A DNA stretch of 62,718 nt, filler included, from an uncultured bacterium (GCA_964637655.1; 26 parts of 26 records of this genome joined end to end with filler, not necessarily neighbours in it); one strand, 5' to 3'; positions 1-62,718 are shown, counted from the whole stretch's first letter. Numbers and translations: made by a program. Notes: a model not told the origin generated them from the sequence alone.

Positions 1-77
1 CTTACCATATTGGGGTGAGGTTTTCTCCTTTTCCTCTACATGATAACTCCGTGGTAACAGCCCTGACCATGGCCGTT

Positions 78-1352
78 TCAGTCCGAGAAGACGAATTCGC
101 GGTCGCCGATGATAACGGTCATCCCGGCGGTACACCCCGCGGCGCGCAGCGCGTCGGAAACCCCGCGCTTCTCCAGCAGGCGCTGGAATGCCGCGAGCGC
201 TTCTTCGCTGGCGAAATCGGTCATCACCAGCCGGCGGCGCAGCCACGGGGCATCGAGGACAAAATCGCCGTCCTCGTTGCGGCTGACATGCACTGCCTGT
301 TCTTCCTCGGGGAGGCGGATGACCGGCGGCAGCGCATCGGGCGCCGCAGCCGGGCGCGGATGCTGCCGCGCGAGCGCAAAGAGGCGGTCGCGCAGGTCGT
401 CCATGCCGGTGCCATCCTGCGCCGAGATGCGGCAGACCTCGGTAGCGCCGAGTTTTTTCACCGCGGCTGTCACCTGGCGCTTTGTTTTCGTGTCGAGCAG
501 GTCGCACTTGGTGATGGCAATGACTTCCGGTTTGGACGCAAGGTCATGCCCGTAGCAGTCGAGTTCAGCGCGGATGACGCGGTAGCGTTCGACGAGGGAG
601 TCAACAGGAAGCGCCTCGACGAGATGAAGCAGCAGGCGGGTGCGTTCGACATGCTGCAGGAACCTGATGCCCATCCCCTTCCCCTGATGCGCGCCGGCGA
701 TGAGCCCGGGGAGGTCGGCCACCAGCAGTCCCGCCTCGGTTTCCGGGTCGCGCATGACCCCGAGCACCGGCTGCTTCGTGGTGAACGGGTAGGCGGCGAT
801 TTCGGGCGTGGCGGCGCTGATGGTGCTGAGCAGGGTCGACTTGCCCGCGTTGGGGAGGCCGAGCAGGCCGAGATCGGCGAGGAGCTTGAGTTCCAGACGC
901 ACCGTGCGCGCAACCGGCGGTTCCCCCAGTTCGCGGCGCCGCGGCGCGGGATTGCGCGCGGAGGCGAACGCGGTATTGCCGCGCCCGCCGCGCCCGCCCG
1001 GGGCGATGATTGCCTGCTGCCCGGGGAGGGCGAGGTCGGCAACCAGTTCGCCGGTGAGCACGTCGTAGACGAGCGTACCGACGGGCACGGGCACGACCGC
1101 ATCGGCGCCCGCCGCCCCCGTCATCTTCTTGCTGCGCCCGTGCGTCCCCGCCTGCGCCCGCACATGCGGGCGGAAGCGGAAATCGACCAGCGTGGTGAGC
1201 GCGGGGTCGGCGCGCAGAATGACATTGCCCCCCGCCCCGCCGGCGGCGCCGTCAGGCCCGCCGCGCGGAACGTACTTCTCGCGGCGGAAACTGACGCAGC
1301 CATCGCCGCCGCGCCCCCCCTCAGCCGTCAGGGTTGCCTGGTCGACAAACAT
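78..1352 (-). CDS. obgE: GTPase ObgE/CgtA
   Basis: Gly-rich Obg N-domain (MFVDQA..GGRGGDGCVSFRREKY), G1 GLPNAGKS, G2 YPFTT, G3 DLPG, G4 TKCD, C-terminal OCT domain; follows rpmA. Confidence 0.97.
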   Translation of the reverse strand: MFVDQATLTAEGGRGGDGCVSFRREKYVPRGGPDGAAGGAGGNVILRADPALTTLVDFRFRPHVRAQAGTHGRSKKMTGAAGADAVVPVPVGTLVYDVLTGELVADLALPGQQAIIAPGGRGGRGNTAFASARNPAPRRRELGEPPVARTVRLELKLLADLGLLGLPNAGKSTLLSTISAATPEIAAYPFTTKQPVLGVMRDPETEAGLLVADLPGLIAGAHQGKGMGIRFLQHVERTRLLLHLVEALPVDSLVERYRVIRAELDCYGHDLASKPEVIAITKCDLLDTKTKRQVTAAVKKLGATEVCRISAQDGTGMDDLRDRLFALARQHPRPAAAPDALPPVIRLPEEEQAVHVSRNEDGDFVLDAPWLRRRLVMTDFASEEALAAFQRLLEKRGVSDALRAAGCTAGMTVIIGDREFVFSD

Positions 1353-1376
1353 GCGCGCGCGCGGTCCGTCCGGGCG

Positions 1377-1631
1377 TCAGCCCGCGATGACCGACACGCG
1401 GCGATTCTGCTTGCTCGGGCAGATGAACTTGACCATGCCGTCGACGAGCGCGAAGAGCGTGTCATCGCTGCCGATCCCGACATTCTCGCCCGCCTTGTAG
1501 CGCGTGCCGCGCTGGCGGATGAGCACCGTGCCGGCGGTCACCTTCTGCCCGTCGTGGCGCTTGACTCCGAGCCGCTGCGCGTTCGAGTCGCGCCCGTTGC
1601 GTGAACTGCCAACGCCTTTCTTATGTGCCAT
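1377..1631 (-). CDS. rpmA: 50S ribosomal protein L27 (short form, no N-terminal extension)
   Basis: [35 protein letters not shown] upstream. Confidence 0.98.
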
Positions 1632-1977
1632 GTTCTTCCTCCTCCGTCTCCGTTTCCATACGGACCGTGATATGCTGCGGATACTGCGCCTGCAGCAGGC
1701 CGAGGCCGTGCTGCAGGGAACGCCAGAGCGCTGCCGCCGCCGCCGCCTGCCGTGCGTCAGGCACGGGCAGCGTCGCGGCGAGGGCGCCCGCCTCGCGCCG
1801 CGTGATGTCCGCCGCGAGGTTCCAGTCGCGGGCGAGCGTCAGCAGCAGCGTGTCGGCAAGGATGCTGACCGCCGCGCAGAGCGGATCATGCCCGCGCGCG
1901 GCCATGCCGGCATGTCCCGTGACGGTCAGCGCGCGGGGTATCCCGCCCGCCGTCTGCCGCAGGACGACCGTGAGCAC
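1621..1977 (-). CDS. prp: Ribosomal-processing cysteine protease Prp family protein
   Basis: Lies between rplU and rpmA; GHA..D.LCAAVS motif with catalytic His and Cys; C-terminal L..QYP.HI. Confidence 0.88.
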
Positions 1978-1982
1978 CGCCG

Positions 1983-2291
1983 TCAGGCGATGGCCGTCAC
2001 CTTGACATCGGTGAGCGACGCGCGGCTGCCGCGGATACGCTGCGAGTTCTTGCGCCGGCGGTAGCGGAACGCCACGACCTTCTCGCCGCGCTTCTGCCCG
2101 ACGATGGTCCCCTCGACCTTCGCGCCCTCGACCAGCGGGGTGCCGAGGCGGAACTTCGCCCCGTCAGCCACGAAGAGCACCCGGTCGAACACCACCTTTT
2201 CACCCGCCTCACCGGCGAGTTTCGCCACGGTGATGACATCACCCTTGGCCACTTTGAACTGCTGACTGCCACTCTGCACAATCGCGTACAT
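1983..2291 (-). CDS. rplU: 50S ribosomal protein L21
   Basis: MYAIVQSGSQQFKV..GTPLVEGAKV..YRRRKN; start reassigned to ATG 2291 behind a GAGGAG RBS. Confidence 0.97.
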   Translation of the reverse strand: MYAIVQSGSQQFKVAKGDVITVAKLAGEAGEKVVFDRVLFVADGAKFRLGTPLVEGAKVEGTIVGQKRGEKVVAFRYRRRKNSQRIRGSRASLTDVKVTAIA

Positions 2292-2314
2292 CGTCGTACT
2301 CCTCTCCGTCACGC

Positions 2315-2497
2315 TCAATGCGTGTAATCGCTGTAGATCGCCCGCTCCGCGAGCGGCACCCCTGCCTGGTTGTACGGCGAGTCCGGGGCGATAAAATACC
2401 AGCTGACCAGCCACCCGCACAGCATCGCCGTGCCCAGCGCCACCGCGACGAACGCGGCGCGCACTCTCCTGTGCGACATCCGGAGCGGGACCTGGTC
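2315..2497 (-). CDS. C-terminal fragment of a membrane protein (truncated by contig end)
   Basis: Open frame ..AAFVAVALGTAMLCGWLVSWYFIAPDSPYNQAGVPLAERAIYSDYTH* translated by hand. Confidence 0.6.
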   Translation of the reverse strand, partial: DQVPLRMSHRRVRAAFVAVALGTAMLCGWLVSWYFIAPDSPYNQAGVPLAERAIYSDYTH

Positions 2498-2597
2498 NNN
2501 NNNNNNNNNNNNNNNNNNNNNNNNNNNNNNNNNNNNNNNNNTTAATTAATTAANNNNNNNNNNNNNNNNNNNNNNNNNNNNNNNNNNNNNNNNNNNN
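2498..2597. other. Artificial contig linker (first of 25)
   Basis: 44 N + TTAATTAATTAA (stops in all frames) + 44 N; identical linkers start at 5077, 7608, 10129, 12632, 15126, 17609, 20090, 22541, 24991, 27431, 29856, 32279, 34699, 37099, 39497, 41888, 44238, 46587, 48929, 51193, 53507, 55813, 58119, 60420. Confidence 0.99.
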
Positions 2598-2598
2598 C

Positions 2599-5076
2599 CG
2601 CGGGCTCGATGTCAGCCATGGCGACCGCGCGCGGATCACCGCCGACCTGCGCGACGAGGCGCGGCGCCGCGGCTGGACGCTGGCGCAGCATATCGCCCAC
2701 CCGGCGGCCATCCCGCTCCACCTGCTGCGCTATTTCAGTTTCGCGGAGAAGTACCATACGGCCGATCCGGGGTCGCTCCCCGGGCACGAGACGCTGTTCG
2801 ACGCGCTGCGGCGCGCGGGCAAAGAGTGGCTCTGGCTCGGCTATCCCGACGGGCCCGGCACGACGGACGGGGTGCTGCAGGCGTTCCGCGAGCGGCATAC
2901 GGGCGACGAGGCGCTCATCTACCTGCACTTCTCGGAGCTCGACTGGGTGGGGCACAGTGACGGACCGCATACGCCGCGGCAGCGCACCACGCTGGCGGCG
3001 ATCGATGCCGCGCTCCGCCAGGTCTGCGCGCAGCTCAACCGCACGCGGCCGGCCGTGCGCAGCGTCATCTTCGGCGATCACGGGCAGGTGGCGGTGACGC
3101 GGCACCTCGACCTCGGCGCGCGGCTGCGGGCGACCGGGCTGGCCGAGGAGCAGGACTACCTCTGTTTCCTCGACTCGACGCAGGCGCGCTTCTGGTTTTT
3201 CACCGGGCAGGCCCGCGCGGTTATCACCGCGCTGCTCGCCGCGCTGCCCGAGGGGCGGATCCTGACCGGCGCGGACCGCGCCCGGCTGCACTGCCGCTTT
3301 GCGGACAACCGCTTCGGCGACCTGGTGTTCGTGGTGCATGACCATACCGGCATCTACCCCGATTATTTTCAGGGCGAAACGCCGTGCAGGGGGCTGCATG
3401 GCTACCTGCCGGAGGTGACGGGCAACCGGGCGCAGCTGCTTGTGACGGGCTGCGGGATGCAGGCGCAGCTCGAACCGATCGTGCCGCTGACCGCGCTCTA
3501 CCCGACGCTGCTGGCGCTGCTCGATTGTCCCGTCCCGGCGGCGGTGGCGGTGCCGCCGGTGCTGCCGCGCGAGCAGCTGGTGCCCGTGCCGCCCGCCTGC
3601 GCCGCCACCGTGGTGGTGCCGACGCACAACCGCTGCGACCGGCAGCGCTGCCTCGCGGCGCTCGCCCGGCAGGCGGACGTGCCGGGCGGCTTCGAGGTGG
3701 TGGTGGTCGATGACGGCTCGACGGACGGCACCGCGCCGTTGCTCGCCGGCTGGCAGACCACCCTGCGCCGGCGCTGCCTGCGGCAGGAGGCGGCGGGTCC
3801 GGCGGTGGCGCGCAACCGCGCCGTCCGCGAGGCCGCGGGCGCGGTCATCATCTTCATCGGCGACGATATCATCGTGCCGCCTGATTTTGTCGCGCGCCAT
3901 GTCGCGTTCCATCGCGACTGGCCGCAGGCGGGGCATGCCTGCCTCGGGCTGGTCGACTGGCCGGCGGCGGCGCCGCGGGACGTGCTGACGGAGCTGGTAA
4001 CCGCGCCGGAGGGGGGGCACCAGTTCTGCTGGCACCTGGTGCGCCAGCAGGATCCCGACAACCTGGCGCCGGACTTTTTCTGGACGAGCAACCTCTCGTG
4101 CAAGCGGCAGTTCATGCTGACCCACGGGCTGTTTGACGAGGATCGGTTCCGGCATGCGCTGTGGGAGGATGTCGAACTCGGCTACCGGCTGCGGGCGGCG
4201 GGACTGGTGCTCCATTTCCGCGAGACGATCCGTGTCGAGCATGAGCATCCGGTGGCGTTTGCCGCGTTTCTCGAGCGGCAGCGGCTGCTGGGGTGGTACA
4301 GCCATGACCTCGCGGAGCACGGGTTCGCCGCGCGCTATCAGCCGGAAGGAGCGGAGCGGCAGCGGGTCTACGCCCGCAGCGTGTTGCCGGAAATGATCGC
4401 GGCCATGGCGGCGCTCACCGCTGACGGCGCCCCGCGCGAACTGCTGCAGCGCGCGTATAACCACTGTTTCCGCTATGCCGCCGTGCTCGGTTTTCTCGAA
4501 CGCGCCGGGCAGGCCGGTGCGACGGCGCCGCCGTACGACCTGACGACGGAACTGGCGCGTGAACAACAGGAACGCGAGGCACAGCAGCGGGCGGAGGACC
4601 GCCGCCGCGTGGCAGCGGGGCTGGCCCGTCCGCAGGCGGCAGTCGTGGCGGCACGCCTGGACCGGCACCTGGCTTACGGCGGCCGCGTGGCGTGCCTGCT
4701 GCATCCGCGCCCGCTGACGGAACCGGAGGCGGATACGCAGCTGCTGGCGCGCTGGACCGGGCTGCTGACGGAGCAGGGCGTCGCGCTGGCCGGGCTGGAA
4801 GCGGCGGCAGCGGTGCTCATCACCTACTGGTGGCAGGTGCGCGACCTGGCGCCGGCGGTGCGCCGTGAGCGGCCGCAGGCGCGGCTTGTGGCGCTGGCGC
4901 TGGGCGGGTATCAGCGGGCGGTGCGTGCGGCTGCGACTGCCTGCCATCCCGAACAGCTGCAGCAGGCGGTGCTCCGCCGCGACGCTGATCTTGCCGGGCT
5001 GCGGCAGGCGGACCTGGTGCTGACGCTGCGGGCGGACGACGCGGCCTGGCTGGCGCAGGAGCTGGCCGGGAGCGGC
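2599..5076 (+). CDS. Multidomain protein: alkaline-phosphatase/phosphodiesterase superfamily domain + GT2 glycosyltransferase + further domain (open at both ends)
   Basis: Frame is open across the whole contig; ELDWVGHSDGP, FGDHGQ and GLHGY metal-ligand motifs, then VVVPTHNR, VVVDDGSTD, ARN, IFIGDD and WEDVELGYRL GT2 motifs. Confidence 0.85.
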
Positions 5077-5176
5077 NNNNNNNNNNNNNNNNNNNNNNNN
5101 NNNNNNNNNNNNNNNNNNNNTTAATTAATTAANNNNNNNNNNNNNNNNNNNNNNNNNNNNNNNNNNNNNNNNNNNN

Positions 5177-5422
5177 GACCGTAACAGTTCGCGTTGCCCG
5201 CACCGTGGTCGCCTGATGGATGATCGTCCTGATCTGCTTGCGCACTTCGTGCAGGAGCTGACCGGGCAGCTTATGTGCCGGTTTTTCGACCGTCAGCAGC
5301 AATGCCCGCTCGATTTCCCGGTTTATGCAGATGGTATGCCGCGATGCTACCAGCAGTGCCTTGGCCGGCATTCCGCCGAAAGCGGCAGAGATGATAACGT
5401 TGGCGTCAACGACGATTTTCAC
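5177..5422 (-). CDS. PIN-domain toxin (VapC-like), 3' truncated
   Basis: VKIVVDANVIISA PIN N-terminal motif; overlaps the antitoxin stop. Confidence 0.85.
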
Positions 5423-5651
5423 GCGCCAATTCTTCCCGGGCGCTGGCAAGGGCACGCAGCGCGTCGCGCTTGCTGATTCCCGCCTCGGCAAACACCTGGC
5501 CGAGTTTCAGCACTGCCGCCTGCAGCGATTTCGGCGCGATCGGCGATACGGTTGCCACCGGCTGCTGCCGGCGGGTAATCACCAGTTCCTCCCCGCTGCT
5601 GAGGTAGCGGGTGGCATTGATCTTGAAGTCACGGACATTCACATAGCGCAT
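5406..5651 (-). CDS. Phd/YefM family antitoxin
   Basis: MRYVNVRDFK..GEELVITRRQQPVATV; AGGAGG RBS; directly upstream of the PIN gene. Confidence 0.85.
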   Translation of the reverse strand: MRYVNVRDFKINATRYLSSGEELVITRRQQPVATVSPIAPKSLQAAVLKLGQVFAEAGISKRDALRALASAREELARENRR

Positions 5652-5729
5652 GGGCTCCTCCTTGCGCTAATGACACTACTCATGTAGTCACTTGGCAACG
5701 CCACCAGCAGAACATGGCCTGAATACCAG

Positions 5730-6032
5730 TTGCAGGCGATTCCACCCGATGAGCCGCGCCTGCTGCTGGCCACGGGACGGTATATCGGCGAAGGATTCGA
5801 TGATGCCCGCCTCGCTACCCTGCTGCTGACCATGCCCGTATCCTGGCGCGGCACCCTGCAGCAATACGCCGGGCGCCTGCACCGCTATCATGCCGACAAG
5901 CAGGATGTGCGCATCTACGATTATGTCGACCATGCCGTGCCGATGCTCCGCCGGATGTTCGCCCGGCGCGAGCGCAACTATCGCGCGCTTAGCTGCCGGT
6001 CAGACAGCGCGGCCGAGCCCGCGCTTTTCTGA
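5730..6032 (+). pseudogene. C-terminal remnant of an SF2 DEAD/DEAH (ResIII-like) helicase
   Basis: LATGRYIGEGFDDARL..QQYAGRLHR..VRIYDYVD (motifs V/VI); Walker A/B half is absent and there is no good start. Confidence 0.75.
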
Positions 6033-6097
6033 ACCCTCCTCCTGCGATTGCAGTCGGCGCCAGTTGATGATTTGCCACAACGGACAGCGAAAATACA

Positions 6098-6126
6098 TTG
6101 ACTGCCCCCCGGTTCAATGGTAAAAT
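6098..6126 (+). promoter_or_regulatory. sigma70-type promoter of the DUF4160/DUF2442 operon
   Basis: TTGACT-17bp-TAAAAT with TG extended -10. Confidence 0.75.
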
Positions 6127-6148
6127 AGTGGGTGGAGGGATTAGCCAG

Positions 6149-6418
6149 ATGCCGACCATCTCGATGTTTTATGGGATCATCGTTTCGGTGTATTACGAGG
6201 ATACCGGGCGTCACCACCAGCCGCACATTCATATTCGCTATCAGGATTTCAAGGCGTCATTAGCGATTGCTGATGGGTCGGTTCTCGCCGGCGAAGTTCC
6301 TCCACGGCAATTGAAAATGGTTCAGGTATGGATGGATCTACACAGAGATGAGTTGATAGCGGATTGGCAGCTGGCAGTTGCCGGTGACGAACCATTCCGG
6401 ATCGCGCCGCTGCAGTAG
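6149..6418 (+). CDS. DUF4160 family protein (putative TA toxin)
   Basis: MPTISMFYGIIVSVYY..HHQPHIH..W..LH.DEL..W; GGAGG RBS. Confidence 0.88.
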   Translation: MPTISMFYGIIVSVYYEDTGRHHQPHIHIRYQDFKASLAIADGSVLAGEVPPRQLKMVQVWMDLHRDELIADWQLAVAGDEPFRIAPLQ

Positions 6419-6434
6419 TCAAGGAGACGGTAAA

Positions 6435-6677
6435 ATGGAAATGCTTATAGACGTCGTCAGCGTCACTGCGCATGCGGATAATTCTTTGCTTTTGGTCTTT
6501 GAAAACGGTCAACGCCGCCGGTTTGACATGACGCCATTGCTGGAGAAAAAGCCATTTTCCCGACTCAAAGGTTCCCCGCTCTTTTTCCAGGCATCTATTG
6601 GTTTGGGCACGGTCGTCTGGCCGGGCAATATTGATATTGCACCGGAAACGCTATGGGACAGGTCGGTGCCTGTGTAG
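6435..6677 (+). CDS. DUF2442 family protein (putative antitoxin partner)
   Basis: L.LVFENG..RRFDM.P..F..GTVVWPGNIDIAPETLW; AAGGAG RBS; canonical partner of DUF4160. Confidence 0.88.
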   Translation: MEMLIDVVSVTAHADNSLLLVFENGQRRRFDMTPLLEKKPFSRLKGSPLFFQASIGLGTVVWPGNIDIAPETLWDRSVPV

Positions 6678-6713
6678 TCTGTTTTCCGCTGATTTTGCAA
6701 CCAGGTGTGAATC

Positions 6714-7028
6714 ATGAAACGTCGAACCGCACAATCGCTGCATAGCCTTATTGCCGGTACCCTGACCACCCCGGAAAGCAGGATCATGTTTGCCGGGCAG
6801 CGTTTCCACCTGCAGGTTGCACACTGGGTGGCTGACCTGCGCCGGACACTCGGGATTTCTCAGGCCGAGCTTGCCCGCCGCGCCCGTGTCAGCCAGCCGC
6901 TCATTGCGCGCCTGGAAAAGGGCGACCAGCGTCCCGTCCCGACCTTCGCGACAATCAACCGGTTGCTGCATGCGCTTGGCTACTCGCTCGAAATCGCCAT
7001 CAAGCCAACGCGCCGGCTCGCCGCCTGA
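6714..7028 (+). CDS. XRE-family helix-turn-helix protein (HigA/HipB-like)
   Basis: LRRTLGISQAELARRARVSQPLIARLEKG..PTFATINRLLHALG. Confidence 0.85.
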   Translation: MKRRTAQSLHSLIAGTLTTPESRIMFAGQRFHLQVAHWVADLRRTLGISQAELARRARVSQPLIARLEKGDQRPVPTFATINRLLHALGYSLEIAIKPTRRLAA

Positions 7029-7372
7029 CAAAGGTAGCCATCGTTTATTGCAGCATTCAGCATACTGCGAAACGGCAGTACTAGTTTCGCGCAGTATACC
7101 CGCAGCAGTTTTTTGTCTATCTATCGGAGCAAAGGTTCCGCGACCGTGGATTTCCGAGACCTGTATGGCTCCCCGCGCCAGACTCGGCGAGCGCCTTACT
7201 GTGGTTCGGCTATCGGGTCCAGTTCAGGCGCGGCGCCAGGCGTCACACCACTTTGCACACCGGCAGCGTCTTGTCTATCAGCGGATTGCAATCCACAAAC
7301 ACTAATTCCCGCCAATCTGACCAGGGATCAACAGCACATCACGAAAACGTTTGCCATCCGGATACATCGCCG

Positions 7373-7433
7373 ATATAACGATCAGCGTCCAGCGGGTGCT
7401 GCTGTTTGCGCCCGCTACGACGCGAAGTTATGC
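7373..7433 (-). mobile_element. Integron attC recombination site
   Basis: Minus strand GCATAAC..GCGTCGTAGCGGGCGC-loop-GCACCCGCTGGACGC..GTTATAT; AAC/GTT cores, imperfect inner arms with an extrahelical base, 61 bp, cassette stop codon inside the inverse core. Confidence 0.75.
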
Positions 7434-7607
7434 GCATCTGATATTTCTTATTTCTTCTCTCCCGAATACATATACTTCCCTGCTTTTTATTATTTGAAAA
7501 ACATCGTTCATATCCGTATCTCTAATATCTTTTATTTCTATGAGGTGTATGAAGTACTTCAACCTATCGTTTGGCTTAACGATGTCAACCGCCCTTTGAA
7601 TCTTCTT
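7428..7607 (-). CDS. AT-rich gene-cassette ORF, C-terminal 59 aa (5' truncated)
   Basis: KKIQRAVDIVKPNDRLKYFIHLIEIKDIRDTDMNDVFQIIKSREVYVFGREEIRNIRCA* translated by hand; its TAA is part of the attC. Confidence 0.7.
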   Translation of the reverse strand, partial: KKIQRAVDIVKPNDRLKYFIHLIEIKDIRDTDMNDVFQIIKSREVYVFGREEIRNIRCA

Positions 7608-7713
7608 NNNNNNNNNNNNNNNNNNNNNNNNNNNNNNNNNNNNNNNNNNNNTTAATTAATTAANNNNNNNNNNNNNNNNNNNNNNNNNNNNNNNNNNNNN
7701 NNNNNNNGGACTG

Positions 7714-8709
7714 ATGGCGAAGGGACAGGAAACGGCGGAGACCATCGACCGGGTGCGCGAGAAACTCAACCGCGCGCGCGCGGCGCTGAAAGGCGAATTC
7801 ACCGGCAAGGACGAACTGGTCGACCTGCTCTTCATCGGGGCGGCGGCGCAGGAGCCGGTGCTGCTCGTCGGGCCGCCCGGCACCGCCAAGTCGGACCTCG
7901 TCGTGCGTTTTGCCGAGGCCATCGGGGTCGCCGGCGAGGACTACTTCGAGTACATGCTGACGCGGTTCACCGAGCCGTCGGAGATTTTCGGGCCGGTCGA
8001 CCTCGCGAAACTGCGCGCGGGCGAGTACTGGCGGCGCACCGCGGGCAAACTCCCCGAGGCGTCGGTGGTCTTCCTCGATGAGATCTTCAAGGCGAACAGC
8101 GCGATTCTCAACGCGCTGCTGACCGTCATCAACGAGCGCAAGTTCTACCAGGCGGGCCGCCCGCACCCGGTGCAGCTCAAGGTGCTGTTCGCCGCCGCCA
8201 ACGAGGTGGCGCCCGAGGGCGACCTGGCGGCGCTGCGCGACCGCTTCCCGCTCAAGGCGCTGTCCGACAACGTCTGGGAACGCGACTTCGACGCGCTCGT
8301 GCGCGCCGGGCTGCGCGGCGACACCGCCCGCGCGCTCGGGCAGAAGCCGTGGGCGCAGGGACTGACGACGCTCGATGACCTGCTCGCGCTGCGCGGCTAT
8401 TTCGACCGGCAGACGCAGCGGCAACTCGAGGGACGCACCGGGGTGCCGCTCGACCAGCAGCTCGATTTCGAACCGGACGCGCTGGCGCAGCTGCAGGTCA
8501 TCCTGCGGGCCTGCGCGCAGGACCTGCACCTCGAACTTTCCGACCGCAAGGTGGTCAAACTCATCCGCCTGCTGCGCATCCGCGCGCTGCTGTTCCATGG
8601 CGGGCGGGTGTCCACGGACGACCTGACGCTGCTGCGCTACCTCGGGAGCACGCGCGCTGAACTGACGGCGGGGCGCGAACTCGTCGACCAGATCCTGCAG
8701 CGTGGCTGA
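7714..8709 (+). CDS. MoxR-family AAA+ ATPase (RavA-like)
   Basis: GPPGTAKS Walker A, YMLTRFTEPSEIFGP, FLDEIFKANSAILNALLT, ALRDRF. Confidence 0.92.
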   Translation: MAKGQETAETIDRVREKLNRARAALKGEFTGKDELVDLLFIGAAAQEPVLLVGPPGTAKSDLVVRFAEAIGVAGEDYFEYMLTRFTEPSEIFGPVDLAKLRAGEYWRRTAGKLPEASVVFLDEIFKANSAILNALLTVINERKFYQAGRPHPVQLKVLFAAANEVAPEGDLAALRDRFPLKALSDNVWERDFDALVRAGLRGDTARALGQKPWAQGLTTLDDLLALRGYFDRQTQRQLEGRTGVPLDQQLDFEPDALAQLQVILRACAQDLHLELSDRKVVKLIRLLRIRALLFHGGRVSTDDLTLLRYLGSTRAELTAGRELVDQILQRG

Positions 8710-10128
8710 AGCCGCCTCACCCTCGGCGGCGGCGGCGGCGGCGGCGCTGGCCGCCAGCGCGGCGCGGGAACGCACGCGCGCGACCGATGCCGCGGCGCTC
8801 ACCGCGCATGCCGCGCTGCTTGATGCCGGGCTGCAGCGCCTGCCCGTGCTCTTCACCCGCGATCTGCTCTTTCTGCTCGGGCGCCCGCCGTATGACGGGT
8901 TCCGCACCGGCACGCCATGGCCGGAGGAGGACAGCGACGGCATCCTCACGCGCTACCAGACGGAATTCGTGCAGCGCCTGCTCCCGGAACCGGCTTTCGC
9001 CGAGGCGGTGCGCCTCGTGCAGTGCGCGCCGGCCGCCTCCGGCGAGCGCGCGCTGCTGACGCGGGAATTCCTCGAATTCGCCTGTCTTGAACTTGACGCC
9101 TGCTGGCCCGACCACTGGCCGGCCGAGCGGGTCGACTGGCCGCTGACGTCCGACGCGCTCCCCGCGGATGACGACGCGACGGTTGTCGCGTGGCGCGGCG
9201 AACTGCGGCGCGGCCTGGAACACTTTCTTGCCGCTGCGCGGCAGCGGCAGGTCGTGGCGCGTCTCTTTGACGCGGGCGACCTCTACGTGCTGCGCGCCGG
9301 GCGGCTGCTGGCCGACGCGCATTTGCGCCGCGCCTGCCGGCAGATTGCCGCCGCGCGCGCCGCGGTCCCGCCTCCCGACTGGCGCAGCGTCTGCCTGCTG
9401 CGCGAGCAGGCGGAGACGGCGACACGGCTGACCGAACTGACCTGCTACCCGAGCGGCGGCTTTGGCGGCCTGACCACCTCCGGGCCGCTGGAAAACCTGC
9501 TGCCGACCGAACTGCTCTACCTCGACGAGCCGACCCCGGAGGACGATTTGTTCAGCACGCGCTACGCGCAGGGTGAGCAGTTGTACTACCTGCGTGACGA
9601 AGGGGTGCTGGTGCGCCGCCAGGTGACGCTGCAGGTCACCATCGACCACGCGCAATGCATGACGCTGCAGTACCCGTGGCATCGCTACCGCCTCTCCAAC
9701 CTGCTGCACGGCTGCCTGCTCGCCTTCATCCGCGACCTCGACGGGCTCTTCCCCAACTGTGCCGTGCACTGCGTCTTCCACCGCTACGCGCCGCCCGGAC
9801 GCCCCGATCTCGTCGACGAGCAGCAGAAGGACGACGAACTGCTGCAGTTCATCCTGCGCGAAGAGGAGGCGCTCGACCGCGTGCGCTTCGTGCGCGCCGG
9901 CGAGGCGCGGTCATACCTCGATGCGTCACCGGCTGTCGCGCGCTACCTGCTGGTGCTCGGGCATGACGCGGTGAGCGAACCGCTGCGCGATCTGGCGCGC
10001 GACCGCCGCACCTGGCAGCGCTACGGTGAGCTACGCCAATGGTGCCAGCATTCCGGCAGGGGGCTGCAGCATCAGCGTGGATGTGACCGGCAGCAGCGCG
10101 GGTACCCACCACAACAGCATTCCGGCCG
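8702..10128 (+). CDS. MoxR partner protein with ViaA-like pre-vWA motif and degenerate vWA domain (3' end probably chimeric/truncated)
   Basis: YPSGGFGGLTTSGPLENLLPTELLY..DLFSTRYAQGEQLYYLRDE; overlaps the MoxR stop. Confidence 0.65.
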
Positions 10129-10228
10129 NNNNNNNNNNNNNNNNNNNNNNNNNNNNNNNNNNNNNNNNNNNNTTAATTAATTAANNNNNNNNNNNNNNNN
10201 NNNNNNNNNNNNNNNNNNNNNNNNNNNN

Positions 10229-11098
10229 CCAGGTACGCACGTGGCGTTCAGGATCCTGATACTTGAAGTTGCGCGGCCCGACCCCGAACCACGGGCGCTC
10301 GCGCACGACATCGGTACAGTCGCGCCACATCGCCACGCGCCAGTTCATTTCCAGCCCGTGCACCGAACCAAGAAGCTGTCCCAGCGCCATCTGCGAGCGC
10401 CCCAGCACCGGCACTGCCAGCAGCAGGATCAGCAGCAGGGCGAGACAGAGGCGGCAGGTGGCGAAGCGAAACAGGTAGAAAACCACCAGCAGCGCGGCGG
10501 CCACCCAGGCACCGCGTGACGATGTGTACCAGAGCGCGGCAAGCGTCGGCAGCACCATCAGCAGCAGGATGGCGAAGAGCGGCAGTCCGGTACGCACACG
10601 GCGCGGGTCCCACGCGGCGTGGCGCTGCAGCCAGAGGAGTTGTGCGACCAGGGCGAGCGCGAGATAGGTGGCGCTGTGGTTGGCAAACCCGAGCGAAAAA
10701 ACGCTCAGCCCGGCACTGCCGAAATTGGCATAGCCGAGCTGCACCTGCAGCAGGGCAGCGGCGGCGGCAGCCGCGGTGGCAGCCCCGGCAACGGTCAGCA
10801 GGCGCCACGCTTCGCGTTCAGAGGTCACCGCTGTCGCCGCCATCAGCCCGCAGAGGAAAATGCGCAGGAAATCGAACGCCCCGTTGAACCCTTCCCGCGG
10901 CGTAATCGCGGTGATGGCCGCCAGCACCGCAACAAAGACGAACAGGCCGAGCCATGTGAGCGGCCCAGCCGGAGTGCGCCAGCCGCGCTGCGCCAGCCAG
11001 ACCGCTGCGGCCAGCCCGAAGAGAACGTTCTTGGGCGCCTCGGCAAAGGGAATGGCGATGGCCAGCAGCAGCAGCAGCCAGAGGAGCGCAGTACGCAT
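10229..11098 (-). CDS. O-antigen ligase family membrane protein (3' truncated)
   Basis: Multiple TM helices, N..A.YL, T.SRGAW, R..MW..PWFGVG..NF. Confidence 0.88.
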
Positions 11099-11553
11099 CA
11101 GGGGGCGAGCAGGTAGAGGTAGAGCGCGCGGCGGCGGTTGAGATCAGTTTCCAGCCACGCGCGCGTACCCGCAGGCAGGGTCACCGCCGGCGGCAGCACC
11201 AGCTCGGCGAGCACCCGGCTGCCGTCGGGACTGACGAGCAATTCTCCGCAATGCGCCTGTGCCGCCCAGCCGGCCGGAAACGCCACGGCGGTATCGACAC
11301 CGGCCGGGTGGAGTTGCGTCCAGTCCCAGCGCGGCACCGCCGCCGCATGCTCCGCCAGCAGTGCCAGTGCCGTCTCGACAGCCAGCGGCCCGCTGTCAGC
11401 GAGCCACGCTGCATCCGGCGCAGAGAAACTCCGCTGCGAGGTGAACGGGGTGCCGGCGGCGACAGGAATCAGTTCCGGGGGATGGATGACGGGCTGCACG
11501 GCAGCCCCGCATCCGGCGAGCAGCAACAGCGTCAGCAGCGGAAGCGCGCGCAT
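11098..11553 (-). CDS. Hypothetical lipoprotein
   Basis: MRALPLLTLLLLAGC lipobox; coupled to both neighbours. Confidence 0.7.
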   Translation of the reverse strand: MRALPLLTLLLLAGCGAAVQPVIHPPELIPVAAGTPFTSQRSFSAPDAAWLADSGPLAVETALALLAEHAAAVPRWDWTQLHPAGVDTAVAFPAGWAAQAHCGELLVSPDGSRVLAELVLPPAVTLPAGTRAWLETDLNRRRALYLYLLAP

Positions 11554-11557
11554 CAGT

Positions 11558-12631
11558 TCACCCCTGCCCCGCATGCACGAGTTCATACTGCCGGGAGCCG
11601 AGCCCGACCTGTTCCCCGTGCCGCAACTGCACCGTGGCATCGATCTGCGGAAAGAGCGCGCGGAACTTGTCTGCACCGGCGGGTACGGGGCGGCGTGACA
11701 GCGGGTTGCCCTCCGCCGCGTTGACCATGTCGTAGCAGGCCTGATCGATGGCGACGCAGTCGCGCGACGCCAGCACCCCGAGGTCGGGGACCACCGGCGT
11801 ATCATTGAACCCGTAGCAGTCACAGTCAGGCGAAACCTTGAGAAGAAAATTGAAGTAGAGTACCGGCTTGCCCGCGGTGACCGCCTGCGCGATTTCCGCC
11901 ATCTTCTCCTGCAGCGCCGCCGGGTCGCCGTTCCACGCCAGCCCGATGGCCCCCGTCGGGCAGGCGATGAGGCATTGACCGCACCCGACACATTTTTCCG
12001 GGCTGATTTCCGCCTGCTTCTTCCCGACGGTGATGGCGTGATGGGCGCAGTGGGCGGCGCAGATGCCGCAGCGCACGCAATCCTCAGGGCTCACCTGCGG
12101 GGTCATGGTCGAATGCATGCCCAGTTTGTACGGCTTGGCCGCCAGGCCCATGCCGAGGTTCTTGATGCTGCCGCCGAACCCCGTCACCTCATGCCCCTTG
12201 AAGTGGGTGATGACGACGAGCGCGTCCGCGGCGGCCGCCTCGGCCCCCACGCCCGCCTCGTGGTAGTGCTTGCCGCTGGCCACCGGCACGGTGGCGACGC
12301 TGCCGCCGCGCAACCCGTCGGCGATAACCACCGGGGCATTGACCACGCTGGTGGTAAAGCCGTTGCGGATGGCAGTCTCGAGATGGTTGACCGCGTCGCT
12401 GCGCGTCCCCTTGTAGATGGTGCTGGAATCGGTGAGGAAAGGGCGCCCGCCCGCGGCGCGGATCAGGTCGACGATGGCGCGCACGTAGGTGGGATGGACG
12501 TAGGCGGCATTCCCCTGCTCGCCGAAATGCAGCTTGACGGCGACCAGTTTTCCCCTGCCCACCGCGGCATCGCCATCGAGCGCGCGCCACAGGGTGGCCA
12601 GCTTGTGCGCCATGTTCCCCTGCAGCGATTC
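11558..12631 (-). CDS. DUF362 domain protein with 2x[4Fe-4S] ferredoxin insert (5' truncated)
   Basis: VKLHFGE.GN, THFKGH..GFGGSIKNLGMG, two CxxCxxCxxxC motifs, CDC. Confidence 0.9.
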   Translation of the reverse strand, partial: ESLQGNMAHKLATLWRALDGDAAVGRGKLVAVKLHFGEQGNAAYVHPTYVRAIVDLIRAAGGRPFLTDSSTIYKGTRSDAVNHLETAIRNGFTTSVVNAPVVIADGLRGGSVATVPVASGKHYHEAGVGAEAAAADALVVITHFKGHEVTGFGGSIKNLGMGLAAKPYKLGMHSTMTPQVSPEDCVRCGICAAHCAHHAITVGKKQAEISPEKCVGCGQCLIACPTGAIGLAWNGDPAALQEKMAEIAQAVTAGKPVLYFNFLLKVSPDCDCYGFNDTPVVPDLGVLASRDCVAIDQACYDMVNAAEGNPLSRRPVPAGADKFRALFPQIDATVQLRHGEQVGLGSRQYELVHAGQG

Positions 12632-12731
12632 NNNNNNNNNNNNNNNNNNNNNNNNNNNNNNNNNNNNNNNNNNNNTTAATTAATTAANNNNNNNNNNNNN
12701 NNNNNNNNNNNNNNNNNNNNNNNNNNNNNNN

Positions 12732-13347
12732 AGACCGCGAGCAGCGCATTGGCCAGCGCCGTCAGCGCGGTAACGTCAGTCACCGGTTCCGCGGCGAGAA
12801 ACGCGCGCGTGTAGTCGCGCAGCGTGCAGCGCGCGTCGGCGAGCGGCATCTGCGGCGCATTGTAGCGCTTGTAGGCGGCGAGCGCGAGCCCGAGCAGCAC
12901 CAGCTGCTGCTCGCTCATCTCCTGCGCGTTCTCCGCCACCTTCTTCAGCGCCGTCACGACATGGTTATTGTACTGTTTCTGCGCGGTCGGAACGAGTTCC
13001 ATCATCAGCGCCAGCGTGAACCAGCCGCTGGCGGCGAGCAGGAACGGGTTGAGCAGCGTGCGTTCGCGCGGCGACGCGTTGGTCAGCCAGGCCACGGCGA
13101 AGAGCGGATGCACCGTCTCCGCCAGCTGCGCGCGCACCAGCGCATGCAGCAGTTCGAGGTCATGCCACGGCGATCTTGTCGCGCGCTGCGGGCTGCGCAC
13201 CACCGTGTGCTGCCGCGCCACGGGGTCCGTCAGCACCAGCGCCGCCTGCTCGTGCGGGTCGCCGCTGATCTTGTCGATGACCGGCCAGCGCAACTGCGCG
13301 CGTCGCTGTTTGGCGAGCGCCTGCAGCCGGGTGAGTTGTTCCGCCAT
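12732..13347 (-). CDS. Hypothetical protein (3' truncated)
   Basis: AGGAG RBS then MAEQLTRL; coding-like codon use. Confidence 0.6.
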
Positions 13348-13421
13348 CCGTTTCTCCTGCGCGCATCGTAGCATGTTTGCCCTGTTCCTGCACGGGCGTG
13401 ACGGCGGCGGCGGGGGAGGAA

Positions 13422-13973
13422 TCAGTCCGCGTGACGGTCGTGAATGATGCCGACCAGCCACCAGTGGGTGTCGAGGTGGCGGAATGCCAGCCGCAAACTC
13501 GCCCAGTCGCTGCCGCTCCCCGGGTAATGGCATTCGTACACCGTCGCACCGCCATGGTAGGCGCGGGCGTTATCCGTCGTGGTGCCGAAGCCGAGCCGGA
13601 TGTCGGTCGCCTGCTGCGGCGCGTTGCGCCAGTCGCGGTCCCAGATGAAATGCGCCCAGTAGGTGGCGACCGTAAGCAGCAGCGGCTCACCGCTCCCCGG
13701 ATAGTAGCCCCACTGGTAGGCCTGCCCGTCGAACGTCAGGCGACGTACCTGCTCGCGGGTAAACTGCCGGTCGGCATCGCTGACAAACCCGTACGGGGTG
13801 AAGCGCAGTCCCTGGTCGAGGTGCACGAAGTCCGCGAGGCGCTGCCAGTCGCGCCGCTCGAGCGCCTGCAGCACCGCGTCGCCCGGCGGCGTCGCGTCCG
13901 GCCGCGGCGCCAGCGTCTCATCGCTCCCGGCGCATCCCGCCAGCAGCACCGCCAGCAGCAGCAGGCACCTCAT
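13422..13973 (-). CDS. Hypothetical lipoprotein
   Basis: MRCLLLLAVLLAGC lipobox; VH...GLRFTPYGFV and DWASLRLAF..W.LVGIIHD segments. Confidence 0.75.
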   Translation of the reverse strand: MRCLLLLAVLLAGCAGSDETLAPRPDATPPGDAVLQALERRDWQRLADFVHLDQGLRFTPYGFVSDADRQFTREQVRRLTFDGQAYQWGYYPGSGEPLLLTVATYWAHFIWDRDWRNAPQQATDIRLGFGTTTDNARAYHGGATVYECHYPGSGSDWASLRLAFRHLDTHWWLVGIIHDRHAD

Positions 13974-14494
13974 CGCAATTCCCCCCAGGGCAGGGCGAGC
14001 GCGAGCTGCACCACGCAATAGAGCAGGATCAGCAGGGCAATGCCCGTCTTGGCGACGATGCCCGCCACCTTGCCCGCCAGTACGCCCAGCGCGCTCTTCA
14101 TGGCGCGCTGCCAGTCACCATGCTCCTTGTGCTCGCCGATGAGTGCCCCCGCCAGCAGCCCGAGCAGCACGGGGAGCGGGTTGAACGTCAGCACCATCAG
14201 CAGCGCCCCGAGCAACGCGCCGCCCAGCGCCCAGCGCAGGCCGCGCGCTGACGCCCCCCCGGCTTTCGCCCCGGCCACGCCGCCGAGGAATTCGAGCGCT
14301 TCCGCCGCCGCCGCGAGGATGAAGATCAGCGTCAGCGACCAGAGCCCGAACACCTGCCACTCCGTAAACCAGCCGAAGACCAGTACCGCGACCGCCATCA
14401 GTATCGTGCCGGGCGCCCCGACGGCATTGAGCAGCACACCTGCCAGCAGCAGCACCAGCAGCAGGACGACACTGCCGAGCAGCGCCGTCGTCAT
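13970..14494 (-). CDS. DUF456 family membrane protein
   Basis: PGT, LEFLGGVAGAKAGGAS..GALIGE, A.G...G pattern; ATGA overlaps on both sides. Confidence 0.8.
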   Translation of the reverse strand: MTTALLGSVVLLLVLLLAGVLLNAVGAPGTILMAVAVLVFGWFTEWQVFGLWSLTLIFILAAAAEALEFLGGVAGAKAGGASARGLRWALGGALLGALLMVLTFNPLPVLLGLLAGALIGEHKEHGDWQRAMKSALGVLAGKVAGIVAKTGIALLILLYCVVQLALALPWGELR

Positions 14495-15123
14495 GGCCGC
14501 GTCGCCTGCGCCACGGCGCGCAGCGTGCCCGCAGTCACCCGCCCCCGGCGTGCCGCCGCAAAGTGCGGCAGCGCCTGCAGGAATCCGGAAAGTGCGGGGA
14601 GCCCGTAGCGCAGCACCTGACCCGCGACGATAAACGGCGCCCAGCCCGCCTGCAGCAGCAGCTGCGCGGTGGTGAACTGCCGCCAGTGCAGCAGCCAGAG
14701 ATTGCGCTGCAGCAGCGTGCGGCGCGCCGCTTCGCCGTCGCGGCCCGCGGTCTGCGCCCCCGCATGCACCACCGTCGCCAGCGGCTGGTGCAGCACGCGC
14801 CGGCCGCTGCGCCACAGGCGCAGCCCGAGATCATAATCCTCCGCGTAGGCGGGGGCAAAGAGCGGCGCGAAACCGCCGGTGTCGAGGAACGCCGCGCGGT
14901 CGACGAGCAGCGCCGCCCCGCTGCCGTACGCCGTCGGGCAGGGCGCATCCGCCGGCCGCGGGCGCACGCGCAGCCAGGCCCCGGTACGCAGCGCGCGGGC
15001 CCCCTCCTGCTGTTTCCCCTTCGCGTCGGTCAGCCGCGCGTCGACCGCCGCCACGTCACCCTGCAGCAGCGGCAGCCGGGCGCGCCGCGCGCCCGGCGTC
15101 AGGTACGCGTCCGTGTGGAGCAG
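14491..15123 (-). CDS. GT2 glycosyltransferase, C-terminal part
   Basis: GAALLVDRAAF..GGF..FAPAYAEDYDLGLR..VVH. Confidence 0.85.
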   Translation of the reverse strand: MLHTDAYLTPGARRARLPLLQGDVAAVDARLTDAKGKQQEGARALRTGAWLRVRPRPADAPCPTAYGSGAALLVDRAAFLDTGGFAPLFAPAYAEDYDLGLRLWRSGRRVLHQPLATVVHAGAQTAGRDGEAARRTLLQRNLWLLHWRQFTTAQLLLQAGWAPFIVAGQVLRYGLPALSGFLQALPHFAAARRGRVTAGTLRAVAQATRP

Positions 15124-15225
15124 CANNNNNNNNNNNNNNNNNNNNNNNNNNNNNNNNNNNNNNNNNNNNTTAATTAATTAANNNNNNNNNNNNNNNNNNN
15201 NNNNNNNNNNNNNNNNNNNNNNNNN

Positions 15226-16351
15226 AGACCGCCGACAGCACCCGCATCAGCAGCCCGGCGCGCGCCTGCGTCACCTGCGGGTTGATCCGCCCCTTGTAGA
15301 GGTCGATGGCGATGGCCGAAGCCGCGACGAGCACCAGCGACGCCAGCGTCGACATCGACGCCGAGAGCACCAGCAGCAGGATGATGGCAATCAGCCACTC
15401 CGGCAGCTGCTGCGTCAGCAGGGTCGGGATCATCATGTCGAAATCCGGCTTGCCGTTCGCCCCCATGACCGGCGTGTCGAAATACGCGTGCGTCATCGCC
15501 CCGGTAAAGTACGCGGCGAAGGTGATGATCAGCGCGAACACCGTCGTCACCACGGCCGCGCGCCCGATCATCTTCGCGTCCCTGATGGCGTAGAACTTCT
15601 GCACCATCTGCGGCAGTCCCCAGGTGCCGAACGAGGTCATGAAGACCAGCGCGAAAATCGTCAGCCCGTCCGGCTGTTTCGCCGCCGGCACATGCTGCGG
15701 GTAGAGCGCGGTGATCTTGGCGGTCACCCCGCCAATCCCCCCCTGCGCGTCGGCCAGCACGAAGACCATCAGCGACGCGCCCGCCAGCATGACCAGCCCC
15801 TGCACAAAATCGGTCATGGCGATGGCAAAGTAGCCCCCGAGGATCAGATAGAGCCCCGTCAGCGCGATCATGCCGAGCAGCGCCCACTCGTACGGCATGC
15901 CGAAACTCGCCTCGAAGAGATGCCCCAGTCCCTTGAACACCGACGCGGCATACGGCAGCAGGAACACGAAAATAATCAGTGCCGCGAAGGTCTTGAGGTG
16001 TTTCCCCCCATAGCGTTCCTGCAGGAACTCGGGCATGGTCATGGCCCCGAGGTTCTGCGACATCAGCCGCGTGCGCCGCGCGAGGATGAGCCAGGCCAGC
16101 GTGGCCCCGATCAGCGTGTTGCCGACGGGAATCCACAGCACGTCCAGTCCGAAGCCCCAGCCGAGCGCGCCGGCAAACCCGATGAAGACCACGGCGGAGA
16201 AGTAGGTGGTGCCGTAGGCGAACGCGGAGAGCCACGGGCCGATGTCGCGCCCCCCGAGGAAGAAGTCGCCCAGCGTCTTCGTCCGCCGCATGCCCCACAG
16301 CCCGATACCCGTCATCACCAGCACAAACACCGCCAGCAGCGCCAGTTTCAT
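15226..16351 (-). CDS. Sodium:solute symporter (SSS family; 3' truncated)
   Basis: DFFLGGR.IGPW.SAF, TMPEFLQERY, GGYFAIAMTDFVQG, WGLPQMVQKFY, LSASMST. Confidence 0.92.
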
Positions 16352-16379
16352 GGTGCGCGCAACTCCCGTACCGCGGGGT

Positions 16380-17198
16380 TCAGTGCCCCGCCTTGATGAA
16401 TTCCCAGACGATTTCCCAGACAATCAGCAGGACGATCAGCACTTCGAGCAGGGTGTTGCGGCTCGCCTCGGTAATCGACTGCAGCGACTGCGCCGTTTCG
16501 AGCGACGCCCCCAGTTTCGTTTCAACCACCCGCGCGCGGCGGGACAGTTCAAAATGCTTGGCCAGCGTCTCGTAGATTTCGTCACACACCGTGTCCTGCC
16601 AGGTGAGCGCCGGCTTTTCCAGCACCATCAGTTCCGACATGATTTTCTGCCGCGCGCGCAGCAGTTTTACCGTTGCCAGCAGCGCGCGGTTGCGCACCAG
16701 CGGCAGGTACCTGATGCGCGCCGCGTACCACTCCAGCGTCTTGATGCTCTCTTCCGCCACCTCATCCGCCAGCCGGTCGAACCGTTCCAGGGTCGCGCTC
16801 TGCGCGAGAACAAACGCCAGCATCTTCACGTAGTCGGGGTTGGTATGCGCGGCGTTGAAGTAGGCGGTTTCCTCGTAGCGGTCGAGAACGAACTCCTCCT
16901 CCTGCCAGTCCTTGACCGCGAACGGCGGGTCAGAAACGGTCGCACAGGTGAAGGTTTCCGCGCGTGACGGGCGGTATGACCGTCCCGTTGCCCGTTCGAG
17001 TTCCGCAAAGAACGCGCCGGTCAGTTCCTCCTCGTGCCCGAAAAAGACGACTGCCCCGAACTGGTAGACAAACACCTCGCGGTCGTGGAAACTGACGACC
17101 AGCGGGTCCTCCCAGCGCGTGACCTGCGCCACGCCGAACGCCGCGGCCAGCGGCCCCGGACTGATGGTATCGCCAAGATCATATGCCCTGATTTTCAT
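16380..17198 (-). CDS. RMD1/YagE (DUF155) family protein
   Basis: VFVYQFGAVVFFG, LAQSATLERF, FELSRRARVVETKL, LEVLIVLLI.WEI C-terminal TM. Confidence 0.85.
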   Translation of the reverse strand: MKIRAYDLGDTISPGPLAAAFGVAQVTRWEDPLVVSFHDREVFVYQFGAVVFFGHEEELTGAFFAELERATGRSYRPSRAETFTCATVSDPPFAVKDWQEEEFVLDRYEETAYFNAAHTNPDYVKMLAFVLAQSATLERFDRLADEVAEESIKTLEWYAARIRYLPLVRNRALLATVKLLRARQKIMSELMVLEKPALTWQDTVCDEIYETLAKHFELSRRARVVETKLGASLETAQSLQSITEASRNTLLEVLIVLLIVWEIVWEFIKAGH

Positions 17199-17207
17199 GG
17201 TGCGGCG

Positions 17208-17236
17208 AGTATAGCACCCCCGTCGCTGCGGGGCAA
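17208..17236 (-). promoter_or_regulatory. sigma70-type promoter of the RMD1 gene
   Basis: TTGCCC-17bp-TATACT with TG extension; ATG 9 nt downstream. Confidence 0.6.
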
Positions 17237-17242
17237 GTCGCG

Positions 17243-17545
17243 TCAGCGCGGCACGGCGGAGGTGTCCCCGACCGTTACCACACGGACCGGGCGCTCGCCC
17301 GGGTACTGCATGCCGAGCGTCTCGCGGGCCATGCGCTCGATGGCCGCCGTGTCATTCTGCAGCGCCGTAATCTCGCCGCGCAGCCGCTCATTCTGCTCCG
17401 CCAGCGTGCGGTTATGTTCCTCGAGGGCGGCGATGGTGCGCAGGTCGTCACGCTGCGCGAGGTAGCCATGCTCGCCGAACAGCATGAGCGCGGCGATGAG
17501 CACGAAGGTCGCCACCGTCAGTACCGTGCGCAGGCGCGTACTCAC
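17243..17545 (-). CDS. ftsB: Septum formation initiator FtsB/DivIC family
   Basis: TM helix, FGEHG, coiled coil, IERMARETLGM..PGE. Confidence 0.85.
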   Translation of the reverse strand: MSTRLRTVLTVATFVLIAALMLFGEHGYLAQRDDLRTIAALEEHNRTLAEQNERLRGEITALQNDTAAIERMARETLGMQYPGERPVRVVTVGDTSAVPR

Positions 17546-17607
17546 CGGATGCCCGCCTGCAGGATGTCATGGATATGCACCAGTCCGACCGGCCGCTGTT
17601 CCTCGTC
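17542..17607 (-). CDS. C-terminal fragment of KpsF/GutQ (KdsD) sugar-phosphate isomerase CBS domain
   Basis: DEEQRPVGLVHIHDILQAGIR* translated by hand; typical KdsD C-terminus. Confidence 0.7.
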   Translation of the reverse strand, partial: DEEQRPVGLVHIHDILQAGIR

Positions 17608-17708
17608 CNNNNNNNNNNNNNNNNNNNNNNNNNNNNNNNNNNNNNNNNNNNNTTAATTAATTAANNNNNNNNNNNNNNNNNNNNNNNNNNNNNNNNNNNN
17701 NNNNNNNN

Positions 17709-18595
17709 ATGGCCTTCGGCAGAATGCGTATGTCGACCGGAAGGAAACCGCGCGCATCGCCGTCGAACTCCACCGATACAGGCGAAGGCGCGTGAACGCG
17801 GACATGTGCGGCATGACGAACGAAGAGCGACGGCGATGCTGTCGCGGTGCCGGAATAAAAGCCCGGCAGCAGTTTGACGAGCCTGCGCCGGGTGACCCCG
17901 TGGATGGCGGCAACGGCTAATCGTCCGTCGCTCGGGTGCAGATCCATATTGAGTTTCAGACCGGAGGCAATGTGCGGGTTTTTGAGGACAACTAGATGGC
18001 GGACTTTCTCCAGTCTGGTTTCAGTGCCGTCAATCATCAGAGTCATATCGGTGGGTGCGCTTTTCAGGATGGCGCGGAGGACGCCGATTCCGGTGCCGAG
18101 CGTATCGCCGAGATAGCGGCGGTTTCGGTTGGCGAAGTCAGCCACCGCCGCACCGAGTCCGATATTGCTGCTGCAACCAAATACGGAGGTTGCGGCGGAG
18201 CCGTCCCCGCGATGATACTCGATCTGGACGGCATCAATCGGCGCTGCGTTTCCGCGCAGGAGGGTTTCCATCGCGGCGACCGGCTCAACCGGAATTTTGT
18301 GGAAGCGGCAAAAGTCGGGGCTGGTTCCGGCGTAGAGGATGCCGAGTTTCAGGTCGGGTGTGCCGGATCGCACCATGCCGTCGATAACTTCGCTGATGGT
18401 GCCATCGCCGCCGACCGCAACCAGCGTATCGCCGGGCTTCGCCTCGCTGGCGAGCCGTGCGGCATCGCCGGGTCCAGTGGTGACGGCGCACTCAAACTCA
18501 GCACCGGATTGGCGCAGCGCCGCTTCCCATGCGGCCCAGCGCTGTCGACCTCGTCCGGAGCGGGAGGTTGGGTTCATGATCAGCCGGAGCGTCAT
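17709..18595 (-). CDS. Diacylglycerol/lipid kinase family (YegS/DgkB-like), 3' truncated
   Basis: NPTSRSG, VAVGGDGT.SEV, DG.L, VEFDGD. Confidence 0.9.
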
Positions 18596-19878
18596 CGATA
18601 GATCCCCAGTTTTTCATAGATTGGTGTCGGAGCACCGCGATCCCACCGCTCGACCAGTTCGCGCGCGGTTGCCCACGGAACCGGTGTTTGGGTGATCCCG
18701 TGTTTGTCCATCAGCTGTTGGATGGCTGCGGCCTGCGTGCAGCAGAGCCAGTCGGTGCAGGCCGACGGAAAATAGCTGCGCATGCGCTGGAAGATGACGT
18801 CGAACGGTTCATCGAGGACGTTGCCGAATGAAATATTGATAAATTCGCAAGGCTGTACTTCTCCGCTTGCGCCGACATAGAAGCGGTCGATCGCGCCACC
18901 GGTACAGCCGAGCACGTTGCGCTGCTCCTCGAACACCTGCGCCGCGAGTGCGGGGAACGGTTTTGTGGCGGGACTGTTGTAGCGCACGTGCTCTGTGCGA
19001 ATAAAGTCGATCAGCGTTTGGTCCGTCTGCATCGCTTCCGTGCGGCCCAGCCATTCGCCGGCCGGTTTGGGATGGATGAGCTGAACAAAGTCGCAGTCGA
19101 GCGAGCGGGTAAAATCCATGAGCTTTGCGATCCCGCCGCTACGGATTTCCTCTTCCGACAGGACCGTGTTGGCGGCCACCGAAAGACCGATTCGGCGCGC
19201 GGCACGGACCGTATTGCAGGCGGCTTCGAACGATCCCTCGACGTTGGTGAGCGCATCGTGCGTGCGGCGGTCGGGCGAGTGGATGGAGACCATCAGCCCG
19301 AGCACGCCCGCCTGTTTTAGTTCGGCGAGCTTTTCCGGGGTCGCCAGCATGCCGGAGGTGTTGACCCAGATTTCACTGCGCGCATCGAGCGACTTGACTA
19401 GGTTCAGCAGCCGCGGATAGCGGGCGAACGGTTCGCCGCCTTCAATATCGAAAAACGCGACGCCGGTGTCGCGCACCGCGCGGGCTGTTTCAATCATGAG
19501 CGCTTCGTCGAGCTCCTCGGCGGCATCCTTGCGCTGGTAGCAGTGTTCGCAGCGGCAGGGGCAGGCCTTGGTCATGGAATAGACGATCGTGGTTGGCCCG
19601 GCGGGCGAGCGCAGCAGCTTGCTTTCGACGGCATAGAAGAAGGCGGGTGACGGGTAGGCCGGCAGGTAAAGGTGAAGCTTGAAGCCCGCCGGAGTGCGTA
19701 CGATCTTGTTGTGGCGGAAGACCAGCAGCAACCGCAACGCGCGGCGCAGAAAACGGAAATAGGCCGCCGGCGAGGGGAACATTTTCGGCCGCCGGGCATA
19801 GTACAGCGGAATGTGCAGAATGATCCGCAGATAGACCATCGCCTTGCCGAAACCGGTGATGAAGCGGCGGGTACTCAT
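18592..19878 (-). CDS. Radical SAM protein with SPASM/twitch-like C-terminus
   Basis: CPCRCEHC (CxxxCxxC), GGEP, C.GG..RFYV..SGEVQPC; start at ATG 19878 overlapping the upstream stop. Confidence 0.88.
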   Translation of the reverse strand: MSTRRFITGFGKAMVYLRIILHIPLYYARRPKMFPSPAAYFRFLRRALRLLLVFRHNKIVRTPAGFKLHLYLPAYPSPAFFYAVESKLLRSPAGPTTIVYSMTKACPCRCEHCYQRKDAAEELDEALMIETARAVRDTGVAFFDIEGGEPFARYPRLLNLVKSLDARSEIWVNTSGMLATPEKLAELKQAGVLGLMVSIHSPDRRTHDALTNVEGSFEAACNTVRAARRIGLSVAANTVLSEEEIRSGGIAKLMDFTRSLDCDFVQLIHPKPAGEWLGRTEAMQTDQTLIDFIRTEHVRYNSPATKPFPALAAQVFEEQRNVLGCTGGAIDRFYVGASGEVQPCEFINISFGNVLDEPFDVIFQRMRSYFPSACTDWLCCTQAAAIQQLMDKHGITQTPVPWATARELVERWDRGAPTPIYEKLGIYR

Positions 19879-20087
19879 GAGCGTGCATCCTTGTAGAGGT
19901 TGAAAAGGAAACCGATGAAGATGTAGCTGGCGGAGAGGAGATAGAGCGCGAGCGTGCCGTTGAAGATGGCGATCAGCGCGATCTGTCCCGCCGCGCAGGC
20001 GCGTATGTTCGTGGCGAGGCTGAAGTAGGTGCGTTCGCCGGTCGGGTTGCGGAAGAAGAGTATGGCGGTCCAAATCTGCAGCAGCGT
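19875..20087 (-). CDS. C-terminal fragment of a membrane protein, possibly UbiA-family prenyltransferase
   Basis: ..WTAILFFRNPTGERTYFSLATNIRACAAGQIALIAIFN..LFNLYKDARS*; family assignment rests on the tail only. Confidence 0.5.
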   Translation of the reverse strand, partial: TLLQIWTAILFFRNPTGERTYFSLATNIRACAAGQIALIAIFNGTLALYLLSASYIFIGFLFNLYKDARS

Positions 20088-20189
20088 GGNNNNNNNNNNN
20101 NNNNNNNNNNNNNNNNNNNNNNNNNNNNNNNNNTTAATTAATTAANNNNNNNNNNNNNNNNNNNNNNNNNNNNNNNNNNNNNNNNNNNN

Positions 20190-20570
20190 GACGACGATGA
20201 TGGTGCGGCGCCCGAGATCGGGCGGGAGCTTGCAGTAGTATTCCACCGGCTGCAGGGTCTTCTCGTCACGCCACATGCCGATATGCCCGACCCGCGCGGT
20301 GGGGATTAGCTTGAGGATGCCGTTGAGCATCCCCAGCCCCGCGCGCAGGATGGGAATGACCGCGAAGGTGGTGTCGGCCACCGGGAAACGCCCGCGCCCG
20401 AGCGGGGTCTCGACCTCGATGAGACGGGTGGGAATGCTGCGCGTTACTTCGAAGGCCATGAGCAGCGAGAGTTCTTCGAGCAGTTCGCGGAAGAGGTGCG
20501 GCGGGGTGTCCACCTGCCGCATGGCGGTCAGTTTCTGTGCGATGAGCGGGTGCTCGATAATGGTGATCAT
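20190..20570 (-). CDS. upp: Uracil phosphoribosyltransferase (3' truncated)
   Basis: HPLI..KLT.MR, ETPL, IPILRAGLGM, ARVGHIG..RDEKTL.PVEYYCKLP. Confidence 0.95.
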
Positions 20571-20608
20571 GCTGTCCTCCCGGGCGCCGCAGGGCGCTCC
20601 GTGCCGGC

Positions 20609-20637
20609 ATTGTAAGGGGTTATGGCGGATTTGTCAA
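20609..20637 (-). promoter_or_regulatory. sigma70 promoter of upp
   Basis: TTGACA-17bp-TACAAT. Confidence 0.8.
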
Positions 20638-20644
20638 CCGTATC

Positions 20645-20673
20645 TTGCAAAAAAACGCGCGGTATGCTATACT
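20645..20673 (+). promoter_or_regulatory. sigma70 promoter of the rpmE operon
   Basis: TTGCAA-17bp-TATACT with TG extension; back-to-back with the upp promoter. Confidence 0.75.
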
Positions 20674-20729
20674 ATGCGCGTGTTTATGCATCGGGGATAG
20701 TGTCGAAAAGCGACACGAAGGAGGCAGTT

Positions 20730-20960
20730 ATGCGCGAGAAAATCCATCCGGAGTACAAGGATACGGAGATCACCTGCGCCTGCGGCGAAGTCATCAAAAC
20801 GCGGTCGACCCGCCAGAACATCAAGGTAGAAATCTGCTCGAAGTGCCATCCGTTCTTCACCGGGCGGCAGAAGCTGATGGATACCGCGGGCCGCATCGAG
20901 AAGTTCAAGACGCGCTACGCCAAGACCGCAGCCAAGACCGCCGCCAAGAAGAAAGCGTAA
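20730..20960 (+). CDS. rpmE: 50S ribosomal protein L31 (zinc-binding type)
   Basis: [42 protein letters not shown]. Confidence 0.97.
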
Positions 20961-20973
20961 GCTGTCGTTGCTG

Positions 20974-21936
20974 ATGGCCATGACGCCCGACGTGTGCCAT
21001 GCCGACCGCCCGAAGGTGGGCGGGCAGGCGGTCATCGAGGGGGTCATGATGCGGGCGCCGCACGCCTACGCGCTGGCGTTGCGCAACACCGTCACCCGCG
21101 CCATCGAGGTGCAGGTCTTTCCCACGCCCGTGCGGGCGAAAAAGGGGCCGCGCGCCTGGCCGTTCGTCCGCGGTGTCTTCGAACTCTTCGGCATGCTGTG
21201 GATCGGCATGAAGACGCTGCTGATTTCCGCCGACCGCGCAGTCGCGCTCGAGGAGGAAAAGCAGGCGCGGGCGAAGGGTGAATCCGCGCCCGCGGCCGCA
21301 GCGGCGAAAAAACCGGGCATCTCGTCGCGCGAGGCGGCGCTGACCATCACCGCGGCCATCGCCTTCGCTGTCTTCCTCTTTGTGCTGCTGCCGCTGGGGG
21401 CGACGGAACTGGTGCATCGCTTCGCCTTCGGCCTCGGCAACCTCGGCTATCAGGCGGTGGACGGGGTCATCCGCGTCATCGTCTTTCTCGTCTATCTCGC
21501 CGTCATCGGGCTGCTCCCCGACATCCGCCACGTCTTCGCCTATCACGGGGCGGAACACAAGGCCATCCACGCCTACGAGGCGGGGCTGCCGCTGACGGTC
21601 GCCTCGGCGGCGCGCTACGGGACGGCGCACCGCCGCTGCGGCACCAACTTCCTGTTTATCGTCATCATCATCAGCATCATCGTCTTCGCGCTGGCCGCGA
21701 CCGACAGTATCGCGTGGAAGGTGCTCTCGCGCATCGTCCTGCTCCCCGTCATCATCGGGGTCTCCTACGAGATTCTCAAACTGGCGGACCGCGCCGGCCG
21801 TATCGGCGGTCTGCTCGCCGCGCCCGGCATGTGGCTGCAGCGCCTGACCACGCGCGAGCCGAGCGACGCGCAGGTCGAAGTCGCGCTCGCCGCGCTCAAG
21901 GCGGTGCTTCCCGCGGAGGCGGGCGATGCTCGCTAA
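20974..21936 (+). CDS. DUF1385 family membrane protein
   Basis: [40 protein letters not shown]. Confidence 0.93.
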
Positions 21937-22540
21937 GCTCGCGCGCCTGGAACAGCGCGAGCAGGAACTGCTGGCGCAGCTGTCGTCGCCGGCGGTGCTG
22001 GGCAACCCGCGCGAAATCGTCGTGCGGCAGCGCGAACTGGCGCACCTGCAGCAGGTGGTCACGGCCGGGCGGAAGTACCGCAGCGTGCTCAAGCGGCGCG
22101 AGGAGGCGGAACTCCTGCTCGCCGACAGCGATCCCGCCCTGCGCGCCATGGCGAAAGAGGAACTCGCCGAGGTGGCGCAGGCCGAGGAGGGGGTGGCGCG
22201 CGAGTTCAAGCGCCTGCTGCTGCCGCGCGACCCCAATGACGACAGGAACGTGCTCATCGAAATCCGCGCCGGCACGGGCGGCGAGGAAGCGGCACTCGTC
22301 GCCGCCGACCTGTTCCGCATGTACGCCCGTTTCGCCGAGCGCGCCGGCTGGAAGAAGGAGATCATCAGCAGCACGGACTCCGCCAATGGCGGCTACAAGG
22401 AAGTCATCATGATGGTCACCGCCACCGGTGCCTTCGCCCGCCTCAAGTACGAGAGCGGGGTGCATCGCGTGCAGCGCGTGCCGGTGACGGAGGCGAGCGG
22501 ACGCATCCACACCTCGGCAGCGACCGTGGCGGTGCTCCCC
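21926..22540 (+). CDS. prfA: Peptide chain release factor 1 (3' truncated)
   Basis: [41 protein letters not shown] (PVT motif). Confidence 0.96.
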
Positions 22541-22640
22541 NNNNNNNNNNNNNNNNNNNNNNNNNNNNNNNNNNNNNNNNNNNNTTAATTAATTAANNNN
22601 NNNNNNNNNNNNNNNNNNNNNNNNNNNNNNNNNNNNNNNN

Positions 22641-23075
22641 CTGCGGCTTGCCGATGGCAATGAGGCCGAGCGCCGCGAGCAGCAGACCGGGCGCCCACCA
22701 GTGCCCGGCCGACAGGCCCGTGGCGCGACTGATGGCAAGAATGCCGAACAGCCCGGCACTGAACACCCAGAGAATGCGGTTGTTGAGACGGTAGATGTTA
22801 TCGGTCAGCGGGGGGAGTTTCTCGCGCAGCGCGCGCAGTGCCGCCTCGGAATCAGCCGTACGGGAGCGCGCCGGCCGCTGCGGTTTCTGCTCCGGGAGCG
22901 GTGCTGCCGGGCTGTCGCTGAATTCCACGGGGGGCGGCACGAACACCGGCGACGGTGCCGTCATCTCGACCGGGACGGCGGCGGGCGCGGAATCGGCTGC
23001 CGGCCGCCGTTTCGGCTGTTTTGCGTAATCGGTCAGGAAGGACGGTACCCGGTTCGGGGTATCGCTCATCGTCAT
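22641..23075 (-). CDS. Hypothetical protein with Pro-rich N-terminus and TM helices (3' truncated)
   Basis: ORF with its own promoter and two hydrophobic segments. Confidence 0.65.
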
Positions 23076-23095
23076 TATCCCCCGTCAACCGTTGC

Positions 23096-23124
23096 ACTTT
23101 ACCACCCTGCCGGCCACTTGTCAA
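23096..23124 (-). promoter_or_regulatory. sigma70-type promoter
   Basis: TTGACA-17bp-TAAAGT with TG extension. Confidence 0.7.
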
Positions 23125-23251
23125 AAACCCGTGCGCGGGACGAATACGCCGGTGCGACAGCGGGGCACGGTACGTGAGCTGTGCAGGAACTGGCCGCGAG
23201 GCGCGACTGCGGTTGCGCGCATTGACGTGTCTGGCGTCAGCAGGAACGCAG

Positions 23252-23291
23252 AAAAAGAGGGCGACGCGATGTTGCCACCGCGCCGCCCCTC
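23252..23291 (-). terminator. Intrinsic terminator after hppA
   Basis: GC stem with GCAA loop followed by TTTTT on the minus strand. Confidence 0.8.
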
Positions 23292-23307
23292 GTGTGGTAC
23301 GGAGTTG

Positions 23308-24990
23308 CTACTTCTCGTCGACCGGAATGCGCATGGCGTAGAACGAACGCCAGACGAAAACGAGCGCGACGATGAAGAAAATGATCCCGAACGTGAGCGC
23401 CGTGCTGCGGGTCAGTTCGAGCGCAATCTCCATCGCCAGCAGGCCGAAGAGGGTGGTGAACTTGATGATCGGGTTGAGCGCCACGGACGAGGTGTCCTTG
23501 AACGGGTCGCCAACCGTGTCGCCGATGACGGTGGCATCATGCAGCGGCGTCCCCTTCATCTTCAGTTCGCACTCGACCAGTTTCTTGGCATTGTCCCAGC
23601 AGCCGCCCGCATTCGCCATGAAAATGGCCTGGAAGAGGCCGAAGACAGCGATGGCGATGAGGTAGCTGATGAAGAACGACGCCGGCGCCGAATGCTCTTC
23701 GAGCGCCTTTTTCGCTGCCGCCGCCGCCTCGGCAGCCGTGGCCGCCGGAGCCATGGTCACCGGGGCCTGGGCAATCAGTGCGGGCACTGCTGCTGCCGGT
23801 GCCACGAGCGGAGCCGCCAGTTCCGCTGAGGCCGGTACCGGGGTCGACGTCACCACCGGTTCCGCGCCGCCACCCTGCACCGGCGCCGCCGCAACTGCCG
23901 GTGCGGCAACTTCCGCCAGCGGCACATTCGGCGTCACCTTGCCGGGCGCCGAGAGGAAGGCAAAAGCGAGCGCGAAACTGAAAATGGCGATGAAGATGTT
24001 GAACATCCCCGCCTGCGCGTACTGCGTGCAGATCTTCACCACTTCCTTGGACGCCTCGACCGACGCCGACTTGGCGGCATTATCATCGAGTTGGATGTTC
24101 TTCTTGATGTACTCGACCGCGCGGTAGGCACCGGTCGTCACGGCCTGGATGGAGGCACCGGTGAACCAGTAGATGACCGCGCCGCCGCAGAGGAAGCCGA
24201 GCAGCGTGTACGGATTGAGCAGGTTGAGCACCATCTCCGGCTCGATGCCGAGCACTTTCTTGAGCACGAGGATGAGCGAGAAAATCATCGTCGTGGCGGC
24301 GACCACCGCGGTGCCGATGAGCACCGGTTTGGCCGTCGCTTTGAAGGTGTTGCCCGCCCCGTCATTCTCCTCGAGGTACTGCTTGGCCTTCTCAAAGTCG
24401 GGCTTGAACCCGTACTCCTTCTCGATTTCCTGGCTGATGTTCGGCAGCGTTTCGATCAGCGACAGTTCGTAGATCGACTGCGCGTTGTCCGTGACCGGGC
24501 CGTAGGAATCGACCGCGATGGTCACGGGGCCCATGCCGAGGAACCCGAAAGCAACGAGTCCGAAGGCGAAGACCGAGGGGTAAATCATAAACTCGGGCGG
24601 AATGCTGCCGCTCGCCCAGTAGGCGACAAACATCAGGCCGGCGATGAGGATCCCCTGCCAGAAGGCGCTGAAATTGCCCGCGACGAGCCCGGAGAGCACG
24701 GTCAGTGACGCCCCGCCCTCCTTCGAGGCGGTGACGACTTCGCGCGTGTGCTTGCACTTGGTGCTGGTGAAGATCTGCGTGAAGAGCGGGATCAGCCAGC
24801 CCGCGGCGGTGCCGCAGGAGATGATCACCGACAGCCACATCCACAGGTTGGCCGGGTAATGCCCGAGCAGCAGGTAGCTGACCGCGAAGGTGACCGCGAT
24901 GGAGAGCATCGAGGTGAGGAACACGAGTTTCTCGAGCGGCGCCTCGAAATCGATGTCATCCTTGCCCGCGTACTTCATGTCGGTCAGGAC
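23308..24990 (-). CDS. hppA: Membrane-bound ion-translocating pyrophosphatase (5' truncated)
   Basis: DSYGPVTDNA, DGAGNTFKATAK, GGCWDNAKK, GDTVGDPFKDTS. Confidence 0.95.
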   Translation of the reverse strand, partial: VLTDMKYAGKDDIDFEAPLEKLVFLTSMLSIAVTFAVSYLLLGHYPANLWMWLSVIISCGTAAGWLIPLFTQIFTSTKCKHTREVVTASKEGGASLTVLSGLVAGNFSAFWQGILIAGLMFVAYWASGSIPPEFMIYPSVFAFGLVAFGFLGMGPVTIAVDSYGPVTDNAQSIYELSLIETLPNISQEIEKEYGFKPDFEKAKQYLEENDGAGNTFKATAKPVLIGTAVVAATTMIFSLILVLKKVLGIEPEMVLNLLNPYTLLGFLCGGAVIYWFTGASIQAVTTGAYRAVEYIKKNIQLDDNAAKSASVEASKEVVKICTQYAQAGMFNIFIAIFSFALAFAFLSAPGKVTPNVPLAEVAAPAVAAAPVQGGGAEPVVTSTPVPASAELAAPLVAPAAAVPALIAQAPVTMAPAATAAEAAAAAKKALEEHSAPASFFISYLIAIAVFGLFQAIFMANAGGCWDNAKKLVECELKMKGTPLHDATVIGDTVGDPFKDTSSVALNPIIKFTTLFGLLAMEIALELTRSTALTFGIIFFIVALVFVWRSFYAMRIPVDEK

Positions 24991-25090
24991 NNNNNNNNNN
25001 NNNNNNNNNNNNNNNNNNNNNNNNNNNNNNNNNNTTAATTAATTAANNNNNNNNNNNNNNNNNNNNNNNNNNNNNNNNNNNNNNNNNNNN

Positions 25091-25538
25091 ACGCCGCCTT
25101 GCGCATGTCACGGTCAAGCTGCGCCTCGGTCTGGAAAGTCAGGCCGTCATGCCAGCACCGCACCCGCATGTCCAGGCCGTCGGCAAGTTCCATCAGCAAT
25201 TCGTTTTCGCCCACTTCGGTCACGCGCCCGACACGCAGGGCCTTCGTCACGTCCGCAGACAGTCCTTGCCCAAGCACCAGACGCGCGGGCTTGACGGCGC
25301 GCTCGTAACCCAGATGCCCGTAGACGATGCGCCCGTCGTCGTAGACCTTCAGGCGATGCACGGCATGACCCATTTCCCACCCGTCGGCCACGCGGAGTAA
25401 ACGCGGGTCGGCCAGCAGCAGCGGGGACTTCGCATCCCCGCGGGCAGCGTGGACGTATTTCGGGTAGGCCAGAATGGTAGCGCGGGACTCCCTGCCCCCG
25501 CCTTCCAGCGTCGTGAAATGGTTCAGCGCCACAGCCAT
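25091..25538 (-). CDS. Hypothetical protein, phage-like context (3' truncated)
   Basis: ORF directly downstream of the cupin gene. Confidence 0.55.
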
Positions 25539-25541
25539 CCG

Positions 25542-25901
25542 TCAGCCCCCATTCGCCTTCACCGGCCCGCCGTGATCGGCGCGCTCGATGTCCTCCGCGT
25601 CCAGCTCCGTCCAGTAGACCTCCAGCGCGAACGCGTGCAGCTCCGTGCTCTCGAACCAGTGCCAGAGACCCGGCGGGACCGTCATGCTCTCGCCCGCCAT
25701 CAACTCCGTGACGTCCGTCAGGCCGTAAGGGGCCTCCACGTGCACCCGCAGCCTGCCGCTCTCGACGTGAAACAGGTTGAACTTGTGCGCGTGCCGGTGC
25801 CGGCTGCAGCGCATCCACGGCAGCACCGCCAGGCGGTGCACCTCGACGCCCGCGCCCGCGAACACCCGCCACGTCTCGCCCCAGCACTTGCCGCTTTTCA
25901 A
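25542..25901 (-). CDS. Cupin-domain protein of a type often seen in phages
   Basis: GK.WG.T, CSRHRH..K.N.F.VESG, VPPGLWHWF, EVYW. Confidence 0.8.
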   Translation of the reverse strand: MKSGKCWGETWRVFAGAGVEVHRLAVLPWMRCSRHRHAHKFNLFHVESGRLRVHVEAPYGLTDVTELMAGESMTVPPGLWHWFESTELHAFALEVYWTELDAEDIERADHGGPVKANGG

Positions 25902-25997
25902 CGTTCCCCCCTTCCCCCTGTCAAAGGCTACACGCCGCGACCGCGCCGCGGCAACAGCGAAAAAAGCATCTGCATGGCGGATGCTCTTTGAAGAAAA

Positions 25998-26030
25998 GAA
26001 CCTGAGAACCTGAGACGCTGAGAACCGGAG
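25998..26030 (+). repeat. Octamer tandem array (CTGAGAAC-like)
   Basis: GAACCTGAGAACCTGAGACGCTGAGAACCGGAG; inverted copy at 26871-26901. Confidence 0.85.
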
Positions 26031-26870
26031 TCAGAAGAGGCGGCCCCCAAGCCGTTCCGCGGCGCTTGGATTCAGCCAGAGCACCTCCGTCCGCTCCCTG
26101 GCGCCGTCGGCCAGCGCCCTGCGCCTCACCTGCCGCCAGTGGCCGACGTGCTCCGCATAGAGCGCGCTGTCGTAGCCCGAGAGCACCACCATGCCGCGGA
26201 CGCCCTTCAGCGCGTCGAGCACTTCGACGTGCTCCGCGTCGGTCATCTCGTGAGCGTAGCAGTGCGGCGAATGCGCCTGTGGGCTCCTCGTTTCGTGCAC
26301 GTAGGGCGGATCGCAGTAGAACACCGTCTCTTCGGAATCCTGTTGCGCAATGATCGCCAGGGCTGGCCGGTGTTCGATAACGACGCCGCGGAGGCGGCAG
26401 ATGATCGCGGTAAGCGCGTCCGGAAAATTGCACCAGTCGTGGACGGGGGCCGTGCAATTCCGGTTCGCGTTGGCCATGAAGCCGCTCCGTCTGCAGACGT
26501 TGTGCGCGTCCGAGCCAAACCCCATGAACGCCCGGATGACCAGGCGCCGCGCGTCCTCCAGCGGCTCGCCCGATAGGCCCATCGCCGCGGCATACTCCGC
26601 CCGGGCGAACGGGGTCAGTCTGAGCGCTTCGCGCAGTTCCTCCCCCCGGTCGCGGACCATGCGGAAAAGGTTCACGATCTCGTCGTCAAGGTCGTTGATG
26701 ACCTCGGAGAAGCTCCTGCGCTTGCGAAGCAGGACCGATGCCGCCCCACAGAACGGTTCGACGTAGACGCGGTGCGGCGGCAGGTGCGCGATGATCCACG
26801 GCGCAAGCAGCCACTTGCCCCCGTGGTAGCGCAGCAGCGGTCGAGTCGGTTTGTCGTTCGTTGGTGTCAA
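26031..26870 (-). CDS. DNA adenine methyltransferase (D12/Dam family)
   Basis: RYHGGKW, YVEPFCGAASV, EVIND, FYCDPPY, SGY, RTEVLW.N. Confidence 0.93.
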   Translation of the reverse strand: MTPTNDKPTRPLLRYHGGKWLLAPWIIAHLPPHRVYVEPFCGAASVLLRKRRSFSEVINDLDDEIVNLFRMVRDRGEELREALRLTPFARAEYAAAMGLSGEPLEDARRLVIRAFMGFGSDAHNVCRRSGFMANANRNCTAPVHDWCNFPDALTAIICRLRGVVIEHRPALAIIAQQDSEETVFYCDPPYVHETRSPQAHSPHCYAHEMTDAEHVEVLDALKGVRGMVVLSGYDSALYAEHVGHWRQVRRRALADGARERTEVLWLNPSAAERLGGRLF

Positions 26871-26901
26871 CTCAGGCTCTCAGGTTCTCAGCGTCTCAGG
26901 G
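26871..26901 (-). repeat. Octamer tandem array, inverted relative to 25998-26030
   Basis: 26883-26900 is the exact reverse complement of 26009-26026 (CCTGAGACGCTGAGAACC). Confidence 0.85.
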
Positions 26902-27356
26902 TCTATCTGCGCGAACATCGCCCGCACCGCCTGCCAGGCGTCCGGCAGGATGGCGTAATGCCTGCGGTCGCCCCAGTCCCGCGCGCGGTCCTCGTTCCAG
27001 TAGAGGACGCCCGCGTCGCGCGCCTCCTCCAGCGCCCGGCGGACGCGCCCGCGCGTGATGTTGTCCGTCTTGTCGAACAGCTCCTCGGCCAGCTCCCTCA
27101 CCGAGTGCGCCAGCGGCGCGAGCGGCAGCGCCGAGAGCACCAGCAGGCCGTCGGCCGTGAAGCGCGACGCGTCCAGGCGGCCGTCGTCGTCGAGCGCCGG
27201 CTCGCGCAGCGCCCTCATCGCGCGGATCCGGCAGGCCTGCACCGACCGCCCGGGCAGCCGCGCCGAGGCCCGCGACGCCGCGCCCATCGAACCCCTCGAC
27301 CACTCCTCGCGAATCACCCACTCCTCCGCCGCCCGCCAGGTTGCACCGTTCGCCAT
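26880..27356 (-). CDS. Hypothetical protein, possible Myb-like plus winged-HTH DNA-binding protein
   Basis: W..AEE..I..RLPGRS..AC..RA (Myb/SANT-like) and SVRELAEEL..VRRALEE. Confidence 0.5.
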   Translation of the reverse strand: MANGATWRAAEEWVIREEWSRGSMGAASRASARLPGRSVQACRIRAMRALREPALDDDGRLDASRFTADGLLVLSALPLAPLAHSVRELAEELFDKTDNITRGRVRRALEEARDAGVLYWNEDRARDWGDRRHYAILPDAWQAVRAMFAQIDPETLRT

Positions 27357-27393
27357 GATTCCCCCCGTGGTTCGTGAACTTCTTCCGTTCCTG

Positions 27394-27421
27394 CAGCCTA
27401 CAGCCTGGAGCCTACAGCCTG
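27394..27421 (+). repeat. Heptamer tandem array (CAGCCTA/G x4)
   Basis: CAGCCTA CAGCCTG GAGCCTA CAGCCTG near the contig end. Confidence 0.8.
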
Positions 27422-27548
27422 CCGCTTTCANNNNNNNNNNNNNNNNNNNNNNNNNNNNNNNNNNNNNNNNNNNNTTAATTAATTAANNNNNNNNNNNNNN
27501 NNNNNNNNNNNNNNNNNNNNNNNNNNNNNNGACTGCTGCCGTCCCTGT

Positions 27549-28745
27549 TTAGCTGTTAGGCTTGCCCGGATGCGGAATCACTGGCGAAAGTGAGATAACC
27601 TTGCCTGCCCGATCGATCAGCGCCGCGCGCGACTCGAGTTTCACCCAGGCGCGCCCCTCGTGAAAATCGCCCGCCTCGGCGAACTGCGGCGCGATAACCA
27701 TCGTCCCCTGCGGGTCGATATAGCCCCAGCCGCTGCCCGGGCGGTCGGTCGGGCGCACCCGCGCCAGCCCGTCGCTGAAATCGCCCGCCTGCCCGAACTG
27801 CGCCTCGATGGCGAATTTCCCGTCAGGCCCGATATAGCCCCACTGGTTGCCGCGCTCGACCCGGGCGCGCCCGTCGGCAAAATCGCCGCTGCGGGCGAAC
27901 CAGTCGGTGAACGCCGGTTTCCCCTCGGTGGTGTAGTAGCGGTAGTTGTCCCCGTCGTAGGCGCGCCCGATACCGCCGCGGAACGGGAAGATCTCCTCGA
28001 ACTGCGGGTTGACGACAAACCGTCCCTGCGCGTTGACGTAGCCGTACTTGCCGCCGCCCCAGAACCCGTCACCGACCATCACCGCAGCAATGCCGTCGCG
28101 GAACTGACCCGCCCTGTCGAACTGCGGGTTGATACTCATTGCGCCCGTGCGGTCGATGTAGCCCCAGCTGCCGCCCTGATAGACCGCCGCCATACCGCCG
28201 CTGAAATCCTCCGCGTCGGAGAACTGCGGGTTGATGACGTAGGCGCCGGTGGTGTCGATGAACCCGTACTTCGACCCGAGCTGCACCCGCGCCAGCCCGT
28301 CAGCGAATGCCCAGGCGCGATCGAACTGCGGATTGATCGCCAGTTTTCCCTCGCGGTCGAGATACCCGTACTTGCCGCCACCGAAACCGAGTACCGCCTC
28401 CTGCGTCGTGCAGGCGGCATAGCCGCCGCTGAAATCGGACACCCAGTCATACTGCGCGGGGATGACCAGTTTCCCCTCCGTGTCGATGAAGCCCCAGCGC
28501 CCGTCCACCTTGACCGCGGCCAGCCCTTCGCTGAACTCGCGCCATTCCGTGGCAAAGAGTCCCGCCACCGCCGAAGCCGTGGCGTCGACCACCGTCGTCG
28601 CGGTGGTTGCCACCGCGCCGACCACGCCGGTCACCGCGCCGCCAACCGCATCCGCCGCGCGCCCCGCATCGCTGCGCGTCTCCGTCCCCGTCGTTGCACA
28701 GCCCGCCAGCACCACCATCAGCAGCACCGCCACCATCTGTCGCAT
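27549..28745 (-). CDS. WG-repeat (KWG) lipoprotein
   Basis: VLAGC lipobox; multiple F.DG.A.V..KWGYID..G..I.PQF repeats; AGGAGG RBS. Confidence 0.9.
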   Translation of the reverse strand: MRQMVAVLLMVVLAGCATTGTETRSDAGRAADAVGGAVTGVVGAVATTATTVVDATASAVAGLFATEWREFSEGLAAVKVDGRWGFIDTEGKLVIPAQYDWVSDFSGGYAACTTQEAVLGFGGGKYGYLDREGKLAINPQFDRAWAFADGLARVQLGSKYGFIDTTGAYVINPQFSDAEDFSGGMAAVYQGGSWGYIDRTGAMSINPQFDRAGQFRDGIAAVMVGDGFWGGGKYGYVNAQGRFVVNPQFEEIFPFRGGIGRAYDGDNYRYYTTEGKPAFTDWFARSGDFADGRARVERGNQWGYIGPDGKFAIEAQFGQAGDFSDGLARVRPTDRPGSGWGYIDPQGTMVIAPQFAEAGDFHEGRAWVKLESRAALIDRAGKVISLSPVIPHPGKPNS

Positions 28746-28786
28746 ACGCCCCTCCTGATCAGTAATGCTAAAAGTATAGCACAAAA

Positions 28787-29854
28787 TCAATGCCAGTTGT
28801 AAAGCAGCCACGGCAGCGTATGCAGCCAGGCCGCCGCGACCAGTCGCGCCCGCAGCGGCGCGGGTACTGCCGCGGTAAGACGCGCGGCCAGCAACGCCAG
28901 CGGCAACGCCGCGAACGCATACAGGTCCCAGTCCTGGTAGAGTATCTGCTTGTGATGAAAGACCAGGGTGAGCAGCACCGCCGGCACCGCCGCCGTCAGC
29001 AGCAGACAGATGCCGCCATCGCGGTACTGCCGGCGCAGCCGGCCACCGCCGGCCAGCAGTACCAGTGCCGGCACCGGCACCAGCAGCAGGTAGGCGTTGG
29101 CCAGTTCCAGCCAGTGCGACAGACGCCACAGGTCGGGATGCACTAAACTGCTGTCGCCGGCAAAGTGACCCCAGCCGATGACCGGCGGTGCGATACCCGC
29201 CAGCACCAGCGCCACCGTGCCGCCGACACCACCAGCGACAGCGCCGGTCAGCAGCAGGAATGCCCGTCGTATGCCGCCGGGGCGCGGCGGTGCCGCCAGC
29301 AGCGGCACCGCGACCAGCGCGAGGGCGAACACCGCCATCATCGCGTGACTGCCTGCCAGCGTGAGAAAGGCGAGCAGCAGCCAGCTGTAGCCGCGCCCGG
29401 TCCGGCGCGCGCGCTCCGCCAGCAGCAGGAAGACCAGCAGCAGCAGGTGCGGCAGGGTGTATTTCTCCACATGCCCGAAAAAGAGCAGCAGCGTGCCGCT
29501 CCCCAGCACCAGCGCCGCGGTATACGCGCCCTGCGCGTGACAGCAGGTGGCGACATAGCGCAGCAGCAGCCAGACAAACAGCCCGCCGTACAGCGCCGAC
29601 ATCAGCGCGAAGAATGCAGACGGCCCCATGCCGGCCATGACGCCGCGGTACAGGATGAAATGGAGCAGGTCCTGCAGCGGCTCGCGCCAGAAGGTAAACC
29701 CGAAATAGTGCGCGGCGGGGCCGGCAAGCCCGGAAGTAATCACCGCCGCATCACCCCAGTGCCGCTGTTCCGGCAGGAGCAGGAAGAGCGCCAGCGCCGT
29801 CACGGCGGTCAGCAGGCGGTTGCGTCCCGCGTGCGGTGCGTCAAACAGTGCGCG
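28787..29854 (-). CDS. Polytopic membrane protein, GT-C-like (5' truncated)
   Basis: WGD, EPL, FFGHVEKY, DWDL motifs among many TM segments. Confidence 0.6.
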   Translation of the reverse strand, partial: RALFDAPHAGRNRLLTAVTALALFLLLPEQRHWGDAAVITSGLAGPAAHYFGFTFWREPLQDLLHFILYRGVMAGMGPSAFFALMSALYGGLFVWLLLRYVATCCHAQGAYTAALVLGSGTLLLFFGHVEKYTLPHLLLLVFLLLAERARRTGRGYSWLLLAFLTLAGSHAMMAVFALALVAVPLLAAPPRPGGIRRAFLLLTGAVAGGVGGTVALVLAGIAPPVIGWGHFAGDSSLVHPDLWRLSHWLELANAYLLLVPVPALVLLAGGGRLRRQYRDGGICLLLTAAVPAVLLTLVFHHKQILYQDWDLYAFAALPLALLAARLTAAVPAPLRARLVAAAWLHTLPWLLYNWH

Positions 29855-29957
29855 CNNNNNNNNNNNNNNNNNNNNNNNNNNNNNNNNNNNNNNNNNNNNT
29901 TAATTAATTAANNNNNNNNNNNNNNNNNNNNNNNNNNNNNNNNNNNNNNNNNNNNTG

Positions 29958-31265
29958 CTGACCGGCGATGTGGCCGCACTGTTCGGCGAGCCGGTGATCG
30001 ACAGCCGGCAGGCGGCGGCCGGAACGCAGTTCTGGGCGCTGCCCGGCGCGCGTACCGACGGGCACGATTTTGTCTCGGCGGCATATGCAGCGGGATGCAA
30101 CGGGGCAGTGGTAAGCCGCGAGTGCGGGCCCGTGCCGGCGGACAGATGGCAACTGCGTGTGCCCGACGTGACGGCGGCGCTGCAGACCCTGGCCGCGGGC
30201 TGGGGCGCGGAGTTTACGCTGCCGGTCTGGGGCGTGACGGGCTCGAACGGCAAGACCGGCACGAAGGAGATGCTGGCCTGGCTGCTGCGGCAGCGGCGCC
30301 CGGTGCTGGCGACGGCGGGGAACCGCAACAACGACCTGGGCGTGCCGCTGACGCTGCTGCAGCTGACGGAGCACGCGCAGGCGGCGGTGCTCGAACTGGG
30401 GATGAATCACGCCGGGGAACTGGCGCAACTGGCTGCGTGGGCGCGCCCGACGGCGGCGCTTATCACCACCATCGGCGCGTCGCATCTGGAGTTTTTCGGC
30501 ACGCTGGAAAAGATCGCGCAGGCGAAGGCGGAACTGGCCGACGCGCTCCCCGACGGGGCGCCGCTGGTGGTCAATGCCGACAACCGGCTCTGCCGGGAGA
30601 TTGCGCACCAGCGGCCGCGCCTGCGGACGGTGACCTTCGGCAGCACCGCGGCGGCGGACTTCCGCGCGGACGACATCGCGCTCAATGCCGACGGGGCGTC
30701 ATTCACCCTCAACGGGCGGCGCTACCATATGCCGTTCACCGGGCGGCACCAGGTGCTGAACGCGGCGGCGGCACTGGCGGCCGTCGCGGTGCAGGACGGC
30801 GACCTGCCGCCGGCGGGCGACCTGTTCACCGGGCTGCAGCTGTCGGGGCGGATGGAATGGCAGGAGGCGCGCGGCGCGCGCTTCCTCGTCGACTGCTACA
30901 ACGCCAGTCCGCTGTCGACGCAGGCGCTGCTCGAGACGCTCCCCGCGCTGGCGGGGACGCGGCGGGTAGTGCTGGTCTTCGGCGAGATGCGCGAACTGGG
31001 CCCGACCGCGCCGGCGGAACACGCGCGTATCGGCGAACTCGCCGCCCCGGTGGCGGCAGTTATCGTTACCGTCGGCGAGCTGGCGCGGTCAGCGGCGGCG
31101 GCGGCGCGCGCGGCGGGGCATCCGCAGGTTATCGAGTGCGCCGACGCGGCGGCGGCGGGCAGGGCGCTGCGCGACCGCGTGCGCGCGGGCGACCTGGTGG
31201 CACTGAAAGCATCGCGCGGCGTGCGCCTCGAGCAGGCGCTGGCCGCGTTCCGGGAGAACGACTGA
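29958..31265 (+). CDS. murF: UDP-N-acetylmuramoyl-tripeptide--D-Ala-D-Ala ligase (5' truncated)
   Basis: DSR, DGHDF, GVTGSNGKT.TKE, NN.LGVPLTL, ELGMNHAGE, DCYNASP, KASRG. Confidence 0.95.
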   Translation: MTGDVAALFGEPVIDSRQAAAGTQFWALPGARTDGHDFVSAAYAAGCNGAVVSRECGPVPADRWQLRVPDVTAALQTLAAGWGAEFTLPVWGVTGSNGKTGTKEMLAWLLRQRRPVLATAGNRNNDLGVPLTLLQLTEHAQAAVLELGMNHAGELAQLAAWARPTAALITTIGASHLEFFGTLEKIAQAKAELADALPDGAPLVVNADNRLCREIAHQRPRLRTVTFGSTAAADFRADDIALNADGASFTLNGRRYHMPFTGRHQVLNAAAALAAVAVQDGDLPPAGDLFTGLQLSGRMEWQEARGARFLVDCYNASPLSTQALLETLPALAGTRRVVLVFGEMRELGPTAPAEHARIGELAAPVAAVIVTVGELARSAAAAARAAGHPQVIECADAAAAGRALRDRVRAGDLVALKASRGVRLEQALAAFREND

Positions 31266-31266
31266 C

Positions 31267-32278
31267 ATGCTGTACCAGCTGGCCGAATACTGTTATGCGC
31301 AGGGGCTCTTCCTCCCCTACAGCCGCGTGCTGCGCTATATTACCGTGCGGGCGGGGCTCGCGGTATTCACCGCGCTGCTGCTGTCGTTCGTGCTCGGCCC
31401 GCTGGTGCTGAACATCCTGCGGCGCTACAAGATCGGGCAGAATATCCGCCGCGAGCATGTGCAGAATCTCTACGACCTGCACAAGGGGAAGCAGGGCACC
31501 CCGACGATGGGGGGCATCCTCATCCTCTCCGTGCTGCTGCTCACCACCCTGCTCTGGGCCGACCTGGCGACACACCAGATCGCGGTGGTGCTGCTGGCGA
31601 CCGTGGTGCTCGGCGGCATCGGTTTCTACGACGACTATCTCAAACTGGTGAAGAAGAACAGCAAGGGGCTCAAGCCGCGCTACAAGCTGCTCGGGCAGGT
31701 CGGCCTGGGCCTCGCGGTCGGCTGTTTCATGTATTTCCTGCCGCCGGCCGGAGCGCAGCTGTGGGGGCCGGGCGTGCCGCCGGTCATCGACAGCGTTGCC
31801 CCCTACCTGACGCACGACTTCCACGATGTGCTGACGGTGCCTTTCTTCAAGAACGTCATCATCGCGCTCTCCGTGCTCTACCTGCTCTGGGCGATCATCG
31901 TGGTGGTCGGCTCATCCAACGCGGTCAACCTGACCGACGGGCTGGACGGTCTGGCTATCGGGCAGATCACGCTCTGCGCGTTGGTCTACACCATCTTCGC
32001 CTACGCGGTCGGCAACTGGCGCATCGCGCAGTACCTCAACGTGCTCTATGTCGAGGGGTCGGGCGAACTGGCGGTTTTCTGTGCCGCGCTGCTCGGGGCC
32101 GGGCTCGGGTTCCTCTGGTTCAACTGCAACCCGGCGCAGATGTTCATGGGCGATACGGGCTCGCTGTCGCTGGGGGGGATTCTCGGCGTCGTGGCGCTGC
32201 TCATCAAGATGGAATTCGTGCTGGTCATCGCCGGCGGCGTCTTCGTGCTGGAGACGCTCTCGGTGATCCTGCAGGTCT
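31267..32278 (+). CDS. mraY: Phospho-N-acetylmuramoyl-pentapeptide transferase (3' truncated)
   Basis: K.GTPTMGG, DDYLK, NAVNLTDGLDGLA, FMGDTGSL, ETLSVILQV. Confidence 0.97.
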
Positions 32279-32379
32279 NNNNNNNNNNNNNNNNNNNNNN
32301 NNNNNNNNNNNNNNNNNNNNNNTTAATTAATTAANNNNNNNNNNNNNNNNNNNNNNNNNNNNNNNNNNNNNNNNNNNNG

Positions 32380-32553
32380 TCAGCGTATTACCGCGAGATA
32401 CTCGCGCTCTATCGCACGGTGACGCTGCGCCCGGCGGTTTACTGGCGCCTGCTGCGGCGGCACGGCCTGCGTGCCAACCTGCGACTGCTGGGCGGGGTGC
32501 GGCGTATCGCCCGCCAGTATGAACGACTTGCCCGCGAGGCAGAGAGCCGATGA
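32380..32553 (+). CDS. C-terminal fragment, probably of a B12-binding radical SAM protein
   Basis: SAYYREILALYRTV..RQYERLAREAESR* translated by hand; ATGA overlap with the next gene. Confidence 0.5.
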   Translation, partial: SAYYREILALYRTVTLRPAVYWRLLRRHGLRANLRLLGGVRRIARQYERLAREAESR

Positions 32554-33866
32554 AAAAGCTTCTGCTCATCCAGCCGTCGCCGCATGACGCGCAGGGGCGG
32601 CCGGTGAAAAAGCGGAAACTCCATTTCGTCGGGCTGGCGCTGCCGCTGCTGGCGGCGCTGACCCCGCCCGACTGGCAGGTGGAGATCTGCCTCGAAACGA
32701 TCGAGGAGGTGCCGCTCGATACGGATGCCGACCTCGTCGGCATCGGCAGCATGGGCCACGGCATCATGCGCAGTTTCGAACTGGCCCGTGCCTTCCGCGA
32801 CCGGGGGAAGAAAGTCATACTCGGCGGCTACATGGCGAGTTTGGTGCCGGAGGAGGCGGCGCGGCACGCGGACGCGGTTATCGTCGGCGACGCCGAAGCG
32901 GTCTGGACGGAAATGCTGGCCGATGCCCGCGCCGGCCGGCTGCGCCCGGTCTATCAGCGCGAACTTACGGAACTCTCCACCCCGCTGCCGCGTTTCGACC
33001 TCATCCTCGGCAAGCGTATCGGCGACTTTTTGCCGGTGCAGGCGGGGCGCGGCTGCCCGCACGCCTGTTCCTTCTGTTCCGTGCACTGCCTGTACCGCGG
33101 CCGCTACCTGCGCCGCAATCTCGACGAGGTGGTGCGCGACATCAGGCAGGTCAAAGAACTCGGGTTCCGCAACTTCCTGCTGCTCGACGACAATATCGGT
33201 GCTGACCCTGACTACCTGCGTGCGCTTTGCCGCGCCATCGCCCCGCTCGGCCTGCAGTGGCTGTCGCAATGCGCCATCACCATCGGGCGGCAGCCCGAAC
33301 TGCTGCGGGAACTTGCCGCGGCGGGTTGCACGGCGCTCAGTTTCGGACTGGAGAGCATTGCCCCCGACTCGCTGGCGGCCATGCACAAGCAGTGGTCGGA
33401 CCCGGCAGAGTACCCTACGCTGATTGCCGCGGTGCAGGGTGCCGGGATCGACGTTTCCAGCGAGATGGTGGTCGGTGGCGAAGGTGATACGCTGGCGTCC
33501 ATTGTCGCGACCGCAGAATTCATCGAGGCGAATGGCATCGTGCTGCCGCGTTTCTATATTCTTACGCCTATTCCGGGTACTGACTTTTTCCGCGAGATGC
33601 AGGCGGCCGGCCGGCTGTGCCATGAGGAGTACGCCCGGTACAATGGCAGCGAGGCGGTGCATGTGCCACGCCATATGAGCGCGGCGGAACTGTCTGCCGC
33701 CTACTGGCGGCTGTATGAACGGGTTTTCACCCTGCGCCGCATCGTTGGGCGGACGCTGGGCACCTGTCGCCTGCTGCGTCATCCCGGCCGCGCCCTGTTC
33801 TACCTGGGCGCCAACCTCTATTATCGTCGGCAGATCCGGCAACGGATTACGCCGAACATTCTGTAG
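32550..33866 (+). CDS. B12-binding radical SAM protein
   Basis: LAALTP, DLVGIGS, VILGG, VIVGDAE, GRGCPHACSFC, DDN, GLES, LTPIPGT. Confidence 0.92.
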   Translation: MKKLLLIQPSPHDAQGRPVKKRKLHFVGLALPLLAALTPPDWQVEICLETIEEVPLDTDADLVGIGSMGHGIMRSFELARAFRDRGKKVILGGYMASLVPEEAARHADAVIVGDAEAVWTEMLADARAGRLRPVYQRELTELSTPLPRFDLILGKRIGDFLPVQAGRGCPHACSFCSVHCLYRGRYLRRNLDEVVRDIRQVKELGFRNFLLLDDNIGADPDYLRALCRAIAPLGLQWLSQCAITIGRQPELLRELAAAGCTALSFGLESIAPDSLAAMHKQWSDPAEYPTLIAAVQGAGIDVSSEMVVGGEGDTLASIVATAEFIEANGIVLPRFYILTPIPGTDFFREMQAAGRLCHEEYARYNGSEAVHVPRHMSAAELSAAYWRLYERVFTLRRIVGRTLGTCRLLRHPGRALFYLGANLYYRRQIRQRITPNIL

Positions 33867-33874
33867 GAGGCACC

Positions 33875-34698
33875 ATGCGCGTACTGCTCGTTCGTCCCCC
33901 GCGCCTGCGGCAGGCGGTCACACTCGGGGAATTCATGTTCTGCGAGCCGATCGGCCTGGAATGCGTGGCCGGCGTGCTCAAGGCGGAGCATGAGGTACGC
34001 ATCCTCGACCTGATGGCGGAGGATGCGGATATCGCCGAAGTGTGCCGCACGTGGCGGCCGGCGGTGGTCGGGCTGACCTCGCTCTGCATCGATGTGCCGG
34101 GGGTGCTGCTGCTGGCGCGTCAGGTCAAGGCGCATGACCCGTCAATTATCACGGTTGCCGGCGGCACGCAGGCGTATTTTGCGCCGGAATCGTTTCATGA
34201 CGATGCCATCGACCATCTGTTTGTCTATACCACGCGCGCCAATCTTACGTCGGTATTCGCGCACCTCGCAGTGGGCACGACAGTGCCGCTGACCGACGGG
34301 GTGCACAGCCGGGCGCACGGGTTTGCCGGCACCGGAGTCGCCGGACGCAACGAATACCTCGTGCCCGACCGTTCATACACAGCAGCATACCGCGGGCAGT
34401 ACAGTTATTTCGGCTACCGGCCCTGCGCCATCATGCAGACCTCGCAGGGCTGCTCGCGGCATTGCGCGTTCTGTCTGCGCTGGCGTCTGGAGGGCCCAAC
34501 CGAAGTGGCGCAGCCAGTGGACGAAGTGCTGCAGCAGGTGCGTACCATCGTCGAGCCCAGTGTCATGATCTTCGACAATGACCTGTTCTGCGACGGGGCG
34601 CGACTGGCGGAACTTTGCGCCGGACTCGAACGCGAAGGGATACGCAAAAACTTCATCTGCTACGGCAGCGTGCGCGGTCTGCTGGCCAACCGCGCGGC
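33875..34698 (+). CDS. B12-binding radical SAM protein (3' truncated)
   Basis: EPIGLECVA, P.VVGLTS, VAGGTQA, SQGCSRHCAFC; AGGAGG RBS. Confidence 0.9.
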
Positions 34699-34800
34699 NN
34701 NNNNNNNNNNNNNNNNNNNNNNNNNNNNNNNNNNNNNNNNNNTTAATTAATTAANNNNNNNNNNNNNNNNNNNNNNNNNNNNNNNNNNNNNNNNNNNNAG

Positions 34801-35067
34801 ACCGCACTGGTGGTGGTGCCCTTCACCGCGGCCCGCCAGCCCGCTTCGGTGCAGGGCGCCTTGCGGCTGGCACGGCAGGTCATCGAACTCAATCTGCCCG
34901 ACGGCAAACCCGCCTACATCCGCCGCAACTACTGCATGGTGGCCCATGCGGCGGTGGTGGTGGGGTTCTGGTCGGGAAAACCCGGCGGGACCTCGGCCAC
35001 GCTGCGCTACGCGGAGAAACAGGGAAAAGAGACGCATCGGCACCTGCTGCCGGGCGGCACCCGTTAG
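34801..35067 (+). CDS. SLOG superfamily (YpsA/DprA-like) protein, C-terminal part
   Basis: RN..MV....VVVGFWSGKPGGT..T..YA...GK. Confidence 0.65.
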   Translation, partial: TALVVVPFTAARQPASVQGALRLARQVIELNLPDGKPAYIRRNYCMVAHAAVVVGFWSGKPGGTSATLRYAEKQGKETHRHLLPGGTR

Positions 35068-35076
35068 GAGACGAAC

Positions 35077-36165
35077 ATGGATACGGCAGTACTGAAAAAA
35101 TTCGCGGAGGTCCTGCTTGATTACTCGCTGCAGGTGAAAGCAAAAGAGTATATCGTCGTCAATGCGACGACGCTGGCACAGCCGCTGGTCGAGCAGGTCT
35201 ATACCGGCCTGCTGCAGCGCGGCGCTTTTCCCGTGCTCCGCCTCGCGCTGCCGCAGCAGGACGAACTGTTTTACGCCCATGCGCAGCCGCAGCATTTCAC
35301 CACGCTGAGCCCGCTGGCGAAATTCGAGGCGAAGCGCGTCGACGGGTGGCTGACCATCCAGGCAAGCGCCAACACGAAGGCGCTGGCGGGAACCGACCCG
35401 CGTTGGCACGCGCAACTGCTGCGCACGAGCAGGCCCGTGCGCACCGCTATTCTCAACCGGGAGCGCTGGACGCTGACACTTTTCCCGACGGCGGCCTACG
35501 CGCAGGATGCAGGGATGGGACTGCGGGAGTTCGAGCGGTTCGTGATTCGGGCGCTCTTCCTCGACCGGCCCGACCCGGTGGCGGCCTGGCTGGCGCTCAA
35601 GGCGCGGCAGGAAAAACTGGTGCGGCGGCTGCGCGGGGCAAAGCGGGTGCATATCACCGGACCGGGCACCGACCTGCAGCTGCGTGTGGACGGGCGGACG
35701 TTCATCAATTCCTGCGGCTACCGCAACATGCCCAGCGGCGAGGTCTTCACGTCACCGGTGGAAAACAGCGCCGAGGGAGTGATCACCTTTACGCTTCCTG
35801 CCTGCCATGGCGGGCGGGAAGTCGAGGGGGCGCGGCTGGTCTTTTGCCGGGGAGTGGTGACGGAAGCAACGGCCGCGCACGGGGAGGACTACCTGCGCGC
35901 CCTGCTGCGTACGGACAAGGGGGCGTCGCGCCTCGGGGAGTTTGCCTTCGGGCTCAATGACGGCATCGACCGTCCGTGCAAAAACATCCTGTTCGACGAG
36001 AAAATCGGCGGCACGGTACATCTCGCGCTGGGGGACAGTTTCCGCGAGGCGGGGGGGAAGAACCGCTCGGCACTGCACTGGGATCTTATCTGTGACCTGC
36101 GGCAGCAGGGGCAGGTGACAGTCGACGGGAACACCGTGTTGCGTCGCGGCCGGCTGGCCGGTTGA
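35077..36165 (+). CDS. Aminopeptidase, M29 (AmpS/AmpT) family
   Basis: GTDL.L, NMPSGEVFTSP, LGEFAFG.N, LFDEKIGGTVHLALG, NRSALHWDL. Confidence 0.93.
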   Translation: MDTAVLKKFAEVLLDYSLQVKAKEYIVVNATTLAQPLVEQVYTGLLQRGAFPVLRLALPQQDELFYAHAQPQHFTTLSPLAKFEAKRVDGWLTIQASANTKALAGTDPRWHAQLLRTSRPVRTAILNRERWTLTLFPTAAYAQDAGMGLREFERFVIRALFLDRPDPVAAWLALKARQEKLVRRLRGAKRVHITGPGTDLQLRVDGRTFINSCGYRNMPSGEVFTSPVENSAEGVITFTLPACHGGREVEGARLVFCRGVVTEATAAHGEDYLRALLRTDKGASRLGEFAFGLNDGIDRPCKNILFDEKIGGTVHLALGDSFREAGGKNRSALHWDLICDLRQQGQVTVDGNTVLRRGRLAG

Positions 36166-36192
36166 CGGCAACGGGTGACGCAGGCCTGGACG

Positions 36193-37098
36193 ATGCCGGT
36201 GCTGACGACCGGACGCCTGACCGTCGCAGCGCTGTTGCTGCTGTGCCTGACGCTTTTCTGCACCACCATGCTGCCGGTCGCGGCAACCCCGCGGGTACTC
36301 GAGGCGGATGCCGTCGGCTACCATGCCTACCTTCCGGCGTTGCTCATCGACCGCGACCTGTCGCTGCGCAGCGTCATCGCCACGCTCGAACGCTACCGGT
36401 ATCCCGCGCTGCCGCCCGTCCAGCCCTACCGCTGGAGCGGCCTGCTGCAGCTGCCGGCGTCGGGAGGATATATCGATCAGTATCCGTCCGGCGTGGCGCT
36501 GCTCGCCCTGCCGTGTTTCCTCGTCGCGCACCTGCTGGCACTGGCGGGGGGCTGGCCGGCGGACGGGTTTTCCGTGCCGTACCAGTGGGGGGCGGGTCTG
36601 AGCGGGATAATCTGGCTGGGCATCGGCCTGTTCGCGACGAACCGCCTGCTGGTGCAGGCCGGAGCGGGAGGCCAGGCGTCGCTCACGCTGACGGTTATGC
36701 TGCTGGGTACCAACCTGCTCTACTACGGTGTGTACGCGGGCGGCTTCAGCCATGTCTACTCGTTCGCGCTCATCGCGCTGCTGCTGGCGTCGCTCCCGTC
36801 GTGGTACCGCCGGCCGACCACGGTGTGTGCACTGCGTCTCGCCCTGCTGCTGATGCTCATCGGGCTGGTGCGGCAGAGCAATCTGCTGGTGGGACTGGTG
36901 CTGCCGGCGTATGTTATCGCCGGCGGGGCGCGCCGCTGGCACCGCCGCGCGCGCGCCTACGCGGCGGGGTTGCTGCTGTGTGCCGTGCTGCCGCTGCTCG
37001 GGCAGGTGCCGCAGCTCCTGTTGTGGCGCCTGCAGGCAGGGGAGTGGCTGCTCACACCCTATGCGCTGCATCCTGACGTGCCGGCGCACCTGTTCACG
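36193..37098 (+). CDS. Polytopic membrane protein, GT-C-like glycosyltransferase (3' truncated)
   Basis: D..GY.AYLPA..I..DL, YP.GVALL..P.FL.AH, GTNL.YY, SH.YSF, LVR..N; start could be 36175. Confidence 0.7.
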
Positions 37099-37200
37099 NN
37101 NNNNNNNNNNNNNNNNNNNNNNNNNNNNNNNNNNNNNNNNNNTTAATTAATTAANNNNNNNNNNNNNNNNNNNNNNNNNNNNNNNNNNNNNNNNNNNNCG

Positions 37201-37410
37201 AGCGCAGCCGAAGAATTGAGCGGGCAGGCGGTGGAAGTCAACGCGCTGGCCGGCTCGTTTGTCATCAGCGGGCAGAAGACGGTGGCGAAAAAGGCGGCTA
37301 AGCCGGCGGCGAGACCCGCGGCAGCGGCGCCGAAGGCAGCGAAACCGGCGACGTCAGCGGGGGCGCAGGCCATCCCCTTCGACGACGAAAAGACGCTGAA
37401 GGACTTCTAG
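37201..37410 (+). CDS. Methyl-accepting chemotaxis protein, C-terminal fragment
   Basis: SAAEELSGQA..L...F, Ala/Lys linker, IPFDDE..KDF tail; upstream of cheR. Confidence 0.8.
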   Translation, partial: SAAEELSGQAVEVNALAGSFVISGQKTVAKKAAKPAARPAAAAPKAAKPATSAGAQAIPFDDEKTLKDF

Positions 37411-37434
37411 AAAAATGGGGACAGTCCCCATTTT
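37411..37434. repeat. REP-like palindrome
   Basis: AAAATGGGG-ACAGT-CCCCATTTT immediately after the MCP stop. Confidence 0.7.
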
Positions 37435-37574
37435 CCGTGATAGGAAAACGGCGGGAAATGACGGATTATGTCGCGGCAGTGGGAAAACGCGACAGATACA
37501 CAGGTGGTTGTGGTAAGGCAAAAAACGGGTTGCATAACGGCAGCATACTGACGCGGGAGGCGCAGCAGGGGACA

Positions 37575-38411
37575 ATGGCGGAGAACGGCGGCGGGTTTAC
37601 CGGGGCGGCGCTCAAGACGCACCAGTTCACCCATATCGCGCAACGGCTCTATGAACTGTGCGGGATCAACCTCAAGGACGGCAAGGAGGAACTGGTCAAG
37701 GCACGCCTGCAGAAACGGCTGCGTGTGCTTGGCATGTCCGGATTTGACGAGTATATCGCCATGCTCGACACGCCGGCGGGCGCGGGCGAGGTCGTCACCA
37801 TGGTCGACCTGCTCACCACCAACACGACCAGTTTCTACCGCGAACCGGAACACTTCACGTTCCTGGCGCAGCAGGTGCTCAAACCGCTGGCGGGTGTGCG
37901 CAAGCTGCGCCTCTGGAGCGCGGGGTGTTCCACGGGGGCGGAGCCTTACACCCTGGCCATCCATCTGCACGAATCGCTCCCCGATCTCGGGCAGTGGGAT
38001 GTGCGCATCCTCGCCACGGACATCTCCACGCGCGTGCTGGACAAGGCGAAGGCGGGCGTCTACTCGCCGGAGGAGGTGGCGGATGTCGCGCCGCCGCTGC
38101 GGACGAAGTATTTCACGCGCACGGAGGACGATGACTTTGCGGTCGGGCAGGAGGCGCGGCGGCTCATCAGTTTCGCGCGGCTCAACCTGATGGAGGAGTG
38201 GCCGATGCGCGGCCCCTTCGACGCCATCTTCTGCCGCAACGTGATGATCTACTTCGACAAGCCGACCCAGGAGAAGCTGGTCGAGCGCTACCGCCGCCTG
38301 CTCACGCCGCAGGGATACCTGTTTGTCGGGCACTCCGAGTCGCTGACCGGCATCACGCACGGCTATCGCTACGCGGCGCCGGCGGTCTACCGCAACGCAG
38401 GTGGCGCATGA
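37575..38411 (+). CDS. cheR: Chemotaxis methyltransferase CheR
   Basis: LTTN.TSFYRE..HF, WSAGCSTG.EPY, ATDIS, IFCRNVMIYFD, GHSES. Confidence 0.96.
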   Translation: MAENGGGFTGAALKTHQFTHIAQRLYELCGINLKDGKEELVKARLQKRLRVLGMSGFDEYIAMLDTPAGAGEVVTMVDLLTTNTTSFYREPEHFTFLAQQVLKPLAGVRKLRLWSAGCSTGAEPYTLAIHLHESLPDLGQWDVRILATDISTRVLDKAKAGVYSPEEVADVAPPLRTKYFTRTEDDDFAVGQEARRLISFARLNLMEEWPMRGPFDAIFCRNVMIYFDKPTQEKLVERYRRLLTPQGYLFVGHSESLTGITHGYRYAAPAVYRNAGGA

Positions 38412-38977
38412 GTCTGACCGTCGGGGTTGCCGACCTCAAGCTCGGGCGTGAGGAGGACGGGCAGATCATCACCCATGCCCTCGGCTCGTGTCTCGGCATC
38501 ACCATCTACGACCCGGTGGCGAAGGTCGGGGGGATGCTGCATGCCATGCTGCCGCTCTCGACCATCGACACGGAGAAGGCGAAACGCCACCCTTACATGT
38601 ACGTCGATACGGGGGTGCCCCGTCTTTTCCTCGAGTCGTACAAGCTCGGCGCGAAGAAGGAACGGATCATCCTTACCGTGGCGGGCGGGGCGCAGACGCG
38701 CGAGGGGGATGGCGACTTCTTCGCCATCGGCAAGCGGAACATGGTGATGCTGCGCAAACTGCTGTGGAAGAACGGGGTGCTGATCAAGGCGGAGGAGACA
38801 GGCGGGACCATCTCGCGCACGATGACACTGCGGCTGACAGACGGAGCGGTCATCCTGCGCACGGCGGGCGCCGACCGGGAACTGCTCGGCCCGGCGCGGG
38901 TGGAACGCATTGCCGCGGACCGGGAGCCGGTGACCCGCGAGACGGCGGCGACAACGCCAGCGGAGGGAAACGGATGA
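38408..38977 (+). CDS. cheD: Chemoreceptor glutamine deamidase CheD
   Basis: LGSCLG...YD, GGMLHAMLP, YVD, AGGA, IGKRN, E.TGG..SR. Confidence 0.94.
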   Translation: MSLTVGVADLKLGREEDGQIITHALGSCLGITIYDPVAKVGGMLHAMLPLSTIDTEKAKRHPYMYVDTGVPRLFLESYKLGAKKERIILTVAGGAQTREGDGDFFAIGKRNMVMLRKLLWKNGVLIKAEETGGTISRTMTLRLTDGAVILRTAGADRELLGPARVERIAADREPVTRETAATTPAEGNG

Positions 38978-39399
38978 AACTGAATGTGCTGGTGGTCGAT
39001 GACAGTGCCGTGATGCGGAAGATGGTGATCCGCACGCTGCACCTCAGCGGACTGCCGCTGGGTGAAGTGCACGAGGCGGCCAACGGCGCCGCCGCGCTGG
39101 CGCAGGTGGCGGCGCACTGGACCGACCTGGTGCTGGTCGATATCAACATGCCGGTGATGAACGGCGAGGAATTCATCAACCGCCTGCGCGAAAGCGAGGC
39201 GACGCGCGACCTGCCGGTGATTGTGGTATCATCGGAATCGAGCGAAGCGCGTATCGACCGTCTGACGGAAAAGAACGTCGGGTTCGTGCACAAGCCGTTC
39301 ACCCCCGAGGCGATCGCCGAGGCGGCGAAACTGGTGCTTGGGCTGTCGGACGACCAGTTGCAGACGGGCGGCGGCGCCCCTGCCGGCGGCGACTTCTGA
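38974..39399 (+). CDS. cheY: CheY-like single-domain response regulator
   Basis: LVVDDS..MR, DINMPVMNG, KPFTPE. Confidence 0.88.
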   Translation: MKLNVLVVDDSAVMRKMVIRTLHLSGLPLGEVHEAANGAAALAQVAAHWTDLVLVDINMPVMNGEEFINRLRESEATRDLPVIVVSSESSEARIDRLTEKNVGFVHKPFTPEAIAEAAKLVLGLSDDQLQTGGGAPAGGDF

Positions 39400-39414
39400 A
39401 CGTCGCTGACAGCA

Positions 39415-39496
39415 TGTCAACCACGGAGCAGGAGATGCAACTTGTCAACCACGGAGCACACGGAGCACACGGAGCAGGTGACGCAACGAGGGGTCT
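39415..39496 (+). repeat. Nonamer repeat element (CACGGAGCA)n
   Basis: TGTCAACCACGGAGCA twice, then three CACGGAGCA units; matches 53607-53655. Confidence 0.85.
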
Positions 39497-39596
39497 NNNN
39501 NNNNNNNNNNNNNNNNNNNNNNNNNNNNNNNNNNNNNNNNTTAATTAATTAANNNNNNNNNNNNNNNNNNNNNNNNNNNNNNNNNNNNNNNNNNNN

Positions 39597-39658
39597 TTTT
39601 CCACCAGGTCGTCAACCACCAGGATATGCTGCGTTGCCGTCGCTCCCACGGGTGTCAT
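39597..39658 (-). CDS. N-terminal fragment of a response-regulator receiver protein
   Basis: MTPVGATATQHILVVDDLVE; ATGA overlap with the upstream gene. Confidence 0.6.
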
Positions 39659-40263
39659 TCCCGCGTCAGCGACAGGCCGGTGATGGCAACATACCCCCGG
39701 AACACCGGTTGCCATATCCGGTCATCCGGCAGGAGGCGTGGCAGTTGCCTGCCGGTCGCGGTTCTCTCCTGCCGCCCGGACAGACTGCCGTGATACTGGT
39801 AGCCGCCATTGTCGTACCGTTCGACGTGCATATACCATTCCGCGCCATTGGCCCGGAACGTCCGGATAAACGATTCCCCTTCTTCCTGCACCAGCATCCC
39901 GTTGCGCAGCGGGTAGATGATGTCGCTCAGCGCGCCATAGACCAGGAGCAGGGTGAGCAACAGCGCCCCGCAGACCATAACCGCCTGCCGGGGCAGTTCC
40001 TGAAAGACGCGGTCGAGACGGACACGCACGGCATGCCGGACGCGATCAGCGGCGCGGCCGGCGGCACCGGCCGCACGACTGAGGTCCCCGTCGAGCCAGC
40101 AGACCCGATACGCGCTGACAATGATCGCCCGTTTGTGCGCCGGAATGCTGCCGGTCCCGGCAGCAGCCGGTGCTGCCACCCGCCGGTCAGCCGCATGGTC
40201 CCGCCGGTCAGCCGCCGGCACGGCCGCCGCGCCATGCCAGCGCTGCCTGACCGCGTACCCCAC
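39655..40263 (-). CDS. Hypothetical single-pass membrane protein
   Basis: One TM helix, N-terminal AADRR repeat; start uncertain. Confidence 0.5.
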   Translation of the reverse strand: MGYAVRQRWHGAAAVPAADRRDHAADRRVAAPAAAGTGSIPAHKRAIIVSAYRVCWLDGDLSRAAGAAGRAADRVRHAVRVRLDRVFQELPRQAVMVCGALLLTLLLVYGALSDIIYPLRNGMLVQEEGESFIRTFRANGAEWYMHVERYDNGGYQYHGSLSGRQERTATGRQLPRLLPDDRIWQPVFRGYVAITGLSLTRE

Positions 40264-40274
40264 GCTGTTGCCCC

Positions 40275-40571
40275 CTACTGCTTGGCCAGCAGCGGCGTGC
40301 CATCGACGGAGCAATACTGATCTTCCGCCATGAATTCCCGGCCGCACGTCGGGCAATAGTTGACCTTGCCCATTTCGTGCCCGATCAATCCGCCCGCCCC
40401 GGCCCCGACCACGCCGCCGATCACGGCGCCGGTCGCGCCATTGTCGCCATTGGCGTCACCGATAAGATACCCCGACCCGGCACCCACCACGCCACCGATC
40501 GTCGCACCCTGCTGGGTGCTCGTGCAGCCGCACACACACACCATCAGTACCGCCAGCATCATTGCCTTCAT
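40275..40571 (-). CDS. Glycine-zipper lipoprotein with C-terminal zinc ribbon
   Basis: VCGC lipobox, GA.IGG..GAG.G..IG x2, CPTC..CSVDG. Confidence 0.85.
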   Translation of the reverse strand: MKAMMLAVLMVCVCGCTSTQQGATIGGVVGAGSGYLIGDANGDNGATGAVIGGVVGAGAGGLIGHEMGKVNYCPTCGREFMAEDQYCSVDGTPLLAKQ

Positions 40572-40706
40572 GTTCCCGTACCTCCCCGATAGTCATGTCC
40601 TGCATGAAACAGTGTACTCGCAAAGACATCCTGCAGCGATTGGCGCAAGGCGCTTTACCCTGACGATTATCCGCAGCGTGCCGATGCTGTCACCGCGGGC
40701 CTCTCT

Positions 40707-41285
40707 TCAAAACGAGTTCCGGTAGCCGAGCACATAGACCGTGCCCCCGTCCTCCCGTATCCGGCGAATATCAAGGTGATGGTCGACGATATAGCGCTGA
40801 TGCAGGTCTTTGAGCCGGCGATACATCACCTGCTGCTGACCATTGAAGTCATGCAGCATATCGGCAACCCACGGAAACTCGTAATTGTCCGCCACCGCCT
40901 CGGCCGTGCTGATGATGCGGCTGGCCGTGGCCTGCGCCAGGTGCGGATTCCGTTTCAATTCCTGGTAATCCATGGCGAACAGACTGGGCACAGCCGCAAC
41001 CGCGCAATACGGTGGCATGGGCAGCCAGATAATGGGCAGATCACCGCTGGAATCAGTGCTGACCACCGGACTGTCCAGCGCGGGCAGTTCCACACTCCCC
41101 GCCAACTGGACGGGCAGCACCAGCACCCCCCCGGCTGCCGGTACCGCAACGAACGCCAGTACCACCGTACTGGCCCGCGCCGTCACCGGCAGGAACGCCA
41201 CCAGCAGCATACTCAGCAGAGCGATTCCGGCGCATACTGGCGCGGCAGTAAGAAGGGAGTGAATGAACCCCTGCGCTCGCTTCAT
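40707..41285 (-). CDS. Hypothetical membrane or exported protein
   Basis: Hydrophobic N-terminus; AAGG before ATG 41285. Confidence 0.55.
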   Translation of the reverse strand: MKRAQGFIHSLLTAAPVCAGIALLSMLLVAFLPVTARASTVVLAFVAVPAAGGVLVLPVQLAGSVELPALDSPVVSTDSSGDLPIIWLPMPPYCAVAAVPSLFAMDYQELKRNPHLAQATASRIISTAEAVADNYEFPWVADMLHDFNGQQQVMYRRLKDLHQRYIVDHHLDIRRIREDGGTVYVLGYRNSF

Positions 41286-41461
41286 CCTTGCACCTTTTCG
41301 CGCAGTACGTCGTGCGCGACAGCGGATTTCGCCGTTGCCTTTGTCTACCAAGTATACCCCCGCAGGTGCTGCCCCGCCATTGGCGTTGCGTGCTTTGCGT
41401 TGACCATTGTCCGCAGCCGGTTGACCCGGCTGCCTGACCCCGGCGTTGCGGCGGCCGCGGG

Positions 41462-41887
41462 CTACTGCCGGTCGCGGAAATAGTCGGCCAGTTCCTGCTC
41501 GCGCAGGCAATCGTCGTACCGGCCCAGCGCAAACAGCGCGCTGGCCAGCGCGGCGTGCGCCTCGTCATTGGCAAACTGCAGGCGGTTCGCCGTGTCAAAC
41601 ACGATCGCCGCATCGGGATAATCACCTGCCAGCATGCGTTCGCGCCCCAACCGGCACAGTTCCGCGAAGGTCAGCCACTCCCGGTGCTGCGGTTGCGGCG
41701 CGGACGCGGTCGGTGTTCCTGCCGGTGGCGGCACGGCAACCAGCAGCGGCCAGCGCGCCGGCGCCACCGGTGCCGGCAACGCTGCCGGACGCACCGGCGT
41801 CGGAGCCCCGGCTGCGACCGGCCGCGGCAGCGCAAGTGGCGTGGCAAGCGCCGGACGCGTCAATGGCTGCGCCGCATAGGTTGCCAC
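41462..41887 (-). CDS. TPR-containing protein, C-terminal part
   Basis: Pro/Ala linker then G..R..AGDY.DA...F..A..L....AH..LA.ALF.LGRY. Confidence 0.7.
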   Translation of the reverse strand: MATYAAQPLTRPALATPLALPRPVAAGAPTPVRPAALPAPVAPARWPLLVAVPPPAGTPTASAPQPQHREWLTFAELCRLGRERMLAGDYPDAAIVFDTANRLQFANDEAHAALASALFALGRYDDCLREQELADYFRDRQ

Positions 41888-41987
41888 NNNNNNNNNNNNN
41901 NNNNNNNNNNNNNNNNNNNNNNNNNNNNNNNTTAATTAATTAANNNNNNNNNNNNNNNNNNNNNNNNNNNNNNNNNNNNNNNNNNNN

Positions 41988-42663
41988 CGCCGACGTCGTC
42001 CCATGGGTTGAGCCAGGCCTGGATACGCCCGGAGCCGTGGCTCTTGGTGCTGACCGCCAGCGCGACCACGCCCGCGAACAGGCCGCCCCCGCCCAGCACC
42101 TCGCGCCAGGAGAACCCGGCCAGCAGCAGCATGACCAGGGTGATCAGCGTGATGTTGATGGCCGTCCCGTAGTCCTTCTCCATCCCGATGAGCGGGATGG
42201 GGGCCAGCAGCATGAGCAGTTCCGTTTTCTTCAGGTCGCGCACGCTGCGCAGCGGCTTATCGCCGCGCGCGCGCACCATGCCGGCAATGAAGATGATCAT
42301 CGCCACCTTGACGAATTCCGACGGCTGCACGCGCGGCAGGCCCGGCAGGCCGAGCCAGCGCGAGGAGCCGTTCACCGTCACCCCGATGCCCGGCACGTAG
42401 ACCAGCACCAGCGCCACCAGCAGGATGCCGAGCAGCGTGATGCGCGCCATGAACAGCAGGTCGGGCGGCACCGTCAGACCGAGCAGGAAAAACCCCAGAC
42501 CGAACACCACCCACCCCGCCTGTGCGGTGAGAAAATTGTCCGCCGCCTCGCCGCTGCGCAGCGCCACGTGCGTGCTCGCCGAGTAGATCATCAGCAGGCC
42601 GAGCGAGACCATGATGACGGTCACCAGCGTCAGCCGCGGATCGAGCAGCCCGAGCAGGCGCAT
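41988..42663 (-). CDS. ftsW: SEDS peptidoglycan polymerase FtsW (3' truncated)
   Basis: GLLMIYSAS, VNGSSRW, QPSEFVK, D.GT, RI.AWLNPW; follows murD. Confidence 0.92.
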
Positions 42664-44021
42664 CAGCCGCACGCCGCCGCCAGCGCGTGCACCGCGTCCT
42701 TGAACACGCGCCCGCGCTCCTCGAAATCGCTGTAGCAGTCAAAACTCGTCCCCCCGGGCGAGAGCAGCACCACATCACCCGGCTGCGCCGCGGCCTTCGC
42801 CTTGCGCACCGCGTCCGCCATGTCCGTCGCCCGCACCGGTCGCGTCCCCGTCAGCGCCTGTTCGATCGTCTCCGCCAGTTCGCCGAACACCACCACCGCG
42901 CGCACGTGCATCTGCACCAGCGGGTCAAGCACCGCGTAGTCGCCCCCCTTGCCGCGCCCGCAGCCGATCCACACGATCGGCTGCCGGTACGACTGCAGCG
43001 ACTTGATCACCGCGTCGATGTTCGTACCCTTGGAATCGTTGACAAAGGTCACGCCGTCAATGGTCCGCACCGGCTCCAGCCGGTGTTCCACTCCGCGGAA
43101 GGCGCGCAGGCCCTGCGCCACCGTCGCGGCCGGCACCCCGTACGCCAGCGCCACCGCTGCCGCCGCCATCGCGTTTTCCAGGTTGTGCGGACCGGGAATG
43201 CCGAGGTCGGCTGCCGGCAGGAGCGTCTCCACCACGCCGTCGCGCCGCCAGCAGAGGTTGCCCTCGGACGGGTAGACCGCCCACGGGAAAGCGTCGGCCC
43301 CCGCCCCGATATACAGGCGGCGCGCGCGCGACGTTTCCGCCAGCGCCCGCGCCTTCACGTCGGCACAGTTCACCACCGTCCAGTCGTCCGCCGCCTGATA
43401 GTCGTAGAGGTGCCCCTTGGCGGCAAAATAGCTGTTCAGGTCGGGATAGCGGTCGAGATGGTCGGGAGTCAGGTTGAGCAGCACCGCCACGCGCGGGCGC
43501 ATGCTGCTGATGCCCTCCAGCTGGAACGACGACAGTTCGCAGACATAGACGCGCTCCGCGCCCGCCGCCTCCTGCGCTGCCCGCGCCAGGGGATGGCCCA
43601 TATTGCCGCAGGTGACCGCCGGCAACCCGGCCGCGCGCAGCAGTTCGCCGGTCAGCGTCGTCGTGGTCGTCTTGCCGTTGGTCCCGGTGATCCCCACTAG
43701 CGTGCCGCGGCAGAAGCGCCAGCCGAGCTCGATCTCGCCGATGAGCTCGATCCCGCGCCGCCGCGCCTCGGCCAGCAGCGGGATGTCCGGCGGCACCCCG
43801 GGACTGACGACGACTCCGCTCACGCCGTCGAGCAGCGCCAGCGGATGCCCGCCCAGGTGGTGCGGAAAACGCTCATACCCGGCGGCAAATCGGCCCAGTT
43901 TGTCCGCCGGCTTGCCGTCGTTGAGCAGCACCGTCGCGCCGTGGGCCTGCAGCAGTGCCGCCGCCGCCAGCCCCGAGCGGGCGATCCCGACGATCAGGTA
44001 TTTTTTTCCGCGCACGTCCAT
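42663..44021 (-). CDS. murD: UDP-N-acetylmuramoyl-L-alanine--D-glutamate ligase
   Basis: VVSPGVP, GITGTNGKTTTT, ELSSFQL, PDHLDRY, EHRLE, NDSKGTN, LLSP...SFD. Confidence 0.97.
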   Translation of the reverse strand: MDVRGKKYLIVGIARSGLAAAALLQAHGATVLLNDGKPADKLGRFAAGYERFPHHLGGHPLALLDGVSGVVVSPGVPPDIPLLAEARRRGIELIGEIELGWRFCRGTLVGITGTNGKTTTTTLTGELLRAAGLPAVTCGNMGHPLARAAQEAAGAERVYVCELSSFQLEGISSMRPRVAVLLNLTPDHLDRYPDLNSYFAAKGHLYDYQAADDWTVVNCADVKARALAETSRARRLYIGAGADAFPWAVYPSEGNLCWRRDGVVETLLPAADLGIPGPHNLENAMAAAAVALAYGVPAATVAQGLRAFRGVEHRLEPVRTIDGVTFVNDSKGTNIDAVIKSLQSYRQPIVWIGCGRGKGGDYAVLDPLVQMHVRAVVVFGELAETIEQALTGTRPVRATDMADAVRKAKAAAQPGDVVLLSPGGTSFDCYSDFEERGRVFKDAVHALAAACG

Positions 44022-44035
44022 CACGTTCTTCTCCG

Positions 44036-44237
44036 TTACCGCAATTTCAGCGTCGTCAGCGCCGCCAGCGCCAGGATCACACTGTTCCGGTGGTTATCAG
44101 CGGCGCCGCCGCGTTCCACGCGCCGGCGCAGTTGGGCGGCCCCGTGCATCGTGCTCACCGCAGTTTCAGCGTGGTCAGCGCTGCCAGCGCCAGGATCACA
44201 CTGTTCCGGTGGTTATCAGCGGCGCCGCCGCGTTCCA
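44036..44237 (-). repeat. Tandem 83-bp direct repeats (period 119) each ending in the last 15 codons of mraY
   Basis: Copies at 44036-44118 and 44155-44237 both encode VILALAALTTLKLR*; 4 differences, all synonymous. Confidence 0.9.
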
Positions 44238-44337
44238 NNNNNNNNNNNNNNNNNNNNNNNNNNNNNNNNNNNNNNNNNNNNTTAATTAATTAANNNNNNN
44301 NNNNNNNNNNNNNNNNNNNNNNNNNNNNNNNNNNNNN

Positions 44338-45333
44338 ATTCTCTATGCCGGGACACCGGCCGACCAGCGGTCGGCACTGCTGCGCCTGCAGACGGTGTCC
44401 CCGGAGGCAACCGATACCTCGGTGCTGGTTGTCGCGCGGGCGCGGTTCGAGCCGGCCGACGGGCTGATTGCCGTCGCTGACGGCACCACCCTGGGCGGAC
44501 GCCACGTGCGGGTGCAGGAACTGCTGGTGCGCGAAGGGGACTGGGTCGATTCCGGCGCTCCGCTCGCCATCCTCGACACGCGCGAACGTGCCCGCACCGG
44601 CCTGGTGGAAGCGCAGGCGGCGCTGCGCGCTGCCGGTGAACGGCGGCAGCAGGCGGCCATCACCAGCGGCAGCGGCGGGCTGGCGGCGCTGCAGGCGACG
44701 GTGGACCGTCTCACCCGCGAACATGCGTATGCTGCCGGCGAGCATAACCGCGCCTGCGAACTCCTCCGCGTCGGCTACTGTGCGCCGGCGGAAGTCGACG
44801 CGCGGCGCGTCGCCATGGAATCCGCGGCCGCCGAGCTGCGGCGGGCGGAAGCGGAACTCGCGCAGCAGATGAAACTGCGCGCGAGCGCCCTGCAGGCGGC
44901 GGACGCGGATGTGACGGCGGCAGCGGCGCGGGTGGCCGCGCTGCAGTATGAAATGGACGAAGCGGTGCTCAGCGCCCCGGCCGCGGGCCGGGTACTCCGC
45001 ATCTTCGCCCGCACCGGCGAAGCGCTCGGGCCTGACGGCCTGCTGCAGCTGGGGAACACCGCGACAATGGACGCCATCGCCGAGGTCTGGGAGAGCGAGC
45101 TCCACCTGCTGCGCCCCGGGCTGCGCGCACGCCTGAGCAGCGAGGCGCTCCCCGCACCGCTTACCGGCACGGTGACGGACATCAGTCGCAGCGTGCGCCG
45201 TCCGGAACTGCTCGACCTGTCGCCGACGGTCCCGGCGGACAACCGCGTTGTCGAAGTGCGGGTGCGGCTGGCGGACGCGGAAACGGCCGGCCGCTTCACC
45301 GGTCTGAACGTCCGCTGCACCTTCCTGCGCTGA
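44338..45333 (+). CDS. HlyD-family membrane fusion protein, DevB-like (5' truncated)
   Basis: LLVREGD.V..G..LA.LD, coiled coil, APAAGRVL.I..R.GE, AEV.ES, RVVEV.VRL. Confidence 0.85.
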   Translation: MLYAGTPADQRSALLRLQTVSPEATDTSVLVVARARFEPADGLIAVADGTTLGGRHVRVQELLVREGDWVDSGAPLAILDTRERARTGLVEAQAALRAAGERRQQAAITSGSGGLAALQATVDRLTREHAYAAGEHNRACELLRVGYCAPAEVDARRVAMESAAAELRRAEAELAQQMKLRASALQAADADVTAAAARVAALQYEMDEAVLSAPAAGRVLRIFARTGEALGPDGLLQLGNTATMDAIAEVWESELHLLRPGLRARLSSEALPAPLTGTVTDISRSVRRPELLDLSPTVPADNRVVEVRVRLADAETAGRFTGLNVRCTFLR

Positions 45334-45336
45334 ACG

Positions 45337-46491
45337 ATGGCGTTCCACATCCCGCTCGCCTGGTACCAGGTCACCCACCGCAAGGTGCGCCTCGCGGTCG
45401 CCACGGCGGGCATCACCTTTGCCGTGGTGCTGATGTTCATGCAGGTCGGCTTCCGCAACGCGATGAACGACAGCAGCACGCAGTTCATCCGCTCGTTGCG
45501 TGCCGACCTGTTCCTCATCAGCCGCCAGTACCAGTATATCAACTCCTTCGCGCGCTTTTCCCTGCGCCATCTTTCCGCCGCCCGCGCGGTCCCCGGGGTC
45601 GCCGACGAGGTGCCGGTCTATTTCGACAAGATGCTGTGGAAGAGCATCGACGGCGACCTGAGCGAAGTCATCATCGTCATCGGCGTGCCACCCGCGCGTG
45701 AAGTGTTTGCCGTGCCCGACACGCAGCGCCAGCTGGTGCGGCTCACCGAGCCGGGCACCGTGCTCTTCGACCGGCTGGGCATGGACCGCTACGGGCCGGT
45801 GCTGGCGCACCTTGCCGCGGACACCCCGGTGCGCGCCGAGATCAACGGCCGGCACGTGCGCACGGTCGGCACCTTTGCCCTGGGGGCCACCTTCGTCGCC
45901 CCGGGCAACGCGCTGACCAGCGACCTTGGACTGCTGCACCTGCAGCCCGGGCGCAGCAGCGACCAGGTCGATTACGGCCTGCTGACGCTGGTCCCCGGCA
46001 GCGATACGCCGGCGGTGGTGGCCGCGCTGACCGCGCTGCTCCCGCCCGAGGTGCGGGTGCTGACCCGGCAGGAGATGCTGGACCATGAAATGGCGACCTG
46101 GAACGCGGTGGCCCCCATCGGCTACATCTTCAATTTCGGCGCGCTGATGGGCTTCATCGTCGGGCTGGTCTTCGTCTACCAGATCCTCAGCGCTGACGTG
46201 AACGAGCACCTGCCCGAGTATGCCACGCTCAAGGCGATGGGCTACAGCAACGCCTACCTCTACGGGGTGGTGCTGCAGCAGGCGGCGCTGCTCGCGCTCT
46301 GCGGCTTTCTCCCCGGACTGCTGCTCGCCCGCTGGTTCTACGTCATGACCAACGCGGCGACGAGCATCCCGATGCACCTCACCGCCGGGCGCGCGGCCGA
46401 GGTACTGCTCATCACCCTGCTGATGTGCCTCGTGTCGGGGGCGCTGGCGCTCAACCGCATCCGGCGTGCCGACCCGGCGGACGTGTTCTGA
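45337..46491 (+). CDS. ABC exporter permease, DevC-like (FtsX/MacB type)
   Basis: IPLAW.Q, AGITFAVVLMFMQ.GF, YQIL..DV.EHLPEYATLKAMGY, ADPADVF. Confidence 0.9.
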   Translation: MAFHIPLAWYQVTHRKVRLAVATAGITFAVVLMFMQVGFRNAMNDSSTQFIRSLRADLFLISRQYQYINSFARFSLRHLSAARAVPGVADEVPVYFDKMLWKSIDGDLSEVIIVIGVPPAREVFAVPDTQRQLVRLTEPGTVLFDRLGMDRYGPVLAHLAADTPVRAEINGRHVRTVGTFALGATFVAPGNALTSDLGLLHLQPGRSSDQVDYGLLTLVPGSDTPAVVAALTALLPPEVRVLTRQEMLDHEMATWNAVAPIGYIFNFGALMGFIVGLVFVYQILSADVNEHLPEYATLKAMGYSNAYLYGVVLQQAALLALCGFLPGLLLARWFYVMTNAATSIPMHLTAGRAAEVLLITLLMCLVSGALALNRIRRADPADVF

Positions 46492-46586
46492 TGAGCGGCG
46501 CCCTCCCCCCCGCCATCGAGATCAGGCGGTTCAACCACTGGTGCGGCAGCGGAGCGCCGCGGAAGCAGGTGCGGGTCGACATCGGC
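46491..46586 (+). CDS. ABC ATP-binding protein, DevA-like, N-terminal fragment
   Basis: AIEIRRFNHWCGSG..RKQV..DI; coupled to the permease stop. Confidence 0.65.
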
Positions 46587-46686
46587 NNNNNNNNNNNNNN
46601 NNNNNNNNNNNNNNNNNNNNNNNNNNNNNNTTAATTAATTAANNNNNNNNNNNNNNNNNNNNNNNNNNNNNNNNNNNNNNNNNNNN

Positions 46687-47843
46687 GCCGCCGGGACCGC
46701 GCCGGCCGCCCGCACCGCCGCGACCAGTTCGGGCAGCGACGGCAGCAAGGCCTCGCGGGCCGCGCGCAGCAGCGCGACCTCGAGCAGCACCGCCGCATAT
46801 TCCTCCTGCTGGCGCATCTGCCGCACCGTCGCCAGCAGGCCGTCAAGCAGCCGCCCGACGCGCGCGGGCGCCACCGCGGCAAACAGTTCCGTGAGGCGCT
46901 CCCGCGCCTCCGCGCTCACTTCCTGCAGGTCGGCCGCCGGCACGCCGAGCCGCACCAGATGCGCCGCATGCACCGCGTCGACCGCGGCCTCAGCCAGGCG
47001 CACCGGGTCATGCCCCTCGCGGTCCGCCCCCTGCAGCAGTGTCAGCAGGCGCGGCCCGTCATCAGCCAGCAGCGCCGCCAGCAGGTCGAGCACCACCGCC
47101 TGCGGCACCACCCCGAGCGCCGCCCCGGCCACCGCCGCCGTCAGCTTTTCCCCGCCGGCAAACGCCACCGCCTGCTCGAGCGCGCTCTGCGCGTCACGCA
47201 CACACCCGTCCACCCCGCGCGCAATCAGGCAGAGCGCCTCCTCCTCGTGCGCGAGCTGCTCCTGCGCCGCGATGGTGCGCAGCAGCGTGACAATCTCCGC
47301 CGCGCTGACGCGGCGGAAATGGAAGCGCTGGCAGCGCGAGGCGACCGTGGCGGGCAGTTGCGTGCTTTCCGTGGTCGCGAGAATGAACGCGACGTGCGCG
47401 GGCGGCTCCTCGAGGATCTTGAGGAAGGCGTTGAAGGCGTTCTTGGAGAGCATGTGCGCTTCGTCGAGAATGAACACCTTGCGCCGCGCCCGCACCGGGA
47501 CGAGCTGCGCCTGCTCGCGCAGGTCGCGGATATGGTCGACGCTGGTATAGGAGGCGGCATCGATTTCGTGGATGTCGAGCGCCGTGCCCGCGCTGATGTC
47601 GGTGCACGAGGCGCAGGCATTGCACGGCTCGCCGTCGCGCAGGTCGGTGCAGTTCAGCGCCCTGGCGAGGATGCGCGCCGTCGTCGTCTTGCCCACGCCG
47701 CGCGGCCCGGCAAAAATGTAGGCGTGGCCGGCGCGCCCGCTGGCCACCGACTGGCGCAGCGCACGGGTCACGTGCTCCTGCCCGACAACGTCGGCAAAGG
47801 TCCGGGGACGGTATTTTCGCGCGAATACCTGGTACGTCGCCAT
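46687..47843 (-). CDS. dnaX: DNA polymerase III subunit gamma/tau (3' truncated)
   Basis: ARKYRP.TF.DVVGQ, GPRGVGKTT, zinc cysteines, EIDAAS, DEAHML, SRC. Confidence 0.96.
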
Positions 47844-47860
47844 CGTCACCACGGGAAAAA

Positions 47861-48133
<273 letters not shown>

Positions 48134-48158
48134 AGTTCTCTTCTCCTTGCAAAAAAAA

Positions 48159-48248
48159 TGGCGGAGAGGGAGGGATTTGAACCCTCGGTACCCGTAAGGG
48201 TACAGCGGTTTTCGAAACCGCCCGATTCGGCCACTCTCGCACCTCTCC
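48159..48248 (-). tRNA. tRNA-Ser (CGA)
   Basis: Cloverleaf with long variable arm, anticodon arm GCGGT-TTCGAAA-ACCGC, encoded CCA. Confidence 0.96.
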
Positions 48249-48288
48249 GCGACACGTTGCTGTGACCGTCATTGCCTATTTTCAGTTG

Positions 48289-48376
48289 TGGCGGAGAGGG
48301 AGGGATTTGAACCCTCGGTACGTTTCCGTACACTTGCTTTCCAAGCAAGCACCTTCGGCCGCTCGGTCACCTCTCC
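48289..48376 (-). tRNA. tRNA-Ser (GGA)
   Basis: Anticodon arm CTTGC-TTGGAAA-GCAAG, long variable arm, encoded CCA. Confidence 0.96.
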
Positions 48377-48392
48377 AAAACAGTAAATATGT

Positions 48393-48857
48393 CTATGAAC
48401 TGCGATTCTTCTCACGCAGGTTGGTGAAGAAAATCCTCAATAACCTGCTGCACTGTTCTTCTTCCACCCCGAATACCACCTGCGGAACATGATTCAATTT
48501 GTTATCCTGTAATATATTGTAAACACTACCTACAGCCCCTGCCTTGGCATCAAAGGTGCCGAAAACGACTTTTGCGCACCGCGCGAGAATAAGTGCTCCT
48601 GCGCACATTACACACGGTTCAAGCGTCGCGTAGAGCACGCAATCATCCAAACGGTAATACTGTTTATAACGTGTTGCCTCGCGTAGTGCAAGGATCTCGG
48701 CGTGGGCGGCAGGATCGTTCAATTCGACGATGCGGTTGCGCCCGCGGCCGATAACCTCGTCGCCAGCGACGACCACGGCCCCGACGGGGACTTCCCCGGC
48801 CGCCGCGGCCGCCTCCGCCTCGCGAATGGCCAGGGCCATGAATGCGCGGTCGGTCAT
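48393..48857 (-). CDS. tadA: tRNA adenosine(34) deaminase
   Basis: GEVPVGAVVV, HAE, TLEPC.MC, D.K.GA.GS, LNH. Confidence 0.95.
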   Translation of the reverse strand: MTDRAFMALAIREAEAAAAAGEVPVGAVVVAGDEVIGRGRNRIVELNDPAAHAEILALREATRYKQYYRLDDCVLYATLEPCVMCAGALILARCAKVVFGTFDAKAGAVGSVYNILQDNKLNHVPQVVFGVEEEQCSRLLRIFFTNLREKNRSS

Positions 48858-48865
48858 AAGAAAAA

Positions 48866-48928
48866 TGGTACGGCTGGAGGGATTCGAACCCCCGACCTTC
48901 TGGTCCGTAGCCAGACGCTCTATCCAGC
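48866..48928 (-). tRNA. tRNA-Arg (ACG), 5' truncated
   Basis: TCTGG-CTACGGA-CCAGA anticodon arm, GGTTCGAATCC T-arm, CCA. Confidence 0.92.
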
Positions 48929-49028
48929 NNNNNNNNNNNNNNNNNNNNNNNNNNNNNNNNNNNNNNNNNNNNTTAATTAATTAANNNNNNNNNNNNNNNN
49001 NNNNNNNNNNNNNNNNNNNNNNNNNNNN

Positions 49029-49635
49029 CGCCGCCGGCGATAACCAGGGGGTTTTGGCAGCCGGCAACCCCCTCGGCGAACGACTCGGGGGTGCCGGTGT
49101 AGGCGACCTTGGCGATGTCGGCGCCCAGTTCCGCAGCGACGCGCGCGGCATGCTTGACCACCTTGACATCGTACTCGTTCTTGACCTTGGGTCCGCGGCA
49201 GTACATCATGGCGAGCAGCGGCATGCCCCAGCGCACGCAGTCGCGCGCGACGGTGCCAAAATCGCGCAGCATGGTGGCCTCAGTGTCAGCCCCGAGGTTG
49301 ACATGGATGGAGACCGCGTCGGCGCCGAGCTGGATCGCCTCCTCGACCGTGCAGACCAGTTCCTTGGCATTGCTGTCAACAGCGAGCGCGGTGGAGGCGG
49401 AGAGATGGATGATGAGGCCGACATCGCGCCCGCTGCGGCGATGTCCGGCGCTGACCATCCCCTTATGCATGATGACCGCATCCGCGCCCCCCTGCACGAT
49501 GCGGGTGACCGCGTCGCGCATGCTGACGAGCCCGGGGATGGGCCCGACCGTCGCCCCGTGGTCCACGGGAACGATCACTGAGCGCCCTGAGCGCCGGTCG
49601 ATAATCCGTTCGAGACGTACCTGCTTGCCGATCAT
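49029..49635 (-). CDS. 2-amino-3,7-dideoxy-D-threo-hept-6-ulosonate synthase / DhnA-type class I aldolase (3' truncated)
   Basis: [50 protein letters not shown]. Confidence 0.85.
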
Positions 49636-49663
49636 GCGGCACCTCCTGCTTTCCTGTCTGCAA

Positions 49664-49692
49664 AATATAGCACATATCAGCAATATTGTCAA
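49664..49692 (-). promoter_or_regulatory. sigma70 promoter of the aldolase gene
   Basis: TTGACA-17bp-TATATT with TG extension. Confidence 0.8.
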
Positions 49693-49748
49693 GTTTTCTT
49701 CAATATTGCAGTTTATGTATCCATTTTTTCGCAGTGGTGTCAGACCTG

Positions 49749-49777
49749 TTGACACGTAAATGTTTTAGTGGTATACT
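49749..49777 (+). promoter_or_regulatory. sigma70 promoter driving the structured RNA candidate
   Basis: TTGACA-17bp-TATACT with TG extension. Confidence 0.85.
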
Positions 49778-49783
49778 TGATGG

Positions 49784-50083
49784 TGGAAGGAACAGAAATC
49801 GCAGGAAGGCCTACCTGCGTGCGGGCCGCGGCCCGATGGAAGTCCGGAAGTGGCCGCCCGGGCATGTTCTTTCCATGAAGGCCGTGGCTGCTTCGGGCGT
49901 ATCGTCAGGTCCCGCAAGGGGATTGGCGCCATTGGAGGCCTTCATCTTTTTCAAGGCGCCGGTTGCCCGCCTTCGCGCAAGCGAGAACTCGCAGCCAATG
50001 GGTGGCGTCCCCTGGGAATGATGCCATCTGTTCCACGTGCCGGGCGCTCCGTACCAGGCGGAGCGGGGAACCCGGCTTTTTTT
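49784..50083 (+). ncRNA. Candidate structured non-coding RNA or long regulatory leader, family unassigned
   Basis: Starts 7 nt after the -10 box; five consecutive helical domains, two GCAA tetraloops, ends in hairpin + U7. Confidence 0.65.
50039..50083 (+). terminator. Intrinsic terminator
   Basis: GCCGGG-CGCTCCG-loop-CGGAGCG-GGGAA-CCCGGC followed by TTTTTTT. Confidence 0.8.
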
Positions 50084-50202
50084 GTGCCCTGCCGCTTCCC
50101 CCGTCGCTGTCACCCTCACTGAAACTTTTCCGGAAACCTCCCTGTCAATGTTCCCGTGCGGCATAACCGCATAGTGCAAAGACAGATATGGAGGATTTTC
50201 TC

Positions 50203-51192
50203 ATGTTCGTCTCATCTTCGCGGTTTACGGGTCTTTTGCTGGTCGCTGTGGCTGCCATCACCCTGGTCGGGTGTGCCTCACGTCCTGTCGCCCGTTTCAC
50301 CGGCCCCGACCTCTCTGTTTCCGCCAGTGAACTGAAGCTGCTGCCGGTCACCCCGACCGAGGGTGAACTGGCAGTGGCCTCGGTCATCGTCCGTTCCGCG
50401 GGTACGCAGGCAACGCAATCCGTGCAGGGCGCCTTCTATGTCAACGGGCAAATGGCGCGCCCGGTGGTGGAGATCCCGGCCCTGCAGCCGGGTGAGTACC
50501 GCGAGTACCGCGTCGAATTTGTCCCCGCGCAGAGCGGGCGCACGCGTCTCGAATTCCATGCCGACCTGTATGATGTAGCGCGCGAGATCCGCACCTACAA
50601 CAACCGGGTGAGCACCACCTGCACCGTCATGGCGGCGCTCCCGGCCACCACGACCACCACTGTGGTGGTGGCGGATAACGGCGGCGTGGTGTGTGGCGGC
50701 GGCAGCGCGGCAGGCGGGGAGATCGTGATTGTCAGGGAAAAGGGGTTCGATCTGGCGCTGCTGGACGGCACGCTGCGCGTCGGGGAAGGGAATGGCGGCA
50801 AGCTGCGTTTGTCAGTCGATGTCGCCAATCTCAGCGGCGTGGCGCAGGACCGGGTCGCGCATGTCAGTTTCACCGTTGATGGTGAGGAACTCCATCCCGC
50901 GCGCACGGTCAACCGCCTCGGCGCGGGCGAGCAGGCGACGGTAAGCGTCGATTTCCGCCCGGAGCGCAGCGGCCAGCACCGCATCACCGCGACCATCGTC
51001 TATACCGGCGGATTCGCGGACCACAGCCAGCGCAATGACCGGGTCAGCGCGATATTGCACCTCAACCAGCCGGCCTTGACGTCCGCATCGAGTCGCGTCG
51101 TCGTCATCAGCGCCCCGTCACGCGACGAGCAGCGCGGGCAGGGAAACAACGGCAACCATTACGGCAATAGCGGCAATAATGACAACGGCAAC
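50203..51192 (+). CDS. Lipoprotein with two CARDB/Ig-like domains and Gly/Asn-rich tail (3' truncated)
   Basis: LVGC lipobox, PDLSV, L.PGE, E....NN, second DLAL..L.AGE..G.H.I..ND domain; GGAGG RBS. Confidence 0.8.
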
Positions 51193-51292
51193 NNNNNNNN
51201 NNNNNNNNNNNNNNNNNNNNNNNNNNNNNNNNNNNNTTAATTAATTAANNNNNNNNNNNNNNNNNNNNNNNNNNNNNNNNNNNNNNNNNNNN

Positions 51293-53506
51293 GTGCAGGT
51301 ACACGGCGTTGCGGTAGTTTTCCGGCAGGGTGCGCACCGCATCGAGGTCCTGCCGCAGGTCGCGCGCGGACCTGACCGCGATGGTGTAGCGCTCGCGCCC
51401 CTCAATCGTGCGCGCGATCTCCATCCCGCCGAGCGCGCTCTCCACCTGCATCAGCGCCTCGTCGAGCGCGATGCCGTAGCGGGCCAGCGCCTCGCGCCGC
51501 GGGGTGATCTTCAGGAAGAATCCGCCCGTGACGCGCTCGGCAAAAACCGACCTCGCCCCGTCCACCGTGCGCAATTCCTCTTCGAGCCGGATCGCCAGCC
51601 GCTCGATCTCCTTCAGGTCGCGTCCCATCACCTTGATGCCGACCGGCGTGCGGATGCCCGTCGCCAGCATGTCGATGCGCGTGCGGATGGGCATCGTCCA
51701 GGCATTCTGCCAGCCGGGGAACCGGCATTTTTCGTTCAGTTCGCCGATGAGGTCGTCGTAGGTCAGGCGGTCGGGCCAGAAGGGACGCAGCACCGCCGCG
51801 CGCAGCCATTCGGGCGCCCAGTCGCTGTACCACGTGTCACGCGCCCGCCACTCGCTCTCCGGCTTGAGCATGATCACCGTCTCGACCATCGAGAATGGCG
51901 CGGGATCGGTGGAACTCTCGAATCGTCCCGCCTTGCCGAACACGCTCGCCACTTCGGGGATGGCGCGGATGATGCGGTTCTGCGCCTGCAGGATGCGCCG
52001 CGCCTCAGTTACCGACAGGCCCGGAAACGTCGTCGGCATGTAGAGGATGCTCCCCTCCTCGAGCGGAGGCATGAACTCCTTGCCCAGCGCCAGCCACGCC
52101 GGCACCGTCGCCACCAGTGCCACCAGCGCCAGCACGAGCATCAGCACCGGCCTGCGCAGGGTGAATGTGCAGATTGGTTCGTAGATGGCGAAGAGCAGCC
52201 GCGAAACGGGATGTTTTTCCTCGCTGCGCACTTTGCCAACGAGGATGACGTTCGCCAGCCGGGCCAGCGGCCGCGGGCGGAAGGTAAACTCCTTCGTGCG
52301 CATCAGCAGCAGCCGCAGCGCGGGGTCGAGCGTGACGGCCAGCAGCGCGGCGATGGCCATGGCCAGCGTCTTGGTCAGCGCCAGCGGGCGGAACATCCGC
52401 CCCTCCTGCCCCGTCAGCGCGAAGACCGGCAGGAACGACACCGCGATGATCAGCAGCGAATAGAACGTCGGGCGCCCGACTTCCTGCACCGCGCGGATGA
52501 TGACGTCGGTACTGCTCCCCTGCCGCCCCCCCGCCTCCCACTCCTCGAGCCGCTTGTGCGTGTTCTCCACCACGACGATGGCGCCGTCCACCAGCGCCCC
52601 GATGGCGACCGCGATCCCCCCCAGCGACATGATGTTCGAGGTGAGGCCCGACTGCTGCATGGGGATAAATGAGAGCAGCACCGCGACGGGAATGGTGACA
52701 ATGGGAATGAGCGCGCTGGGCACATGCAGCAGAAACAGCATGATGACTAAGGAGACGACAAATATCTCCTCTGTGAGGGCCCCGGTCAGCGTGGCAATGG
52801 CGCGCTTGATCAGGTCCGAGCGGTCATACACCTCGATGAATTCCACGCCGGGCGGCAGCGACGGGCGCAGTTCGTCGATCTTCGTTTTGACCCGCGCGAT
52901 GACGTTGAGCGCGTTCTCCCCCTGCCGCATCAGCACCACGCCGCCGACGCATTCACCCTCGCCGTTGAGTTCCGCCACCCCGCGCCGCATGTTGGGCGCT
53001 TCCACCACGCGCCCGATATCACCCACCGTCAGCGGTGTCCCGTTGCGGCTCGCCCCGAGTCCCACCTGCGCGATATCAGCGGTGTTCGCGATATAGCCGT
53101 GCCCCCAGACCATGTACTCGCGCCCGGCAAACTCCAAAACCCGCCCGCCCACGTCGCGGTTCGCTCCCTGCACGCGCCGGATAACTTCGTCCACCGTGAT
53201 GCCGTAGGCGCGCAGTTTGGTCGGTTCCAGTTCGACCACGTACTGCTTCTCGTGCCCGCCCACCGACGCGACTTCCGCCACCCCTTCCACCGACTGCAGG
53301 GTGTAGCGCAAAAACCAGTCCTGCAGCGTGCGCAGGTCGGCGAGGTCATGCTGCCCCGTGCGGTCGACCAGCGCGTACTGGTAGACCCACCCGACCGCCG
53401 TGGCGTCGGGTCCCATCTCCAGTTTCGCGTCGTCGTGTAAACTACCCTGGATGCGCGCGAGATATTCGAGCACACGCGATCGCGCCCAGTACAGGTCGGT
53501 GCCGTC
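51293..53506 (-). CDS. cusA: CusA/CzcA heavy-metal efflux RND permease (internal fragment)
   Basis: DLYWARSRVLEYL, GPDAT.VGWVYQY, NIMSLGGIA.AIGALVD, EFMPPLEEG, TDPAP.SM.ET, PI..RIDML.TGI.TP. Confidence 0.93.
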
Positions 53507-53606
53507 NNNNNNNNNNNNNNNNNNNNNNNNNNNNNNNNNNNNNNNNNNNNTTAATTAATTAANNNNNNNNNNNNNNNNNNNNNNNNNNNNNNNNNNNNNN
53601 NNNNNN

Positions 53607-53806
53607 CACCCACGGAGCACACGGAGCACACGGACCAGGATACGCAACGAGGGGGATGGCTGAAGGGGTTAAAGGTAGTGGCAGTAAGGCGGCACGGGCA
53701 GTTCTCCGTGTACTCCGTGTGCTCCGTGGTAAAAGCAGTAGAGTAGCAGGGCAGGCGAGTGATGTGACACGGGCAGTTCTCTGCGTGCTCTGTGTGCTCT
53801 GCGGTG
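53607..53806. repeat. Nonamer repeat element with inverted arms
   Basis: CACGGAGCA x3 at 53611-53634; inverted CTCCGTG x3 at 53704-53729; variant CTCTG(C/T)G x3 at 53779-53806. Confidence 0.85.
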
Positions 53807-53837
53807 AACGTAGTGGCAGTTGGGCAAGGAGAATGAC

Positions 53838-55303
<1,466 letters not shown>

Positions 55304-55306
55304 ACG

Positions 55307-55812
55307 ATGAACCGGCTGATTATTGTCGATGACGATGTGGCCATGCGCGAGTCGACTGCGGCACTGCTGCAGCGCGAGGGATATGAGGTGCAGGTGGTGG
55401 CAGATGGCGAGCAGGGTCTGCAACTGCTGGCTGCGGCGCCGGGTGCCATACTGCTCGCCGACCTGAAGATGCCGCGCCTCGACGGCGTGGAACTGGTGCG
55501 TCGCGCGCGCGGGAATTGCGGCACGCAGGATATTGTGGTGATGACGGGCTATCCTGACGACCACGCCATCGAGGAACTCGACCGGCTCGGGGTGCACGCG
55601 GTGCTGGTCAAGCCCTTCAGTGCGGAACAGTTGCGCTTTACCCTGCACGGCATCCGCTGCCGCCGGCGCGAACGCGAGGCGTGGCGTGCGTTCGGCGCCG
55701 CGGAGCAGGGACTGGTCGGCACTTCAGTCGCCATGCGTCGTGTGCGCGAGCAGGTCAGGCGCTACGCCCCCACCACGCTCCCGGTGCTCATCGGCGGGCC
55801 CACCGGGACGGG
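55307..55812 (+). CDS. Sigma-54-dependent response regulator (NtrC-like), 3' truncated
   Basis: Receiver domain then LVG.S.AM..V..Q....A....PVLIGG.TGTG. Confidence 0.85.
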
Positions 55813-55912
55813 NNNNNNNNNNNNNNNNNNNNNNNNNNNNNNNNNNNNNNNNNNNNTTAATTAATTAANNNNNNNNNNNNNNNNNNNNNNNNNNNNNNNN
55901 NNNNNNNNNNNN

Positions 55913-56230
55913 CGCTTCAGCAAGATCGCCGGCGAGATGGTGCCGCATGCGCGACTCGAAGAGGAACTGCATGCGATACTCGGCGCGACCGAGACGGTGT
56001 GCGCGGTGACGGCGGTGCCTGATGCGAAGCGGGGGGAGCGGCTGGTGGTGCTCTACCGCCGCGACGTGCCGGTGCCGGAGGCGGCAGCGCAACTGACGAC
56101 GCGCGGCCTGCCCAACCTCTGGCTGCCCGCCCGCGATGCCTACCATGCGGTGGACGCGCTGCCGCTGCTGGGGAGCGGCAAACTCGACCTGCAGCGGCTG
56201 CGGGCGCTGGCGGCGGAACTGGCCGGCTGA
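55913..56230 (+). CDS. aas: Aas-type acyl-ACP synthetase, C-terminal fragment
   Basis: RFSKIAGEMVPH, VPD.KRGERLV, LPNLW.P, LP.LGSGK.D. Confidence 0.85.
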   Translation, partial: RFSKIAGEMVPHARLEEELHAILGATETVCAVTAVPDAKRGERLVVLYRRDVPVPEAAAQLTTRGLPNLWLPARDAYHAVDALPLLGSGKLDLQRLRALAAELAG

Positions 56231-56239
56231 CCGCGGCGC

Positions 56240-57196
56240 TCAGAACCCGGCGAGGGGCGTGGTGAGGAAGAAGTAGCGGGTAAGGTGGAAGAAGACAGGG
56301 GCGGCAAAGCAGAGGGCGATGCCGCGCTCGAGCATGCTGGCGCCCGCCGTGACGATAATCCCCTGCCGGTTGCGGTCGCGGCAGATGGCGGCGTAGCAGA
56401 GTTCGCCGAACGAGCCCATGAGCACCGCGGCCAGCGCCATGAGCACGGCGGCCGCGGCCCCGAATGGTGTTGCCGGCGCGATCAGCAATCCGGCGACGGC
56501 TGCGGCCAGCCAGCCGGCAAGCATCCCCTCCCAGCAGCAGGTTTCACTCAGCGTGCGTGCCACCGGGTGCGTTCCGGCAGCGGTGTCGACCAGCCGGCGC
56601 ACGAGGTCGGCAACCTGCATAACCGTGACGAGAAAGACCAGCAGGCGCAGTCCGGCGCCCGGGGCATCCGGCAGCGGCAGTTTGATGAGCGCGGGCGCGT
56701 GGCTGACGGCATAGATGCAGAGCATCGTCCCCCACTGCAGTTTGGCGGCGCGTTCGAGAAACCCGGTGGCGTCGCCGGCGGCGGCAATCCGCACGGGCAG
56801 AAAGAGGAAGGCGTAGACGGGGATGAGGATGCTGAACAGGCCGTACCAGCCGCTGGCCAGCAGCCCGTACTGCAGCGGAATGAGCATGAACGCCCAGAAG
56901 AGGGCACGATGGTCGCCGCGGCGGGTCGGGGTCATGGTGATGAACTCACGCAGCAGCAGGAACGAGGTGAGGGCGAAGACGAGAATCGAACCGAAGCCGC
57001 CGGTGAGCAGGGCGAGCAGCAGAATGCCGGTCATAGCCCACCAGCCGCGCAGCCGGGCGGTGAAGACGCCGGCCAGCCGGCGGGCGCGTGCGTCGCGGCA
57101 GCGGGCGAGCGGCAGGGCGAACAGGGTGGCCGCCGCCAGGGCGGCGAGCAGCCAGGCAAAGAGCTGTACGGTGGGTGAAGCACCGGTCATGGTCAT
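56240..57196 (-). CDS. Phosphatidate cytidylyltransferase family (YnbB-like), catalytic motifs degenerate
   Basis: R..WW.M, SF..LREFIT.TPTRRGDH, WYG.F.I.IPVYAFL, SHAPAL, LCFAAPVFFHLTRYFF. Confidence 0.85.
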   Translation of the reverse strand: MTMTGASPTVQLFAWLLAALAAATLFALPLARCRDARARRLAGVFTARLRGWWAMTGILLLALLTGGFGSILVFALTSFLLLREFITMTPTRRGDHRALFWAFMLIPLQYGLLASGWYGLFSILIPVYAFLFLPVRIAAAGDATGFLERAAKLQWGTMLCIYAVSHAPALIKLPLPDAPGAGLRLLVFLVTVMQVADLVRRLVDTAAGTHPVARTLSETCCWEGMLAGWLAAAVAGLLIAPATPFGAAAAVLMALAAVLMGSFGELCYAAICRDRNRQGIIVTAGASMLERGIALCFAAPVFFHLTRYFFLTTPLAGF

Positions 57197-57825
57197 GTCT
57201 CCCGCAGGGCGAGGATCGCCTGCCGTGCACGGTCGAGGAACGCGTGTTTTTTCTCGCCGGGCCGCAGCGACAGCGGCGGCCCGAAACTGAGGCTGCTGAG
57301 GACCGGTACCGGGATGAACTCCCCCTTGGGCAGGATGCGGTTGAGGTTTTCGAGATAGACGGGCACCAGTTCGATCCCGGGCTTCCCTTCCGCCAGGGCG
57401 AACAGTCCTCCCTTGAACGGGCCCGGCTCGCTGTCGTCACGACGCGTTCCCTCGGGGAAAATGATCAGGGAATGCGTGTCGCCGATGCCCGCGAGCAGGG
57501 TGGCGATGCCGCGCGCGGCGTCACGCACACTGCCGCTGTGATCAGCACGGTCGATGAGAATGGTGTTGAGCACGTCGCAGGCGAGATAGCGGCGCAGCGC
57601 GGACCCGGTCCAGTAGTCGCGGGCGCCCGCGGGGCGGGTCAGGCGGCGCACCGCGGGGGGGAGCGACGCCCAGAGCACGATGATGTCGAGATGGCTGCCG
57701 TGATTGGCGAAATAGATGCGCTGGCGTGTTGCCGGCAGGCAATCGACCCAGCGCACGGAAACGCCGGTCAGCGCACGGGCGAACCCGCCCAGCAGGAGAC
57801 CGGCGCAGTGCGCGGTGGCGCTCAT
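57193..57825 (-). CDS. Lysophospholipid acyltransferase (PlsC-like)
   Basis: ANHGSHLD, IDR, IIFPEGTR, FK.G, LPKGE. Confidence 0.92.
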   Translation of the reverse strand: MSATAHCAGLLLGGFARALTGVSVRWVDCLPATRQRIYFANHGSHLDIIVLWASLPPAVRRLTRPAGARDYWTGSALRRYLACDVLNTILIDRADHSGSVRDAARGIATLLAGIGDTHSLIIFPEGTRRDDSEPGPFKGGLFALAEGKPGIELVPVYLENLNRILPKGEFIPVPVLSSLSFGPPLSLRPGEKKHAFLDRARQAILALRET

Positions 57826-58118
57826 CGCCCTTCGAGTTCGCGGACGATCAGCCGGGCGCGGCGCAGCACGGTGGCCGCACAGCCGAGCGCGATGAGGGCG
57901 AGCACGCCGGCAATGATTTGCTCGCCGCGGAGTCCGGGGAGCGCGGCCGCGAGCAGCAGCGCGACGGTGATGAGCGCCATGCGGTGCTGCTTGGCCATGG
58001 GGCCGCAGAACGGCTGCGTGCCGCCGGCCGCGCCGCCCAGCATGCGCACGTAGGCGGTGAGCACAGCGCCCAGCCCGGCCAGCCAGCCGAGTTCGCTGCC
58101 GTACATGATGCCGGGCGC
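57822..58118 (-). CDS. CDP-alcohol phosphatidyltransferase family (YnjF-like), C-terminal part
   Basis: LTAYVR.LG..Q.FCGPMAKQHRMA. Confidence 0.8.
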   Translation of the reverse strand, partial: APGIMYGSELGWLAGLGAVLTAYVRMLGGAAGGTQPFCGPMAKQHRMALITVALLLAAALPGLRGEQIIAGVLALIALGCAATVLRRARLIVRELEGR

Positions 58119-58218
58119 NNNNNNNNNNNNNNNNNNNNNNNNNNNNNNNNNNNNNNNNNNNNTTAATTAATTAANNNNNNNNNNNNNNNNNNNNNNNNNN
58201 NNNNNNNNNNNNNNNNNN

Positions 58219-58856
58219 GACAGCTGCCAGCGCCGCCAGCGGCCGCCCGCGCACCGCGTCAATGGCGAAGGCCTGCACCCCGACCTGCACCAGCAGGGTG
58301 CCGCCGGGCTTCAGCACGCGCCGGCATTCCGCCAGTGCCGCCGCCACGTCGAGGAAATAGTCGATGCTCGCGATGCTGACCGCCGTGGTGAATGCCGCGT
58401 CGGGATAGGGAAGAAATTCCGCCGTGGCGAAAGCCAGGCGCCGCCCCGTCGCCGCTGCCGTCGCCGTCACCGCCGGGTCGATACCATGATATTCCACCGC
58501 CGGCGGCAGCTGCGCCGCCAGCGCACCGTCACGACAGCCGATATCGAGCAACGCGCCCGCCGCCCGCGGCAGACCGCCGAACCGGAAAAACTGTTCGAGC
58601 AATTCCTCACCCTGCCGCCGGGCCTGCGGCGAGTCGTCGGCCAGCAGGTCTGCCGGGAGNNNNNNNNNNGCCACTGCTGCAGGTAGGCCGCCACCTCCGC
58701 CCCGCGCGCCGCTGCCCCGGGAAAACGCGCCGCCACGAGGTCGGGCACGCGAAAATCGGGGATGCCGTCATGCTCGGGATACGTCACCGCGCAGGCCGCG
58801 CACTCCCGGCCGCGCAATGCCCCCTGGCAGCGCGGGCAGGCGTAGGACACCGTCAC
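58219..58856 (-). CDS. Class I SAM-dependent methyltransferase with N-terminal Trm112-like zinc finger (internal 10-N gap, 3' truncated)
   Basis: YACPRC..C..C...YP..DGIPDF then LLDIGC.DG, GIDP, AE.LPYPD..F, E..RVLKPGG. Confidence 0.8.
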
Positions 58857-60319
58857 GGCAGCACGTCCGCCGCGAATTCGTACGGTGCCACGCCGCCGCC
58901 GGTGCGTACCTGCCGCTGCCGCCAGCGCCGCGCGATACCCGGCAGGTGCGCGGGCAGCCGCCACGGATCATACCTCAGCAGGCCGCGCAGTATCGTCGTC
59001 GCCTGCCGCCACGCCGGGGCGTTGCGCTCAAACAGGTAATTCCCCGAGCGCCAGTTGATTTCATAAAACGCCGCGAGTCGTTCCGCGCGCGTAAACTCAG
59101 CCGTCTCGCAGGCGATATGCACCTCGGTGCCGTCAGCCGTGTCGAGCGCCACCTGGTGCGCGGTCTCCGGCGTGTGGTGGATAGTGCCGTGCGCCGCCAT
59201 CCACGCGTGCGCCGGCGTCCCCGGATACGGAACGAGCAGTGACCACTCGGTGAAGGTGAACCCGAGTTCCTGCGCCAGGGCGAGATTCCGCCGCGCCCGC
59301 GCCGGGGTATCATGCGGCAGCCCGATGATGAACGATCCCCACAACGGCATCCCCTCCGCCCTGATACAGGCCACCGCCCGCCGGATGTCGTCGAGCGTCT
59401 CCCCCTTGTCGATGGCGTCGAACACTTCCGGGACGAGCGACTCCACCCCGATTTTGACGTAGGTGCACCCGGCCGCGCGCATCGCCCGCACCATTTCCCG
59501 CGTCACCGCGTCAGCCCGCAGCCCGCTCGGCACATGCCACGGCAGCGTGATGCCATGACCCTGCAGCCCCGCGCAGAACTCGATGACCCGTTCCGGGCGC
59601 AGGTTGAATGCCGGTTCGACCACGGCGAATTCGCGGATACCGAACGTCCGCTGGGCGAATTGCAGTTCCGCGAAGACGCTCTCCAGATCACGCGGCCGCC
59701 AGCCGCGCCCGCCCATCTTCGGGTTGCAGAACGAGCAGGCATAGGGACACCCGCGGCTGGTGGCAATATGATACGGCGCATGGATGCGCGTCACCCCGAA
59801 GTGCCGGTAATCGGGATGATGCAGTGCGCCGAACGCGCGCCGCACTGCGGGCGGTGTGCCCGTCACTACGCCCGTGCGCCTGTACCAGACGCCCGGAATG
59901 CCGTCGTAGTCGCCGCGCGCCCGCTCACACACCGCGCGCAGCGGCTCTTCCCCTTCGCCAACCACCAGCAGATCGGCACCCGGAATGAGGTCCATGATCC
60001 GCTCCGGTTCGTACCCCGTATGCGGACCGCCCAGCACGATGCTCCCGTCATAATACGCGCGTAGTCCCGCCGCGAGACGCGCGACCGTTGCCAGCGTCGT
60101 GCAGTGGATGTTGAACCCGACCAGCGCCGGGCGGCGTGCCGCCACCTCGCGCCGCAGGATCGCCGCCGCCTGCGCTTCCGTACACGGCCAGCTCCCCAGC
60201 GGCAGTACCGACAGCGTGGTATCCGGCAGGTCGAGATTGGCTGCCAGCCAGCCGAGCCCGGAATTGAGCGCTGACGCCCGACCCGTCGGCGGATCGACCA
60301 GCAGCAGGTGCCGGTTCAT
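58853..60319 (-). CDS. B12-binding radical SAM protein
   Basis: LVGFNI, IVLGGPH, VGEGE, TSRGCPYACSFC, IGVES, FIIGLP, PYPGT. Confidence 0.92.
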   Translation of the reverse strand: MNRHLLLVDPPTGRASALNSGLGWLAANLDLPDTTLSVLPLGSWPCTEAQAAAILRREVAARRPALVGFNIHCTTLATVARLAAGLRAYYDGSIVLGGPHTGYEPERIMDLIPGADLLVVGEGEEPLRAVCERARGDYDGIPGVWYRRTGVVTGTPPAVRRAFGALHHPDYRHFGVTRIHAPYHIATSRGCPYACSFCNPKMGGRGWRPRDLESVFAELQFAQRTFGIREFAVVEPAFNLRPERVIEFCAGLQGHGITLPWHVPSGLRADAVTREMVRAMRAAGCTYVKIGVESLVPEVFDAIDKGETLDDIRRAVACIRAEGMPLWGSFIIGLPHDTPARARRNLALAQELGFTFTEWSLLVPYPGTPAHAWMAAHGTIHHTPETAHQVALDTADGTEVHIACETAEFTRAERLAAFYEINWRSGNYLFERNAPAWRQATTILRGLLRYDPWRLPAHLPGIARRWRQRQVRTGGGVAPYEFAADVLP

Positions 60320-60417
60320 GCGCCGCTGCCCGCGAGCAGGCGGTGCAACTGCTGCGCCTGCACCTGCCGGTCGAACTGCGCAATGAAACTGCGGTCGGGT
60401 GGCGGCAGTCGCTGCGC
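60316..60417 (-). CDS. C-terminal fragment, probably GT4 glycosyltransferase
   Basis: FIAQFDRQVQAQQLHRLL tail; ATGA overlap. Confidence 0.5.
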   Translation of the reverse strand, partial: AQRLPPPDRSFIAQFDRQVQAQQLHRLLAGSGA

Positions 60418-60589
60418 CTNNNNNNNNNNNNNNNNNNNNNNNNNNNNNNNNNNNNNNNNNNNNTTAATTAATTAANNNNNNNNNNNNNNNNNNNNNNNNN
60501 NNNNNNNNNNNNNNNNNNNAACCTGCGGGTGAAACCTGGCGTTGGCAATTATACCCAGATGCGGAATCGCTGCACTTTCGCCGCAATGA

Positions 60590-60618
60590 TTGACGATAGT
60601 GATGCGGTAAGGTAACAT
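60590..60618 (+). promoter_or_regulatory. sigma70-type promoter
   Basis: TTGACG-17bp-TAACAT. Confidence 0.55.
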
Positions 60619-60663
60619 CTGCTGGTGATAATTCAAGCCCGGCTGGGCAAGGAGAAAACGGTT

Positions 60664-61455
60664 ATGGCACGGATTCTGTGGGCGGTGATGCTGATGGCGG
60701 CGCTGGCGGTGCCGGCGGTGGCGGGGACGGTAGGCGGCCCGGTGGACGATGCGGGGACGCTGGAAGTGGCCTATGACATGGCGTGGCAGGAGCGGCATTA
60801 TGATTTTGACGGCAACAACAACGGCGTTTCCAATCTCGGCTACAACAACGCGGAAATGCGCCGCCTCAGCCACCTCGGGGTCATTACCTATGCGTTTTCG
60901 GACATGTTCGAGGGGAAGGTGATGCTGGGCGCCGAGAAACTCAACGCGTTCGAGGATGAGACGGCAACGAATGCCGCGCGCACGGCGAACCAGCGGCGGG
61001 CCAGCGACCGCCCGTCGTTCTGCTGGGGGGTGGGCGGCAAGGTGACGGTGCCGCAGGTATTTGCCAATGTCGATATCAGTATCAGCGGCCAGTATCAGCA
61101 GGCGAAATTCGCCAATGTCGACTTCAGCGACCACCAGAACGACAACCCGGACTACTTCGACGGGGATATCAAGTCGCGCGCCTGGCAGGCGAACCTGGTT
61201 TTCTCGACGGATTACGAGCAGTTCACCCCCTACCTCGGACTGCAGTATTCCGATGACCAGATCGATGTTGAGTACCGCTCGAAAAACACCGTGAATTTCC
61301 CGACCAGTTTCACCTCGAATTACGAGGCGTCGCACAACTGGGGCGTGGTGGTCGGCACGGACATCGATTTTACCGGCGTTATCGGCGGTTTCATCGAAGG
61401 GCGTTTTGTGGACGAGGGGACGGCGGTCTCCGGCGGCATCACCTACAAGTTCTAA
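60664..61455 (+). CDS. Outer-membrane beta-barrel protein
   Basis: Signal peptide ending AVA, amphipathic strands, TPYLG, C-terminal GGITYKF; AAGGAG RBS. Confidence 0.85.
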   Translation: MARILWAVMLMAALAVPAVAGTVGGPVDDAGTLEVAYDMAWQERHYDFDGNNNGVSNLGYNNAEMRRLSHLGVITYAFSDMFEGKVMLGAEKLNAFEDETATNAARTANQRRASDRPSFCWGVGGKVTVPQVFANVDISISGQYQQAKFANVDFSDHQNDNPDYFDGDIKSRAWQANLVFSTDYEQFTPYLGLQYSDDQIDVEYRSKNTVNFPTSFTSNYEASHNWGVVVGTDIDFTGVIGGFIEGRFVDEGTAVSGGITYKF

Positions 61456-61468
61456 ACGCGGTTTTTCC

Positions 61469-61499
61469 GCCCCGCCACCGTACTGGTGGCGGGGCTTTT
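61469..61499 (+). terminator. Intrinsic terminator
   Basis: GCCCCGCCACC-GTACT-GGTGGCGGGGC-TTTT. Confidence 0.88.
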
Positions 61500-61672
61500 G
61501 TGCGGTACGTATCACCGGCGGGCACGTGCGGCCGCAGCCGCAGTCGCACACTACGCCGCCGGCACACGCGCGGGCGGTTGCACGCGCTCCTGCTGACGGT
61601 GAACATCCGCCGCCGGTCAAACCGCAGTCGCGCACCACGTCTCATCATCCGTCCGGCCTGCCCGGGGTGCGG

Positions 61673-61701
61673 TTGCGTCGCGGCCTGCCGCCATCTATAA
61701 T
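61673..61701 (+). promoter_or_regulatory. sigma70 promoter of the helicase gene
   Basis: TTGCGT-17bp-TATAAT. Confidence 0.75.
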
Positions 61702-61728
61702 GCACCTGTATTTCCGACGGGGGAACTG

Positions 61729-62718
61729 ATGCTGGCAGAGGACCTGCGGCCCGAGGCACGCGCGCTCCATACGGCAATCATGGCCCGCGCGGACGCGCCT
61801 GCGCGGCGGCGTCTCGACGAGGCGGTGCTGGCGCAGGCGGACGCGGTGCGTGCGGAAGGCATTCTGCGCCTGGCGGCCCCGCTGAATCCCGAACAACTGG
61901 CGGCACTGCTCCACGACCACGCGCAGGACGGGCCGCTGCTCATCCTGGCCGGGGCGGGCTCGGGCAAGACCGCGGTGCTCACCCGGCGGGTCGTCTACCT
62001 GCTGCTGCAGGGGGTGCCTGCCTCCGCCATCTGCACGGTCACCTTCACGAACAAGGCGGCGGGGGAGATGCGCGAGCGCGTGCAGCATCTGCTGATGGAA
62101 TTGCGCGCAGCACTCCCGGAGGGGGGCGCGGCGCTCATCGAGCCGCTGCTTCCCGCGGCGGCGGCCATGTGGCTCGGCACCTTCCACAGCGTCTGCCTGC
62201 GCCTGCTGCGCGACCAGCTGCCGGGGAGCCCGCACACCAACATCGCACGTTGCGGCTACAAGCCCGATTTCCGGCTGATGGAGCCGCTGCAGGCAAAGGC
62301 GCTCATCGAGCAGGCGATGGCGGAGACCGGGCCGGCGGCACTGGCGGCCGGCCTGGAAACCATGCAGGGGCTTATCGAGCAGGCGCGTACCGATTTGCGT
62401 GACGCGGCGGCGCTGCAGGCGGAAGGCGCAACCGAAAGCGACCGGCTCACCGGCGCGGTGCTGCAGCGCTACCAGGAACTCAAGCGGGCGCGGCGGCTGC
62501 TCGATTTTTCCGACATCATCACGTTCGCGGTGACGCTGCTGCAGCAGGATGACGAGGTGGCAGCGCACTACCGCGCGCGTTTCACCTATGCCCTCATCGA
62601 CGAGTACCAGGACACCAACTTCGCGCAGTATGTGTTCGCGCGGCAGCTGACCAGAGGGACGGACAACATCTTTGTCGTGGGTGACGACGACCAGAGCATC
62701 TACGCCTGGCGCGGCGCG
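61729..62718 (+). CDS. UvrD/PcrA/Rep superfamily 1 helicase (runs off the window; absent from the ORF track)
   Basis: LNPEQ, LILAGAGSGKT, VTFTNKAA.EMRER, GTFHS.C, DFSD, IDEYQDTN..QY, VVGDDDQSIYAWRGA translated by hand. Confidence 0.95.
   Translation, partial: MLAEDLRPEARALHTAIMARADAPARRRLDEAVLAQADAVRAEGILRLAAPLNPEQLAALLHDHAQDGPLLILAGAGSGKTAVLTRRVVYLLLQGVPASAICTVTFTNKAAGEMRERVQHLLMELRAALPEGGAALIEPLLPAAAAMWLGTFHSVCLRLLRDQLPGSPHTNIARCGYKPDFRLMEPLQAKALIEQAMAETGPAALAAGLETMQGLIEQARTDLRDAAALQAEGATESDRLTGAVLQRYQELKRARRLLDFSDIITFAVTLLQQDDEVAAHYRARFTYALIDEYQDTNFAQYVFARQLTRGTDNIFVVGDDDQSIYAWRGA

Follow-up and report, generated by a model that had tools for sequence, protein, structure and literature searches.

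A non-coding RNA gene under selection is present on the plus strand at positions 49784-50083 of the DNA analysed here. This DNA, the window, is a stretch of 62,718 nt from an uncultured bacterium (GCA_964637655.1). The RNA is of an ordinary kind, and its family is undescribed, as judged from Rfam 15 and a limited search of the literature. Transcription would start at about 49784 from a near-consensus sigma-70-type promoter and end at an intrinsic terminator at 50083; the product would be about 300 nt long, with a conserved, putatively structured body of about 255 nt (49784 to about 50038). What does such an RNA do? The explanation favoured here, that of a stand-alone structured RNA, is given about an even chance. 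We infer a discrete transcript, a fold and action in trans through a protein partner. The RNA may act by its folded shape, as do 6S RNA, raiA RNA and OLE RNA, its most likely role being that of a protein decoy or of the RNA component in a protein complex. Leaky termination may also contribute to expression of the downstream gene, which encodes a CARDB-domain protein.

Genomic location and gene boundaries

The window is not continuous DNA: short, separate contigs of a draft genome have been joined end to end to make it. Twenty-five linkers are found between 2498 and 60519, one per 2.3-2.6 kb, and the pieces are sorted by decreasing length. Each linker consists of 44 N, the sequence TTAATTAATTAA (12 letters of stop codons) and another 44 N, e.g. 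48929-49028 and 51193-51292. Because the pieces are separate contigs, gene neighbourhood across any linker is meaningless. The contig that carries the RNA comprises 49029-51192 only, and thus an aldolase gene and a CARDB gene are the sole true neighbours of the RNA. The context given in the original prediction, which was made from the sequence of the window, is to be corrected in this respect.

The aldolase and CARDB genes are divergent and are separated by an intergenic gap of 567 nt (49636-50202). The aldolase gene (49029-49635, minus strand) belongs to the 2-amino-3,7-dideoxy-D-threo-hept-6-ulosonate synthase family, as shown by a DeoC/LacD family match and by NF005556 (308 bits, cut-off 241). 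The CARDB gene (50203-51192, plus strand) is recognised by two stretches of PF07705 (E = 3.1e-19), and its product has no match in NCBIfam. Both genes are truncated at their 3' ends by the contig edges. The N-terminus of the CARDB protein has a lipoprotein-like signal ending in LVGC, a lipobox judged by eye from the translation. In the 5' untranslated region of the CARDB gene, a hairpin is predicted at 50128-50200 (plus strand), in which the GGAGG of the ribosome-binding site is paired to a CCUCC stretch (z = -0.94, not significant); it may represent a candidate translational control element.

Other contigs of the window carry genes unconnected with the RNA by position. One of them (46687-48928, minus strand) has dnaX, the gene for a large (Bacillus-type) SRP RNA, two tRNA-Ser genes and tadA. 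A partial tRNA match at 48877-48928 on its minus strand (30 bits, model positions 10-63) is truncated at the contig edge; a full tRNA (66.7 bits) is found at the matching place in the nearest genome (G001, described below), just before the end of a G001 contig. A third contig of the window carries an AcrB-like gene, and radical-SAM and B12-binding-domain genes are present on further contigs at 18592-20073, 32550-33866, 33875-34750 and 58853-60319.

The near-consensus promoter that had been predicted is present upstream of the RNA. It consists of a -35 TTGACA, a 17-nt spacer and a TG-extended -10 TATACT (49749-49777, plus strand), with 11 of 12 consensus matches, and the predicted RNA start is at about 49783-49785, about 7 nt past the -10. 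A scan of 49400-50400 finds two promoter-like sites (0.3 +/- 0.5 in shuffles). Both score 11/12 and they are arranged back to back, the second being the aldolase promoter (TTGACA, 17 nt, TATATT; 49664-49692, minus strand). The same scan finds no promoter-like site in 50084-50202 (plus strand), i.e. in the spacer and 5' untranslated region before the CARDB start codon. The G+C content is 39% in the promoter stretch and 64% in the following 300 nt.

At the other boundary is an intrinsic terminator (50039-50083, plus strand) with a 6-bp outer stem, a bulge, an inner stem and seven U. Positions 50039-50076 together with the seven U fold with an energy of -26.4 kcal/mol (z = -2.84), a stability reached by 3 of 200 shuffles; the terminator with U7 described earlier is therefore borne out. 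It was overlooked by a simple scan because its stem is interrupted.

Conservation in environmental RNA libraries

Fifteen public sequencing runs contain part of 49300-50700, and six of these are RNA libraries. The share of this interval is 0.48-0.60 in four of the runs, which may represent the source sample, and small in seven others. The decisive evidence comes from four RNA runs, each belonging to a different study (freshwater sediment, sediment, soil and sludge) and having one contig on the RNA. These contigs are 151-245 nt long, about 93-98% identical to the window and situated within 49798-50042. The comparison of variation is based on these four runs (X10-X13) only, in the form of difference tables. 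Run X10 covers 49798-50042 with 16 differences. X11 covers 49811-49997 with five differences, followed by 29 unlike letters, and X12 covers 49814-49997 with four differences and one gap, followed by 46 unlike letters. X13 covers 49883-50034 with three differences and one gap. Contigs from RNA libraries do not by themselves prove transcription, strand, ends or level.

The distribution of the changes is far from even. All 16 variable sites are confined to 49857-75, 49946-59 and 49997-50012, and the runs left constant measure 70, 59, 37 and 30 nt. Random placement of the sites matches this clustering in 0.1% of 20000 trials, or in 0.7% when X10 is taken alone. Of the 49 sites in the variable zones, 13 differ in X10, and the intervening blocks have no listed difference. 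The 70-nt block at 49876-49945 is constant in all covering contigs, and so is 49961-49996 in all four. The linker between these two blocks has either a 1-nt deletion or a C to T at 49946; it also differs at 49950 and 49953, and 4/4 contigs have a C to A at 49959. Clustered variation of this type points to selection on the RNA sequence and not to a mere closeness of the organisms.

Are these constant blocks parts of a protein gene? Open reading frames of 36-122 codons overlap the RNA. The 1-nt deletion at 49946 is found in two of the four independent runs, and the length of a hairpin near the 3' end (hairpin 4, below) differs in X11; because such indels disrupt every reading frame that spans them, there is no conserved frame. 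In the only frame that begins with ATG (49836-50021), third positions account for 4 of the 16 variable sites by hand count. That the region lacks a credible open reading frame, as was originally stated, thus agrees with the relatives.

All eight contig ends are inside 49798 to about 50045, and the rough chance of such nesting is 0.001. The contigs from the RNA libraries all stop near 50030-50045, which gives a hint of a discrete, perhaps 3'-trimmed, transcript. The promoter, the terminator loop, the untranslated region and the CARDB gene are without cover in the four RNA runs, an absence of cover that, like the contig ends, counts as no evidence. A quick check of public RNA libraries can tell a real RNA gene from noise.

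Predicted secondary structure

The original prediction described a series of helices, all of which are found where they had been placed, and three competing pairings, which are perfect complements. The 5' domain (49784-49875, plus strand) is closed by helix H1 (49784-94/49865-75, 11 bp with one G-U) and contains the hairpin CGCAGG/CCTGCG (49800-19), four GGAAG motifs, the constant block 49798-49856 and a first variable zone, V1 (49857-49875). The GGAAG motifs are at 49785, 49804, 49838 and 49846, in agreement with the earlier description. The central domain (49875-49945, plus strand) has helix H2 (49875-83/49937-45, a perfect 9 bp with no G-U), which encloses a GCAA-capped stem (49909-23). A U-rich variable linker, V2 (49946-49960, plus strand), leads to the third domain (49961-49996, plus strand), where GGTTGC/GCAGCC surrounds a 5-bp stem capped by GCAA, with pair probabilities of 0.73-0.97. 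Hairpin 4 (49997-50032, plus strand) has a G-U-rich 13-bp stem (49997-50009/50020-32, four G-U) and a 10-nt loop, and has comparative support from the relatives.

Helices found by eye in G+C-rich DNA are weightless alone, and in the present case they are at chance level. The folding energy of the whole RNA has a z of -1.13 on the plus strand (10 of 100 shuffles equal it) and of -0.44 on the minus strand. Helices of at least 9 bp number eight, the mean in 300 dinucleotide shuffles being 8.3 (58% reach eight); those of at least 11 bp number three, the shuffles having 1.3 (15% reach three). A 13-bp helix is present in 17% of shuffles. Moreover, RNAfold gives several mutually exclusive folds, which vary with the RNA ends that are chosen. 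Four GGAAG motifs are reached by 0.3% of 1000 shuffles, and ten GGA are present in 300 nt (6.0 +/- 1.8 in shuffles, 2.6% of which reach ten), both being post hoc tests. Helices and folding energy are thus at chance level and the motif counts alone stand out.

Variation in the relatives discriminates between the folds. Single-sided changes within the helices first described keep the pairing in 11 cases and break it in three. In the 3' arm of H1, six changes keep and two break the pairing, the 5' partner being uncovered and assumed constant. H2 has one change, A to G at 49875, and the pair is kept; in hairpin 4 of X10, four of five arm changes keep the pairing and one breaks it. Helices peculiar to the minimum-energy fold show 9-10 breaks and a single change that is kept, in a UUGGAGG helix. 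The hairpin GGCGCC/GGCGCC of that fold is broken by the V2 changes in 4/4 cases, its long-range pairs 49827-34/50000-07 in 3/3 and its pairs 49848-57/49884-93 in 2/2. For the 5' half, the observed variation leaves an alternative fold (49824-33/49880-89 with 49836-41/49871-76) just as intact.

Hairpin 4 merits separate mention. After 49997, X11 has six letters, a near-identical 10-nt loop and six letters that are exactly complementary to the first six; the letters missing in X11 are the middle four pairs of the stem as found in the window. This putative rebuilding of the hairpin provides modest two-sided support. Of all the helices, hairpin 4 has the best comparative support. When the 29-mer of X11 is folded on its own, RNAfold prefers two mini-hairpins over the shortened hairpin 4. 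Inside the aligned parts of the four relatives no two-sided compensatory change is seen, and the covariation that had been put forward as a check did not emerge there. The model first described is the best available and ranks above the thermodynamic folds, but is not yet backed by covariation. A structured RNA, as originally proposed, is weakly indicated: single-sided changes fit its helices, but the helices and the folding energy are no better than chance.

Distribution in genomes and metagenomes

The search for homologues had a divided outcome, with contigs in four RNA libraries and none by nhmmer, BLAST or covariance model in the genomes searched. The nearest genome, G001, is a clear but not a close relative, its DnaX being 73% identical. 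The contig with dnaX, the SRP RNA, tRNA and tadA genes is collinear with a contig of G001 (74.6% DNA identity over 2257 nt), and the aldolase gene with its promoter has 76% DNA identity to G001. At the aldolase locus the similarity stops at 49709, short of the RNA promoter. In G001 a different gene abuts the aldolase promoter, and the RNA and the CARDB gene are both missing there; the best CARDB match of G001 is a domain-level one elsewhere in the genome (29% identity over 135 residues). Neither BLAST nor the covariance model finds a copy of the RNA in G001. The RNA is therefore not universal even within its own lineage, unless the G001 draft is incomplete.

A BLAST search of genomes G001-G003 at E up to 10 gives short chance matches only, the best being 29 nt of coding DNA in G001, and searches of 60 and then 400 relatives of G001 give no real match (0/400). 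The covariance model, in which the sequence of the window was entered twice and 49 pairs were chosen, has no match in G001 and weak matches (14.9-18.2 bits) in five of 150 relatives. Four of these alignments were inspected and rejected: the strongest outside the window is noise-like, and the one match whose context was checked lies inside a 397-codon open reading frame. Eighty aldolase loci, collected by a search with the aldolase protein, have no similarity to the RNA by nhmmer or blastn. A scan of JGI metagenomes with a 20-mer from a constant block gives five loci, each sharing only a 20-22-mer; these were also rejected as homologues, the two inspected being coding DNA and none of the five having an Rfam match. 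A scan of viral contigs with a 23-mer gives 0 hits, and a distant BLAST search against plasmids and phages no match.

What is the host? The lineage looks Bacillota-like from its sequences, because the SRP RNA is of the large type and the MurD look-alikes and nearest MurD clusters are mostly from Bacillota. The gene order tadA-SRP-dnaX, which is the Bacillus arrangement, is in keeping with this. Searches for the order, class and phylum around G001 returned G001 alone, which is either the sole representative or a member of groups whose labels are missing. With a single relative of the lineage in the genome collection searched, the RNA marks a biology that is invisible to culture-based work.

Function of the RNA

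Features generally expected of a small RNA gene are found together at this locus: a promoter and a terminator of its own, the lack of a conserved frame, and contigs in RNA libraries. The original prediction offered two functions, a novel small RNA or a switchable leader of the CARDB gene. The former is better supported by the strong terminator 119 nt before the start codon, by a constancy over about 200 nt and by the lack of a convincing antiterminator; the latter retains a fit to the same strand and to the lack of a separate CARDB promoter. Among small RNAs, a regulator that base-pairs through a short seed is less likely, because the long blocks (59, 70 and 37 nt) stay constant and it is the joints that vary, at about one site in four.

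The RNA might also be the first representative of a new class of multi-domain RNAs under strong constraint, protein-bound or catalytic, like 6S, raiA and OLE; this is put forward tentatively, as a possibility. Such a class would be specific to a deep-branching Bacillota-like lineage of which hardly any member has been sampled, and which would occur widely, at low abundance, in sediments, soil and sludge. The blocks without a single changed letter would then owe their constancy to a tertiary fold or to an extensive interface with a protein, and not to simple helices. It is rare for an orphan structured RNA to be constant over most of its length, and earlier examples (6S, OLE, raiA) opened new biology.

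The foremost rival to the stand-alone RNA, conceivable if somewhat doubtful, is a long 5' leader (attenuator or riboswitch-like) of the CARDB lipoprotein gene. The terminator would normally stop transcription, a ligand, a protein or a temperature signal would permit read-through, and the RNA libraries would contain the stable, stopped leader. The arrangement is what one would look for, with the RNA on the same strand as the gene, ending in an intrinsic terminator, and with no promoter-like site in the 119 nt (50084-50202) that follow. RNA and CARDB gene are jointly absent at the matching place in G001, whose best CARDB match is the distant one mentioned above, and the host is Bacillota-like by its large SRP RNA and MurD clusters. 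Terminator attenuation is common in Bacillota. The untranslated region can also hide the ribosome-binding site in a hairpin, but the terminator is strong and the fold of the untranslated region (z = -0.94) is not significant. No convincing antiterminator was found: the best pairing to the 3' arm of the terminator is 8 bp with three G-U, and a second candidate, in which 49855-61 matches the 5' arm over 7 bp, is disrupted by the C to A change at 49857 in two of the three covering runs. A near-total constancy over about 200 nt also exceeds that of the usual aptamers, and no riboswitch, T-box or other leader family is matched. If the RNA is a leader after all, it would represent a new regulatory element for a surface-protein gene.

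Repeated GGA motifs had also suggested an RNA that binds CsrA. As a CsrA/Rsm-type sponge, the RNA would hold CsrA on these motifs, and the enrichment in GGAAG and the milder one in GGA, the position of three of the four GGAAG inside constant blocks, and a CsrA gene in G001 (90.5 bits, cut-off 27; the nearest genome and not the organism of the window) are consistent with it. The idea proved weak and is improbable, in that few of the motifs are in hairpin loops. In the model first described, a hairpin loop contains one of the ten GGA (50015) and another (49804) borders on stem and loop, with the remainder in stems or in long unpaired runs. The GGA density is below that of known sponges, no CsrB or Rsm family is matched, and a sponge leaves the long constant blocks without GGA unexplained. 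In addition, Bacillus-type CsrA is known to be countered by the FliW protein rather than by RNAs.

It is very improbable that the region has no function at the RNA level, i.e. that it is a small-protein gene, a gene remnant or a spacer that appears conserved because the relatives are very close. The chance level of helices and folding energy and the overlapping 36-122-codon frames would be in keeping with this. Uniform neutral drift would not produce the tight clustering that the variable sites show (p about 0.001). Furthermore, indels disrupt the frames, there is no excess of third-position changes, the consensus promoter and strong terminator bracket the region exactly, and contigs from four RNA libraries are situated on it.

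Comparison with known RNA families

At gathering thresholds, Rfam 15 has four matches in the whole window and none in 49784-50083, and the novelty originally claimed thus stands. In 49600-50250 there are five matches only, with E-values of 1.8-8.9 and scores of 7.6-18.5 bits, the thresholds being 40-125.8. ARAGORN finds two tRNA-Ser genes only in 47500-50500, and no tmRNA. The RNA remains unassigned, as first described, with no identity as a tRNA, SRP RNA, tmRNA, 6S RNA, T-box or riboswitch. Within the part of the literature covered, no publication bearing on the RNA was found.

RNase P RNA, 6S RNA, tmRNA and the T-box leader were each considered and rejected. RNase P RNA gives no match even at E up to 10; a type-A RNase P RNA scores above the cut-off in 28/30 relatives, G001 among them. 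For 6S RNA there is no match to RF00013, and the only candidate closing stem is overlapped by the best-supported hairpin, hairpin 4; 6S RNA is above the cut-off in 12/30 relatives, and G001 has its own weak full-length candidate (40.6 bits). A tmRNA is matched neither by ARAGORN nor by Rfam. A T-box leader (RF00230) is likewise unmatched, and the downstream gene encodes a CARDB protein and is not an amino-acid gene.

Some short resemblances are present nonetheless. An 11-mer inside the terminator (50068-50078, plus strand) is identical to a stretch in a locus with the RNase P RNA gene of a relative, and with a 10-mer at 49838-47 it looks like both strands of the catalytic helix of RNase P. Local similarity to the RNase P, 6S and SRP loci of relatives gives nothing longer than 10-13-mers, and the RNase-P-like matches are judged to be chance. 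The 5' arm of hairpin 4 resembles the T-box motif, but the T-box-like letters are absent from X11. A diverged member of a known family that the Rfam models missed is hardly credible and is already largely refuted, since the RNase-P-like 11-mer and the T-box resemblance that speak for it are located in the terminator or are lost in a relative, none of the four families appears at E up to 10, and canonical RNase P and 6S RNAs are found in the relatives.

Relationship to other RNA systems

With terminator-type leaders the RNA shares its position on the same strand upstream of a gene, its intrinsic terminator and a downstream gene without a separate predicted promoter. Unlike riboswitch and T-box leaders, it has no aptamer or T-box match and no clear antiterminator, it is situated 119 nt from the start codon, and the gene downstream encodes a surface protein without a known ligand-linked pathway. 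The likeness to CsrB/RsmZ sponges lies in the repetition of GGA and GGAAG and in the presence of a CsrA gene in the nearest genome; unlike in these sponges, the motifs are mostly outside hairpin loops and of lower density, there are GGA-free constant blocks, and the family is not matched.

Another parallel is offered by raiA and OLE, which are large orphan structured RNAs of Bacillota, both with families in Rfam. Like them, the present RNA is non-coding, well conserved and built of several domains, with GNRA-capped stems, a possibly protein-linked function and a Bacillota-like host. It differs in having no Rfam match, a far narrower spread (0/400 relatives by BLAST and none in 150 by covariance model) and a fold without the backing of covariation.

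The 6S RNA (RF00013) provides a further comparison. Its fold is one long rod with a central bubble, whereas the present RNA is a string of several hairpin domains. There is no match to the 6S model, the body of about 255-300 nt contrasts with a model of 187 positions, the candidate closing helix (49789-96/50027-34) is incompatible with hairpin 4, which is better supported, and G001 carries a separate 6S candidate. The likeness is one of general design: both RNAs stand alone with a promoter of their own, are present in environmental RNA libraries and are well kept within a lineage, and action through shape on a protein, as in 6S RNA, is proposed for the present RNA.
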